From NCBI GenBank assembly GCA_049294475.1, contig JBAQCV010000021.1:1-45803 (forward strand): a DNA stretch of 45,803 nt, in the 5' to 3' direction. The notes under the pieces are model-generated. The model worked only from the letters and a program-made list of their open reading frames with translations. It was not told where the DNA came from and ran no database searches. Shown piece after piece: positions 1 to 45,803 of the stretch. The position numbers and the translations under genes are program-made. Numbering within the stretch: position 1 is the first letter of the stretch; the number at the start of each line of letters is the position of its first letter. Source of the stretch: Candidatus Moraniibacteriota bacterium. Lineage in GTDB: Bacteria > Patescibacteriota > Minisyncoccia > Moranbacterales > UBA1568.

Positions 1-1091
1 TGACACTGCTTCGCCCATGGAAATCCCATGGCCTGCAGAATATCGAACAAGACCTTGAAGTGATCATCCTGCTCGCATGCCACCACATAGATCGAGGCAT
101 CAAACGCATAGTCCTCGGCTTTCTTCACCGCTACGCCAAGATCCTGAGTCATATACACGCTCGTCCCATCACTCCGCAGCAGCACCCGCTTCTTCGGTAT
201 GCCATCTTTGCTGGTGCCGAATTTCTCTTCAGGGAGCATATACACGATGGCTCCTTTGTCATCCTTCGCGAAGATACCCTGCTCTACGCCTTTCTGGACG
301 ATGTCCTTCCCGAGCATATAGAGATCCGACTCGAAGTAGAACGCATCGAAAAGAAATCCGAGCTTCTCATAGGTCTCCGTGAAACCCGCATAGACCCACG
401 CGTTCATGGTCTTCCAGAGATTGATCGTTTCAGGATCTCCCTCTTCCCATTTCCGCAGGAGTGCTTGCGCCTCATCCTCGATCGTCGGATCATCTTTCGC
501 CACTTGAGCGAACTTGACGTAATACTCGCCGACAAAATGATCCCCTTTCTTCCCTGCGCTCTCCGGAGTTTCTCCGTTCGCAAACTTCTGCCATGCGAGC
601 ATCGACTTGCAGATATGCACGCCGCGATCATTGACGAGGTTCGCCTTGATGACAGTGTGACCCGTCCATGCAAGGATGTTCGAGATCGCCATCCCGAGAA
701 CGCCGTTACGCACATGCCCTAAGTGAAGCGGCTTGTTCGTATTCGGAGAGAGGTACTCGACCATGACAGTCTTCCCAACTGCCGAAACGGGCTCATTCGT
801 ACGGCATGCCGCTTCGAACAAAATACCATTTTTCAGCTTGGCATTGATGTACGGTCCCACAGCCTCATAGGTTGCGATGTCGTCTTCAGTCAAGTATCCA
901 ACCAGCTCCATCGCGATCACGGTCGGCGCCTTCTTGAACTGCTTTGCCAAAGCGAAACACTCGATAGCGAAATCACCGAACGACAGATCGGGAGGAATCA
1001 CTATTTTCACGGGTTCCGACGGTTGTTCACCGTACGCCGCAAAAACAGCATGATTCATCGCGGTCGCAAGTGCCTGTTCTATGCTCTTCAT
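1..1091 (-). CDS. argS: arginine--tRNA ligase, N-terminal part (gene continues past the left window edge)
   Basis: Absent from the ORF track because it is open at the edge. Hand translation from ATG at 1091 (GGAGG at 1097-1101, 5 nt upstream) gives MKSIEQALATAMNHAVF...VEYLSPNTNKPLHLGHVRNGVLG...NLVNDRGVHICKSMLAWQKF. This carries the class-I HIGH motif in ArgRS context, with no stop codon down to position 1. Confidence 0.85.
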   Translation of the reverse strand, partial: MKSIEQALATAMNHAVFAAYGEQPSEPVKIVIPPDLSFGDFAIECFALAKQFKKAPTVIAMELVGYLTEDDIATYEAVGPYINAKLKNGILFEAACRTNEPVSAVGKTVMVEYLSPNTNKPLHLGHVRNGVLGMAISNILAWTGHTVIKANLVNDRGVHICKSMLAWQKFANGETPESAGKKGDHFVGEYYVKFAQVAKDDPTIEDEAQALLRKWEEGDPETINLWKTMNAWVYAGFTETYEKLGFLFDAFYFESDLYMLGKDIVQKGVEQGIFAKDDKGAIVYMLPEEKFGTSKDGIPKKRVLLRSDGTSVYMTQDLGVAVKKAEDYAFDASIYVVACEQDDHFKVLFDILQAMGFPWAKQC

Positions 1092-1211
1092 GATTGCCTC
1101 CAATAGCTAAAAATTAAGGTACCGCTTGCTTGATTACTAACACTATATCCGCAGTATGTCAAGAGTTTTGAATTTGTTTTTTTAATTTTTTTATTATGAG
1201 GTTCTGCAATA

Positions 1212-2324
1212 TTAATTCCGTTTCAAGAAATCAATCAGTATCTCATACATCTCATATAGAGAATTCGTATCGACCCACTCTCCGCTCTGATGCAACCCTC
1301 CGCCTTTTGGCCTGAAAAGCGCCGCCGGAATACCATGTTCGGTAAAAAAAACCGCATCGCTTGTTCCGCTCTCGCACACGAATGAAATGTCTTTTTTCGT
1401 TCGCTCACGCAAGGTGTGTGCGAGCATTTGCACATAGTGATTCTTTTCTTCCGAAAAAAACACACCATTCTCGGCGATTACTTCAACCGCTCCTTTTCTC
1501 CCGATCGTTTTTCGTAGCAATGCTTTGATCCGGATCAAATCTTTTTTATTCACATATCGAATATCGAAATATGCGATAGCCAATCCCGGAACTTGGTTAG
1601 TGCTGTTGTTTGTCTCCACTTTTGTAAGTACTGCGCTGGTCCGCCACTCATTACGTTTGCTCGGATCCGGAAAGGTTTTCACAATCGTCTCCTGCAATCG
1701 CAGGACTTTGAGAAGTGCATTATCGCCATCCCATACATATGCCGCATGCGCGCTTTCCCCAAGCACCGTCACCTTGATCTGTGCAAATCCTTTCTGTTTC
1801 AATACTATTCCGGTATCATTGCCGCCATCGGCGATAAACGCGAAATCTCCACGATATCCTTCTTTTGCCAACAGCATCCGCGTCCCATGCCCCGTCGTCT
1901 CTTCATCGGACGTTATCATGATCGCAATCTCTTTGTCTCCGTATTTTTTCCGATATTCGACAGCGGCATAGATGCACGCGACGATACCGGCTTTCATATC
2001 ATATGCACCGCGGCCATACAGCTTCGCGCCTTTCATCATCGGTTTGAACATCGATTTCTCACCGGGCACGACGTCGATATGTCCTGAAAAAACGATGTCT
2101 ACTCTCTTTTTTGTGGTCGTTGATAAGACAAGAGCAGGATGACCGCGGAAAACATATCTCTTCACATAAAAATCTTTCTTGAAAGTACTCGCCAAAACAT
2201 CAAGGCAAGTTTCTTGTCCTCTGATATTTGATTCAATAGACTCGATCGCAATCAGACGTTCTGAGAGAGCAATGATCCGATTCTTTAATTCTTGTATCAT
2301 ACAAAACGGGTTATGAACTATCAA
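1212..2324 (-). CDS. M20 family metallopeptidase/deacylase (ArgE/DapE/PepD-like)
   Basis: 370-aa ORF with M20 metal and catalytic motifs GHIDVVPG, GRGAYDMKAG, SDEETTG and C-terminal GGGLHQSGEW. The TTG start at 2324 lies 1 nt after the upstream stop; an alternative ATG is at 2300. Confidence 0.8.
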   Translation of the reverse strand: MIVHNPFCMIQELKNRIIALSERLIAIESIESNIRGQETCLDVLASTFKKDFYVKRYVFRGHPALVLSTTTKKRVDIVFSGHIDVVPGEKSMFKPMMKGAKLYGRGAYDMKAGIVACIYAAVEYRKKYGDKEIAIMITSDEETTGHGTRMLLAKEGYRGDFAFIADGGNDTGIVLKQKGFAQIKVTVLGESAHAAYVWDGDNALLKVLRLQETIVKTFPDPSKRNEWRTSAVLTKVETNNSTNQVPGLAIAYFDIRYVNKKDLIRIKALLRKTIGRKGAVEVIAENGVFFSEEKNHYVQMLAHTLRERTKKDISFVCESGTSDAVFFTEHGIPAALFRPKGGGLHQSGEWVDTNSLYEMYEILIDFLKRN

Positions 2325-2325
2325 A

Positions 2326-3486
2326 CTACTTATTTTTCTCGACTCCTAGCCCAGGGGTGTTCGGGATATATGCTTTGAGCCCATCAAAGACCAGCCCCTT
2401 GAAAGGATCCCGTTTTATCTTGTCTGGTAACGTCAAGTCATGGCTGACAAAATTCCCCAGTGTCGCCGCATGCAGGTTTGCAGCCGTCCCGAGACTGGAG
2501 TGCAGCATATCCCCAAGCATATATTTCAGCTGATGCGCGTCACAGAAGTCAATCATTTTTTTTGCTTCGATGATTCCGCCACATTTGGCGAGCTTGATAT
2601 TTATCATATCGATCGATTTTCTCAGATACAGGTTTTCCAGATCCAAAATAGTATGGCAGCTCTCATCAGCCATTATCGGGATTCTTGTGTTTCTCCTGAT
2701 GTCTGCCAATCCCTCATAATCAGCATGATATATCGGCTGTTCAATCCATGCGATATTGAATTTTTCCAGTTTTTTTATCGCCTGAAGCGCATTCTCCGAA
2801 TTCTCCCATCCCTGATTGACATCAACGACAAAAGAGTATTCAGGATTTATTTTTGAAAGCCTGTCAAAGATCCTGACCAACGGATCGATGTCATTCCCTG
2901 CTTTGAATTTGAAATACGCAACACCTTGTTTGCTGATCTCCTCTATTTCTTTTTTCAGTTTGTGAAAATCATTTTCCTCAAAAGAAAATACCTTTTGCGA
3001 AGTGACATATTCCTTTTTTATCCCTCCAAACAGTTCGTATACCGGTTTATTTTTGAACTTTCCCAAAGCATCCAAAAGGGCGGCCTCCAGCCCGGCCTTC
3101 AGCGCCGTATTTCCATAAATATACTTCTTGGCTTCAGACAAGGTTTTTTCAACATCAGATACGCTCCCAATTCTTTTATTTTTCAATATCGGTTTGATGA
3201 TCGAATCAAACATTTCAATGCCTCCGTCCTGCATTTCGCCAGTCGTGTCCCAACCCAAAGCCGCCTCTCCATAACCGACTATTCCATTATCAAATCTGAC
3301 CGTGATGATTATATACGGCAAATGATTCAAAGTGGCCAAAAAATAAGAAAAGGGTCTTGCCAATCTTATGTCCGCTTTTTTGGCTTCAGCCCTTATTATT
3401 TTCATGGTATTGATAGTAACATGCCTAGTAAAAAAATCAAGGATAGTTGAATATAATTCAGCTATCCTTGCAATGGCCTGATTCAT
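2326..3486 (-). CDS. enolase-superfamily (MLE subgroup) dipeptide epimerase-like enzyme (L-Ala-D/L-Glu epimerase family)
   Basis: 386-aa ORF with the KxK motif (AYFKFKAG), metal ligands in VDVNQGW / IEQP / MADES, and a second catalytic Lys in INIKLAKCGG. The ATG at 3486 overlaps the upstream stop as ATGA; an alternative start is at 3405. Confidence 0.8.
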   Translation of the reverse strand: MNQAIARIAELYSTILDFFTRHVTINTMKIIRAEAKKADIRLARPFSYFLATLNHLPYIIITVRFDNGIVGYGEAALGWDTTGEMQDGGIEMFDSIIKPILKNKRIGSVSDVEKTLSEAKKYIYGNTALKAGLEAALLDALGKFKNKPVYELFGGIKKEYVTSQKVFSFEENDFHKLKKEIEEISKQGVAYFKFKAGNDIDPLVRIFDRLSKINPEYSFVVDVNQGWENSENALQAIKKLEKFNIAWIEQPIYHADYEGLADIRRNTRIPIMADESCHTILDLENLYLRKSIDMINIKLAKCGGIIEAKKMIDFCDAHQLKYMLGDMLHSSLGTAANLHAATLGNFVSHDLTLPDKIKRDPFKGLVFDGLKAYIPNTPGLGVEKNK

Positions 3487-4703
3487 AGCCTTTCGAGAGC
3501 TTGATCGAAGACCTCTCTGGCGTCATCCAACGATGTCGATGAGATACCAGTGATGTCGACATAACCGAATTCCATGACACCCGGATTGGTTACAATCACG
3601 AATGCTTTATTGTTCGGAGTCATAAGATCGGATAACTTTTTCTGAATCATGGAAAAAGCATCCTTTCCCTGAACTCCTTCGACTCGGTTATGTTTGTGAT
3701 GGAAGAAATGGTCGCCGCCATTAAAATGCACTTCTGCCATCCGCTTTGCCATGCTATGGGCATAGATTATAGCTCCCTTCCTCGGATTGAAATCAATCCA
3801 GTTGATCACTCCATTGCTGTCTATGATGATATCGCAGCAATAGAATCCCAATGCCTCTTTGCGTTTCAGAGTCGGAGCAAATATGCTCTCGAATTGATAC
3901 TTGATCAGCTCTTTTATCTTTCCAATCGATACCGGAAAATAGGCACCTGCATATCCGAAGTTAACCGCAAGCTGACCGAAGATGTCGACGATTTTCCATC
4001 CCCCATCAGCTGTCATCTCCCAATGCAGGGAAACTTCAGCTTCTTTGTCGTCAATAATCCTTTCCAACACCATGTTGCAGCCGAAATCGCCGATTCTTTG
4101 ATTGATGGCAATGATATCCTCATGGGATTCAATTTTCGCCATACCGTTGCAGGATATACCGCCGGTCCCGTCATCGGATTTCAACAAGAACCTGCCATGT
4201 TTCTCCAGAAAATGAGTGGCCTGCTGAAAAAAATGCTCCTTCTTTTCACACAGTTCCCATATCGGAGTCATAAGGCCGATTTCTTCAAACATCGACTTGA
4301 AGTGATGCTTGCGGGACAGAGGAAGCGAGACATCAAAATTACAGTAAGCTGGAATGCCGAGTTCTTGAGAAAGTTTCCTCTCCATCTCCTCGATCGTAAA
4401 AAATTCCAACCTTGCCTCATGACCATTGACCATCGTCTGCAAATCTTTCTTAAGCTGATTATTATTCATAATCAGCTCGGACAACGTGTATTGGGGATTG
4501 AAAGGTCCTGCCACAAGAAAGCGTGGCAGTTCGAATCCTATCCCCTCCCAATAGCGAAGGTATCCTTCATTAATTGGGTTAGTGGTAATAATCACATCGT
4601 CTTTACCAGCCTGGCAAAGTCCGCCCCGTTGGTCATAGTCCTGTTCCATTTCGACTCCACGGAACAGCCTGTTACTTTGTGAATCGATGATAACTCTGAT
4701 CAT
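3483..4703 (-). CDS. ATP-grasp ligase with pre-ATP-grasp N-terminal domain (PGM1-like peptide/amino-acid ligase)
   Basis: 406-aa ORF. The C-terminal half has ATP-grasp-like features (LLKSDDGTGG, and INWIDFNPRKG resembling the ExN Mg site). It has ATGA overlaps with both neighbours. Family assignment is by recall of PGM1-type proteins, not by search. Confidence 0.6.
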   Translation of the reverse strand: MIRVIIDSQSNRLFRGVEMEQDYDQRGGLCQAGKDDVIITTNPINEGYLRYWEGIGFELPRFLVAGPFNPQYTLSELIMNNNQLKKDLQTMVNGHEARLEFFTIEEMERKLSQELGIPAYCNFDVSLPLSRKHHFKSMFEEIGLMTPIWELCEKKEHFFQQATHFLEKHGRFLLKSDDGTGGISCNGMAKIESHEDIIAINQRIGDFGCNMVLERIIDDKEAEVSLHWEMTADGGWKIVDIFGQLAVNFGYAGAYFPVSIGKIKELIKYQFESIFAPTLKRKEALGFYCCDIIIDSNGVINWIDFNPRKGAIIYAHSMAKRMAEVHFNGGDHFFHHKHNRVEGVQGKDAFSMIQKKLSDLMTPNNKAFVIVTNPGVMEFGYVDITGISSTSLDDAREVFDQALERL

Positions 4704-5953
4704 GGCTTGTCACCTCCTATCATCTGTTCTATCAACGATTTCAAATCACCAGCTAAAATCGTCTTATTGACATAGAGAATCCTATCTTCCCTGACTGCAT
4801 GCTCGCCTACGAGCAGGTCAGGCCTTTTCTCCATCGCTTTCTGCGTCAGCAATTCAGCCAACGACGGCGCCACTTTCCGGATTCCGTCCATGTCTTTCAC
4901 GCCATGTCCGGTAAAACCGATAAGAATAACGTCGTTCTTGGAAAATCTTTCCTTATGCTTCAGGGCTGCTGCCAAACCCATGATTCCCGTTGGCTCAGGT
5001 ACGACTCCTTGTTCCACAAGATTGCCGTCTTTCGCCAACAGCTCATAGGCTAAGCCGAGATCCTCATTCAGAAGGTCACCCAAAGGGAAACCGCCAGAAA
5101 GGTACACGGCATGCATAAGCTGAGGCATGCTATAACTTGCGATGGCAATCGATCCCTCGGCCGCATCTATGGCGTGTTCGTCGACCCTGAACTCCTGATA
5201 TTCTTCCAGATATCCGCTTCCCTCGAATGCAATTTCCGTAGGAAACGCTCCAGCCATTCCGACTGGAACTATTTTGGGAAGCGTCGCGACCAAGCCATCC
5301 AAGGCCAGCGCGATACCGGCGAGATAGCTCCCGTTTCCGACTCCCGCAAGGATATGCGTCGGAATCGGATCGAGGCTCGCAATCTGTTCAGCTATCGGAG
5401 CAAAACCCGAAAGCAAAAACTCATTGCTCACATTGGCATTATAGAACCCTTCGAGATTCATTCCTGCCACCAGAGAATACACGTCCTCGAATATCGCTTC
5501 TTTCACTCCGACAACATAAACATTGCACATGGATGAGAGCATGCCGATCTTTGAAGATGTCGCCGGTATGAAGACAACGGCTCTTGCTCCGTTCTTGACA
5601 ACATATTTTGCCAGCGAAACAGCATGATTACCCGATGAAACGATGAAAAATACTTCGTGTCCGGATTCACGACCGAGCTTCACGGCCCTCTCGACGCTAT
5701 AGTCTTTCATGCTTCCGGAAAAATTCATGCCCTCGTCTCTGACATAAACTTTTCCAACGCCAAGGGTTTCGGCGATGACCTCCGACTCATAAATCGGAAC
5801 AGGCCTCAAGTCACGGTTTATACCATACTCGACCCCGAGCGGCCACATCAGCCCATAATGTTTGATGTCATGGTGAAACGAACTTTTGTGAAGGTCGACT
5901 GAATGTCCGTCGACAACACAATTACATATCAAACAACGAAATTGTTTGTCCAC
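4700..5953 (-). CDS. fold-type II PLP-dependent enzyme, threonine synthase/cysteine synthase-like, with N-terminal Cys/His cluster
   Basis: 417-aa ORF with a PLP-lysine motif FSGSMKD (compare GSFKDR), SSGNHA, Gly-rich loop GVGNGS and PEPTG. The N-terminus reads CLICNC..H..H..HH. It has a GTG start with GGAGGTG about 5 nt upstream. Confidence 0.75.
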   Translation of the reverse strand: MDKQFRCLICNCVVDGHSVDLHKSSFHHDIKHYGLMWPLGVEYGINRDLRPVPIYESEVIAETLGVGKVYVRDEGMNFSGSMKDYSVERAVKLGRESGHEVFFIVSSGNHAVSLAKYVVKNGARAVVFIPATSSKIGMLSSMCNVYVVGVKEAIFEDVYSLVAGMNLEGFYNANVSNEFLLSGFAPIAEQIASLDPIPTHILAGVGNGSYLAGIALALDGLVATLPKIVPVGMAGAFPTEIAFEGSGYLEEYQEFRVDEHAIDAAEGSIAIASYSMPQLMHAVYLSGGFPLGDLLNEDLGLAYELLAKDGNLVEQGVVPEPTGIMGLAAALKHKERFSKNDVILIGFTGHGVKDMDGIRKVAPSLAELLTQKAMEKRPDLLVGEHAVREDRILYVNKTILAGDLKSLIEQMIGGDKP

Positions 5954-6150
5954 GAAACACCTCCAGTTTTGAGTTACGTCACAGTGGGATTACAAGCGTA
6001 TGAGTCGCAGACGAAGCTGAGCCTAGTACATAAGCGTCGTCCTAATGAATACAGGCCTTAATTAAGATGCGGATGGTCTCAATTTACATATCGCTATTCT
6101 ATTGTTAAAGGACGCCTTCCTACAATATGCCGCAAAAGCGACAACAATAC

Positions 6151-6179
6151 AAATTAGCTCTGTTTTTGAAAAAAGTCAA
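6151..6179 (-). promoter_or_regulatory. sigma70-like promoter for the PLP/ATP-grasp/epimerase/M20 operon
   Basis: On the minus strand, TTGACT (6179-6174) is followed by a 17-nt spacer and TAATTT (6156-6151). This leaves a leader of about 190 nt before the GTG at 5953. Confidence 0.5.
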
Positions 6180-6188
6180 CCCCTTAAT

Positions 6189-6215
6189 CAAAAACAAACG
6201 ACCATGGGGTCGTTT
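6189..6215 (-). terminator. rho-independent terminator
   Basis: The minus strand reads AAACGACC-CCAT-GGTCGTTT followed by GTTTTT, an 8-bp stem with a 4-nt loop. It sits immediately upstream of the operon promoter. Confidence 0.6.
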
Positions 6216-6456
6216 GATAATATTTTAAATAATTTCGCTTATTTCAAACATTAACAAATGACTCCTGATATAGCTTTCAGGCTTCGACGCCGCCACAATA
6301 TAATTATCTGAATTTCCTTATCCAAATATCCCATATGCTTCTTAATATAGTTTACCTGTTTATTCACATGATACCATATTAAGCAAAACGGTCAATGATC
6401 TCAGCTACGGGTCATACTCACGCTGGCTTTGAAACAAACTCTTGATGTTGCATTAC

Positions 6457-6625
6457 AAAAAAACCACCGTGTCAACCCCGTTAGATATCCGGGGAACACC
6501 AGTTGGTACAGCATATAGAGCCACCAGGCGACTTTGTCTCGTAAGCGTCAAACACAACACTCCCAAGCAAGATATCTCACGGGGTCAATCACCAGTGGCT
6601 CTTTTTGGCTTGAATAAGGGATACT
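6457..6625 (-). repeat. copy A of a ~56-bp terminator-containing repeat, interrupted by an insertion
   Basis: Segments 6457-6475 plus 6589-6625 match 8491-8546 with 3 mismatches (aaaaaaaccaccgtgtcaa|tcacNagtggctctttttggcttgNataagNgatact). Confidence 0.85.
6476..6584. mobile_element. MITE-like 109-bp insertion in a terminator loop
   Basis: Terminal inverted repeats ccccgttagatatc (6476-6489) and gatatctcacgggg (6571-6584) match 13/14. It is flanked by TCAA at 6472-6475 and 6585-6588. An uninterrupted 'empty site' exists at 8498-8519. No coding capacity is evident. Confidence 0.6.
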
Positions 6626-6698
6626 TTCTCTCAGAAGCTGCTCTCAACACCGAAACAAGCCTTTATTCCGAAAGGGGTCGGACAGAAAAGTCGTCAAA

Positions 6699-7420
6699 TC
6701 ACAATTTTCTCAATTTAGACAGTATTTCTTCTCGAGCACTCTCAATAAATTTCTGGTAGTCAGTATCGGAAGAAGGCATATCAATCGATTCTATAACGCT
6801 CATTGAATTCTTCCCATCGACGGATAATGTTGGAGACGAGACACCAAGTACTATTTTCTGAAAATTCAAAGCTCTAGCTAGATTCAAGAAGCCCGACTTA
6901 AAGGGTAACATCTCAGCTTCCCCTGTCGATTTTCCTTCCGGATATATAACAATAGAGTTCCCTGGGGTGTATTGTTCTATAATCTCATTAAATCTATTGT
7001 TGGAACCTCTGGTTATTATTATGTGCCAACATTCCTCCATCGCTTCTCGCCAACCATTATCCAACGAAACTGTTGAGAACGGCCTTTTTAGAAGTTTTTT
7101 TAACATCAATTGGCGTATAAGCGGGTAATTGAATCTATCGAATCCAAAAGTATTTCCACCTTTGACATTTTGTATTTTTTCTGCAGGTATGCTAAGAGAC
7201 CGATCAAGCTTTGGATGATTTGAGATAAAAATCACTGGGTCGCTGATTTTTGAAAGGACGTCTTTTTCATCAGTAACGGTAGTTACGATAGCTTTTTCAA
7301 TTTCCTCGGCTAGCGTATCGAATTTTTTGATCCTAAAAAATATTCCTCAACTAGATTAAGATAATTCTCCTCTGTTTCACTTTTATTTTCCGATTTGTTC
7401 GGTATGAGGAATTCTTTCAT
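6699..7420 (-). pseudogene. acyltransferase-like gene (PlsC/LPLAT-like) split by a -1 frameshift
   Basis: The track ORF 6699-7235 (VIFISNHPKLD..., IYPEGKST) stays open upstream to 7346 without a start codon. A 36-codon ORF from ATG 7420 (MKEFLIPNKSENKSETEENYLNLVEEYFLGSKNSIR*) joins it in the -1 frame at the T6/A run 7335-7340. The H-to-D spacing in the catalytic motif is non-canonical. Confidence 0.5.
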
Positions 7421-7474
7421 AGCAAGACATATAGGCACCTATAAACAAAGTTACCCGTAATGTGTTTATTTATT

Positions 7475-8236
7475 TCATATATCACCCAGCCATTTTGACA
7501 TAATGTTGCCAATTTCATCAAGGTGAGCCTCATCTTTAAATACGTGACTGGCACTTTTTATTATATGCAGCTCTTTTTTGCCAGGCAGTTGCTCAAAGAA
7601 AATCTTTTGATGGGAGACAGGAGTGGTCAAATCCTGATCCCCTACTATCAAAAGAACTGGCATAGTCAGTTTCTCGACATTATTCAACAAATCGTATTTC
7701 ATAATATCTTCAGCGAAAGCCCATTTTAGAATTTTTTGCTTACCAGAACTGGAATTGCTCGCTTCTCTTATCCAAATACCTTTCTTTTCCCAATTTTCAA
7801 GCATCTCTTTGTCTTGGGCTTGCCTCCATAGTGTACCGGAAACGACGACAGATACTGGAACGAGAGCTTTTACTTCATTCGGATATTTCTCCGCGAAAAG
7901 CGATATTGATAATCCTCCTATGCTATGCCCAGCCAGTACGAACGGATCTTTGTATTGGAAATTATCCTTAGCCCAACCTATCACATCTTCCAAATCCTCA
8001 TAATAATTGGTTGTGGTAGCGTCGGAATAATTCCCATCGCTCTTTCCAAATGTGTTTGTGGTATCAAAACTTATAACGGTATAGCCATTCTCTTTCAAAA
8101 CATCCGCTAGTACACGTATGTGCAACTGTTCCTTGAATCCTCCCAGACCATGCGTAACGAATGCCAGACTGGAAGTATTTTCATTTTTATCTATAACAAC
8201 GGATATATTCTGGCCTTTTCTATTTTTTATGATCAT
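7475..8236 (-). CDS. alpha/beta-fold serine hydrolase
   Basis: 253-aa ORF with oxyanion motif THGLGG, nucleophile elbow GHSIGG, acid GDQD and His in SASHVF. Confidence 0.8.
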   Translation of the reverse strand: MIIKNRKGQNISVVIDKNENTSSLAFVTHGLGGFKEQLHIRVLADVLKENGYTVISFDTTNTFGKSDGNYSDATTTNYYEDLEDVIGWAKDNFQYKDPFVLAGHSIGGLSISLFAEKYPNEVKALVPVSVVVSGTLWRQAQDKEMLENWEKKGIWIREASNSSSGKQKILKWAFAEDIMKYDLLNNVEKLTMPVLLIVGDQDLTTPVSHQKIFFEQLPGKKELHIIKSASHVFKDEAHLDEIGNIMSKWLGDI

Positions 8237-8490
8237 GAGTTATTTGTTAGTAGATTAAGAAGAAAATAAGTCAAGTACCGAGAGCGGGGTATAGATCCCG
8301 AAATCCACCGCAGACTGGACTGTCTCAGGTTTCGTTTCCTCCATTTTCTTCCCATCCGTCATAAATACCCTGTCATATCAATACTCTCATAGAGAAATAT
8401 TCTTCAGGATAACCAACAAAAATCCTTTTGTATTGGAAAAGGCTTTTCTAAAGCAATTATATCACAAAACCAGAACACCAATTATACACC

Positions 8491-8527
8491 AAAAAAACCA
8501 CCGTGTCAATCACGAGTGGCTCTTTTT
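8491..8527 (-). terminator. rho-independent terminator downstream of the Fic gene (intact copy B of the repeat; repeat extends to 8546)
   Basis: The minus strand reads CCACTCGTG-ATTGA-CACGGTGG followed by TTTTTTT. Confidence 0.75.
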
Positions 8528-8634
8528 GGCTTGGATAAGAGATACTGTTCCTTACCCGCCCGGGTGATTTCCGCCTCAACTATCTCTATTGAAGTATGAT
8601 TTTGAAAAAGTCAGCATGGACCTAAATATTTCCT

Positions 8635-9699
8635 TTAAACTTTGACGTAGCGCGTCGCACGGCCGCGACCAACTCTTTTAATTTCGCCCAGTTCGACGAG
8701 ACGATCCAATGCTTGGCGGACTGTTCCCAGTGCCATATCGGTCGCTTTCACAATCTCGCCAGGAGCCGCTTCTTTGACGCTAGAGAGATACTTCCAAACC
8801 TCATGTTGTTTGGGCGAAAGCGTATCTTCAATTTTCTCTGCCTGCAGATACGAGAGTGCTTTTGTAGCTTGCTCCTGCACAACGGAAAGGAAGAAATTGA
8901 GCCACGGTGAAATGGTGTCGTGATCGGTTTTGAATGTCTCCTGCGATTTGCGGAGCGCGATGTAATATTCGTCCTTGCGGCGCTCGATGATCTGCTCATG
9001 CGAGACATACTGGACGAAAGTGTAGCCGGAACGGAGCAGAAGCAGATTTGAGATGACGCGTGAAAGACGTCCATTTCCATCTTCAAATGGGTGAATTTTC
9101 AGAAACTCAACAATAAAATTGGCGATGATAAGAAGCTGGTGGAAACGATGCTTCTCAAGGGCGTCGGCAGTCCAGTCAACGAGTTCCTGCATTTCTTTGC
9201 CGGTGAGATACGCTGGCGTGGTCTCGAACATTATTTTTACAACCTTGCCGTCCGGCCCTACTACGCCGACTGTGTTTTCTTTCTTTTTGTAGCCTCCGCG
9301 GTGCGTGTCGTCCTTATTCGAATATTTAAGAAGCTGATTATGCAGGGAGGTAATCACACTCTCCCGAAGCGGCAGAGTCTGAAAGCTGTCGAACACATTT
9401 TGAAGCGTTTCGAGATAGCCCTGCACTTCCTGTGAATCACGATCTGCAAATTTAGAGGCCGCTAGACCGTGCATAACTTTCTCCACTTCCTCGTCATTGA
9501 GCTTTGCCCCCTCGATACGAGTAGATGCTCCAGCAGAAGTGATCAGTGTCGATCTCTTGAGGTTGGTAATTGCCCGAGGTGTCATTCTCAAGCCCCCCTT
9601 AAATTCACCACGAATCCCGTCAATTTCAGCCAAAAGAGCCACGATATGCGGATCGGGATTTTTTATGCGATGATCAAATTTTCTGGTGATATCGTCCAT
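8635..9699 (-). CDS. Fic family protein (class II, N-terminal inhibitory motif) with C-terminal winged-helix domain
   Basis: 354-aa ORF with the Fic core HPFEDGNGRLSRV, an inhibitory-helix motif STRIEG (S/TxxxEG/N), and a C-terminal wHTH-like segment (LGTVRQALDRLVELGEIKRVGRGRATRY). Confidence 0.9.
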   Translation of the reverse strand: MDDITRKFDHRIKNPDPHIVALLAEIDGIRGEFKGGLRMTPRAITNLKRSTLITSAGASTRIEGAKLNDEEVEKVMHGLAASKFADRDSQEVQGYLETLQNVFDSFQTLPLRESVITSLHNQLLKYSNKDDTHRGGYKKKENTVGVVGPDGKVVKIMFETTPAYLTGKEMQELVDWTADALEKHRFHQLLIIANFIVEFLKIHPFEDGNGRLSRVISNLLLLRSGYTFVQYVSHEQIIERRKDEYYIALRKSQETFKTDHDTISPWLNFFLSVVQEQATKALSYLQAEKIEDTLSPKQHEVWKYLSSVKEAAPGEIVKATDMALGTVRQALDRLVELGEIKRVGRGRATRYVKV

Positions 9700-9736
9700 A
9701 AATGCTGATTTTATGGCTTAATTTAACGCTATGCCA

Positions 9737-9766
9737 TATATAGCCGATTATAACGGATTATAGCGG
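9737..9766 (-). promoter_or_regulatory. three phased TATAAT-like decamers upstream of the Fic gene
   Basis: The minus strand reads CCGCTATAAT CCGTTATAAT CGGCTATATA, an exact 10-bp period, 38-67 nt upstream of the Fic ATG. Confidence 0.4.
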
Positions 9767-9816
9767 ATAGAGCAAGCCGTCAGGTGTTAAAAACTAACCC
9801 AGTTAAGAAAAGGGGG

Positions 9817-10440
9817 TCAAATCGTCTGGACAATCACTTCTCCATCTTTCAGCCCACGGAACGGCATACCGTTCTTTTTGTAAAACTCTACAACTTTTTC
9901 GATAGCTTCAGACTCGGGATGCTTCGATTGATAGTGTGGCGCAAAAGAGAAATCAACCAGGCCGACTCCATCCCAAATCACTTCCTGTTCATATCCTGCG
10001 GGAACGATCATCGGATCATCGACGAGTTCAACACCCTTCAGTGTGGGACCGATGACACTCACGCCGGCACTATACCCGGCATAGACAATGCTATCACCAG
10101 AAGCGAATTCCCGAAGGATCTCGTCCAAACCGCTCTGGTGCATCGCCCGCCTCAAGATGAATGAGTTTCCTCCACGGACCCAGATGAGGCCGCATTTCTT
10201 AAGCCTGTTCTTGAGCTCCTCCTTTTTTCCAAAATAGCGCCGAAGATCAACCTCTTCAGCGATCAGACCGATGGCAGACAATTCATCAAATTCCCGCTGC
10301 CGACCTTTCGCTAGTCGGTCCTGATCGGTGGAAAAATCGAGAGCATTAGAAATGACGGCCACCCTTTTGTTCTCGCCTAAGAGTTCCGACAACTGCTCCG
10401 GGCTATCACCAAGGCGATAGGAAGAAAGATAGAGTATCAT
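9817..10440 (-). CDS. peptidase S51 (dipeptidase E-like) / class I glutamine-amidotransferase-fold protein
   Basis: 207-aa ORF with VRGGNSFILRRAM and YAGYSAGVSV (Ser nucleophile context). Length and layout resemble PepE. Confidence 0.7.
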   Translation of the reverse strand: MILYLSSYRLGDSPEQLSELLGENKRVAVISNALDFSTDQDRLAKGRQREFDELSAIGLIAEEVDLRRYFGKKEELKNRLKKCGLIWVRGGNSFILRRAMHQSGLDEILREFASGDSIVYAGYSAGVSVIGPTLKGVELVDDPMIVPAGYEQEVIWDGVGLVDFSFAPHYQSKHPESEAIEKVVEFYKKNGMPFRGLKDGEVIVQTI

Positions 10441-10623
10441 AATAATATCTATAATATCAATTCTTTATTCAACGTTATCCATTTTTGCCATAATAGTCAA
10501 CAAAGCATGACTCCACAAGCTCGATACAGATTGTAAGCCATATAAAGTGTGGCGACCGCCCTCCGTGTCATTTCATAATTCGACGATGATCCACCGCTCT
10601 GTACAAAACTGTTTGTAAAACAT

Positions 10624-10660
10624 AAAAAAGAAGCCGGCATCGCTGTGACGGCTTCTGGAA
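10624..10660 (-). terminator. rho-independent terminator after trpE(G)
   Basis: GAAGCCG (10630-10636) pairs with CGGCTTC (10649-10655) around a 12-nt loop. A T-run follows on the minus strand. Confidence 0.75.
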
Positions 10661-10689
10661 AAATTACAAACATTGAATGGTCGTTGCCT

Positions 10690-12831
10690 TCAGGAGAGCA
10701 TCTTCATCACGTTCGCGATGAGATGCAGCCCCAGATCATCCTTGAGGGTCAGGAGCGATTCCGGATGGAACTGCACACCGGCGATCGGATGCACCTTGTG
10801 CTGCACCGCCATGATAGTCCCATCCTCGGTACGCGCCAGAACTTCGAGACACTTCGGTAGGGTATCCTCCACGGCATAGAGCGAATGATACCGCCCCGCC
10901 ATGAACTCCATTGGCAGTCCGCACAGGATCCCCTGCTGTGTGGAGCGAACAAGTGATCCGACACCGTGAGCCGGATGCTCAAGCACTCCCAATATACCGC
11001 TGAACGCCTCCACTATCCCTTGCAGTCCGAGACAGACGCCGAACACCGGTATGCCGCGCTTCACACATTCCATTACCAGACTCGGCACTCCGAAATCAGC
11101 AGGCCTCCCAGGTCCCGGAGAAATGACCACCACGTCCGGTCGCGACTCATCGAGCAGCGAATAATTGAACCCGGCTCTCTGTGTCGTCACCGCGGCACCC
11201 GTCTGCCTCACGTAATCACCAAGCGTGTGTACGAACGAATCGCGGTTGTCGACGAGCAGGACTTTTTTTCCCGCGCCCGTCCGAATATCCGTTCCGATAC
11301 CCACAGCGACTGCCTTCGATCGACCCAGCACGGCGTCCATAAAAGCGCTGGCTTTGAGACGTGTTTCCGCTTCTTCTGATTCCGGATCAGAATGTGCGAG
11401 CAGAGTAGACCCTACCCGGACAGATGCCACTCCATCCTCGAGATGCACGGTGCGGATAGTGATTCCCGTCTTGATATCACCGTTGCAAAGAAGCATCCCG
11501 ACGCAACCGCCATACCAGCGCCGCGCGGAGTTCTCGAGGTTCTCGATCATCTGCATCGCCGCCGGTTTCGGTGCACCAGTCAGCGTCCCTGCCCACATAT
11601 GCGCGAGCAACGCATCGAATGCGTCATACGGCTGGCGCAATTCGCCGACCACATGATCCACGGTATGAAACAACCGGGAGTACGCCTCGATGAGACACCG
11701 CTCGATGATTTTCACCGTGCCTGCCTCGCATACTCGCGCCTTGTCGTTGCGATCGACATCTGTGCACATAGTCAGTTCAGCCCTGTCTTTCTCCGAATTG
11801 AGCAATGTGAGACGCTGTTCCTCGTCTTCGATAGCCGTCTTCCCACGCCTGATCGTACCGGATATCGGACACGTTTCCACGCGCGAACCTTCCACCTGAA
11901 CGAACATCTCCGGCGACGCGCCGACCAACTGCTCGCTGCCGAGGTTGATGAGAAACTCATACGGACTCGGATTCGTACGGCGGATCGTTTCGAAGAGCGC
12001 GCTCGGCATGCCGGAGAAACCGGCAGAGAGCACCTGACTTAACACTACTTCGAAAAACTCGCCGCGCCGCGCTCCTCTGATGATCTCTTCTACCTTTTTG
12101 ACGTACTCACCTGGTTTGTGGTCGCTCGTCTCCTGCGAATACGTACCGGGACGAAACGGTATTGCCTCACCGGTGCGCGGCAACCCGGCCGTATCATATT
12201 CTCCCGACCGGAAATCGTACCGGTAGCGATGGGCGCGTTCCTTGCGATGATCCACGACAACGAGTTCGTCCGGCAAGAACAGGTGCAGATCCGGACGATC
12301 TTCGGACCGCAGATGGCGCAATACTATCGGCTCGACCTGAAAGACCAAGTCGTAACCGAACGCGCCGTAGAAACCAAAATGCTGATCCTCTGCGTGGCCG
12401 AACTGCCAGACCAGCGTACGCAATACGCTGAAGATAGTCGGTTGATGCAGACGATCTTCTTCCGAGAACGACGCTGACATCGGCGCCACCTGGCCAGTCA
12501 GCGTATCTCCGGAACGGATAATGTCTCCGACGATGTGCGGGTGATTCTCCAGGACGGTGCGGAAGACAAGAAGCAGAATCCTGCCGCGTTCATTGAGCGC
12601 ACGGATCACAAATCGCCGTCCGTATCCCATGAACTCGATAGGCGGATCCACGAAACCGATGTCCCATCGGCTATAACGTCCCGGATATTCGTACCCGCTC
12701 GCGAAAATCGCACCGCAGTGAGTATCGATCGCACCGTGTACGCGCTGCAACGCTGATTCCAGCGGCACCTCCTCCACAGAACGGGTGATAGACACTCCGC
12801 CATTGGTGCGGTATTGAGTGATGATTGGCAT
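10690..12831 (-). CDS. trpE: fused anthranilate synthase TrpE(G) (chorismate-binding component I + glutamine amidotransferase)
   Basis: The N-terminal part matches my recollection of rhizobial TrpE(G): YEYPGRYSRWD, GAFGYDLVFQ, LFLPDELVVVDH, SPYEFLINLG, CPISGT. The C-terminal GATase has FGVCLGLQ and VQFHPES. ATG at 12831 has AGGAGA 6 nt upstream, so the track's earlier start is unlikely. Confidence 0.88.
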   Translation of the reverse strand: MPIITQYRTNGGVSITRSVEEVPLESALQRVHGAIDTHCGAIFASGYEYPGRYSRWDIGFVDPPIEFMGYGRRFVIRALNERGRILLLVFRTVLENHPHIVGDIIRSGDTLTGQVAPMSASFSEEDRLHQPTIFSVLRTLVWQFGHAEDQHFGFYGAFGYDLVFQVEPIVLRHLRSEDRPDLHLFLPDELVVVDHRKERAHRYRYDFRSGEYDTAGLPRTGEAIPFRPGTYSQETSDHKPGEYVKKVEEIIRGARRGEFFEVVLSQVLSAGFSGMPSALFETIRRTNPSPYEFLINLGSEQLVGASPEMFVQVEGSRVETCPISGTIRRGKTAIEDEEQRLTLLNSEKDRAELTMCTDVDRNDKARVCEAGTVKIIERCLIEAYSRLFHTVDHVVGELRQPYDAFDALLAHMWAGTLTGAPKPAAMQMIENLENSARRWYGGCVGMLLCNGDIKTGITIRTVHLEDGVASVRVGSTLLAHSDPESEEAETRLKASAFMDAVLGRSKAVAVGIGTDIRTGAGKKVLLVDNRDSFVHTLGDYVRQTGAAVTTQRAGFNYSLLDESRPDVVVISPGPGRPADFGVPSLVMECVKRGIPVFGVCLGLQGIVEAFSGILGVLEHPAHGVGSLVRSTQQGILCGLPMEFMAGRYHSLYAVEDTLPKCLEVLARTEDGTIMAVQHKVHPIAGVQFHPESLLTLKDDLGLHLIANVMKMLS

Positions 12832-12893
12832 AACACTTCTCCTGTGAAAAAGATAGATTGTCAAAGAACTGCTCTGTACGAAGAGTTACAAAC

Positions 12894-13205
12894 AAAAAAA
12901 CTCCCCGTCCTTCGTACAAGAAAAAATCCTGTACAAAGGGCGAAGAGTTTAAAAACGCTCGCGGTACCACCTTTGTTCTGAAAGCACGCGCCAAACATTG
13001 CAGACGGCGATGCTGTCAATCTCATCGAGCTCAGACATCCGCGGAATATTCCGCAGACCGACACTGATTATCCCATGATTACGGGGGAAGCCGGGTCTTC
13101 ACTTGCGCAAAGACCACCCTGCCATTCGAATGGCGACCGAGGCCCAACCCCTCGTCAAACGACAAGGGACCACAGTCTGGAGTTTTGATATATTGAGAGA
13201 ACTAT
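12894..13205 (-). promoter_or_regulatory. T-box riboswitch leader (with intrinsic terminator 12894-12947)
   Basis: The minus strand has GGUGGUACCGCG (plus 12960-12971). The antiterminator has helix ACAAAGG/CCUUUGU, a 7-nt bulge UGGUACC and helix GCGAG/UUCGC. The competing terminator pairs CUCUUCG.CCUUUGUACA with UGUACGAAGG.CGGGGAG and is followed by U7. Confidence 0.85.
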
Positions 13206-13209
13206 AAAC

Positions 13210-13239
13210 AAGATATCAGAACGCCAAGCGGATTGTCAA
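13210..13239 (-). promoter_or_regulatory. candidate promoter of the T-box/trpE(G) transcript
   Basis: On the minus strand, TTGACA (13239-13234) is followed by an 18-nt spacer and TATCTT (13215-13210). Confidence 0.45.
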
Positions 13240-13267
13240 TAGACGATAAGAAGTAAACAGGTGTTAC

Positions 13268-13305
13268 AAAAAAAATTAAAGGAGGCTGCCGAAGCAAATC
13301 CTCCC
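13268..13305 (-). terminator. rho-independent terminator after the chorismate mutase-like gene
   Basis: The minus strand reads GGAGGATTTGC-TTCG-GCAGCCTCC followed by TTTAATTTTTTTT. Confidence 0.75.
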
Positions 13306-13324
13306 TTGAGTGACCGAGTCCTGG

Positions 13325-13693
13325 TCAGCCTTTGACCAGTCTGCGAAACTTCGCTTGCAGTCTCCGATACCGCGAAGCATTCCTCTTCGCATGCATCAGC
13401 TGACCTTCATCTTTGCTCTGCAATTGAGCGACCTGCAGCCTGCACGACTCGGCGATGATCATATACCAGATCGCGCCAACAAAATCCGGATTCATGCCGT
13501 ATTCATGAGCCAGGGCGCAAACCCGAGTAATTCGCTGACGCTCCACCTTGGGCCTGATGATTTTCTGGCCGTTTTTCTTTTTGTGTGCACCGACTTGGCG
13601 CACCAATTCCATCCGGTACCCCAGCGCTTCCACCAACAGTTCATCCGCCCTGGTGAGACGGATACCCAACATTTTCAGGTTTCGGTCCCCCAT
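13325..13693 (-). CDS. AroQ-class chorismate mutase-like protein
   Basis: 122 aa from ATG 13693 (GAGGAG upstream; the predicted promoter excludes the longer track ORF). It has the helical AroQ pattern: LGIRLTRADELLVEALGYRMELVRQVGAHKK ... IIAESCRLQ. Confidence 0.7.
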   Translation of the reverse strand: MGDRNLKMLGIRLTRADELLVEALGYRMELVRQVGAHKKKNGQKIIRPKVERQRITRVCALAHEYGMNPDFVGAIWYMIIAESCRLQVAQLQSKDEGQLMHAKRNASRYRRLQAKFRRLVKG

Positions 13694-13727
13694 GGCTATC
13701 TCCTCTGTTGTTAAACAACGGAAAGAC

Positions 13728-13756
13728 ATACTAACAACAATGGCCTGTTCAGTCAA
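13728..13756 (-). promoter_or_regulatory. sigma70-like promoter of the chorismate mutase-like gene
   Basis: On the minus strand, TTGACT (13756-13751) is followed by a 17-nt spacer and TAGTAT (13733-13728). Confidence 0.5.
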
Positions 13757-13769
13757 ATAAAATGATATC

Positions 13770-13799
13770 AAAAAACATCAGACGTACCTGATGTTTTTT
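13770..13799 (-). terminator. bidirectional-looking rho-independent terminator
   Basis: AAAAAA-CATCAG-ACGTAC-CTGATG-TTTTTT. It lies directly downstream of the Cys-rich protein gene. Confidence 0.75.
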
Positions 13800-13824
13800 C
13801 CATCCAAACCATTCCTTCTGCTGA

Positions 13825-14379
13825 TCAGTTCTGAATAACGGCGGGTATGGCGGTAGTTGGCTGTGCCGGCGTCTCGCTTTCCTCTGGAGCCACGATATCG
13901 GTGCTGTCCGTGCTTTCGGCATCCGTCCCTTCTTCCATCGCGTCACCTTCTTCTACATCGCCTTCTGCACTCTCTTCCTCTATCGGATTCTCGAGCGTGT
14001 AGGCAACCGGGTCATTGCACACGACACTATCGGCTTCGGCAGTCGCCGGATCGCAGAGCGTGAACGAACACTCGGCCTCGCCCTCGGGACACGTGAGCGC
14101 GGCGCAGTTCTCGTCGTTCGGATCGCAAAGCGGGATGTTTTTGGCATTGCGGTAGATGAGCTTGTAGTACGACGTGTCTTCTACGGGATCACCGGTGCAT
14201 TCCTCGCCTGCTGTCGGATCGCAGACATAGGTGAAACACGCTTCCGTGTACGGATCGCACTGTGCTTCGGCCTGGATGATATAGTCGCGCGCCACGATGA
14301 ACCGGTAATACGACACCGCGACCGATCCCGCAATAAGCAGAAAAAATACTATGAAAAATATTTTCGATTTCTTGTCCAT
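13825..14379 (-). CDS. membrane-anchored, Cys-rich secreted protein with acidic tail (hypothetical)
   Basis: 184 aa from ATG 14379 (MDKKSKIFFIVFFLLIAGSVAV, a TM anchor). It has 10 Cys in CDP/C..C spacings and an acidic E/D/T-rich C-terminus. No family was recognised. Confidence 0.6.
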   Translation of the reverse strand: MDKKSKIFFIVFFLLIAGSVAVSYYRFIVARDYIIQAEAQCDPYTEACFTYVCDPTAGEECTGDPVEDTSYYKLIYRNAKNIPLCDPNDENCAALTCPEGEAECSFTLCDPATAEADSVVCNDPVAYTLENPIEEESAEGDVEEGDAMEEGTDAESTDSTDIVAPEESETPAQPTTAIPAVIQN

Positions 14380-14465
14380 AAAAAAATAATTCTTCAGCTC
14401 TCGCCCTACGCTGTCCTTTGCTACCAGCATACCATAAAACAGGGTTAAGAAAAAGAAGACATCCA

Positions 14466-14491
14466 TATCTCACATCCCCCATCTCACATCC
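14466..14491 (-). repeat. tandem 12-mer (ATCTCACATCCC x2, 14-bp period) in the 5' region of the Cys-rich protein gene
   Basis: Identical 12-mers sit at 14466-14477 and 14480-14491. Nearby, 8-bp inverted repeats ctatcgcc/ggcgatag flank a minus-strand TATAAT (14511-14516). Confidence 0.6.
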
Positions 14492-14577
14492 CACTATCGC
14501 CACATATAGTATTATAGTACTTTATACGGCGATAGTTCGTCATGAGAAAATGATGAGGAACAAGAGAAATCGGCAAA

Positions 14578-14616
14578 AGAAAACAGCCTGTGTCCAAACG
14601 TTCTGGAAACAGGCTG
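14578..14616 (-). terminator. rho-independent terminator after the beta-barrel-like gene
   Basis: CAGCCTGT (14584-14591) pairs with ACAGGCTG (14609-14616). On the minus strand it is followed by TTTTCTTTT. Confidence 0.7.
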
Positions 14617-14640
14617 CTCAATGTACTGCGTGGAGGTAGG

Positions 14641-15258
14641 TCAGAATGCGACCGCGATGCCCCCGACTCGCCGGTGATCGTCGTCGCCGAGTTGCTTCAC
14701 AATCGGCGCGACCCACAGGCTCATATTTTTATGGAAGGTCCAGCTGATACGCGGACCCCAGCCGATCGCCGCCTCGCCGAAGATGCCGGCGGCCCAGTTG
14801 TCGTTGAGCGACCACTGGACATACGTCTGATACCAGGTCGGGTCCGGGTCGCGATTGTACCGCGCCGCGGAAAGCTCTCCCTCGACGGCGTCGGACTTAT
14901 AATACACGAAGCCCGACACCACCTTGTGATTGCTCTCCTTGTCCTCGTCGGCAGTGGCATAATGCGCCACACCGACGCTCACACCGACCTGCAGCTCCGG
15001 CGTGATGTAATATGCCGGGCCGACGGTCACCTCGCCAAATCCTTTCGATTTGGAAGCGCTCAAGGACATCGCGATATCATCCGTCATCGCGTACTCAAAG
15101 TACGCTTTGAGACGCGGATCACCGCCACGGTACCCGACCAGCTCGATCGAGTTGCTCGGGGAGGATTCCTCCTCCGCCTTGTCGGCCGCCTGCGCCACCG
15201 TGAAAAAATTCAGGAACAGAAACGCTGCTCCCACAAAAACCGTCATACGGCTTTTCAT
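14641..15258 (-). CDS. secreted small beta-barrel outer-membrane-protein-like protein
   Basis: 205 aa from ATG 15258 (GAGGAG 7 nt upstream). The signal peptide is MKSRMTVFVGAAFLFLNFFTVAQA|AD. About 10 amphipathic alternating strands are rich in Y/W, and the C-terminus GGIAVAF ends in Phe like an OMP beta-signal. Confidence 0.6.
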   Translation of the reverse strand: MKSRMTVFVGAAFLFLNFFTVAQAADKAEEESSPSNSIELVGYRGGDPRLKAYFEYAMTDDIAMSLSASKSKGFGEVTVGPAYYITPELQVGVSVGVAHYATADEDKESNHKVVSGFVYYKSDAVEGELSAARYNRDPDPTWYQTYVQWSLNDNWAAGIFGEAAIGWGPRISWTFHKNMSLWVAPIVKQLGDDDHRRVGGIAVAF

Positions 15259-15391
15259 TGACTCTCTCCTCTGTAGTTGGTAAGGTATTCTCCCCTGAAA
15301 TTTCAGGAGAACTATCAATTATAGCACCTTTCTACGTAAAAATCAACCCTCACAGGCTGATTGTCGCTTAACAAAGGGATAATGAGCTGTT

Positions 15392-16147
15392 TCACCCCTC
15401 TAATTTCGAGGCGGCGTGACGATAGGCGCAATAATCGCAGTCGGCGTTCGATACGGGGAGGTCGTCTGTCATCAAACAATCGTGCGCGGCGATGAGCGTT
15501 TTGTCCACCCATTTATCGTTTCCCGTGTACGGGAGCAGCGTGATATCGAATTCGAGCTTGCCGTCGAACGCCTTGCGATCGGAGCGGCCGTTGCAGTAGA
15601 CGAAGTACCCGGTGTCGGAAACCTTGAATCCGTTCTTGCGAAACAGCCACTGGTACATTTCCATCTGACGCTTGTAGCCGATCTGCCACGCGGCGTCGAG
15701 ATTCACTTCGCCGTCCTTGGCGGTCGCCTTGTAATCGACGATGATGAGTTCGCCCGCGGGATCCGCCCACACATCGTCCACTCCTCCGGTAAAGAAAAAA
15801 TTCGTTTCCGGATGGAGATAGGTGATGCCGCGGCGAAGCGAGTCGCGCCACTCCTCCATCTTCTCGTGCTGATACGGCACCGCATCGATACCGTACGTTT
15901 TCATCAGCGGGTGCGCTGTACCGGATGCCCGATGGATATCGAATTCTTTCTTGAGCAGGGTGTCCACGGCGGAGTTGAGCGAAAACGGGAATCCCGGCGG
16001 ACGATCCGTGCCGAGGCGCCGATCCATATAGAAGCAGCGCGGACAGTTCATGAACAGCTCGAGGCGAGAACGGCTCAGGCGGAACGGCTCTTTCGCTGTC
16101 GGGTCGAACAAATTTCTCGCGCGCTTGGGTTTGTAGTACTGGGACAT
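15392..16147 (-). CDS. PD-(D/E)XK nuclease, Cas4/RecB-like with Cys cluster
   Basis: 251 aa from ATG 16147. It has GGVDDVW ... IVDYKAT (D...DxK), a QxxxY motif (QMEMYQW), N-terminal CPRC and C-terminal C-x13-CDYC. No cas genes are nearby. Confidence 0.75.
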   Translation of the reverse strand: MSQYYKPKRARNLFDPTAKEPFRLSRSRLELFMNCPRCFYMDRRLGTDRPPGFPFSLNSAVDTLLKKEFDIHRASGTAHPLMKTYGIDAVPYQHEKMEEWRDSLRRGITYLHPETNFFFTGGVDDVWADPAGELIIVDYKATAKDGEVNLDAAWQIGYKRQMEMYQWLFRKNGFKVSDTGYFVYCNGRSDRKAFDGKLEFDITLLPYTGNDKWVDKTLIAAHDCLMTDDLPVSNADCDYCAYRHAASKLEG

Positions 16148-16156
16148 AGATTTTTT

Positions 16157-16184
16157 GTCATTGCGAGCGAAGCGCGGCAATCTC
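16157..16184. repeat. short GC hairpin element (ATTGC...GCAAT) of the 'DCxASLAMT / RFARNDK' type
   Basis: gtcattgcgagcgaagcgcggcaatctc lies just upstream of the nuclease start. It translates as ...RLPRFARNDK / VIASEARQS in the spurious ORF extensions. I recall this motif as a recurrent intergenic element in metagenomic genomes, but that is unverified. Confidence 0.4.
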
Positions 16185-16270
16185 ATCATTAAACATTCTA
16201 CCATACAAAAAATCCCCTCAGCCAACTGGCGAATTGGGGGGATTTTTCTGCTGCTACGCTAGCTCTCGTA

Positions 16271-17614
16271 CTAGCGGAAGAGTCGGAGCAGTGCGCCGAA
16301 GATGCTGAATTGATCGTCTTCAGCCGTGATATACGACTGCAGTTTCAACACTTCGCTCCGGAGAGCATCCGCCTGCGTCAGGAGGATCTGCTTGATACTC
16401 GGATCGGTGATCTGTGCTGCCGCCGCTTCGAGCGCTGTCGCCCGGGTATTCATCGCGGCCACCTGTGCGCCCAGCGTATCGAGAGCGCTGAAATCCGGTC
16501 CAAAGAGAAATGTCGCCACCCCACCGCGATCTTTGATGTCTTCCAGGCTCTTTTTCAGCGTCTGCGCCGCCGCCTTGTGTTCGGCTGCCACTTTTCTCAC
16601 TTTCCCGGACACGCCGTTGTCATCGTCATCCTCGATTTCGGCCACATCATCAAGGTCCTCAAAGAGATCATCCGAATCTTCCTCGTGATCCTCGAACAGA
16701 TCATCGTCATCGTCTGTGCCACCATAGGCGAAAATCGCGCTCTCTATCAGACTCTTCAGCCGCTTCACGCGTTTCTCGAACGCTCTTGCTGTATCACGGG
16801 TAATAACCTCCGGGGTAGCCGCAAGAGAAGCTTTCAATGTGGAAAAATCTGATCGGAGCGATGCAAGCTGCCCCTCAAAAACCGATGTTTCCCCGCCTAA
16901 CGCTGCAAGCATAGCGATCTTCTTGGCCACCTGTCCAAAACGTTTTTCTATCGTTGCCATTTCCTCGTCGATCTTCTCGGCGTACTCGAGATCCTTTTCG
17001 GTGAAATGGGCGATTTTCTTCAGTTGCTTGGCAAGCGCCTTGACTGCATCGAGATCGTTCGCATCGAACAATACCCCTACCTGGATGATACCAGCCTTGA
17101 CAGCAGCCAGACTGGCGAGTGCCGCCGTCACGTCCACTCCTTCAGCCTGCTTCTCGAGGATGTGTTTTTCGGCTTCGGATATTTTCTCCTGCAGTTTCTC
17201 CAGGGTCTTGTCGCGATCCTGATACATTCCATCGTCATCCCCGTCTTCATTTTCATCCTCATTCTCGTCTCCGTCTTCATCCTCTACTGCATTGTCATCA
17301 TCATCTTCCTCATTATCTTCTTTACCAGAACTTTCACGGGCTTTTTCAGCTTCTTTCTTGGCTTTTTCACGTGCCTTTTCCTGTTCTTTCTTGGCTTTCT
17401 CCTGATCCTTTTCTTGGTCATTATCATCATCCTCTTCTTCGGGTTCGTCTTCGGGCTCATCCTCATCTTCTCCCTCATCCGCCGATGTAGTATGTGCGAA
17501 GCTGAACTGATTCTTGGTCACGATTGCCGCCGTTCCGGCAAAGGCGCCGAATGACAAGACAGCGATAACCAGCGACGCTCCCATTCCCAACTTACTTGTT
17601 TTCGTTTTCGACAT
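16271..17614 (-). CDS. membrane-anchored, highly acidic helical protein (hypothetical)
   Basis: 447-aa ORF with an N-terminal TM segment (GASLVIAVLSFGAFAGTAAIV). It has long D/E/K low-complexity tracts and Ala/Leu-rich helical segments. Confidence 0.6.
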   Translation of the reverse strand: MSKTKTSKLGMGASLVIAVLSFGAFAGTAAIVTKNQFSFAHTTSADEGEDEDEPEDEPEEEDDDNDQEKDQEKAKKEQEKAREKAKKEAEKARESSGKEDNEEDDDDNAVEDEDGDENEDENEDGDDDGMYQDRDKTLEKLQEKISEAEKHILEKQAEGVDVTAALASLAAVKAGIIQVGVLFDANDLDAVKALAKQLKKIAHFTEKDLEYAEKIDEEMATIEKRFGQVAKKIAMLAALGGETSVFEGQLASLRSDFSTLKASLAATPEVITRDTARAFEKRVKRLKSLIESAIFAYGGTDDDDDLFEDHEEDSDDLFEDLDDVAEIEDDDDNGVSGKVRKVAAEHKAAAQTLKKSLEDIKDRGGVATFLFGPDFSALDTLGAQVAAMNTRATALEAAAAQITDPSIKQILLTQADALRSEVLKLQSYITAEDDQFSIFGALLRLFR

Positions 17615-17671
17615 ACTTGTTTTTGTTTTTACGGATTATTCTTAACAAGAACTGACCTTATTCTTGGTTTC

Positions 17672-17680
17672 ATTATACCA
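17672..17680 (-). promoter_or_regulatory. extended -10 promoter element (TGGTATAAT)
   Basis: The minus strand reads TGGTATAAT about 58 nt upstream of the ATG at 17614. The -35 element is weak. Confidence 0.45.
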
Positions 17681-17733
17681 TCGAATGCGCAAAAAAAAAT
17701 AAACTGTCAATGCCCCCCTCTTTTGGCTCATAT

Positions 17734-18894
17734 TCAAGCCAATAAACGGAAGATATCGTATGTCGCATGAACAGTTTTATCCCAAGTAAACTGTTTCGCT
17801 CTTTCCAAGCTTTTTCCCCGCATGCTCTCGGCAAGCGCCTGATCCGTGAGCACCTGCTTGAGCGCTGAGAGCAGTTCGTCCGGCTGATAGGGATCGATGA
17901 GAATGCCGGCGCTTCCCACCACTTCCGGCAGCGATGACGAGTGCGAAGCGATCACCGGCACGCCAGAGGCCATCGCTTCGAGCGGCGGGAATCCGAACCC
18001 CTCGTAGAGCGATGGGTAGACGAAGGCGCTCGAGAGATTGTAGAGCGCCGTCTTGTCGGCATCCTCGATGAAACCCGGCAGCAGAATCTTGTCTTTGTGG
18101 GGCGAGTGAGCGATGGTCTCGAAAATCTCCTCGCATTTCCATCCGCGCGTGCCGGCGATGACGAGAGAGTATTTTTCCAGGGCCGGATGTTTCAGGGAAA
18201 GCAGCGCCTCATACGCCTGTATCAGGGCGAGGATGTTCTTGCGCGGCTCGAGCGTCGCGAGAGACAGGATGAATCTGTACGGCAGGCGGTATTTCTCCTG
18301 CACGCGGACGAGCTCGGCATCGTTGCGACTCATCATATGGAACTGCTCCCCGATACCGCTCTCTATGACCGTGATCCTGTCTTCCTGCACGCCATAGTAT
18401 GTCATCATGTCGTCTCCGGTCGATCGCGACACGGCGATCACTCTGTCCGCCGAGAGCGCCAGCCGCCGGAAGTTGATGAAAAAGTGCCAGATGCGGCGTT
18501 TCAGGGAAAACGTCTCCGGGAACAGCTCGAATGAGAGATCATGCGCCGTCACGACGAGCTTCGTGCGGTCCGATACGGAAGCGAAATTCAGATTGGGCAA
18601 AAAGAATATGTCCGTCCCGCCGATGAGCCGGTCGAGTTTCGGAAAATGCAGATACCAGAGAGACAGGTTGAGGAGCTTGTTCGGGAAACGGAAGGCTTTG
18701 AGCGTGACATTCGGATACCTCGCCACGCACGCCGAAACGAAAACTGGGACGTCTCTATTCCACGCGTTGAAAAAGAGGATATACTCGTTTTCCCGGTCAA
18801 ACTCAAAAAGCCCCGAGAGGAGCGACAGCGTATATTCTTCTACTCCGGTGCGTTTCCCCTCCGCCAGACACCGTACATCGACCCCTATGCGCAT
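17734..18894 (-). CDS. GT4-family glycosyltransferase
   Basis: 386-aa ORF with the C-terminal GT4 signature [25 protein letters not shown]. Confidence 0.85.
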
Positions 18895-18959
18895 ACATCA
18901 GTAAACAATCAACAGCTAACAGTTAACAACTGCGGTCTTCGAAGTATTTTGCTTTTTGT

Positions 18960-19586
18960 TTATTGTTTTCTGCTGACTGAAGATTGAAGATAGTGTCTCA
19001 ACAATACCGTCCAGAATCCCACAAATAGGCCGAGTGCCAGTCCGATCTGGATCGCGAGCGGAAGCGGAATACGCGCATCACGGATCACCGGATCGCCACC
19101 GATCACGACAAACCAGCTCTTGTCGCCATTCTCCCGATTCAGACTCTCGGCATACCGATTCAATACGGCCGCCGCCGCTCCAGAGATTTTCCCGAGCGTC
19201 TTCGTATCGGCATCGGCATAGGTGACTTCGACCACCTGCGAAGAGAGACGCTTCGCGTCGAACAGGTTTTTCAGATCGCGTGTGCCGAGATCCTTCGCAT
19301 CGAGTCCCGCGTTAGCGTAGATATCCTCGACCACGCGCGGCGCGGTCAGCCAGCGCACGATCGTATCCGCGAAACGCTCGTCCGCCTGCAGACGATAAAA
19401 GCCATCATACATATAGTCCGTCGTGTCCTGTACTCCGGTACGACCGATGTTGAGAAGCAGCGTCGCCTGATAGCTGACCTTCTGGCCCTGCTGCCAGACG
19501 ACCGCCGAGAGGACGATGATCAGTACGACCACCCAAAAGAATTGCTTCTGCTTTTTGAAAATGTCGATATAATCTCTCAATTCCAT
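18960..19586 (-). CDS. Wzz/chain-length-determinant-like membrane protein
   Basis: 208-aa ORF with an N-terminal TM after a YIDIFKKQK-type start and a C-terminal TM (LAIQIGLALGLFVGFWTV). It sits between glycosyltransferase genes. Confidence 0.55.
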   Translation of the reverse strand: MELRDYIDIFKKQKQFFWVVVLIIVLSAVVWQQGQKVSYQATLLLNIGRTGVQDTTDYMYDGFYRLQADERFADTIVRWLTAPRVVEDIYANAGLDAKDLGTRDLKNLFDAKRLSSQVVEVTYADADTKTLGKISGAAAAVLNRYAESLNRENGDKSWFVVIGGDPVIRDARIPLPLAIQIGLALGLFVGFWTVLLRHYLQSSVSRKQ

Positions 19587-19598
19587 AACATGTATCCA

Positions 19599-20708
19599 TT
19601 ATCTCTGCTTGAGGTGCTCTGCCAGCGCTTTCTCAACGTAGTCCTGTATTGTAGCCTTAAATCGGACTTTGTCAAAAGGGAGGGCTCGGGCACGGATAGC
19701 GTGCGGGTCATACTTGATTTCACGAAAATGTTCTACCGCATGCACGATAGCCTCCGGTGTCTGCTCATCGAAAAACACGCCCATCGTCCCCTCCTCCATA
19801 TGTTCGGTGATGTCGCCACCGCGATAGGCGACGAGAGGGCGTCCGGACGCCAGCGCCTCGAGTGCCACGATACCGAAGTCTTCTTCCTGTGGAAACACGA
19901 ATCCCTGGCACTGCGCATAGTAGCGCGGCAGATCTTCTTCCGGCACGCGTCCGAGAAATTCGATCGTCGGTCCGGCCAGCTTCTTCAGACGTTCGAGTTC
20001 CGGACCGCGACCGATGATCTTGAGCGGCAGCTTCAGCCGGTTGAACGCTTCGATCGCGATATCATGGCGCTTGTACGCGATGAGACGTCCGACCATCAGG
20101 AAATAATCCCGGCGATCTTCCGGACCTGCGATGTAAAAACGATCGACGTTGACTGGCGGATGGATGGTCACCGCTTCTTTGCGATAGTATTTCCGGATAC
20201 GCTTCCCGACGAACTCTGAATTGGCGAGGAAGCGATCTACCCGATCGGCGCTCGCCTTGTCCCACAGACGGATCGGGTTCATGAAAAACGGCACGAGTTT
20301 CTTCACCACCTGCGGAAAACCGAAATCCTGCGTGTACTTCTGACAATCGTCCCACGCATAGCGCATCGGCGTATGCATATAGCAGATATGGAGCGTCTCT
20401 GGCCGCGTGATGATACCCTTGGCATAGCTCGACGAGTCCGATAGCACGATATCGTACTGGCTGAAATCAAATTCCTCGATCGCGAGCGGCATCAGCGGCG
20501 GGAAAAAGCGATGACGCTTGCGCGAAAACGGCAGGTGCTGGAGGAAGGAGGTATAGATGCGCTTGTCCGCGAACATCCCATGCATCGCTTCCTTGTCATG
20601 GATCAGGGTATAGATAGGCGCATAGGGAAAAAGCTCGGTGAAAGCCTCGAGCACCCGCTCCGCTCCCCCGTACTGCACCAGATAATCATGCACCAATGCG
20701 ATCTTCAT
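19599..20708 (-). CDS. GT4-family glycosyltransferase
   Basis: 369-aa ORF starting MKIALVHDYLVQYGGAERV, with the signature FVFPQEEDFGIVALEALASGRPLV. Confidence 0.85.
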   Translation of the reverse strand: MKIALVHDYLVQYGGAERVLEAFTELFPYAPIYTLIHDKEAMHGMFADKRIYTSFLQHLPFSRKRHRFFPPLMPLAIEEFDFSQYDIVLSDSSSYAKGIITRPETLHICYMHTPMRYAWDDCQKYTQDFGFPQVVKKLVPFFMNPIRLWDKASADRVDRFLANSEFVGKRIRKYYRKEAVTIHPPVNVDRFYIAGPEDRRDYFLMVGRLIAYKRHDIAIEAFNRLKLPLKIIGRGPELERLKKLAGPTIEFLGRVPEEDLPRYYAQCQGFVFPQEEDFGIVALEALASGRPLVAYRGGDITEHMEEGTMGVFFDEQTPEAIVHAVEHFREIKYDPHAIRARALPFDKVRFKATIQDYVEKALAEHLKQR

Positions 20709-20733
20709 GCCGTTCGAGCTGCTGTCTCATAGA

Positions 20734-21759
20734 TTACAATCCGTGCAGGGTTCTGTTTTTCACATGTTCCTCGAAGGTCGTGGCATAAAACGTTTCTCCG
20801 GTATTGATATCAACGAGAAAATAATAATAAGGGTTGCTTTTCGGAAATACAGCCGCCTCCAAAGAAACGAGGCCCGGGCTGCTGATCGGTCCTGGCGGCA
20901 GACCTTTGTTCTGATAGGTGTTATAGGGCGAAACCCTCTCGAGATCTTTCAGTGTCGGCTGGAGACGTGTCGTGCCGAGAATGTAATTGATGGTGGCATC
21001 GCTCTGCAGCGGCTGACCGAGAACGATCCGTTTCCGAAAAATATCGCTGATCATCTCGCGTTCCTCTTTCGTCCGGCCCTCTTCCTCGATGATGCTCGCC
21101 AGCGTGACTACGTCATGGAGACGATTCATTTCAAGCTCTCCATTACGTTCATTTGATTGCCTGACGATATTGTCCATTTTCTTCCCGAAATTCATTAAGA
21201 GAGCCGTGATGATATCTTCCGCGGTGGCTTCAGGAGAGAAAAAATATGTATCAGGGAACAAGTACCCTTCAAGAGAAGCCCCGACAGGCAGAGTTGCTAA
21301 AAAATCAAATTTTGTCCTCCATTCAGGAAGCGGTTGCTCTGCTCGTGCGAGAAATTCTGTACCCGGCAAGCCATTGGCTGTCAGACGTTCAGCCATCGTA
21401 TTCAGAGTCCAGCCTTCTGGAAAGGTAATTTTTACATCCCGAGAAACGGTTTTCCCTTCCGTAATCAATACGGCGATTTCCGATGGAGTAAGATTTCCAC
21501 TGACACCATAGGTTCCTGCAACCAACGCATGTGTTTTGCCCTCGCGCGTCAGGTGCCACAGGAACGCGTAGCGCGAGGCGATGAGACCGGCATCCTCGAG
21601 GCGCCGTCCAAGACTGAAGATATTATCCCCCTGCTGTACCTCAAAGCGCTGCTGTGCCTTGTTTACTCCGTGGGAATACTGCGCCACGGAAGAAAGATAC
21701 AGAAACCCTCCGAAGGTGATGGCAGACAGCGCAACAGCGATGATAAGGAATCTGCGCAT
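20734..21759 (-). CDS. mltG: endolytic murein transglycosylase MltG (YceG-like)
   Basis: 341-aa ORF with an N-terminal TM, the LASIIEEEG catalytic region and YNTYQNKGLPPGPISSPG. Confidence 0.85.
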   Translation of the reverse strand: MRRFLIIAVALSAITFGGFLYLSSVAQYSHGVNKAQQRFEVQQGDNIFSLGRRLEDAGLIASRYAFLWHLTREGKTHALVAGTYGVSGNLTPSEIAVLITEGKTVSRDVKITFPEGWTLNTMAERLTANGLPGTEFLARAEQPLPEWRTKFDFLATLPVGASLEGYLFPDTYFFSPEATAEDIITALLMNFGKKMDNIVRQSNERNGELEMNRLHDVVTLASIIEEEGRTKEEREMISDIFRKRIVLGQPLQSDATINYILGTTRLQPTLKDLERVSPYNTYQNKGLPPGPISSPGLVSLEAAVFPKSNPYYYFLVDINTGETFYATTFEEHVKNRTLHGL

Positions 21760-21779
21760 ACCGTGGTACTACAAAAAAA

Positions 21780-22406
21780 TTAAAATGATTTCTGAATGAA
21801 CGGGACGAATACGAAGCCGGGAAATTCTTCCTTATAAAAATCCCGCTCTCCGCGTTTTTCGAGATAGGTCAGATGATTATGTATCGGGATCACGATTTTT
21901 CCACCGACTGCGAGCTGATCCTTGAGCACCTGCGGCACTTCCTCAGCAGCCGCAGAAACAAGGATACGGTCATAAGGCGCTCCGGGCGCGTACCCGTGAT
22001 GGCCATCGCTCAGAACACATTCCACAATGCCGGAACTTATCAGGCGGAATTTCTCCACGTTGCGCTTGGTCATCTCGTGAAGCTCCGGCAGTATCTCGAT
22101 CGCTGCGACTTTCCCCATGCTACCAGCGATAGTGCCGAGGAGAGCGCTCGTCCATCCGGAACCGCTTCCAACATCGAGCATCCTCTGCCCGGGTCGAGGA
22201 TCAAGAAGCTCGAGCATGATCGCGACTGTCGTCGGCTGCGATATCGCCTGACCATATCCGATGGGCAGCGGGATATCCGCTTCCGCTTGCCGTTCGAATT
22301 CGGATGGCACAAAATCGGCACGGGTAATCTCACTGAATGCCCGGATGATCGGCTCTGACTTCAGGTACCCATTGCGAATGAGCAGTTCTACCAATCCGCT
22401 AGCCAT
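21780..22406 (-). CDS. pcm: protein-L-isoaspartate O-methyltransferase
   Basis: 208 aa from ATG 22406. The longer track ORF overlaps the upstream gene. Motifs: ISQPTTVA, the SAM motif LDVGSGSGW, and YDRILVSAA. Confidence 0.85.
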   Translation of the reverse strand: MASGLVELLIRNGYLKSEPIIRAFSEITRADFVPSEFERQAEADIPLPIGYGQAISQPTTVAIMLELLDPRPGQRMLDVGSGSGWTSALLGTIAGSMGKVAAIEILPELHEMTKRNVEKFRLISSGIVECVLSDGHHGYAPGAPYDRILVSAAAEEVPQVLKDQLAVGGKIVIPIHNHLTYLEKRGERDFYKEEFPGFVFVPFIQKSF

Positions 22407-22414
22407 ATTTATTA

Positions 22415-22855
22415 CTACAATCCGATCACCTGGATGAAAACGTCGCGCTTGCGGGATCCATCGAACTCCACGGCGAATATATTCTGCCGTTCCGTCAGGA
22501 TGAGCTTGCCTTTTTCTACAGGAATCGTCTCGCTGTTGCCGAGCAGGATGGACTTGCAATGCGAGTGGCCGTTGCTGCGACCGTCGGAAGTGTTCCCGCG
22601 TTTCAATTCGAAAAGATCGTGGGAATACTGAGCGTCTACCGGAACGATCTTATACAGGATGCGCATGAAATCCTGCAACAGCATCGATTCATTGTGATTG
22701 ATGGCGACACCCATCGTCGTATGCGGCACATAGACCAGCACTTGCCCCTCACGCACGCCGGAACGATCGACTATTTCCTGCACGCGATCCGTGATGTCTA
22801 GGAATTCGATCTGCGTCTTGCTCTCCAGATCGATCCTCTCCTTATGAATTTTCAT
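22415..22855 (-). CDS. YjbQ/UPF0047 family protein (secondary thiamine-phosphate synthase-like)
   Basis: 146-aa ORF with VPHTTMGVAINHNE and NGHSHCKSILLG motifs. Confidence 0.85.
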   Translation of the reverse strand: MKIHKERIDLESKTQIEFLDITDRVQEIVDRSGVREGQVLVYVPHTTMGVAINHNESMLLQDFMRILYKIVPVDAQYSHDLFELKRGNTSDGRSNGHSHCKSILLGNSETIPVEKGKLILTERQNIFAVEFDGSRKRDVFIQVIGL

Positions 22856-22864
22856 AGGTGTGTC

Positions 22865-23176
22865 TTAAAGATTCTCGAGTTCCTGCTTGAGCTTATCTTT
22901 CTGCTGCACGCCGACAAATTCTTTCACGACCTGACCGCCCTTGAAGACTTTCATCGTCGGGATCGACATGATACCGTAGGCGCTGGCCGTCGCGTGATGC
23001 TCATCCACATTCATCTTGCCGATCTTGACGGTGGTCATCTCCTGTGACAGCTCTTCGATCGCCGGTCCCATCATCTGACACGGTCCGCACCACGGCGCCC
23101 AGAAATCAACGAACACGGGCTTGTCGCTCTTGAGCACTTCCTGCTCGAAATTCGCATCGGTAAACTCCATCGCCAT
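22865..23176 (-). CDS. trxA: thioredoxin
   Basis: 103 aa from ATG 23176 with the active site WAPWCGPCQ. Confidence 0.92.
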   Translation of the reverse strand: MAMEFTDANFEQEVLKSDKPVFVDFWAPWCGPCQMMGPAIEELSQEMTTVKIGKMNVDEHHATASAYGIMSIPTMKVFKGGQVVKEFVGVQQKDKLKQELENL

Positions 23177-23312
23177 ATGTTTGGTTCGCCTGTGACGACG
23201 CACAGATGCCTGTGAGCCTGACAGACTTCACTAAAAAAATTATAGGGCATATCTTCACTTCCAGTATACCGTTTCAGAAACGAAAATGCAAAGGAAAAAG
23301 ACGGTGCCCTGG

Positions 23313-25118
23313 CTATTTGCGCAGTACTGCCAAAAAAGCATGGCTCGGGATAGAGACTTTGCCGATATCGCGCATTTTCTTTTTCCCTTTCTTCTGCTTC
23401 TCAAGGAGTTTTTTCTTGCGAGAAAAATCTCCTCCATACAGCTTGCCAGTCACGTCCTTGCGATAGGCAGAGAGTGTCTCACGGGCGATGACCTTGCCTC
23501 CGATCGCAGCCTGTATCGCCACGGCGAAGTTCTGACGCGGTATCTCTTCCTTCAGTTTCTCCACGACACGCTTGCCCTCGGCGTAGGCATCGCGTCTCGG
23601 TATCATACGCGCGAACGCATCGATACGCTCATTCGCGACCATGATGTCGAGCTTCACAACATCGCTCTCACGGTAACCTATCGGCTCATAATTCATCGAG
23701 GCATATCCGGATGAGGCGCTTTTCAGATCGTCGTGGAAATTGATGATGACATCCATCAGCGGCGCCTCGAACGTGAGCAACACGCGCTCGGCATCGATGT
23801 ATTCCGTATTCTTGTATTCCGCACGGATGGATTGCGCGAGCGTCATCACGCTACCCAGATACTCGCTCGGAGCCACGATCGAAAGTGTCACATACGGCTC
23901 GTATATCTTTTCGATGCTCGCCGGATCCGGAAGAGCGGATGGTGAATACAGCGGTATGTGTTCACTTGTCCCACGCAACTGCAGTTCATACACGACTGAT
24001 GGCGTCGTCACTGTCGGAGTGAGTTCGAACTCACGCTCGAGACGCGCCTGGATGATTTCCAGATGCAAAAGTCCCAGAAAGCCGCAGCGAAAACCGCGAC
24101 CGAGCGCCTGATTGCTTTCCGGCTCGAACGTGAATGCTGCGTCGTTCAGCTTCAACTTTTCGAGCGCATCGCGCATCAGCGTATAATCATCGCCATCCAC
24201 GGGATAGAAGCTCGCGTAGACTGCCGGCTTGATTTCCTTGTATCCGGGCAATCGTTCTACGGTGACATTCTCGCGACCCTGCGGTTTCCGTGTCACCGTA
24301 TCGCCGACGCGGCAATGCCCGACTTCTTTCAATCCGGTCGCGATATACCCGATGTCTCCAGCACGAAGGATCTCCGTCGGCGTAAGCCCCGGCTTGAACA
24401 GGCCGACTTCTACCACGACGCCCTCCTTTGCCGTCCCAAGCATATGGAGCACATCATCTCGTTTCACGGATCCGTCCACCACTTTTACATATGCCACCAC
24501 TCCTTTGTACGTATTGTAGATGGAATCGAAAATGAGGGCGCGCAGCGTGCCTGTCTCGTCCCCCGTAGGCGCAGGCACGCGCTCGATCACGCGCTCGAGC
24601 AGCGCCGGGACACCCAGACCGGTTTTCCCTGAAACGAGCAGGATATCTTCTTCCTTGCAGCCCAAGATATGTATGATTTCTTTTTTCGTCTTTTCCGTCT
24701 CCGCGTTTTGCAGATCGATCTTGTTCACGACGGGAATGATCGTGAGCCCCTGATCGATGGCGAGATAGAGATTGGCGAGCGTCTGCGCCTGCACGCCCTT
24801 GGTCGCGTCGACGAGCAGCACCGCGCCTTCGACGGCCGCGAGCGATCTGGATACCTCATAATGGAAGTCCACATGTCCCGGCGTATCGATCAGATTGAGC
24901 ATATACTCCGTTCCCTGATACGCATGATGCATCTGCACCGGCTGCAATTTGATCGTGATGCCGCGCTCGCGCTCGAGATCCATCTGATCCAGGAGCTGCT
25001 CTTTCATCTTGCGCATCTCTACGGTCTTCGTCAGCTCAAGCAGACGGTCAGCCAGCGTGGACTTCCCATGGTCGATATGGGCGATGATGCAGAAATTGCG
25101 GATATTCTGTTGTCTCAT
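23313..25118 (-). CDS. lepA: translation elongation factor 4 (LepA)
   Basis: 601-aa ORF with G motifs AHIDHGKST, DTPGHVDF and NKID, plus the LepA C-terminal domain. Confidence 0.95.
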   Translation of the reverse strand: MRQQNIRNFCIIAHIDHGKSTLADRLLELTKTVEMRKMKEQLLDQMDLERERGITIKLQPVQMHHAYQGTEYMLNLIDTPGHVDFHYEVSRSLAAVEGAVLLVDATKGVQAQTLANLYLAIDQGLTIIPVVNKIDLQNAETEKTKKEIIHILGCKEEDILLVSGKTGLGVPALLERVIERVPAPTGDETGTLRALIFDSIYNTYKGVVAYVKVVDGSVKRDDVLHMLGTAKEGVVVEVGLFKPGLTPTEILRAGDIGYIATGLKEVGHCRVGDTVTRKPQGRENVTVERLPGYKEIKPAVYASFYPVDGDDYTLMRDALEKLKLNDAAFTFEPESNQALGRGFRCGFLGLLHLEIIQARLEREFELTPTVTTPSVVYELQLRGTSEHIPLYSPSALPDPASIEKIYEPYVTLSIVAPSEYLGSVMTLAQSIRAEYKNTEYIDAERVLLTFEAPLMDVIINFHDDLKSASSGYASMNYEPIGYRESDVVKLDIMVANERIDAFARMIPRRDAYAEGKRVVEKLKEEIPRQNFAVAIQAAIGGKVIARETLSAYRKDVTGKLYGGDFSRKKKLLEKQKKGKKKMRDIGKVSIPSHAFLAVLRK

Positions 25119-25139
25119 AAAAATCAGCCTTTCAAAAGA

Positions 25140-25175
25140 ATATCACTTTTTACGCAATTGCATAAAAAGTGATAT
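25140..25175. repeat. 36-bp near-perfect palindrome between murJ stop and lepA start
   Basis: atatcacttttta (25140-25152) pairs with taaaaagtgatat (25163-25175), 13/13 bp. The centre cgcaattgca is itself nearly palindromic. Confidence 0.8.
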
Positions 25176-25183
25176 CAGATGTA

Positions 25184-26839
25184 TTACCAGTCACCGCGTT
25201 CCGGATGGTCTTCGGCGAGAGCGGCAGTTTCCGGCTGGCGCAGGACTTTGCAGACGATGAAGCGTCGCACCATCCGGAGCTCGTCTATCCGGAACCAGTG
25301 GCACACCGCGACGAATGAGACTCCGCCGATCGTAAGTCCCAACATGAGCTGCAGAAACACCTCGACGAAGGTATCGAGCTCGTTGGTCGTGAGCGCGAAG
25401 ACCGATTTGGAAGCCTGCGCGATAGCGCCGGCGAGGAGCGCCGCGACAAAGATCTTCGCTATCGGCAACAGGAACGTCCGATCATCCCACGCGGCTATTT
25501 TCGTGCGCAACGCGAAATAGAGGAGCACGAAGTTCAGGATACTGCTCACCGAAAAAGCGATGGCCAGACCCTCCACGGCATACTGCGGCAGGAGAATCGG
25601 TATCAGCACGATATGCAGCGCCTCGCTCACGAGCGCGATATAGAGCGGCGTCTTCGTATTCTGCAGCGCGAAAAACGCCCGCGCGAACAGAGGGATCAGA
25701 CTCTGGGCGAACAGGCTGATCGCGAGGAACTTCAATACCTCGAAAGTGAGAATCGTGTCTTCCCAGTCGAACTGTCCCGCGCCGAGAATCACGCGCACGA
25801 ACTGCGCGCGGAATATGATCATGAAAATGCTCAGGGGCAGGACGAAAAACAGGATGCGCCGCGCCGTCTGCGACAATACCGCGAAAAATGCCGCCTCTTT
25901 TTTCTCGGCTATGAACAGGGAAAGCGATGGGAAGACGGCGAGCGAAAACGCGATGCCGAACAGTCCGAGCGGCACGCTCTGCAGGTTATTGGCCAGCGTG
26001 AAGACCGCCAGACTGCCGGAAGCGAGCGTCGAGGCGAAGATCGTCATCACCAGGAGACTCACCTGATTCACCCCGATGCCGAGCGAACGCGGAATCATCA
26101 GTTTCACGACGCGTCGCACGGCCGCGTCCTTCCAGGCATGGAGAAAGTACGGCTGATACCGGAATCCGGAACGACGGAACGACGGGTACTGCACCAGCAT
26201 ATGGAACAGCGACCCGAGCACGACTCCCCACGCCAAACCGACCGGCCCCATGAACGGGACGAGAAACAGCGCTCCGCAGATGATGCCGATATTGTAGAAA
26301 ATCGGCGCCAGCGAATAGGCGGCGAACTGCTTGAAAGAAACGAGCACGCCTCCGAACACCGCGGAGAGGGCGAGGAAGATCGGGGAGAGCAGCATCACGC
26401 GCGTCAGCATGATGATGAGCTCCTGTTTCTCCGCAGCGAACCCCGGCGCGAGGAGCCCCGTCAGCCACGGAGCGAACAATATCCCGAACAGCGAGATCGC
26501 GCCGAGCGAAAAAAGCATGATGTGCACTATGCCGGAAGTCAGTTTCCACGCCTCATCTTCTTTCTTCTCTGCGAGCAGTCCCGTAAATACCGGGATAAAC
26601 GCCGCGGAAAGCGCCCCCAGAACCAGGAGGCTGTACATCAGATCCGGGATGCGGAATGCCGCGTAATAGGAGTCCAGGACATCGCCGGCACCGAACTGGG
26701 AAGCCAAAATGCGATCACGCAGAAAGCCGAGCACGCGGCTCGCTATGCCGGCTACCGCGATAAGGAGCGCAGCGCCTCCGATCGTCTTGCTCGGGGCGCT
26801 GCTCCAAAACGCTATGTTGTCGATCAATCGTCTGACCAT
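25184..26839 (-). CDS. murJ: lipid II flippase MurJ
   Basis: Polytopic membrane protein with the N-terminal MurJ signature RILASQFGAGDVLDSYYAAFRIP. ATG 26839 lies 1 nt after the upstream stop, and the track start 26875 would overlap that gene. Confidence 0.85.
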   Translation of the reverse strand: MVRRLIDNIAFWSSAPSKTIGGAALLIAVAGIASRVLGFLRDRILASQFGAGDVLDSYYAAFRIPDLMYSLLVLGALSAAFIPVFTGLLAEKKEDEAWKLTSGIVHIMLFSLGAISLFGILFAPWLTGLLAPGFAAEKQELIIMLTRVMLLSPIFLALSAVFGGVLVSFKQFAAYSLAPIFYNIGIICGALFLVPFMGPVGLAWGVVLGSLFHMLVQYPSFRRSGFRYQPYFLHAWKDAAVRRVVKLMIPRSLGIGVNQVSLLVMTIFASTLASGSLAVFTLANNLQSVPLGLFGIAFSLAVFPSLSLFIAEKKEAAFFAVLSQTARRILFFVLPLSIFMIIFRAQFVRVILGAGQFDWEDTILTFEVLKFLAISLFAQSLIPLFARAFFALQNTKTPLYIALVSEALHIVLIPILLPQYAVEGLAIAFSVSSILNFVLLYFALRTKIAAWDDRTFLLPIAKIFVAALLAGAIAQASKSVFALTTNELDTFVEVFLQLMLGLTIGGVSFVAVCHWFRIDELRMVRRFIVCKVLRQPETAALAEDHPERGDW

Positions 26840-26840
26840 A

Positions 26841-29075
26841 CTATTGTTTGGCAGCACCGAAAACCATCCCGGCAAATGCGTCGGTTGTCAGCTGCGTTTC
26901 AAGTTTCCATTCACGTCCGTACGGTATCAGATTCCCGGCTGTCTGCCAAATCGGCTCGATGGTATCCGGCACGATCACCGAGGCAAACAGCCTGCTCCCG
27001 GCCGATCCGGACTGCTTCTGGTAGAGCGCGGCATACGAGTCGGCGCCTCCGCCCCGTATCTTCTCCATATCGATTTTGAACGGCAGGCGATAACGATACT
27101 CGACCGTCACCGATTCCTGCGGACTGACATAGGCCCATGCGCCGAAGACGGTCTTGCCGGCATCCCGGTAGACGCGCGTCCCGCTCTTCTCATCGATCAG
27201 CGTGGCATTCTCTTCGCGTTCCACATCGGCATCGCGGCGGAAACCGAGCGCCGCATAATCGAGCGGGGCCTCCGGAAATTCCCACGTCGCTCCCTTGGCC
27301 GACAGCAGTTCCGAACCTTCCGGAACGTACACGCGCAGATAGTCCGCGTTCACCTTGTTCCACCATTCGTACGGCGTACGGCCGCCGCGATGCGTGCGCG
27401 TGATCGAGACCGTATCGATGATGGAACCGTCCGCATCGATCTGTGCCGTATGCCTGATCGTCTCGTCGATCACGCCGTCCGTCTTGTACCCGTTGATATT
27501 GGTGTGGATCACGGAAAGATAATCCTTCGATGACGCGAGCACCCGCCCGGACCAGCCGGCCTCGTCGATGAGCGCCTGCGTTTCCTCGTGGCGCATGTAG
27601 AGGAGCATCTGCTTCTCGTTCAATCCCTCGATGAGCGCCTGCGCGATCGCGTAGAGCGCCGTCTTGTCCTGCAGCGCGAACACCCTTTCCAAGAGCAGCG
27701 CCGTGAGATCGGCCAGCACTTTCTTGGGCTGATTCTCCTCTTTGTCATACTTCACTTCCACCTGCTCCTGGATGACCGGTATGAAATTTTCCGCGTCCAC
27801 CGTGAGCCCGTACTGGGCAAGCGTGATCGGTCCGGTCACGGCAAGCAGTTTCTGCATCACGGTCGGCGTAAGCGTGATGACCCCGTCCACCGTCGGTCCG
27901 CCCGTCTTCTCATAGAAAAATATCGCTTTTTCCGCCGACACGGGAAAATCCGGGAACCAGTTGCTGTCGTGGAGGCTCCATGCCGCGCTCACTTTCTGCA
28001 GCGCTTTAGGCGGAATGATCTGCGCTTTCAATTGGCCGTCGGGGTTGAAGATGCCGTCGACGAAAAATCGCCGCACCACCCCGTCATTCACATCCATGAT
28101 CGCATAGCTCCCGATGAATCCGCCGGTCGCGCGCAGCTCGTGATTGTTCTGGAACAGGAAGAGATACTTGCGCGGCCCGTTGCCGCCGAGGATGTCTGCC
28201 AGCAGGGCTTCGTGCCTGTCGAGGCTCCTGATAAGCCCGATAAACGCCGGGAGGCTCTGTCTCACCGAGAGGAACCGATCCTGTCTGTCTGCCGGGATGT
28301 CATCGATATTCACCCGCTCCAGCGCGCGCTTTCCCGCCTCGAGTTCGGCGATCGTTTCCTGGAGCGGCGCCTCGGCCCGCTTGAAGAGATCAAGCATGGA
28401 AATCTTTTCCCCCTGCGCGTACGCTTCCTTGGACCATGCGAGATCTTGCGCGACTTGCGCGATCGGAATCCCGGCTGCCGCAAAATGCTTTCCCGCCTCG
28501 AGGGCGTATTTTCCCGATGCTGGCGCAGAAAGTCCCGGCACGAAACGCAGGATATCGGACACCGGACCGCCCCATAGGGAAAGACTCTCCGTCCCGTGCG
28601 AAAATGCCCGGTACGCTTCATGGAAATGACCGAGTGATTCGTCGAAACGCTCGGTCCGCATACTCTCCGCGGCGAGAGCAAGGTGCTGATACCCGCTCTC
28701 GCCGTCGCGGAGCGCCACTCCTTTCATATCCATCGCCGCGCGGACCGCGAACACCGTTCCGAAAAGAATCAGCGCGATCGAAAAGAAAATCGTAAAAACA
28801 GCGCGTGGTGCCTGTCGCAAGAACCGCGCTACGTGTTCGAGCGGATGCGCATCCGGAGGAATATCCGCCGCAGCCTCTTTCGGAAAATATGCTTGCGGCT
28901 GGTCGGGAATATACCATTCGTCTATATTTCCGAGTTCCTCTGCCGGCCAGGCGGAAACCTGCGGCCGGGGCGGCGAACCAGTCTCGCCGCCCGCTTCGCC
29001 GAATCGAGGCGAGAGCCTGGGCGGGCGGATATCGGAAATATGAGGATACTGATTGTTCTGACGAAGTGGAGGCAT
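26841..29075 (-). CDS. DUF4012-like large membrane-anchored exoprotein
   Basis: 744-aa ORF with an N-terminal Pro-rich tail plus a TM (VFTIFFSIALILFGTVFAV). The conserved-looking segment is LFLFQNNHELRATGGFIGSYA. The family name is from memory. Confidence 0.6.
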   Translation of the reverse strand: MPPLRQNNQYPHISDIRPPRLSPRFGEAGGETGSPPRPQVSAWPAEELGNIDEWYIPDQPQAYFPKEAAADIPPDAHPLEHVARFLRQAPRAVFTIFFSIALILFGTVFAVRAAMDMKGVALRDGESGYQHLALAAESMRTERFDESLGHFHEAYRAFSHGTESLSLWGGPVSDILRFVPGLSAPASGKYALEAGKHFAAAGIPIAQVAQDLAWSKEAYAQGEKISMLDLFKRAEAPLQETIAELEAGKRALERVNIDDIPADRQDRFLSVRQSLPAFIGLIRSLDRHEALLADILGGNGPRKYLFLFQNNHELRATGGFIGSYAIMDVNDGVVRRFFVDGIFNPDGQLKAQIIPPKALQKVSAAWSLHDSNWFPDFPVSAEKAIFFYEKTGGPTVDGVITLTPTVMQKLLAVTGPITLAQYGLTVDAENFIPVIQEQVEVKYDKEENQPKKVLADLTALLLERVFALQDKTALYAIAQALIEGLNEKQMLLYMRHEETQALIDEAGWSGRVLASSKDYLSVIHTNINGYKTDGVIDETIRHTAQIDADGSIIDTVSITRTHRGGRTPYEWWNKVNADYLRVYVPEGSELLSAKGATWEFPEAPLDYAALGFRRDADVEREENATLIDEKSGTRVYRDAGKTVFGAWAYVSPQESVTVEYRYRLPFKIDMEKIRGGGADSYAALYQKQSGSAGSRLFASVIVPDTIEPIWQTAGNLIPYGREWKLETQLTTDAFAGMVFGAAKQ

Positions 29076-29087
29076 GCTTGCTCTTTG

Positions 29088-30260
29088 TTATTCTTTGTTT
29101 TTGACACTTGCGCCGTAGAGCGCGAGCGTTTCAGCCGCCATACGTTCCCAGCTATAGCGGGCCGCCTGACGATACCCGCGAAGCGAGAGTTCGGCACGAA
29201 TTGTTTCCGACTCGAGTACCGCTGCCAGCTCCCGTGCGAACGACCCCTCCGTATGAGGATCGAAGTATCTCGCAGCCTCGCCGAGGATTTCCGCAAGCGC
29301 CCCGGCGCGGGAAGCGAGTACCGGCAGTCCGCGCGCCATCGCCTCGAGCGGCGGCAGTCCGAATCCCTCATAGAATGAAGGGAATACGTAGCAGAGAGCG
29401 AAACGATACAGCGTGTTCAGCTCCCGATCATCGATGAAACCGGCAAAAATGACATTCTGCGACCCCTGTCGCTCCGCTATTCTCTTGAGACGCGCATAGA
29501 AATAATCCTCCTTGCCGACCAGCACGAACCGATACGCAGGAAACGAAGCGGCCATCCGCACCAGCGCCTCGAGATTCTTATGGGGATACGCGTTCCCCAC
29601 ATACAGGAGGTATGGATGCAGTATATCACGCGTGATTTTTTCATGGGTCTCCGGCGCTCCTTTTTTCAGCAACCCGAGCCGGGAGAGCGATGCCCGCTCC
29701 TGTTCCGGAGAGAGCAGCTGGCACGACAGATCGGTCGCCTCGTACGTCACAGATATTTTCTTGCGCGCCGACGGATAGCGGCCGAGGATATCCTGCTCGG
29801 TGAAATGGGACACCGTGACGATATGCTCCGCCCGCCACACGGCGGAGGCGATGATCAGGCGATACGCCGCGAATTTGATCCGGTAGAACAGCGCCGCGCG
29901 CGTCGAGTTCTCGAGCGTAGGATACCGGAGCAGGATCAGGTCATGGATAGTCACTATGAATTTCTTCGGGTACAGGAACGGGACATTGAAATGCGGGAAG
30001 TGCACGAGATCCAGGCGGAAACGGAGCAAGAGGATCGGAAACAGGAGCTGCTCGGAAAAACCGTACCACGGATACACGGCGAGCGCTTTGCTGAAACGCG
30101 CATTTTTCGGCGCATACTCGTCGAAATTTTCCCGCCGCAAAAAAACGACGTAGTCGTTGTCCGTATCGAGCGTCTCCAGATGTTCGATGAGCTTTTCCGT
30201 ATAGCGGCCGAGTCCCTTGCCGACCGAGCCGTAAAAACGGGCGTCAATCCCTATGCGCAT
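29088..30260 (-). CDS. GT4-family glycosyltransferase
   Basis: 390-aa ORF with the signature YVFPSFYEGFGLPPLEAMARGLPVL. Confidence 0.85.
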   Translation of the reverse strand: MRIGIDARFYGSVGKGLGRYTEKLIEHLETLDTDNDYVVFLRRENFDEYAPKNARFSKALAVYPWYGFSEQLLFPILLLRFRLDLVHFPHFNVPFLYPKKFIVTIHDLILLRYPTLENSTRAALFYRIKFAAYRLIIASAVWRAEHIVTVSHFTEQDILGRYPSARKKISVTYEATDLSCQLLSPEQERASLSRLGLLKKGAPETHEKITRDILHPYLLYVGNAYPHKNLEALVRMAASFPAYRFVLVGKEDYFYARLKRIAERQGSQNVIFAGFIDDRELNTLYRFALCYVFPSFYEGFGLPPLEAMARGLPVLASRAGALAEILGEAARYFDPHTEGSFARELAAVLESETIRAELSLRGYRQAARYSWERMAAETLALYGASVKNKE

Positions 30261-30274
30261 ACCCGGTATATGTT

Positions 30275-30985
30275 TTATTTCTTTTCGGAGACGGAAGATC
30301 TTTGTTCTCTTCCTGCGTGCAGATCCGCACAGTAGAGCAGCAGCGCCTGCGACGCGAGAATCATGAACATATCCCTGTCTTCCACGTGATTGGTCGCCTT
30401 CGGAAAAATGATGAAAGCCACCATATGCTCCGCCTGATACGGCGAACGGGCGACGACACAGCCGTGCTCTTCCCAGAATGTCTTCTGCGATGCCAGAAGC
30501 ATCTCCCCGTCGAACACTGCGAATGTCTCACGAGAACCGACCCCCGCCATGTTCACGATTTCCTTCGTCGCCGTATTGACGAAACAAAGCGATACCGATT
30601 CCGTCTTGGAGAGGAGGCGCACGGCCTGAATGATCGATTTGTATACATCTCCCTGCTTCTTCGCCACAGTATCCGCCGTATTTTGCGGAAGATGGAAGAT
30701 GAGTTCCTTCACGATATCGAATTTCCGGTTCATTTCTCCGATATACGAGTAGGAATCGGACAGATCCTTCGTGATGATGTTGGTTTTTTTCTGCAGATGG
30801 AGCTTTTCCTTGAAAACGCGCAGGAGCGCTTTCTCCTTGGCGAGATAGAGCAGAAAACCAAGGAGGCCGAAACAGAATATGATCAGCGCCTCAACGTCTT
30901 CTTCGCGCAACAGGAAAAATCCATCCCGAATCACCTGCGGCGTGAGAATGATGAGCACGAATATGGCGAGATATATCCAATACAT
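30275..30985 (-). CDS. hypothetical membrane protein (2 N-terminal TM segments + cytoplasmic domain)
   Basis: 236-aa ORF starting MYWIYLAIFVLIIL / IIFCFGLLGFLLYL. The soluble C-terminal domain is unrecognised. Confidence 0.5.
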   Translation of the reverse strand: MYWIYLAIFVLIILTPQVIRDGFFLLREEDVEALIIFCFGLLGFLLYLAKEKALLRVFKEKLHLQKKTNIITKDLSDSYSYIGEMNRKFDIVKELIFHLPQNTADTVAKKQGDVYKSIIQAVRLLSKTESVSLCFVNTATKEIVNMAGVGSRETFAVFDGEMLLASQKTFWEEHGCVVARSPYQAEHMVAFIIFPKATNHVEDRDMFMILASQALLLYCADLHAGREQRSSVSEKK

Positions 30986-31033
30986 GGCGCGTTGCTGATA
31001 TCGCTTGAGAAAGAACCCGGCCGGACAGATATG

Positions 31034-31921
31034 CTAGAGCGACAGACCTTTCAGATAGCTTCGCAATTTTTCCCCTATTTCAGGATGTTTCAGTCCGAGA
31101 GAGATCGTCGTGCGCAGAAAATTGAACTTGTCCCCGGTATCGAGCCACTCGCCCTCGAGCATACGCCCGTAGATGGGTTTGCCCTGCGTGAGCATCAGTG
31201 CGAATGCGTCCGCCAGGCGGATCTCGCCGGACTTGCCGTGGTTCATCGTCGCAAGCGTATCGAACACGTCGCGCGTGATGATGTATTTTCCCACTGCCAC
31301 CGCCCGGCTTGGCGCTACCTCCGGATTCGGCTTCTCCACGATATTCGACACTTTCCAATCCTTATCACCGAGCTGCTCCCCGTCAATCACGCCGAATTTC
31401 GACACGTCTTCCAGCGCCACTTCCGAAAGCCCGATGATCGGCGCCTGATATTGCTCATACGCGTCCATCAGCTGCTTCGATGCCGGAACGGCGCTGTCAT
31501 AGATGCAGTCGCCGAAAATCACGAGTACCGATTCATCGTCATCGACGAGGTGCGCGGCCTGCAGAAGCGCGTGCCCGTCGCCAAGCGGCACCGGCTGGCG
31601 CACATAGGAAAATCTCGCCAATCCGGAAATCTTCCGTACCGTCTCGAGCAGGTCATGCCTGTTTTTTTCCACCAGCGTGTCTTCGAGCTCGTAGGAGACG
31701 TCGAAATGATCCTCGATCGCCCGCTTGCCGCGGCCCGTGACGAAGATGATCTCCTCGATGCCGGACGCCACCGCCTCCTCGACGAGGTACTGCACCACCG
31801 GCTTGTCGACGACGGGGAGCATCTCCTTGGGCTGCGCCTTGGTCGCCGGCAAAAACCGCGTCCCGAACCCCGCTACCGGCAGGATGGCTTTTTTTATCTT
31901 TCTCGGCTGATCGGTATGCAT
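31034..31921 (-). CDS. galU: UTP--glucose-1-phosphate uridylyltransferase
   Basis: 295-aa ORF with LPVAGFGTRFLPATKAQPKEMLPVVDKP and VEKP motifs. Confidence 0.9.
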   Translation of the reverse strand: MHTDQPRKIKKAILPVAGFGTRFLPATKAQPKEMLPVVDKPVVQYLVEEAVASGIEEIIFVTGRGKRAIEDHFDVSYELEDTLVEKNRHDLLETVRKISGLARFSYVRQPVPLGDGHALLQAAHLVDDDESVLVIFGDCIYDSAVPASKQLMDAYEQYQAPIIGLSEVALEDVSKFGVIDGEQLGDKDWKVSNIVEKPNPEVAPSRAVAVGKYIITRDVFDTLATMNHGKSGEIRLADAFALMLTQGKPIYGRMLEGEWLDTGDKFNFLRTTISLGLKHPEIGEKLRSYLKGLSL

Positions 31922-31941
31922 AGATCCGCGATGGTGAAGAA

Positions 31942-32736
31942 TTACTTGTTCAGGGAGACTATCTTCTTGAATTCCGCGTTGAAGGCCGCGACGGCCTCAT
32001 TGACGATCGGATCGAATGTCTCCGTCAGCTTCTTTTCTTTGACGAAGTTGCTCACTTCGAGGAGGGAGTCAAATGTCCCTGCGTCGAACCATCCCCCCTC
32101 GATGATGCGCACGTCCAGGGCGCCCTGCGCCAGATAGGCGTTGTGGATCGAGGTGATCTCGAGCTCCCCGCGCTCCGACGGCGCTACCTCACGCGCGATC
32201 CGGGATACCTGATTGTCGAAAATATATATTCCCGGGCTGGCGAACCGGCTTTTCGGCTGTGCCGGCTTTTCCTCGATGGACACGACTGTATGATTCACAT
32301 CGAACTCCACCACGCCGAACCGTTCCGGATCCGTCACTTCCTTGGCGAATATTCTGCCGCCTTTTTCAAACGTCTTGATCGCGTCGGTGAAATCATCTTC
32401 GAAGATGTTGTCGCCGAGTACCATCGTCACCGAATCGTTATCGAGGAAATCCTCGCCCAGGACGAACGCTTCCGCCAGTCCGCGCGGGGATTTCTGCACC
32501 ACGAACGAGATGTTCACGCCGAGCTTCGAGAACATCGAACCGAGCAGGTTCAGAAAATGTCCCGAATGATCCGGCGCCACGATGACCAGGATGTCGCGGA
32601 TCCCGCCCTTGATGAGCGTATTGAGCGGATAGAAAATCATCTGCCGGTCATAGACCGGGAGCAGCTGCTTCGATGTCGTCGCTGTGAGCGGCAGGAGCCG
32701 CGTACCGGTCCCCCCGGCGAGAATAATACCCTTCAT
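31942..32736 (-). CDS. rfbA: glucose-1-phosphate thymidylyltransferase (short form)
   Basis: 264-aa ORF with MKGIILAGGTGTRLLPLTATTSKQLLPVYD, PRGLAEAF and LGDNIF. Confidence 0.8.
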   Translation of the reverse strand: MKGIILAGGTGTRLLPLTATTSKQLLPVYDRQMIFYPLNTLIKGGIRDILVIVAPDHSGHFLNLLGSMFSKLGVNISFVVQKSPRGLAEAFVLGEDFLDNDSVTMVLGDNIFEDDFTDAIKTFEKGGRIFAKEVTDPERFGVVEFDVNHTVVSIEEKPAQPKSRFASPGIYIFDNQVSRIAREVAPSERGELEITSIHNAYLAQGALDVRIIEGGWFDAGTFDSLLEVSNFVKEKKLTETFDPIVNEAVAAFNAEFKKIVSLNK

Positions 32737-32739
32737 AGT

Positions 32740-33981
32740 TTATCCGTACAATGGAAATTTCCTGCACATCTTCTTCACTTCTTCGCGCAGCCGTTTCAGC
32801 GTCTTCTGGTCAGCCTGGTTGCGCATCGCCTCATCCATGATGCGCGCGAGTTCTTTCACTTCTTTTTCCTTCATCCCGCGCGTCGTGATGGCCGGTACCC
32901 CGATGCGGATGCCGCTCGGATCGAACGGCGAGCGCGGATCGTCCGGGATCATATTCTTGTTCACCGTGATACCGACCTCGTCGAGCGTACGCTCCGCGAC
33001 TTTCCCGGAAATGCCGAGCGAGGTGAAGACGTCTACCATGATCATATGATTCTCCGTGCCGCCGAAGAGGATCCTGTATCCGCGCTTCGTCATCTCGCGC
33101 TCGAGCGTCTTGGCATTCTTCAAAACCTGCTTGGCATATTTCCTGAATTCCGGTCGGAGCGCTTCGCCGAAAGCGACAGCTTTGGCTGCGATGATATTCA
33201 TATGCGGTCCGCCCTGCAGTCCCGGAAACACGGACTTGTCTATTGCCTGCGCGAGCGCCTGCTTGCAGAGGATCATCCCGCCGCGCGGGCCGCGGAGCGT
33301 CTTGTGCGTGGTCGTCGTCACGATGTCGAAATACGGAACCGGATTGGGTACTGCTTTGCCTGCCACGAGTCCGGCGATGTGCGCCATATCCATCATCGAA
33401 TACGCCCGGACTTTTTTCGCGATGGCGGAAATTTTCGCATAATCCAGTTGCCGCGTGTAGGAGGAAAATCCCGCGAGGATCAGCTGCGGTTTCTCTTTTT
33501 TCGCGAGCGTTTCTAATTTTTTATAATCGATCGTCCCGTCCGGTTCCGTCTTGTACCCCACGAAGCGGTATATCTTCGCCGGAAACGTCATCGGATGGCC
33601 GTGCGTCAGATGTCCGCCGTGCGACAGATCCATTCCCAGTACCGTGTCTCCCGGCGCGAGTATCGCCGCGTAGGCCGCCAGATTGGCCGGCGCGCCTGAG
33701 AGCGGCTGCACGTTCACATGCTGTGCGCCGAAGAGTTTCTTCGCCCGCTCTATCGCGAGCGTCTCCACGACATCCGTCCATTCCTGCCCGCCATAGTAGC
33801 GGTGCCCCGGATAGCCTTCGGAATACTTGTTCGTGAACACCGTCCCGAGCGTCTCAAGTACGGCTTGCGAAACATAGTTCTCCGACGCGATCATCTCGAG
33901 CCCCTCTTCCTGCCGCTTCTCCTCGCCCGTCACTGCCGCACATACATGCTTATCCGACTTTTTCAGCAGATCGTGTTTCAT
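32740..33981 (-). CDS. glyA: serine hydroxymethyltransferase
   Basis: 413-aa ORF with LIASENYVS-type motifs and the PLP-Lys motif TTTHKTLRGPRGG. Confidence 0.95.
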   Translation of the reverse strand: MKHDLLKKSDKHVCAAVTGEEKRQEEGLEMIASENYVSQAVLETLGTVFTNKYSEGYPGHRYYGGQEWTDVVETLAIERAKKLFGAQHVNVQPLSGAPANLAAYAAILAPGDTVLGMDLSHGGHLTHGHPMTFPAKIYRFVGYKTEPDGTIDYKKLETLAKKEKPQLILAGFSSYTRQLDYAKISAIAKKVRAYSMMDMAHIAGLVAGKAVPNPVPYFDIVTTTTHKTLRGPRGGMILCKQALAQAIDKSVFPGLQGGPHMNIIAAKAVAFGEALRPEFRKYAKQVLKNAKTLEREMTKRGYRILFGGTENHMIMVDVFTSLGISGKVAERTLDEVGITVNKNMIPDDPRSPFDPSGIRIGVPAITTRGMKEKEVKELARIMDEAMRNQADQKTLKRLREEVKKMCRKFPLYG

Positions 33982-34045
33982 AATATAGAGTCAAAGCAAC
34001 CTTAAAACATCTTCATCGTACCAAATATACTCTCTTTCCGCACTA

Positions 34046-34074
34046 TTGACAATGGTACAAAAAAGGTGTATACT
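34046..34074 (+). promoter_or_regulatory. sigma70-like promoter
   Basis: TTGACA (34046-34051) is followed by a 17-nt spacer and TATACT (34069-34074). It is divergent from glyA. Confidence 0.55.
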
Positions 34075-34134
34075 ATACTGTTCGTTAAAAATTTGTTTCT
34101 ACCTACCATCCATCATACTGATGAGGAAACCCCA

Positions 34135-34527
34135 ATGAAAAAGAAGTCCGCTAACATGTTTGTTTTGTTCATTTTACTGTTGCCGACATTCTGGCTACTG
34201 GTAATGTATACCAACAACAAACCACCGGCGCCCTATCATGAGAAAAACCTGGAAACGCTCAAGGAGGCGCAGCGTGACGATCTCGTCACCTGCACCGTCC
34301 CTAAACCAGGACAACTCGAAAAGTCCATAAAGCGAGCCGTACTCGTACACAATAACACAGGGAAAGGGTTGTATGGATATGAGCTTAACCAATTTTCACT
34401 TGGTGCGCACAATCATCATATAATCCCATATTCCATTTTCGAAGACTGCGAGGTTAAGCTCCATAAAGACAAGGCCGTCATCCGCCGACTGGTTGGCACC
34501 ATCATCATAGACGGTCTCGCGCGATAA
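34135..34527 (+). CDS. small membrane-anchored hypothetical protein
   Basis: 130 aa from ATG 34135 (GAGGAA upstream), starting MKKKSANMFVLFILLLPTFWLLVMY. It is AT-rich and is one of only two plus-strand genes. Confidence 0.55.
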   Translation: MKKKSANMFVLFILLLPTFWLLVMYTNNKPPAPYHEKNLETLKEAQRDDLVTCTVPKPGQLEKSIKRAVLVHNNTGKGLYGYELNQFSLGAHNHHIIPYSIFEDCEVKLHKDKAVIRRLVGTIIIDGLAR

Positions 34528-34545
34528 GCGTATCAGACCGTCAAC

Positions 34546-34600
34546 GCCGCTCTCGGATTGTTCACAAGAATCATTGTGGATGATCCGGGGCGGTCTTTTT
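34546..34600 (+). terminator. structured terminator with T7 tail
   Basis: AGACCG (34546-34551) pairs with CGGTCT just before TTTTTTT. Additional internal pairings include TCACAA/TTGTGG. Confidence 0.5.
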
Positions 34601-34616
34601 TTGCCTCAATTTTCTT

Positions 34617-35543
34617 TCAAACATTCTTCAAAAATTCTTTCAGCGCTTCTGTGTAGGGGCGCAATGGTGGCCGCTGCGTGTTGAGGAGCGTCGAGTTTTT
34701 TGGTCGCTTGGCGAGGCGAGGAAAAGCATTCGCATCAACTGGCTTCACGGATACCTCCATTTTGGCTGTCTTGAATAGTTCCACGGCCGCTTCGTACCAT
34801 GTCGCCGCTCCCTCATTGGTCAGATGATATGTTCCATACGGAGCGTCATCCTCGATCAATGCTTTCGTCGCCTGTGCCAGATCCGGCGCATACGTGAAGC
34901 AGCTCTTCTCATCGTCTACGACGCTCACTGCACCGTCCGTTTTTCCCTTTTCCAACATCACTTCGAAAAAACTTCTCTTTCCCGTTTCCGATGCCGCCGG
35001 CTTGCCGAAGAGTTTCGAGAGGCGGATGAGATAGAATTTTCCACCGGATGCCTGCACCGCTCTTTCCCCTGCCAGTTTGCTCTCGCCATAGCGCGAGATG
35101 GGACCGGGTACCGATGCCTCATCATATCCGACACCAGATGCACCGGCACCGCAGCATCCGCCGCCGCAGCAGCCCGTCTTCATCTTGTTCTCTTCCAACG
35201 CTCCGTCGAATACATAGTCCGATGAATAGTGGACGAACACCGCGTTCATATCTTTCGCGAGCTCTGCGAGAAATTTCGGCACCTTGGCATTGAGGAGCAC
35301 CGCCTTCGCATATTCCTCATCGCTTTCCTCGCACGTGTCCACGGCATTGTACGCGACGGCGTTGATGATGATGTCCGGAGCATATTCCCTGATCTTTTTC
35401 TCCACCGCCGCAAAATCCGTCACATCGATATCATCGCGATCCCATCCGGCAACCGCATATCCGACATCCTCGCCATAAACCCGCACGAGCTCCTGCCCGA
35501 GCATCCCCCTGCCCCCCAGTATCAATATCTTCTTATCTGTCAT
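34617..35543 (-). CDS. rfbD: dTDP-4-dehydrorhamnose reductase with Cys/Gly-rich insertion
   Basis: 308-aa ORF with the Rossmann motif ILILGGRGMLGQ, SSDYVFDG and YGESKLAGE (YxxxK). An extra segment ALEENKMKTGCCGGGCCGAGASGVG sits between the last two. Confidence 0.85.
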   Translation of the reverse strand: MTDKKILILGGRGMLGQELVRVYGEDVGYAVAGWDRDDIDVTDFAAVEKKIREYAPDIIINAVAYNAVDTCEESDEEYAKAVLLNAKVPKFLAELAKDMNAVFVHYSSDYVFDGALEENKMKTGCCGGGCCGAGASGVGYDEASVPGPISRYGESKLAGERAVQASGGKFYLIRLSKLFGKPAASETGKRSFFEVMLEKGKTDGAVSVVDDEKSCFTYAPDLAQATKALIEDDAPYGTYHLTNEGAATWYEAAVELFKTAKMEVSVKPVDANAFPRLAKRPKNSTLLNTQRPPLRPYTEALKEFLKNV

Positions 35544-36534
35544 ACTGTTGTTCGTAATATTTCTGGTACTCTCCGGACTTCACGCGTTTCCACCAGGATT
35601 CATTGTCTTGAAACCACTGCGCTGTCTTTTGCAAGCCCTCTTCCAAAGTCACGGTCGGCTGCCAGCCGAGCTCGCGCTTGATTTTCCCGTAGTTGATCGC
35701 ATAGCGACGGTCGTGACCAAGACGGTCTGCTACATATTCGATGGCGCTCTCGTCCTTCCCGAGTATTGCCAATAGTTTCTTCACTATCCAGATATTCTGT
35801 CGTTCGCCATTGCCGCCGATGCAGTACGTCTCGCCGAGTTTCCCATGATGCATGATCATATCGATCGCCCTACAATGATCCTCGACATAGAGCCAGTCGC
35901 GCACCTGGAGGCCATCGCCATACACCGGCACCTTCTTCCCTTCGATGAGATTCGTGATCGCGAGCGGGATCAGTTTCTCCGGCAGATGATACGGCCCATA
36001 ATTATTGGAACAGTTTGAGATCGTGACCGGCAGGCCGTAGGTATGGAAATACGCGCGCACCAGGTGATCCGATGCGGCCTTCGACGCACTATAGGGACTG
36101 CGCGGGTCATACGCTGTCTCCTCGTCGAACGGCGCATCATCCGGGCCGAGCGCGCCGAACACCTCGTCCGTCGAGATATGATGGAAACGCTTGCCGTATT
36201 TTTTCGCCGCTTCGAGCAGCACATACGTCCCGCGGACATTCGTATCCACGAAAACGCCCGGATCCATGATCGAGCGGTCCACATGCGATTCCGCCGCGAA
36301 ATGCACTACGACGTCGCATTCCGCGACAAGCGGCGAGACAACATTCACATCCGTGATATTCCCCTTCACGAAACGATAGCGCGGATCACCCTCCCAACGC
36401 TTCAGATTCTCCAGATTGCCCGCATATGTCAAGACATCCAGATTGATGACTTGGTACTCCGGGTACGTATGCAAAACATGATGGATAAAATTCGAGCCGA
36501 TGAACCCCGCCCCGCCGGTTACCAATAGTTTCAT
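35533..36534 (-). CDS. rfbB: dTDP-glucose 4,6-dehydratase
   Basis: 333 aa from ATG 36534 (MKLLVTGGAGFIGSNF) with YSASKAASD. It overlaps the rfbD start by 11 nt. Confidence 0.92.
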   Translation of the reverse strand: MKLLVTGGAGFIGSNFIHHVLHTYPEYQVINLDVLTYAGNLENLKRWEGDPRYRFVKGNITDVNVVSPLVAECDVVVHFAAESHVDRSIMDPGVFVDTNVRGTYVLLEAAKKYGKRFHHISTDEVFGALGPDDAPFDEETAYDPRSPYSASKAASDHLVRAYFHTYGLPVTISNCSNNYGPYHLPEKLIPLAITNLIEGKKVPVYGDGLQVRDWLYVEDHCRAIDMIMHHGKLGETYCIGGNGERQNIWIVKKLLAILGKDESAIEYVADRLGHDRRYAINYGKIKRELGWQPTVTLEEGLQKTAQWFQDNESWWKRVKSGEYQKYYEQQYDR

Positions 36535-36565
36535 AATAGATATGCGAGAATAATGAAAGGATTCT

Positions 36566-36651
36566 AGAAAAGATTTCAAAATGTTTTTTAGGGAACCATG
36601 TGGCGAAACCGCTTCGGCGCGGTTCATCTAAAAACTTTTGAAATCTTTTCT
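36566..36651. repeat. 86-nt imperfect palindrome filling the rfbC-rfbB spacer
   Basis: AT-rich arms 36566-36588 and 36630-36651 pair over about 21 bp with one bulge (t36582). The centre holds a GC hairpin, GAACC...AACCGC-TTCG-GCGcGGTTC. Confidence 0.8.
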
Positions 36652-36657
36652 CTGTGT

Positions 36658-37224
36658 TTATCTGTCGTTTTTATCAAAAATATACTCTTTCGCGATATCC
36701 GCGAGCAGCGGATGTCGCTGATCTTTCTCCACAACGATCACGCCGGCGACCCCCCAGTCGATGCCGAGCGCCGGATCGTCCCAGCGGATGCCGCGTTCGT
36801 GTTCTTTGGAATACACGTTCGTACACTTGTAAGAAAACAGCGCTTCCTCGCTCAAGACAAGAAACCCGTGCGCGAATCCCGCCGGGACGAACACCTGCCG
36901 ATGATTCTCGCCGGAAAGTTCCACGCGCACATGCTTCCCGAACGTCGGCGAGCCATGGCGGATATCCACCGCCACATCGAGTACCGCGCCCGCAAGCACG
37001 GATACGAGCTTCCCCTGTCCGAATGGCGGCGCCTGATAGTGCAGTCCGCGTAACACACCCTTTTTCGACAGTGATAGGTTATCCTGCACGAAACGCTCCG
37101 TCATGCCGAGTGCCGCCTGATAGCGCTGCTCCTCGAATGTCTCCATGAAGAATCCGCGCTCGTCCGCAAACACATCCGGCTCGATGATCATCACTCCGTC
37201 CAACGCGGTCTGGATGACATTCAT
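36658..37224 (-). CDS. rfbC: dTDP-4-dehydrorhamnose 3,5-epimerase
   Basis: 188-aa ORF with DERGFFMETF, GVLRGLHYQ and FVPAGFAHGF. Confidence 0.92.
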   Translation of the reverse strand: MNVIQTALDGVMIIEPDVFADERGFFMETFEEQRYQAALGMTERFVQDNLSLSKKGVLRGLHYQAPPFGQGKLVSVLAGAVLDVAVDIRHGSPTFGKHVRVELSGENHRQVFVPAGFAHGFLVLSEEALFSYKCTNVYSKEHERGIRWDDPALGIDWGVAGVIVVEKDQRHPLLADIAKEYIFDKNDR

Positions 37225-37256
37225 ATGGTATGCACGCTCTGAAAAATCACTGCTTC

Positions 37257-37285
37257 ATTGTAAAATATTCCCGCAAGAAAAGCAA
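37257..37285 (-). promoter_or_regulatory. candidate promoter for rfbC-rfbB-rfbD
   Basis: On the minus strand, TTGCTT (37285-37280) is followed by a 17-nt spacer and TACAAT (37262-37257). Confidence 0.45.
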
Positions 37286-37314
37286 AAGCCCCGCTCCATT
37301 CCCGATATGGTTCC

Positions 37315-37347
37315 AAAAAACAGCCGGTGTCCTTCACGGATCCGGCT
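37315..37347 (-). terminator. rho-independent terminator after the KH-domain gene
   Basis: AGCCGG (37322-37327) pairs with CCGGCT (37342-37347). On the minus strand it is followed by TTTTTT. Confidence 0.7.
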
Positions 37348-37416
37348 GCGCCTTGCGTATGTACCAAACAAGAAATTCTTATTTGGGAATAAAGCGGGGT
37401 AAACCGCCGACAATCA

Positions 37417-37794
37417 TCAGATCTGGATATCGTTCATCACGTCGTCGAGCGTCTTCTTCTCCTCGGGAGCGGCAGGACGTTCCGGGCGCACGTCGCGCAT
37501 CTCGCGGGATTCGCGCGGTTCGCGTTGCGGCCGATCCGATCCTTCCGGCTCATTGATTTTCAGATTGACACGAGCGCTGTTGCGCGCACCGATGACGCGG
37601 AGCAATGTACGGAGCGCCTTGGCTGTCATACCTTCGCGGCCGATGACCATTCCCATATCCTTGGGATTCACATCGAGCGTGATCAATACTCCCATCTCGT
37701 CTATCTTCCTCTCCACTTTCACATCATCCGGATTGTCCACGATCATCTTGACCGCATATTCGATAAAATCCCTGTCCTTCACATTGTCTGTCAT
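37417..37794 (-). CDS. KH-domain RNA-binding protein (YlqC/UPF0109-like) with charged C-terminal tail
   Basis: 125-aa ORF with IVDNPDDVKV and VIGREGMTAKALRTLL (KH GxxG). The tail is rich in R/E/P. Confidence 0.8.
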   Translation of the reverse strand: MTDNVKDRDFIEYAVKMIVDNPDDVKVERKIDEMGVLITLDVNPKDMGMVIGREGMTAKALRTLLRVIGARNSARVNLKINEPEGSDRPQREPRESREMRDVRPERPAAPEEKKTLDDVMNDIQI

Positions 37795-37875
37795 AGAACG
37801 TACGCGTCACGGATTAGCCGATGTACCGGAAAAAACCGCACCGATTCCTTCCACCGATATAGTACCCTTTTTTCA

Positions 37876-38853
37876 TCAGGCGCGCAAGACATTGTCAACC
37901 CCGTCAGACACCAGTCTCTGCCGCGAAAGATGGAAGAAGTAGCCGATGATGAAGAATGTCATGACAGGCGCGAGCCACTCCGGCACATGCGCCCCGAAAG
38001 CGTGCATGATCATCACGAGGCCGAGAAAAAAGACCGAATACATGGCTCCGTTCTTGAGAAACACGTATTTCTTCACCCGGTCGATATTGGCAACCGTGAA
38101 TTGACGGACCATGATGGCGCCGATACCGTTACCAAGCAGGATGAGCGGCACCGATAGCGTAAACGCGAACGCTCCGAGCACGCCGTCGATGGAAAAACTG
38201 ATATCGATCACTTCGAGAAACAGGACTTTGCTCACGTCCGACATGCCGGTGCTCCCCATCATCCTCCGCTCGGTCTCTTCGGCATGCTGGCGGAACCCGT
38301 GCGTGATGAAAAACGCCGTCGATCCGACCACGGCACCGAACGCGATCATCGGATGTATCTTCATGGCATACCAGACGATAGCAGCGAGAAGTATCGAGAC
38401 AGAAGCGTAGAACCAGGCGCCTTGTCTCAAAAAAAACGATTCGCCGCGCAAACCGAAGTGTTTCGGCTCGAGAAAAAGCCAGTGCAAAAAAAGAAAGAGG
38501 AGGAACATCCCACCGCCCATGAGCAGGATCGGTGCCGACGTCTGGATCGCCTGCGCGACGCTCGGGTCGTTCGAAAACGTGGCCGTGAAGGAACCGAGGA
38601 ATCCGAGCTGCGGAACGGTGACAAACACGATAAACCACGGAAGCAGTCCGCGCACGACGAACACCGCGAAGAAAATCCCCCACGTGAGAAAGAAGCGTCT
38701 CGCTTTCTGCCCCATCGTCGACAGCACCTCGGCATTGATGACCGCATTGTCGATACTCGACACCGTCTCGAAGAGTATGAGGCCGGCGACGATAAGAAAC
38801 ATCGAGAAAAAATCCATGTCTGAAGAAGAATCAGGAATTACGCGGTGAATCAA
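37876..38853 (-). CDS. DUF475/TerC-related integral membrane protein
   Basis: 325-aa polytopic ORF with duplicated SIDNA/SIDG motifs (VSSIDNAVINAEVL and SFSIDGVLGAFA). Confidence 0.6.
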   Translation of the reverse strand: MIHRVIPDSSSDMDFFSMFLIVAGLILFETVSSIDNAVINAEVLSTMGQKARRFFLTWGIFFAVFVVRGLLPWFIVFVTVPQLGFLGSFTATFSNDPSVAQAIQTSAPILLMGGGMFLLFLFLHWLFLEPKHFGLRGESFFLRQGAWFYASVSILLAAIVWYAMKIHPMIAFGAVVGSTAFFITHGFRQHAEETERRMMGSTGMSDVSKVLFLEVIDISFSIDGVLGAFAFTLSVPLILLGNGIGAIMVRQFTVANIDRVKKYVFLKNGAMYSVFFLGLVMIMHAFGAHVPEWLAPVMTFFIIGYFFHLSRQRLVSDGVDNVLRA

Positions 38854-38892
38854 GAATACACAAAAACGAACTCCATGGCAACGCTCCGATCA

Positions 38893-40206
38893 TCACCGTG
38901 CCCACTCGGCAGGCGCGACGAACGGACGGTTCCGCCATTCAAGAGACTGGCAGCACAGGAGCGCCTTCGCCTCGCTCGGATCAGCCAGCAGCGCTTCGGT
39001 GATTTTCTCCATCCGCATACCGCGTGATCCCTTGATGAGGATCAGATCTTCGACGCGGACGATAGCGCGCACGTTCCCGATCGCCGCCATCGGATCAGGC
39101 AGCCACAGCGCCTGCTTGCGCGAAAACCCAGCCGCGAGCAGCGCTTCGTGGAGCGCCCGCATGTGCCTGCCGACGGTCACGACGATATGCGCTCCGGAAG
39201 CGATGACTCTGTCCGCGAGCAGCGCGTGTTCCTGCGCCGCATCCGCCCCGAGTTCCAGCATATCGCCGAGCACGACGACGGTGCGCGGCGCCACCAGTTC
39301 TTTCACGACATCGAGCGCGGCTCCCGTCGAGTCGGGCGACGCGTTGTACGTATCGTCGATCAGCATGATGCCGTCCTTTCCCGGCAAGAGGCGCATGCGC
39401 CCGGGAAGCGGCGCGAAGCGTTCCAGCGCCGAAGCGATCTCGACGAGGTTCATCTTGAGAGCCACGCCGACCGCCGCCGCCGCGAGTGCCGCCCCGATAT
39501 GATGTCTCGCGACGATATTGGGCAGGTGCACCGGGATCGACTTGCCGTCATAGTTCAGCTTGAAACTGAATCCTTCCACGCGTCTCGCATCGCGATGAAA
39601 CACGAGATTGTCCGCCCGCAGCGCCGCGCCCTCGTCCAAACCGTACGTGATGACTTTCGCCTTCGTCCTCTCCTGCATCTTGAGCACGCGCTTGTCATCG
39701 GCGTTGAGAATCGCAACGCCGTCCTCCGAGAGCGCCGCTATCAGCTTCCCTTTTTCTTTGGCGATGTTGGCTATCGATCCGAAGAAAGCCAGGTGGCTCG
39801 AGGAGACGCGCGTCACCACGCCGATCCGAAGCGGTATGAAGCCGAGCAGATATTCCATATCTCCCGGGCGGTCGATGCCCATCTCGAGAACGAGTATCTC
39901 CGGATACCGCGCGGCAACCATCATGAGCCGGAGCCATTTGAAAAACACCCCTATCCAGCGCGCAAACGACGCGCCGCCGCTCGCGGCCCCGATGATCGTG
40001 AGCGGGATGCCGATCTCATTATTATAATTCCCTTCCGCCGTGCGCACGGCATACGACTGCGACAGCACCAGGGCGATCGCTTCTTTGGCCGAGCTCTTCC
40101 CCACGGAACCGGTGATGCCGACGATCTGCGAATGATACTTCTTCAGTACCGCGCGCGCCATGAAGCGCAGGATTTTTTCAAGAAATTTTCGCTTATCCAT
40201 ACTCAT
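38893..40206 (-). CDS. murF: UDP-N-acetylmuramoyl-tripeptide--D-alanyl-D-alanine ligase
   Basis: Mur ligase P-loop GITGSVGKSSAKE, DDTYNASP and the C-terminal domain. ATG 40206 overlaps the ftsI stop as ATGA. Confidence 0.88.
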   Translation of the reverse strand: MSMDKRKFLEKILRFMARAVLKKYHSQIVGITGSVGKSSAKEAIALVLSQSYAVRTAEGNYNNEIGIPLTIIGAASGGASFARWIGVFFKWLRLMMVAARYPEILVLEMGIDRPGDMEYLLGFIPLRIGVVTRVSSSHLAFFGSIANIAKEKGKLIAALSEDGVAILNADDKRVLKMQERTKAKVITYGLDEGAALRADNLVFHRDARRVEGFSFKLNYDGKSIPVHLPNIVARHHIGAALAAAAVGVALKMNLVEIASALERFAPLPGRMRLLPGKDGIMLIDDTYNASPDSTGAALDVVKELVAPRTVVVLGDMLELGADAAQEHALLADRVIASGAHIVVTVGRHMRALHEALLAAGFSRKQALWLPDPMAAIGNVRAIVRVEDLILIKGSRGMRMEKITEALLADPSEAKALLCCQSLEWRNRPFVAPAEWAR

Positions 40207-41975
40207 TTTTTCGTTGTCTCTTCGGTCGGTTTGATCTTGGCATACTCTAACAGAAATCGCATGATCTGGCCAAATGTCGGTGCGGCGCTCGACTCCGCCC
40301 ACTGCACGTCCTTGGGATTGTCGATCTTCACCAACACGACGAAACGCGGGTCATTGATCGGCGCATACCCCACGAACGAACCGATGGACAGTCCCTCCTC
40401 GTATCCCTTGCTATCGCTTTTCGCCACCTGCGCCGTTCCGGTCTTGCCGCCGACCAGATACCCCGGCACATCCGCCCGTTTCCCATGCCCGTTCACCACG
40501 ACGCTGCGCAGCATCTCTCCGATCGTACGGCTCGTCTCCTTGCTCAAGATACGCCGCACTTCCTGCGGAGCCGTTTTTTCCTCGCTGCCATCGCTATGTA
40601 TGATACGCTCTATGATCTGGGGCTTGTACAGCGTCCCGCCGTTCGCGAGCACCGTATACGCCATGACCATCTGCAGCGGAGTCACGGCGACACCCTGGCC
40701 GAATGCCGCGGTGAAGAATTGGATGTCGGAGCGGGTATTCGCCAGATTGCGCACATTGCCCGACAGTTCGGCAGGCAGCGCGACATCCGTTTTCTTGCCG
40801 AATCCGAAACGCTCGATATATTCCTTGAACACCTGGTTGCCGACCTGCTGCTCGACGAAGATCACGCCGGTATTGATCGATTCATCGAGCACCTCGGTCA
40901 TCGTGCTCCTGCCGTATACCTTGTTTTCGGAATTGCGTATGGCGTAGCCGGCTTCCTGCACCACGCCGGTATCCGTATATTCCGTATTCGGCGAAATCTT
41001 GCCCTCTTCGATCCCGATAGCCATCGTGATCGGCTTCATGATCGATCCGGGCTCATAGGCGTGACTGATCGCCGGATTCAGAAACACGGAATAATCCTCG
41101 ACTTCGGAATACCTGTTCGGGTCGAATTGCGGCCAAGACGCCATCGCGAGGATCGCTCCCGTCTTCGGATCCATCACGATCGCCGTCGCCCGATCGGCGC
41201 TATGACGCTTCACCGCCTCGCGCAGTATCTTTTCCGTCTCATACTGGATGACGCGATCGATCGTCAGCACCAGGCTGTCGCCGTTCTGCGGAGACAGCAG
41301 ATCGCGATCGGAAAGGGGTATCCAGCGGCCGCCGGCGTCCTTTTCCTGCGAAACGGTGCCGGTCTCTCCGCGCAGGCGGCTGTCCTGCGACGACTCTATG
41401 CCATACCCGCCGGCTCCGCCCCTCTCACCAAGACTCGCGAAACCGACGATCTGCGAAGCGAGCTCGCCGGCCGGGTAGTACCGGTATTTTTCCGGAAGCA
41501 GTGCGACACCTTGCAGACTCGCTTCCTTGATCTGTCTCACTTCCTCGTCCGTCAGACGCTTCTTGATGATTTCGAATGGATCATCGCGCATATCGAGCTT
41601 GTCCCGGATCGGACCGGCATCCATTCCCAGTATCCGCGAGAGTACGAGCGCGACGTGATCCTTGTCGGTCACATCTCTCGGCACGACATACGCCATCTGA
41701 TATTCGCGATTGACCGCGAGAGGGTACCGGCCGTCGCCATCGCGCATATGGATCTCTCCGCGGTCGGCAGACAATTCCTGAAAGGCGCTGTGCTGATCCT
41801 GCGCTATCGCCACCCATTTGTCATGGCTCATCACCTGGATGAAATACAATCGCAGCACCAGAAGCGCGCCGACAAAAAAAACGATGGCGGTGAGACCGCG
41901 CATCCGTCCTTCGCTGCCGGAGAGCGCGGCAACCATCATGTGTTTTCTCGGACGGACATGGTCTCCGCTGCGCAT
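40203..41975 (-). CDS. ftsI: penicillin-binding protein 2/FtsI-type transpeptidase
   Basis: TM segment LTAIVFFVGALLVLRLY, SxxK (GSIMKP), SxN (NSENK) and KTG (GGKTGTAQ). The start is ambiguous (41975, 41939 or 41903). The track's longer N-terminus overlaps ftsL. Confidence 0.88.
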   Translation of the reverse strand: MRSGDHVRPRKHMMVAALSGSEGRMRGLTAIVFFVGALLVLRLYFIQVMSHDKWVAIAQDQHSAFQELSADRGEIHMRDGDGRYPLAVNREYQMAYVVPRDVTDKDHVALVLSRILGMDAGPIRDKLDMRDDPFEIIKKRLTDEEVRQIKEASLQGVALLPEKYRYYPAGELASQIVGFASLGERGGAGGYGIESSQDSRLRGETGTVSQEKDAGGRWIPLSDRDLLSPQNGDSLVLTIDRVIQYETEKILREAVKRHSADRATAIVMDPKTGAILAMASWPQFDPNRYSEVEDYSVFLNPAISHAYEPGSIMKPITMAIGIEEGKISPNTEYTDTGVVQEAGYAIRNSENKVYGRSTMTEVLDESINTGVIFVEQQVGNQVFKEYIERFGFGKKTDVALPAELSGNVRNLANTRSDIQFFTAAFGQGVAVTPLQMVMAYTVLANGGTLYKPQIIERIIHSDGSEEKTAPQEVRRILSKETSRTIGEMLRSVVVNGHGKRADVPGYLVGGKTGTAQVAKSDSKGYEEGLSIGSFVGYAPINDPRFVVLVKIDNPKDVQWAESSAAPTFGQIMRFLLEYAKIKPTEETTKK

Positions 41976-42000
41976 ACGCGTATCGTTATCGTCGTTCCTC

Positions 42001-42390
42001 CTATCGCAGGGCCACCGGTCCGCGTTCTTCGAGATATATGACGGCATCAAGCTTCTCCATACCGAGCGCTTCGCCCGAAGCCTCGATGCGATACAGCGAT
42101 CGCAGATCCGCCTCGGTGATCTTGAGTTCCGCATTGTCCTGTTTGAGCCTGTCTATCTCTTTTTCCAACGTGCGCATATGATATCCCTGCACGGCGCTCC
42201 GATTCACGGAATACAGATACCCGCCGCCAGCCACGAAAACGACCAGCAGGACAAGCAGTATGCAGGTGTGCGTCGATCCCGCGAGCGTGCCCGCAATGCC
42301 AAGCGCAGCTTTTCGGGCTGGCCCGATGCTTCGATTGTTTCTCTCCGTCACGGAGGAAATCATCCTGAAATGATGGCGACGTATCCGCAT
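42001..42390 (-). CDS. ftsL: FtsL-like cell-division protein (TM + coiled coil)
   Basis: 129-aa ORF with a single TM (CILLVLLVVFVAGGGYLY) followed by LEKEIDRLKQDNAELK. It sits between rsmH and ftsI. Confidence 0.65.
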   Translation of the reverse strand: MRIRRHHFRMISSVTERNNRSIGPARKAALGIAGTLAGSTHTCILLVLLVVFVAGGGYLYSVNRSAVQGYHMRTLEKEIDRLKQDNAELKITEADLRSLYRIEASGEALGMEKLDAVIYLEERGPVALR

Positions 42391-42441
42391 AATGAATTGT
42401 TTTTTGTTTTTGTTTGTCGCTGTGACGGCGGTTTTTTCCGT

Positions 42442-43407
42442 TCAGAGCCTCTCTATGATGCGCATTTTCGCGCTCCTCGCACGCGGGTTTTCCGCAACCT
42501 CTTTTTCGCTCGGGACGATCGGTTTCTTGGTGAGTATCTTGACCAGCGGTTTCCTGCCGCAGCGACACACCGGGAATTGAGGAGGGCAGATGCAGCCTTG
42601 CGCCTTGTCTTTGAAACACCGCTTGACCAGAGCGTCTTCGCCGGAGTGGAACGCGATGACCGCGAGACGGCCGCCGCTCTTCAGTCTCTCTATCGCAGCC
42701 GCGAGAAACGCTTCCAGATGTTCGAACTCGCGATTGACCGCGATACGCAGCGCCTGGAACGTCTTGGTGGCCGGGTCGATCTTCATCCGGCGCCGCTTCC
42801 CCGCAGGATAGGCGTTCCCGACGATCGCCCGGAGCTCATCGGTCGTCGCGATCGGCCCTAGGGCACGTGCCGCGACGATGGCCTGCGCGATACGCCAGCT
42901 CTCGCTCTCCTCCCCGTAGTCGCGGAGTATCCGGCTGATCTCCTCGGGAGAATATGCGTTCACTATGTTCTCGGCGGTGAGTCCGGTCGTCCGGTCCAGC
43001 CGCATATCGAGCGGCCCGCTCCGGAGAAAACTGAAGCCTCTCTCTCCCGCCTCGATCTGATCGGATGAGAATCCGAGATCCGCAAGAATCGCATCACATC
43101 TGCCGACACCCTCGCGCTCCAGCACCCCTCCCAGTGAAGAATAATTTTCGTGCACGAGCGTAAGCGACTTGTCGGCAAGCGCCTGCCGCACTGTCTCATC
43201 CGCCTGCGCAAAATCGCGGAAACGAACGAGTGCCGTCTCATCGGCATCGATGGCGATCACTCTGCCGCCAGGCAAGATACGCGAGAGTATTGCTCGCGCA
43301 TGTCCACCGCCGCCGAGCGTCGCATCGACGACCGTATCGCCAGATTTGAGGCAGAGCGCCTTCACTGCTTCTTGCAAAAGAACCGGCCTGTGTCTCGTCT
43401 CTTCCAT
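42442..43407 (-). CDS. rsmH: 16S rRNA (cytosine1402-N4)-methyltransferase
   Basis: 321-aa ORF with HRPVLLQE, DATLGGGGHA, DLGFSSDQ and AFHSGEDA. Confidence 0.93.
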   Translation of the reverse strand: MEETRHRPVLLQEAVKALCLKSGDTVVDATLGGGGHARAILSRILPGGRVIAIDADETALVRFRDFAQADETVRQALADKSLTLVHENYSSLGGVLEREGVGRCDAILADLGFSSDQIEAGERGFSFLRSGPLDMRLDRTTGLTAENIVNAYSPEEISRILRDYGEESESWRIAQAIVAARALGPIATTDELRAIVGNAYPAGKRRRMKIDPATKTFQALRIAVNREFEHLEAFLAAAIERLKSGGRLAVIAFHSGEDALVKRCFKDKAQGCICPPQFPVCRCGRKPLVKILTKKPIVPSEKEVAENPRARSAKMRIIERL

Positions 43408-43524
43408 AAGACTCGTTCAACCCTCAAACTTAAAAATTTATTCGCCTAAATTTTGATGTTTGATTTTTGAATATTCCCGATCTTGTGTCTGCTCGTTGAC
43501 TGTTGATTGTTATTTGTTGATTGT

Positions 43525-43959
43525 TCAATACACTCCCAGCTTGCCGAGCTCCTCCGCGATCTTGCCGGTGTTCTTCTCCGCCTGCATCTTGTATTTCTTC
43601 CATCGCGGCGTGTCCCAAATTTCCAGCCGGTTGAAGAGCCCAACGATCGTCACGTCTTTTTTCAGTCCGCCATCAACCTTCAAATATTCCGGAAGCAGTA
43701 CCCGTCCCTGACTATCGAGTTCCACGTCCGTCGCGCCCGCGAGCATGATGCGGATGAAACTGCGCGTACCCGACTCGCCGACCGGGAGCGCTCCTAATTT
43801 CGTCGCGAGCTCATCCCAGACTTTCATCGGATAGATGAAGAGGCAGTTGTCGAGTCCGCGCGTCACCACGACCTTGCGCCCCAGCTCGCCGCGGAACTTC
43901 GAAGGAAGCGCGAGGCGCTTCTTGGGATCGATCGTGTGTGAGTATTCTCCGATGAACAT
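43525..43959 (-). CDS. mraZ: transcriptional regulator MraZ
   Basis: 144-aa ORF starting MFIGEYSHTIDPKKRLALPSKFR, with the second half-domain DSQGRVLLPEYL. Confidence 0.93.
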   Translation of the reverse strand: MFIGEYSHTIDPKKRLALPSKFRGELGRKVVVTRGLDNCLFIYPMKVWDELATKLGALPVGESGTRSFIRIMLAGATDVELDSQGRVLLPEYLKVDGGLKKDVTIVGLFNRLEIWDTPRWKKYKMQAEKNTGKIAEELGKLGVY

Positions 43960-44101
43960 AACGGTAAAAAAATTTCAAAGCCCAAATTACAAATATCAAA
44001 CCAAATCCCAAGTCCCGATGACCAAAACGCCTTTCAGGACATTTTGATTTTGTTCATTGATTTGAAATTTGTCATTGGGGTTTTGACGCTTCATGCTGTT
44101 C

Positions 44102-44136
44102 CCCACTTCCTCCCACTTTGGTTCAACTAGTCCCCA
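44102..44136 (-). promoter_or_regulatory. candidate MraZ operator (phased GTGGG repeats)
   Basis: The minus strand reads AATGGGGACT AGTTGAACCA AAGTGGGAGG AAGTGGGGAA. AAGTGGG occurs at an exact 10-bp period (plus CCCAC at 44102 and 44112), about 145-175 nt upstream of mraZ. Confidence 0.55.
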
Positions 44137-44251
44137 TTCTACGCCACCCTATGGGAAGCCGTCAACCCAGAAGTTATGCACATTTTATGCACCGAAAAAC
44201 AGCCGTTTCAGAGCCATAATTCCGGATAGCCTGATCCAACGCGACAGGCAC

Positions 44252-44288
44252 ACCGGGTATCCTCTCCATCGAGGGTATCCGGTTTTTC
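44252..44288 (+). terminator. plus-strand-specific intrinsic terminator/attenuator hairpin
   Basis: ACCGGGTATCCTC (44252-44264) pairs with GAGGGTATCCGGT (44271-44283): 13 bp including 2 G-U pairs that exist only in plus-strand RNA. TTTTT follows. It lies 45 nt upstream of the 44333 ATG. Confidence 0.65.
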
Positions 44289-44332
44289 ATTTTCCGTGAC
44301 AAAACGCTGCAGGGATGATACATTTTCGATAG

Positions 44333-44809
44333 ATGCCATTCGAAGCGATCCTTATGCCGCAGACATATTCCAAAAACGTACAGACTGTCATCGATATCCT
44401 CCGGGACGAAGTACGCGGTGATGTGAAAAGCGCGCTCAAAAAGATGACCGGCGACTACACCATGACATGGGTATATGAATCAAAAAATGGCTCTTTATTT
44501 CCGAAAACCGCCGTCTCGAAAGGAGCTGACCTGGATGATGCGTACATCGTCAAGGGGAGAAAGTACGAAATCATGCACATCGCCGAAGGAAACAACGTGG
44601 TGATAGTCGAGATGATCGAATCATATCCCGATCCGGATACGAAAAAAGTCTACCGCACCCCGCTCATCCTCGTCCTCGAGATGAAAAACGGGAAAATAGA
44701 GACGGGCCGCCACTACTGCGATCCGCGCCTTTCCTATCGTCATCTCACCCCCGCTCAGACGAAAAAAGCTTTCGCAAAAAATCAGAAACCTCGGCTCGTA
44801 ATCGGATAG
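44333..44809 (+). CDS. NTF2/SnoaL-like fold protein (hypothetical)
   Basis: 158-aa ORF. Size and pattern (DYTMTWVYES..., NVVIVEMIES..., LVLEMKNGKIETGRHYCD) suggest an NTF2-like alpha+beta cone. An alternative start is at 44354. Confidence 0.5.
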   Translation: MPFEAILMPQTYSKNVQTVIDILRDEVRGDVKSALKKMTGDYTMTWVYESKNGSLFPKTAVSKGADLDDAYIVKGRKYEIMHIAEGNNVVIVEMIESYPDPDTKKVYRTPLILVLEMKNGKIETGRHYCDPRLSYRHLTPAQTKKAFAKNQKPRLVIG

Positions 44810-44857
44810 ACCGCGGCTCTCGCGCTTCAAACAAGAAACTCCGCACAGTCCGGCCTG

Positions 44858-45112
44858 TCAACGCGCCGGCGGGGAGGAGATGAGATCGAGTTTCTGGCTG
44901 CGGGATAATCTCTTGATGCGGGATTCGGCTCGGGAGGCGGTCGAGCGCGTTCGGAACTTTTTGGAATAAACGAGTTGGACCGGCCGGCGGCCCCGCGTGT
45001 ATTTCGCCCCGAGCGCCGAGCTATTGTGCTCGGTGGTTCGCCTCTTCAAGTCCACCGTAATCCCCGCATACAGCGTCCCGTCCGCGCACTGGAGGATATA
45101 GAGGTGATACAT
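44858..45112 (-). CDS. GIY-YIG nuclease family protein (YhbQ/UPF0213-like)
   Basis: 84-aa ORF: MYHLYILQCADGTLYAGITVDLKRRTTEHN... Confidence 0.85.
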   Translation of the reverse strand: MYHLYILQCADGTLYAGITVDLKRRTTEHNSSALGAKYTRGRRPVQLVYSKKFRTRSTASRAESRIKRLSRSQKLDLISSPPAR

Positions 45113-45160
45113 GGTGTAGGTGTATGATGTATGATTTGAAGATGGTGGGGTTTGAGAGGA

Positions 45161-45583
45161 TCAAGTAGAATGGTGCGACTGATAGACAAAGTCGTTGCAC
45201 CCATTCGGCTCCTTATCTTTCGCGAACCCATTCTTGAGCCAGAACCCCTCGCTCGGTTCCTGTACCTGTACCGCCCGTATATCATTGAAATCATTTTCCT
45301 TCGCCCAAAGCAATAACTGCTGGATCGCCTTGCTTCCATATCCTTGACCAGTCTGACTCTCCGGTAGCGTGGTGATGTTGGTAATGACGAGATCGGCTCC
45401 GCTGTAATCATTAAGAAGGATTCGTATAGTCGTCACACCTTCGCCAAAAGCGAACGTCACTTTCCACGCGCCTTGCTCGCGCGGATCCGGCTCGATATTC
45501 GCCCCATATTTTTTGAGAGCCTCTATAGCCGTATCCTTCTCCGCGCCTCCCGACATATTTTCAAACTCAGATCTTTCTGACAT
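45161..45583 (-). CDS. GNAT-family N-acetyltransferase-like protein
   Basis: 140-aa ORF with an acetyl-CoA-binding-like motif QTGQGYGSKAIQQLLLWAKEN and a trailing FWLKNGF. Confidence 0.6.
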   Translation of the reverse strand: MSERSEFENMSGGAEKDTAIEALKKYGANIEPDPREQGAWKVTFAFGEGVTTIRILLNDYSGADLVITNITTLPESQTGQGYGSKAIQQLLLWAKENDFNDIRAVQVQEPSEGFWLKNGFAKDKEPNGCNDFVYQSHHST

Positions 45584-45653
45584 AGTTTTTTATACCCCTA
45601 TCATACACCCGGGATTCCGGTTCCGAAAACTCCACACCCCTTTTCTTTTTCTC

Positions 45654-45803
45654 CTACTGACAATTCAAGGCTTTGCGCCAACCGGCGGCTTGCGCTTCGA
45701 CTTCCGAACAGAACCACTGTTCACCACGGCTTTCTTCAATAGTTGTTTTGGCATACGAACCGCAACCAACCAGATGATAAATTTTTTCGTCGGTGGCACT
45801 GAT
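45654..45803 (-). CDS. C-terminal fragment of a protein ending in a YH..C...F.S..EA.AAGWR..C-type small domain (gene starts beyond the right edge)
   Basis: Hand translation of the minus strand gives [49 protein letters not shown], with the stop at 45654-45656. It is open to the window edge. Confidence 0.6.

What the first reader, a model, noticed from the sequence alone, without database searches (positions are those of the whole stretch)
1212..6179. Translationally coupled ThrC-like PLP enzyme / PGM1-like ATP-grasp / dipeptide epimerase / M20 peptidase operon of unassigned function
Seen in sequence: four minus-strand genes are packed with ATGA start/stop overlaps at 4700-4703 and 3483-3486 and a 1-nt gap at 2325. 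They sit behind their own TTGACT-17-TAATTT promoter and a leader of about 190 nt. Motifs support a fold-type II PLP enzyme (SGSMKD, SSGNHA, GVGNGS) with an N-terminal CLICNC..H..H cluster. They also support an ATP-grasp ligase with a pre-ATP-grasp-like N-terminus, an MLE-subgroup enolase-superfamily epimerase (KxK, D/E/D ligands, second Lys) and an M20 metallohydrolase.
Established knowledge: PGM1/L-amino-acid-ligase ATP-grasps form peptide bonds non-ribosomally. YcjG/YkfB-type epimerases invert the C-terminal residue of dipeptides. M20 includes PepD, DapE, ArgE and LysK.
Inference: the set could build a small dipeptide or non-proteinogenic amino-acid product containing a D-residue (antimetabolite-like). 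Alternatively it could be a salvage route for muropeptide stems (epimerase + M20 as in L-Ala-D-Glu recycling) extended by a ligase and a beta/gamma-replacement enzyme. I do not recall a characterised pathway with this exact four-gene composition.
Basis: partly seen in the sequence, partly recalled or inferred. Interest (0 to 1): 0.75.

Follow-up and report, generated by a model that had tools for sequence, protein, structure and literature searches.

The report
Arginine-linked acylate–racemise–deacylate operon
In a tiny-genome (CPR, Moranbacteria-like) bacterium, four tightly packed genes next to the arginyl-tRNA synthetase gene most likely flip the handedness of arginine or a close relative by attaching an acyl tag with ATP, racemising the tagged molecule and cutting the tag off. 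This is an uncharacterised variant of a known D-to-L amino-acid conversion route, with one enzyme (a threonine-synthase-like PLP protein) still unexplained.

Summary
The two proposed functions (antimetabolite dipeptide, muropeptide salvage) are not supported. The window is a Moranbacteria-like CPR contig. The module recurs in about 20 CPR/metagenome loci in the same order, almost always beside argS (in the window at 3-1091) and often beside ArgG, ArgE-like, ArgA-like, arginine decarboxylase and arginase-family genes. In close relatives (PLP 77-83% identical) a canonical acyl-CoA GNAT sits in the ligase slot. Elsewhere the ligase pairs with an M20 or an AstE/aspartoacylase-type deacylase, or is fused to arginine deiminase. 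All 21 readable "epimerase" orthologues keep the catalytic residues but lack Arg24 and the second Asp that typify L-Ala-D/L-Glu epimerases, as does the N-succinyl-Arg racemase (PDB 2P88). Best reading: N-acylation of arginine or a near relative, racemisation of the N-acyl amino acid, then deacylation. This is an ATP-grasp-driven variant of the GNAT + N-succinylamino-acid racemase + M20 pathway. Substrate, direction and the PLP step remain inferred. New variant of a known kind; interest about 0.6.

The parts
6195..6216 (-). Intrinsic-terminator-like hairpin (9-bp stem, T-run) that insulates the operon from upstream genes
   Evidence: Conserved, with compensating changes, in relative L065.
6151..6179 (-). 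Candidate promoter: TTGACT, 17 nt, TAATTT
   Evidence: Sequence. Weak -10, so not listed by the scan. The region is nearly identical in L065.
5954..6150 (-). 5' leader of about 190 nt. The first ~60 nt or so are conserved and include the inverted repeat TATTGTT (6149-6143) / AACAATA (6106-6100). There is no evidence for a riboswitch.
   Evidence: No Rfam family. Fold z-score +0.36. 70 nt of the 3' part is absent in L065.
4700..5953 (-). ThrC-like fold-type II PLP enzyme (417 aa) with an N-terminal C2H2-like beta-beta-alpha zinc-finger motif. Not a threonine synthase; its reaction is unresolved.
   Evidence: PF00291 94 bits. All NCBIfam ThrC models are far below cutoff. Foldseek: ThrC 2zsj TMq 0.62, CapA2 9k3c TMq 0.70. 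Family invariants. The ThrC phosphate-binding Arg, Ser and Thr are replaced.
3483..4703 (-). PGM1/BesA-like ATP-grasp ligase (406 aa); proposed ATP-dependent N-acylating enzyme
   Evidence: PF18604 30 bits. AF2 pLDDT 95. Foldseek: BesA 8yi6 TMq 0.80, 8ynd, PGM1 3wvq/3wvr, 7r8q. Invariant D304/N306/R308 and others. The slot is shared with a GNAT.
2326..3486 (-). MLE-subgroup enolase-superfamily racemase/epimerase (386 aa); proposed N-acyl-amino-acid (N-acyl-Arg) racemase
   Evidence: MR_MLE_N/C. Best PDB hit 2p88 (NSAR2) 170 bits, YkfB 165 bits. Catalytic residues kept; Arg24 and Asp323 absent in 21/21 readable orthologues.
1212..2324 (-). M20 (DapE/ArgE-like) metallo-deacylase (370 aa if TTG 2324, 362 aa if ATG 2300)
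   Evidence: PF01546 and PF07687. DapE/ArgE models 150-155 bits, below cutoffs. All DapE metal and catalytic positions kept.
3..1091 (-). Arginyl-tRNA synthetase gene (N-terminal 363 aa; runs off the contig end), a conserved neighbour of the module
   Evidence: Translation with the HIGH motif PLHLGH. tblastn 42-54% to ArgRS of 10 module loci and 75% to L065. Host-like GC3 of 0.65.

Best explanation
The four genes, functionally linked to the adjacent argS, form an 'acylate, racemise, deacylate' module acting on arginine or a very close basic relative. Step 1 (inferred): the PGM1/BesA-like ATP-grasp ligase activates a carboxylic acid as an acyl phosphate and transfers it to the alpha-amino group of the amino acid, giving an N-acyl amino acid. 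In sister operons a canonical acyl-CoA GNAT does this job in the same gene slot. Step 2 (inferred from residues and nearest relatives): the enolase-superfamily enzyme uses its Mg2+ site and two catalytic lysines to invert C-alpha of the N-acyl amino acid, like the N-succinyl-Arg racemase BC0371 (NSAR2), rather than acting as a free-amine dipeptide epimerase. Step 3 (inferred from family): the M20 deacylase removes the acyl group from one enantiomer. By family precedent this is the L form, so that the ATP spent in step 1 makes the net D-to-L conversion irreversible and delivers L-Arg to ArgRS and arginine metabolism. Step 4 (unresolved): the ThrC-like PLP enzyme always accompanies the racemase, is arginine-linked in an independent lineage, and has lost the phosphate-binding residues of threonine synthase. 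It must act on the free amino acid before or after the cycle. Shown here: folds, catalytic residues, gene order, co-occurrence, slot swapping and the fusion. Inferred: the substrate, the acyl group, the direction and every reaction.
For: (1) Same order PLP-LIG-EPI-M20 in 18 PLP+LIG loci, 15 with EPI (the other 3 are truncated contigs), plus L064 and L065. (2) In-situ displacement: L033 (PLP 83%, EPI 75% identical to the window), L062/L063 (77%), L031, L028, L029 and L043 carry a PF00583 GNAT with the acyl-CoA motif QGxGxG where the ligase sits. No alignment column of EPI separates the two operon types. GNAT + N-succinylamino-acid racemase + M20 is the published D-to-L pathway (Sakai 2006, cited in PMC12006748), and DgcN-DgcA is a second 'irreversible racemization' precedent (PMC12363236). 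(3) EPI: 21/21 readable orthologues keep K160/K162/D191/E219/D244/K268 but lack R24 and D323. [quoted passage not shown] The best PDB match 2p88 is the NSAR2 structure. (4) Without PLP and EPI, the ligase pairs with a deacylase: M20 (L002, L012-14, L025) or AstE/aspartoacylase family (L020, L022). (5) Arginine link: ArgRS lies within 6 kb in 13/18 LIG-type and 3/5 GNAT-type loci, on either side and in either orientation, including the window and L065. ArgG is in L064; ArgE-like plus ArgA-like pairs recur; arginine decarboxylase and arginase-family genes appear; ArgA and AstA-like genes flank the ligase in Planctomycetes. A core-family ligase is fused to a full-length arginine deiminase domain. 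A PRMT-type gene sits in PLP operon L039. (6) BesA, the top structural match, installs a removable gamma-glutamyl handle. (7) The M20 keeps all DapE catalytic residues.
Against: There is no biochemical datum. The amino acid, the acyl group and the direction are all inferred. A D-to-L salvage route needs only three enzymes, so the obligatory PLP partner is unexplained. The ligase's nearest structures (BesA, PGM1, S. aureus SAOUHSC_02373) join amino-acid carboxylates, so the product could be dipeptide-like. EPI scores almost equally against 2p88 (170 bits) and YkfB (165 bits), and it keeps the first Asp of DxD plus a further conserved Asp (GDM) that could bind an ammonium group. M20 stereospecificity is assumed from DapE/ArgE. 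Part of the argS adjacency within CPR could be inherited synteny (ProRS also recurs). No source of D-Arg for these organisms is known. Several loci lack an adjacent M20 of the window type.
Confidence: 0.5

Rival explanations
1. AST-like protecting-group pathway. The ligase (or GNAT) makes N2-acyl-arginine as an ATP-dependent counterpart of AstA. The acylated arginine is then processed on its guanidino or side chain (deiminated to acyl-citrulline or acyl-ornithine) and finally deacylated by the M20 or AstE-like enzyme. The racemase only funnels the D-form into this route. The purpose is arginine catabolism or interconversion, not chirality repair.
For: A ligase-arginine deiminase fusion, P0333/L066. 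AstA-like and ArgA neighbours in Planctomycetes. An AstE/aspartoacylase-type deacylase follows the ligase in L020 and L022. Recurrent ArgE-like/ArgA-like pairs and ArgG.
Against: The window operon and most quartets contain no guanidino-modifying enzyme. The racemase and PLP enzyme are the invariant partners in this operon type. The fusion occurs in a ligase-only context without PLP or EPI.
Confidence: 0.2
2. Small-molecule (antimetabolite-like) biosynthesis. The PLP enzyme makes a non-proteinogenic amino acid, the ligase couples it to a second amino acid, the epimerase generates a D-residue, and the M20 trims or activates the product. The logic parallels the beta-ethynylserine (PLP BesB, then BesA, then tailoring on the dipeptide) or D-cycloserine pathways, and argS would then be a resistance or supply gene.
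For: The nearest ligase structures are natural-product peptide ligases. The PLP-then-ligase order mirrors the Bes pathway. The PLP enzyme belongs to a replacement/elimination fold and has lost ThrC specificity. In Desulfobacterota-type loci PLP or LIG sit with methyltransferases and radical-SAM genes.
Against: The module is found mainly in minimal CPR genomes among housekeeping genes. There is no transporter or regulator in the block. The ligase is interchangeable with an acyl-CoA GNAT in close relatives, which fits a simple N-acyl tag rather than a specific dipeptide. The window's argS has host-like codon usage, and nothing suggests a second, divergent copy.
Confidence: 0.12
3. Muropeptide-stem salvage: an L-Ala-D/L-Glu-type epimerase plus an M20 dipeptidase recycle cell-wall dipeptides, extended by a ligase and a PLP enzyme.
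For: The best NCBIfam hit of EPI is the Thermotoga L-Ala-D/L-Glu epimerase model (172 bits). YkfB scores 165 bits. The window also carries murein genes.
Against: The score is far below the model cutoff of 500. Arg24, which binds the Glu side chain, and the second Asp of DxD are absent in 21/21 orthologues. The murein genes are more than 20 kb away. Conserved neighbours are arginine genes, not Mpl/LdcA/AmpD-type recycling genes.
Confidence: 0.05

Closest known systems
Geobacillus kaustophilus D-to-L conversion pathway: succinyl-CoA:D-amino-acid N-succinyltransferase (GNAT) + N-succinylamino-acid racemase (NSAR) + M20 N-succinyl-L-amino-acid hydrolase (Sakai et al. 2006, Biochemistry 45:4455; cited in PMC12006748)
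   Same: The logic and two of the three protein families are the same: an enolase-superfamily racemase acting on an N-acyl amino acid, flanked by an acylating enzyme and an M20 deacylase. Sister operons of the window (L031, L033, L043, L062) have exactly GNAT + racemase + M20.
   Different: In the window the acylating enzyme is an ATP-grasp ligase (ATP, not acyl-CoA). The racemase belongs to the AEE/NSAR2 branch, not the NSAR/OSBS branch. A ThrC-like PLP enzyme is an obligatory extra member. The module is linked to argS and arginine genes. Stereospecificities are untested.
BC0371 of Bacillus cereus, N-succinyl-Arg/Lys racemase (SFLD family NSAR2; PDB 2P88/2P8B/2P8C; Song et al. 2007)
   Same: It is the best PDB sequence match (170 bits). 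Both sit near the L-Ala-D/L-Glu epimerases yet lack Arg24 and the second Asp of DxD (window D-L-T, BC0371 E-L-T). Both carry acidic residues in the 50s loop.
   Different: The relationship is remote (comparable to YkfB, 165 bits). The window family has a conserved Asp after strand 7 (GDM) where BC0371 has Ser. The substrate is not tested.
DgcN-DgcA irreversible racemisation of D-glutamate via N-acetyl-D-Glu (PMC12363236; NCBIfam NF042940)
   Same: N-acylation followed by an enolase-superfamily N-acyl-amino-acid racemase; an energy-consuming, directional racemisation.
   Different: It acts on acidic amino acids. EPI scores 123 bits against a cutoff of 400. DgcN is not an ATP-grasp enzyme.
BesA (beta-ethynylserine pathway) and PGM1 (pheganomycin): pre-ATP-grasp-domain ligases
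   Same: Fold (TMq 0.71-0.80) and the N-terminal pre-ATP-grasp domain. BesA attaches a removable gamma-glutamyl handle that the next enzyme requires.
   Different: 12-16% identity. No PGM1_C domain detected. The context is housekeeping and arginine metabolism in CPR rather than actinomycete secondary metabolism. The acyl donor is unknown.
Arginine succinyltransferase (AST) pathway: AstA and AstE (established knowledge)
   Same: N2-acyl-arginine is the central intermediate. AstA-like and AstE/aspartoacylase-like genes neighbour the ligase in Planctomycetes and Saccharibacteria, and an ADI-superfamily domain is fused to one ligase (compare AstB).
   Different: There is no AstB/C/D set in the window. 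Acylation would use ATP, not succinyl-CoA. AST has no racemase or ThrC-like enzyme.
D-cycloserine pathway (DcsD fold-II PLP synthase, DcsC racemase, DcsG ATP-grasp, DcsB arginase-like); recalled from memory, not checked here
   Same: It combines a fold-type II PLP enzyme, a racemase, an ATP-grasp enzyme and an arginine connection.
   Different: The protein families differ (a DapF-like racemase and a Ddl-like ATP-grasp that cyclises). It is a Streptomyces antibiotic cluster. GNAT substitution would not make sense there.

Membership tests
PGM1-like / pre-ATP-grasp ATP-grasp ligases | N-terminal pre-ATP-grasp domain (PF18604) | tested here: met
   30.0 bits against a cutoff of 27.5, residues 30-117. 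Most homologues carry the same precomputed hit.
PGM1-like / pre-ATP-grasp ATP-grasp ligases | Overall ATP-grasp three-domain fold similar to PGM1 or BesA | tested here: met
   AF2 pLDDT 95. Foldseek: 8yi6 TMq 0.80, 8ynd 0.71-0.78, 3wvq/3wvr 0.71-0.77, E about 1e-18 to 1e-21.
PGM1-like / pre-ATP-grasp ATP-grasp ligases | Conserved nucleotide/Mg2+-binding residues | tested here: inconclusive
   Invariant K132, K175, E214, D291, D304, P307, R308 and K309, with N306 in at least 90% of 33 sequences, fit the ATP-grasp D/E-x-N-x-R pattern. They were not mapped onto a ligand-bound structure.
PGM1-like / pre-ATP-grasp ATP-grasp ligases | PGM1 C-terminal domain (PF18105) | tested here: not met
   No PF18105 hit for the window protein. 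It is seen only in a more distant relative, P0365.
PGM1-like / pre-ATP-grasp ATP-grasp ligases | Ligation of an amino-acid or guanidino-acid carboxylate to an amine | not testable with these tools
   Needs enzyme assays.
L-Ala-D/L-Glu (dipeptide) epimerases, YkfB/YcjG type | MLE-subgroup catalytic set: KxK, Asp/Glu/Asp metal ligands, second Lys | tested here: met
   K160, K162, D191, E219, D244 and K268 equivalents are present in the window and in all 21 readable orthologues.
L-Ala-D/L-Glu (dipeptide) epimerases, YkfB/YcjG type | Arg24, which binds the Glu side-chain carboxylate | tested here: not met
   Ala in the window; A/L/V/G/S in all orthologues.
L-Ala-D/L-Glu (dipeptide) epimerases, YkfB/YcjG type | DxD motif (Asp321, Asp323), which binds the dipeptide N-terminal ammonium (role recalled from Lukk 2012 and Klenchin 2004, papers not held) | tested here: not met
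   D-L-T in the window. The second Asp is absent in 21/21 orthologues (T or F).
L-Ala-D/L-Glu (dipeptide) epimerases, YkfB/YcjG type | Curated NCBIfam equivalog score | tested here: not met
   NF041118 172 bits against a cutoff of 500; NF011708 75 against 343.
N-succinylamino-acid racemase 2 (BC0371 type) | AEE-like sequence that lacks the AEE-specific residues | tested here: met
   Best PDB hit is 2p88, the NSAR2 structure. Pattern G/E/T in BC0371 versus A/D/T in the window. PMC2948282 describes the missing residues.
N-succinylamino-acid racemase 2 (BC0371 type) | Racemisation of N-succinyl-Arg/Lys | not testable with these tools
   Needs an assay (deuterium exchange or polarimetry).
Threonine synthase | PLP-Lys and the S-x-G-N loop of fold type II | tested here: met
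   K83 in SGSMKD and SSGNHA, invariant in the family.
Threonine synthase | O-phosphohomoserine phosphate ligands (T. thermophilus T88, S155, R160; identities recalled from Omi 2003, numbering consistent with the alignment) | tested here: not met
   H110, V175 and Leu at the Arg position. Family consensus SSGNH / NANVSNExLL.
Threonine synthase | Curated NCBIfam score | tested here: not met
   Best hit NF004996 72 bits against a cutoff of 266.
M20 DapE/ArgE deacylases | Di-zinc ligands and catalytic Glu (HiDapE H67, D100, E134, E135, E163, H349) plus dimerisation-domain His194 | tested here: met
   GHIDVV, GAYDMK, SDEE, IADGG (Asp for Glu163, as in 2rb7), SAHAAY and GLHQSGE aligned to 3ic1/5vo3.
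M20 DapE/ArgE deacylases | Curated equivalog or subfamily score | tested here: not met
   NF009557 155 bits against 284; TIGR01910 151 against 217.6. A divergent subfamily; the best PDB hit, 2rb7, has unknown function.
N-acyl racemisation ('irreversible D-to-L') pathway | Co-located acylating enzyme + enolase N-acyl-amino-acid racemase + deacylase | tested here: met
   The window has ligase-EPI-M20. Sister operons have GNAT-EPI-M20.
N-acyl racemisation ('irreversible D-to-L') pathway | D-specific acylation and L-specific deacylation | not testable with these tools
   Requires stereospecific assays.

The most novel reading that the evidence does not exclude
The zinc-finger-bearing ThrC-like PLP enzyme and the N-acyl racemase are the core of a previously unknown arginine-derivative pathway widespread in CPR bacteria. 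In it the PLP enzyme would perform new chemistry on arginine or an arginine analogue, for example making or consuming D-arginine or a modified arginine needed for the envelope, signalling or protection of ArgRS. The PGM1-like ATP-grasp family would be a general 'ATP-driven N-protecting-group' enzyme for organisms short of acyl-CoA, functionally interchangeable with GNATs.
Probability: 0.25. Interest if true: 0.8.

Novelty: new variant of a known kind. Interest (0 to 1): 0.6.

Why it matters
CPR/Patescibacteria have minimal metabolism and depend on scavenged amino acids, yet many lineages keep this four-gene block glued to argS. If the model holds, it would be the first case of an ATP-grasp ligase standing in for an acyl-CoA transferase in an N-acyl-racemisation cycle. 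It would assign functions to three unannotated families: at least 77 ligase clusters and 105 PLP clusters at 90% identity, and an NSAR2-like racemase clade. It would also point to D-arginine or N-acyl-arginine metabolism as a physiological need of ultra-small bacteria. The model gives concrete, cheap in-vitro tests. The in-situ GNAT/ATP-grasp swap is a clean natural example of non-orthologous displacement that could be used in biocatalytic deracemisation without CoA.

Tried and rejected
(1) Riboswitch or T-box in the leader: no Rfam hit at gathering or E<=5, fold z = +0.36, and 70 nt absent in L065. Rejected.
(2) Sequence search of the ligase against PDB: only a chance-level PurD hit. The fold search was needed.
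(3) Covariation 'GDM in ligase-type versus GSM in GNAT-type racemases', which would have implied an ammonium-bearing acyl group. It held for 13 sequences but failed with more: L033, L043 and L062 are GNAT-type with GDM, and no column separates the types. Rejected.
(4) The GNAT as an aminoacyl-tRNA-dependent (Fem/ATE-like) arginyl transferase, which would explain argS: the proteins match PF00583 and carry the acyl-CoA motif QGxGxG. Rejected.
(5) A genuine threonine synthase or cysteate synthase: below all curated cutoffs and phosphate ligands lost.
(6) Horizontally acquired island as the explanation for the low GC. The module has lower GC3 (0.47-0.53) than the host genes (0.57-0.73), and PLP and EPI are far more similar to L004 than ArgRS is. 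But L065 shares both the layout and a 75%-identical ArgRS, so any exchange predates the split of these two lineages. Left as an observation.
(7) Literature searches for an existing description of the block found precedents but no description.
(8) Lukk 2012 and Kalyanaraman 2008 could not be read.

Full report
OBSERVATION. Four minus-strand ORFs occupy 1212-5953 exactly as described. The PLP/ligase junction is an ATGA overlap preceded by AGGAGG. The ligase/epimerase junction is a second ATGA overlap. The M20 gene starts either at TTG 2324, one base after the epimerase stop, or at ATG 2300. Upstream lie a strong terminator hairpin (6216-6195) and TTGACT-17-TAATTT. The consensus scan does not list this promoter because its -10 is weak, but the whole segment is nearly identical in the closest relative L065. 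The leader matches no Rfam family and folds no better than shuffled sequence (z = +0.36). It also lacks 70 nt in L065, so nothing supports a riboswitch.

WHAT THE PROTEINS ARE.
- PLP enzyme. It scores PF00291 94 bits, but every threonine-synthase model is far below its cutoff. The AF2 model (pLDDT 92) is closest to threonine synthases (TMq about 0.6) and to CapA2 (0.70). The Schiff-base Lys and the S-x-G-N loop are kept. The positions aligned to T88, S155 and R160 of T. thermophilus ThrC are His, Val and Leu; I recall these as phosphate ligands from Omi 2003. It therefore belongs to a distinct family (105 clusters at 90% identity, all at least 40% identical to the query). It carries an N-terminal C-x2-C-x11-H-x4-H beta-beta-alpha element resembling a C2H2 zinc finger.
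- Ligase. Only PF18604 reaches threshold, and sequence search of the PDB finds nothing. The AF2 model (pLDDT 95) matches BesA, a Streptomyces ATP-grasp peptide ligase, PGM1 and S. aureus SAOUHSC_02373 at TMq 0.65-0.80. A profile search of 1.84 billion representatives finds about 22 full-length core-family clusters inside a superfamily of about 1,500 clusters.
- Epimerase. It has MR_MLE_N/C domains and all catalytic residues. All 21 readable orthologues lack Arg24 and the second Asp of the DxD motif of YkfB. The best PDB match is 2p88, the only structure of the SFLD family NSAR2. [quoted passage not shown]
- M20. It is DapE/ArgE-like but below the curated cutoffs, and it keeps every DapE metal and catalytic position.

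ORGANISM AND SURROUNDINGS. The window is a whole 45.8-kb NCBI MAG contig. Its LepA is 87-91% identical to Candidatus Moranbacteria/Patescibacteria proteins. The rest of the window is housekeeping on one strand: LepA, MurJ, YceG, SHMT, rhamnose genes, a Mur ligase, a PBP and RsmH. The module and the next ~4 kb upstream have lower GC than the rest.

COMPARATIVE GENOMICS. A pattern scan of 185,579 species representatives found the ligase in 24 loci. Most are Patescibacteria, with some Desulfobacterota, Spirochaetales and Planctomycetota. Pooling these with loci reached through individual homologues and a metagenome scan anchored on the PLP family gives the counts below.

| Locus type | Loci | With EPI | With ArgRS within 6 kb |
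|---|---|---|---|
| PLP + ligase | 18 | 15 (3 truncated contigs) | 13 |
| PLP + GNAT | 5 | 5 | 3 |

The order PLP-LIG-EPI-M20 is fixed. L064, L065 and L062/L063 add to this.

Three findings change the interpretation.
1. In situ displacement. In L033 (PLP 83%, EPI 75% identical to the window), L062/L063 (77%), L031, L028, L029 and L043, a PF00583 GNAT with the acyl-CoA motif QGxGxG occupies the ligase slot. The racemase shows no type-specific column. The two enzymes therefore probably make the same or a very similar N-acyl product.
2. Deacylase partners. Where PLP and EPI are absent, the ligase is paired with a deacylase. This is either an M20 that is 56-64% identical to the window's (L002, L012-L014, L025), or an AstE/aspartoacylase-family enzyme (L020, L022).
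3. An arginine theme from independent directions.
   - ArgRS lies on either side and in either orientation. In the window and L065 it is downstream of the M20; in most CPR loci it is upstream of PLP; in Planctomycetes it is within about 4.3 kb of the ligase.
   - Argininosuccinate synthase is present in L064.
   - ArgE-like plus ArgA-like pairs recur.
   - Arginine decarboxylase and arginase-family genes are present.
   - ArgA and an AstA-like gene flank the ligase in Planctomycetes.
   - A core-family ligase is fused to a full-length arginine deiminase domain on a 136-kb contig.
   - A PRMT-type arginine methyltransferase homologue sits in a PLP operon of another lineage.

MECHANISM. GNAT + N-succinylamino-acid racemase + M20 hydrolase is the published route for irreversible D-to-L conversion (Sakai 2006, cited in PMC12006748). 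DgcN-DgcA is a second 'irreversible racemization' route (PMC12363236). BesA shows that this ligase fold can install a removable acyl handle needed by the next enzyme. I therefore propose three steps. The ligase N-acylates arginine or a near relative at the expense of ATP. The enolase enzyme racemises the N-acyl amino acid. The M20 releases one enantiomer, by family precedent the L form. All reaction steps, the substrate, the acyl group and the direction are inferences.

The PLP enzyme is the weak point of the model. It always accompanies the racemase, yet a D-to-L cycle does not need it. The only reaction of this fold documented on arginine itself is racemisation, in serine-racemase homologues (PMC11850409). 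Arginine has no beta or gamma leaving group, so a ThrC-type reaction would require an arginine analogue as substrate.

RIVALS.
- AST-like protecting-group route, in which N-acyl-arginine is further transformed. It is supported by the ADI fusion and the AstA/AstE-like partners, but no such enzyme is in the window. Confidence 0.2.
It is supported by the natural-product relatives of the ligase and the PLP-then-ligase logic. It is weakened by the CPR housekeeping context, the absence of an exporter and the GNAT substitution. Confidence 0.12.
- Muropeptide salvage. It is contradicted by the missing specificity residues and by the context. Confidence 0.05.

COMPARISON AND NOVELTY. The module works like the NSAR pathway, but it differs in four respects:
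- the acylating enzyme is an ATP-grasp ligase;
- the racemase lies on the NSAR2-like branch;
- an extra PLP family is an obligatory member;
- the module is anchored to arginine genes and argS.

None of the four proteins reaches a curated equivalog cutoff. The homologues are annotated only as 'hypothetical', 'ATP-grasp domain-containing', 'threonine synthase' or 'PLP-dependent lyase/thiolase'. Seven literature searches found no description of the block. I rate it a new variant of a known kind. It is interesting because it is conserved in minimal genomes and is directly testable.

LIMITS. Locus sets come from pattern-based scans and are lower bounds. Some MAG taxonomic labels may be binning errors, for example the two 'Gammaproteobacteria' loci that show CPR-type synteny. 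The roles of YkfB Arg24/DxD and of the ThrC phosphate ligands are recalled from the primary literature, which I could not read here. The residue positions themselves were checked on alignments.

Noticed in passing
window 5830-5953 (minus strand; residues 1-40 of the PLP enzyme): The N-terminal C7-x2-C10-x11-H22-K23-x3-H27 element is predicted as a beta-hairpin plus helix, resembling a C2H2 zinc finger fused to a fold-type II PLP enzyme. It is conserved in most of the family, but the second Cys is lost in the clade P0169-P0176 (GNAT-type operons L028/L029).
   Followed up: partly
window 6100-6149 (minus strand): The inverted repeat TATTGTT (6149-6143) ... AACAATA (6106-6100) lies immediately downstream of the candidate -10 and is conserved in L065. 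It could be an operator or a 5' stem-loop of the transcript.
   Followed up: partly
window 6217-6698: About 480 nt with no convincing ORF lie between the terminator and the truncated acyltransferase gene. There is no Rfam match and nothing was established.
   Followed up: no
window 6699-10440: A low-GC accessory stretch: a truncated PlsC-type acyltransferase (GC 0.38), an alpha/beta hydrolase (GC 0.39), a Fic protein and an S51 PepE/cyanophycinase-family peptidase. The Fic protein is at least 90% identical to proteins from Vogel-, Yonath-, Lloyd- and Komeilibacteria and an Anaerolineaceae MAG, which suggests recent horizontal spread.
   Followed up: partly
window 10690-12864 (minus strand): A 724-aa fusion of a chorismate-binding enzyme and a class-I glutamine amidotransferase (TrpE-TrpG or PabB-PabA type) in a CPR genome, where aromatic and folate biosynthesis genes are usually scarce.
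   Followed up: no
L066 8001-10391: A single 796-aa ORF fuses a core-family ATP-grasp ligase (residues 6-397) to a full-length arginine deiminase domain (residues 401-795).
   Followed up: yes
L030, L039, L045, L047, L048; L011, L015, L016, L018, L019: In Desulfobacterota-type loci a PF04392 'ABC substrate-binding' protein sits next to the PLP enzyme (PLP - NNMT-like methyltransferase - SBP - PRMT-like) or directly upstream of the ligase (SBP - LIG; in Desulfonema magnum preceded by a B12-radical-SAM enzyme and a methyltransferase). This is a third, different use of the same two families.
   Followed up: partly
L051 3448-6041 and L052 470-3063: Tandem PLP genes: a divergent member of the family (37% identical) followed by a second PALP protein. 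In L052 an ArgRS-like gene lies 1 kb further on.
   Followed up: no
window 1212-2324 compared with other loci: The window's M20 is closer to the M20 of ligase-only pairs in Saccharibacteria and Paceibacterota (56-64%) than to the M20 of most quartets (40-44%). L001, L006 and L031 use a PepT-like M20 instead, so the deacylase slot has been refilled several times.
   Followed up: partly
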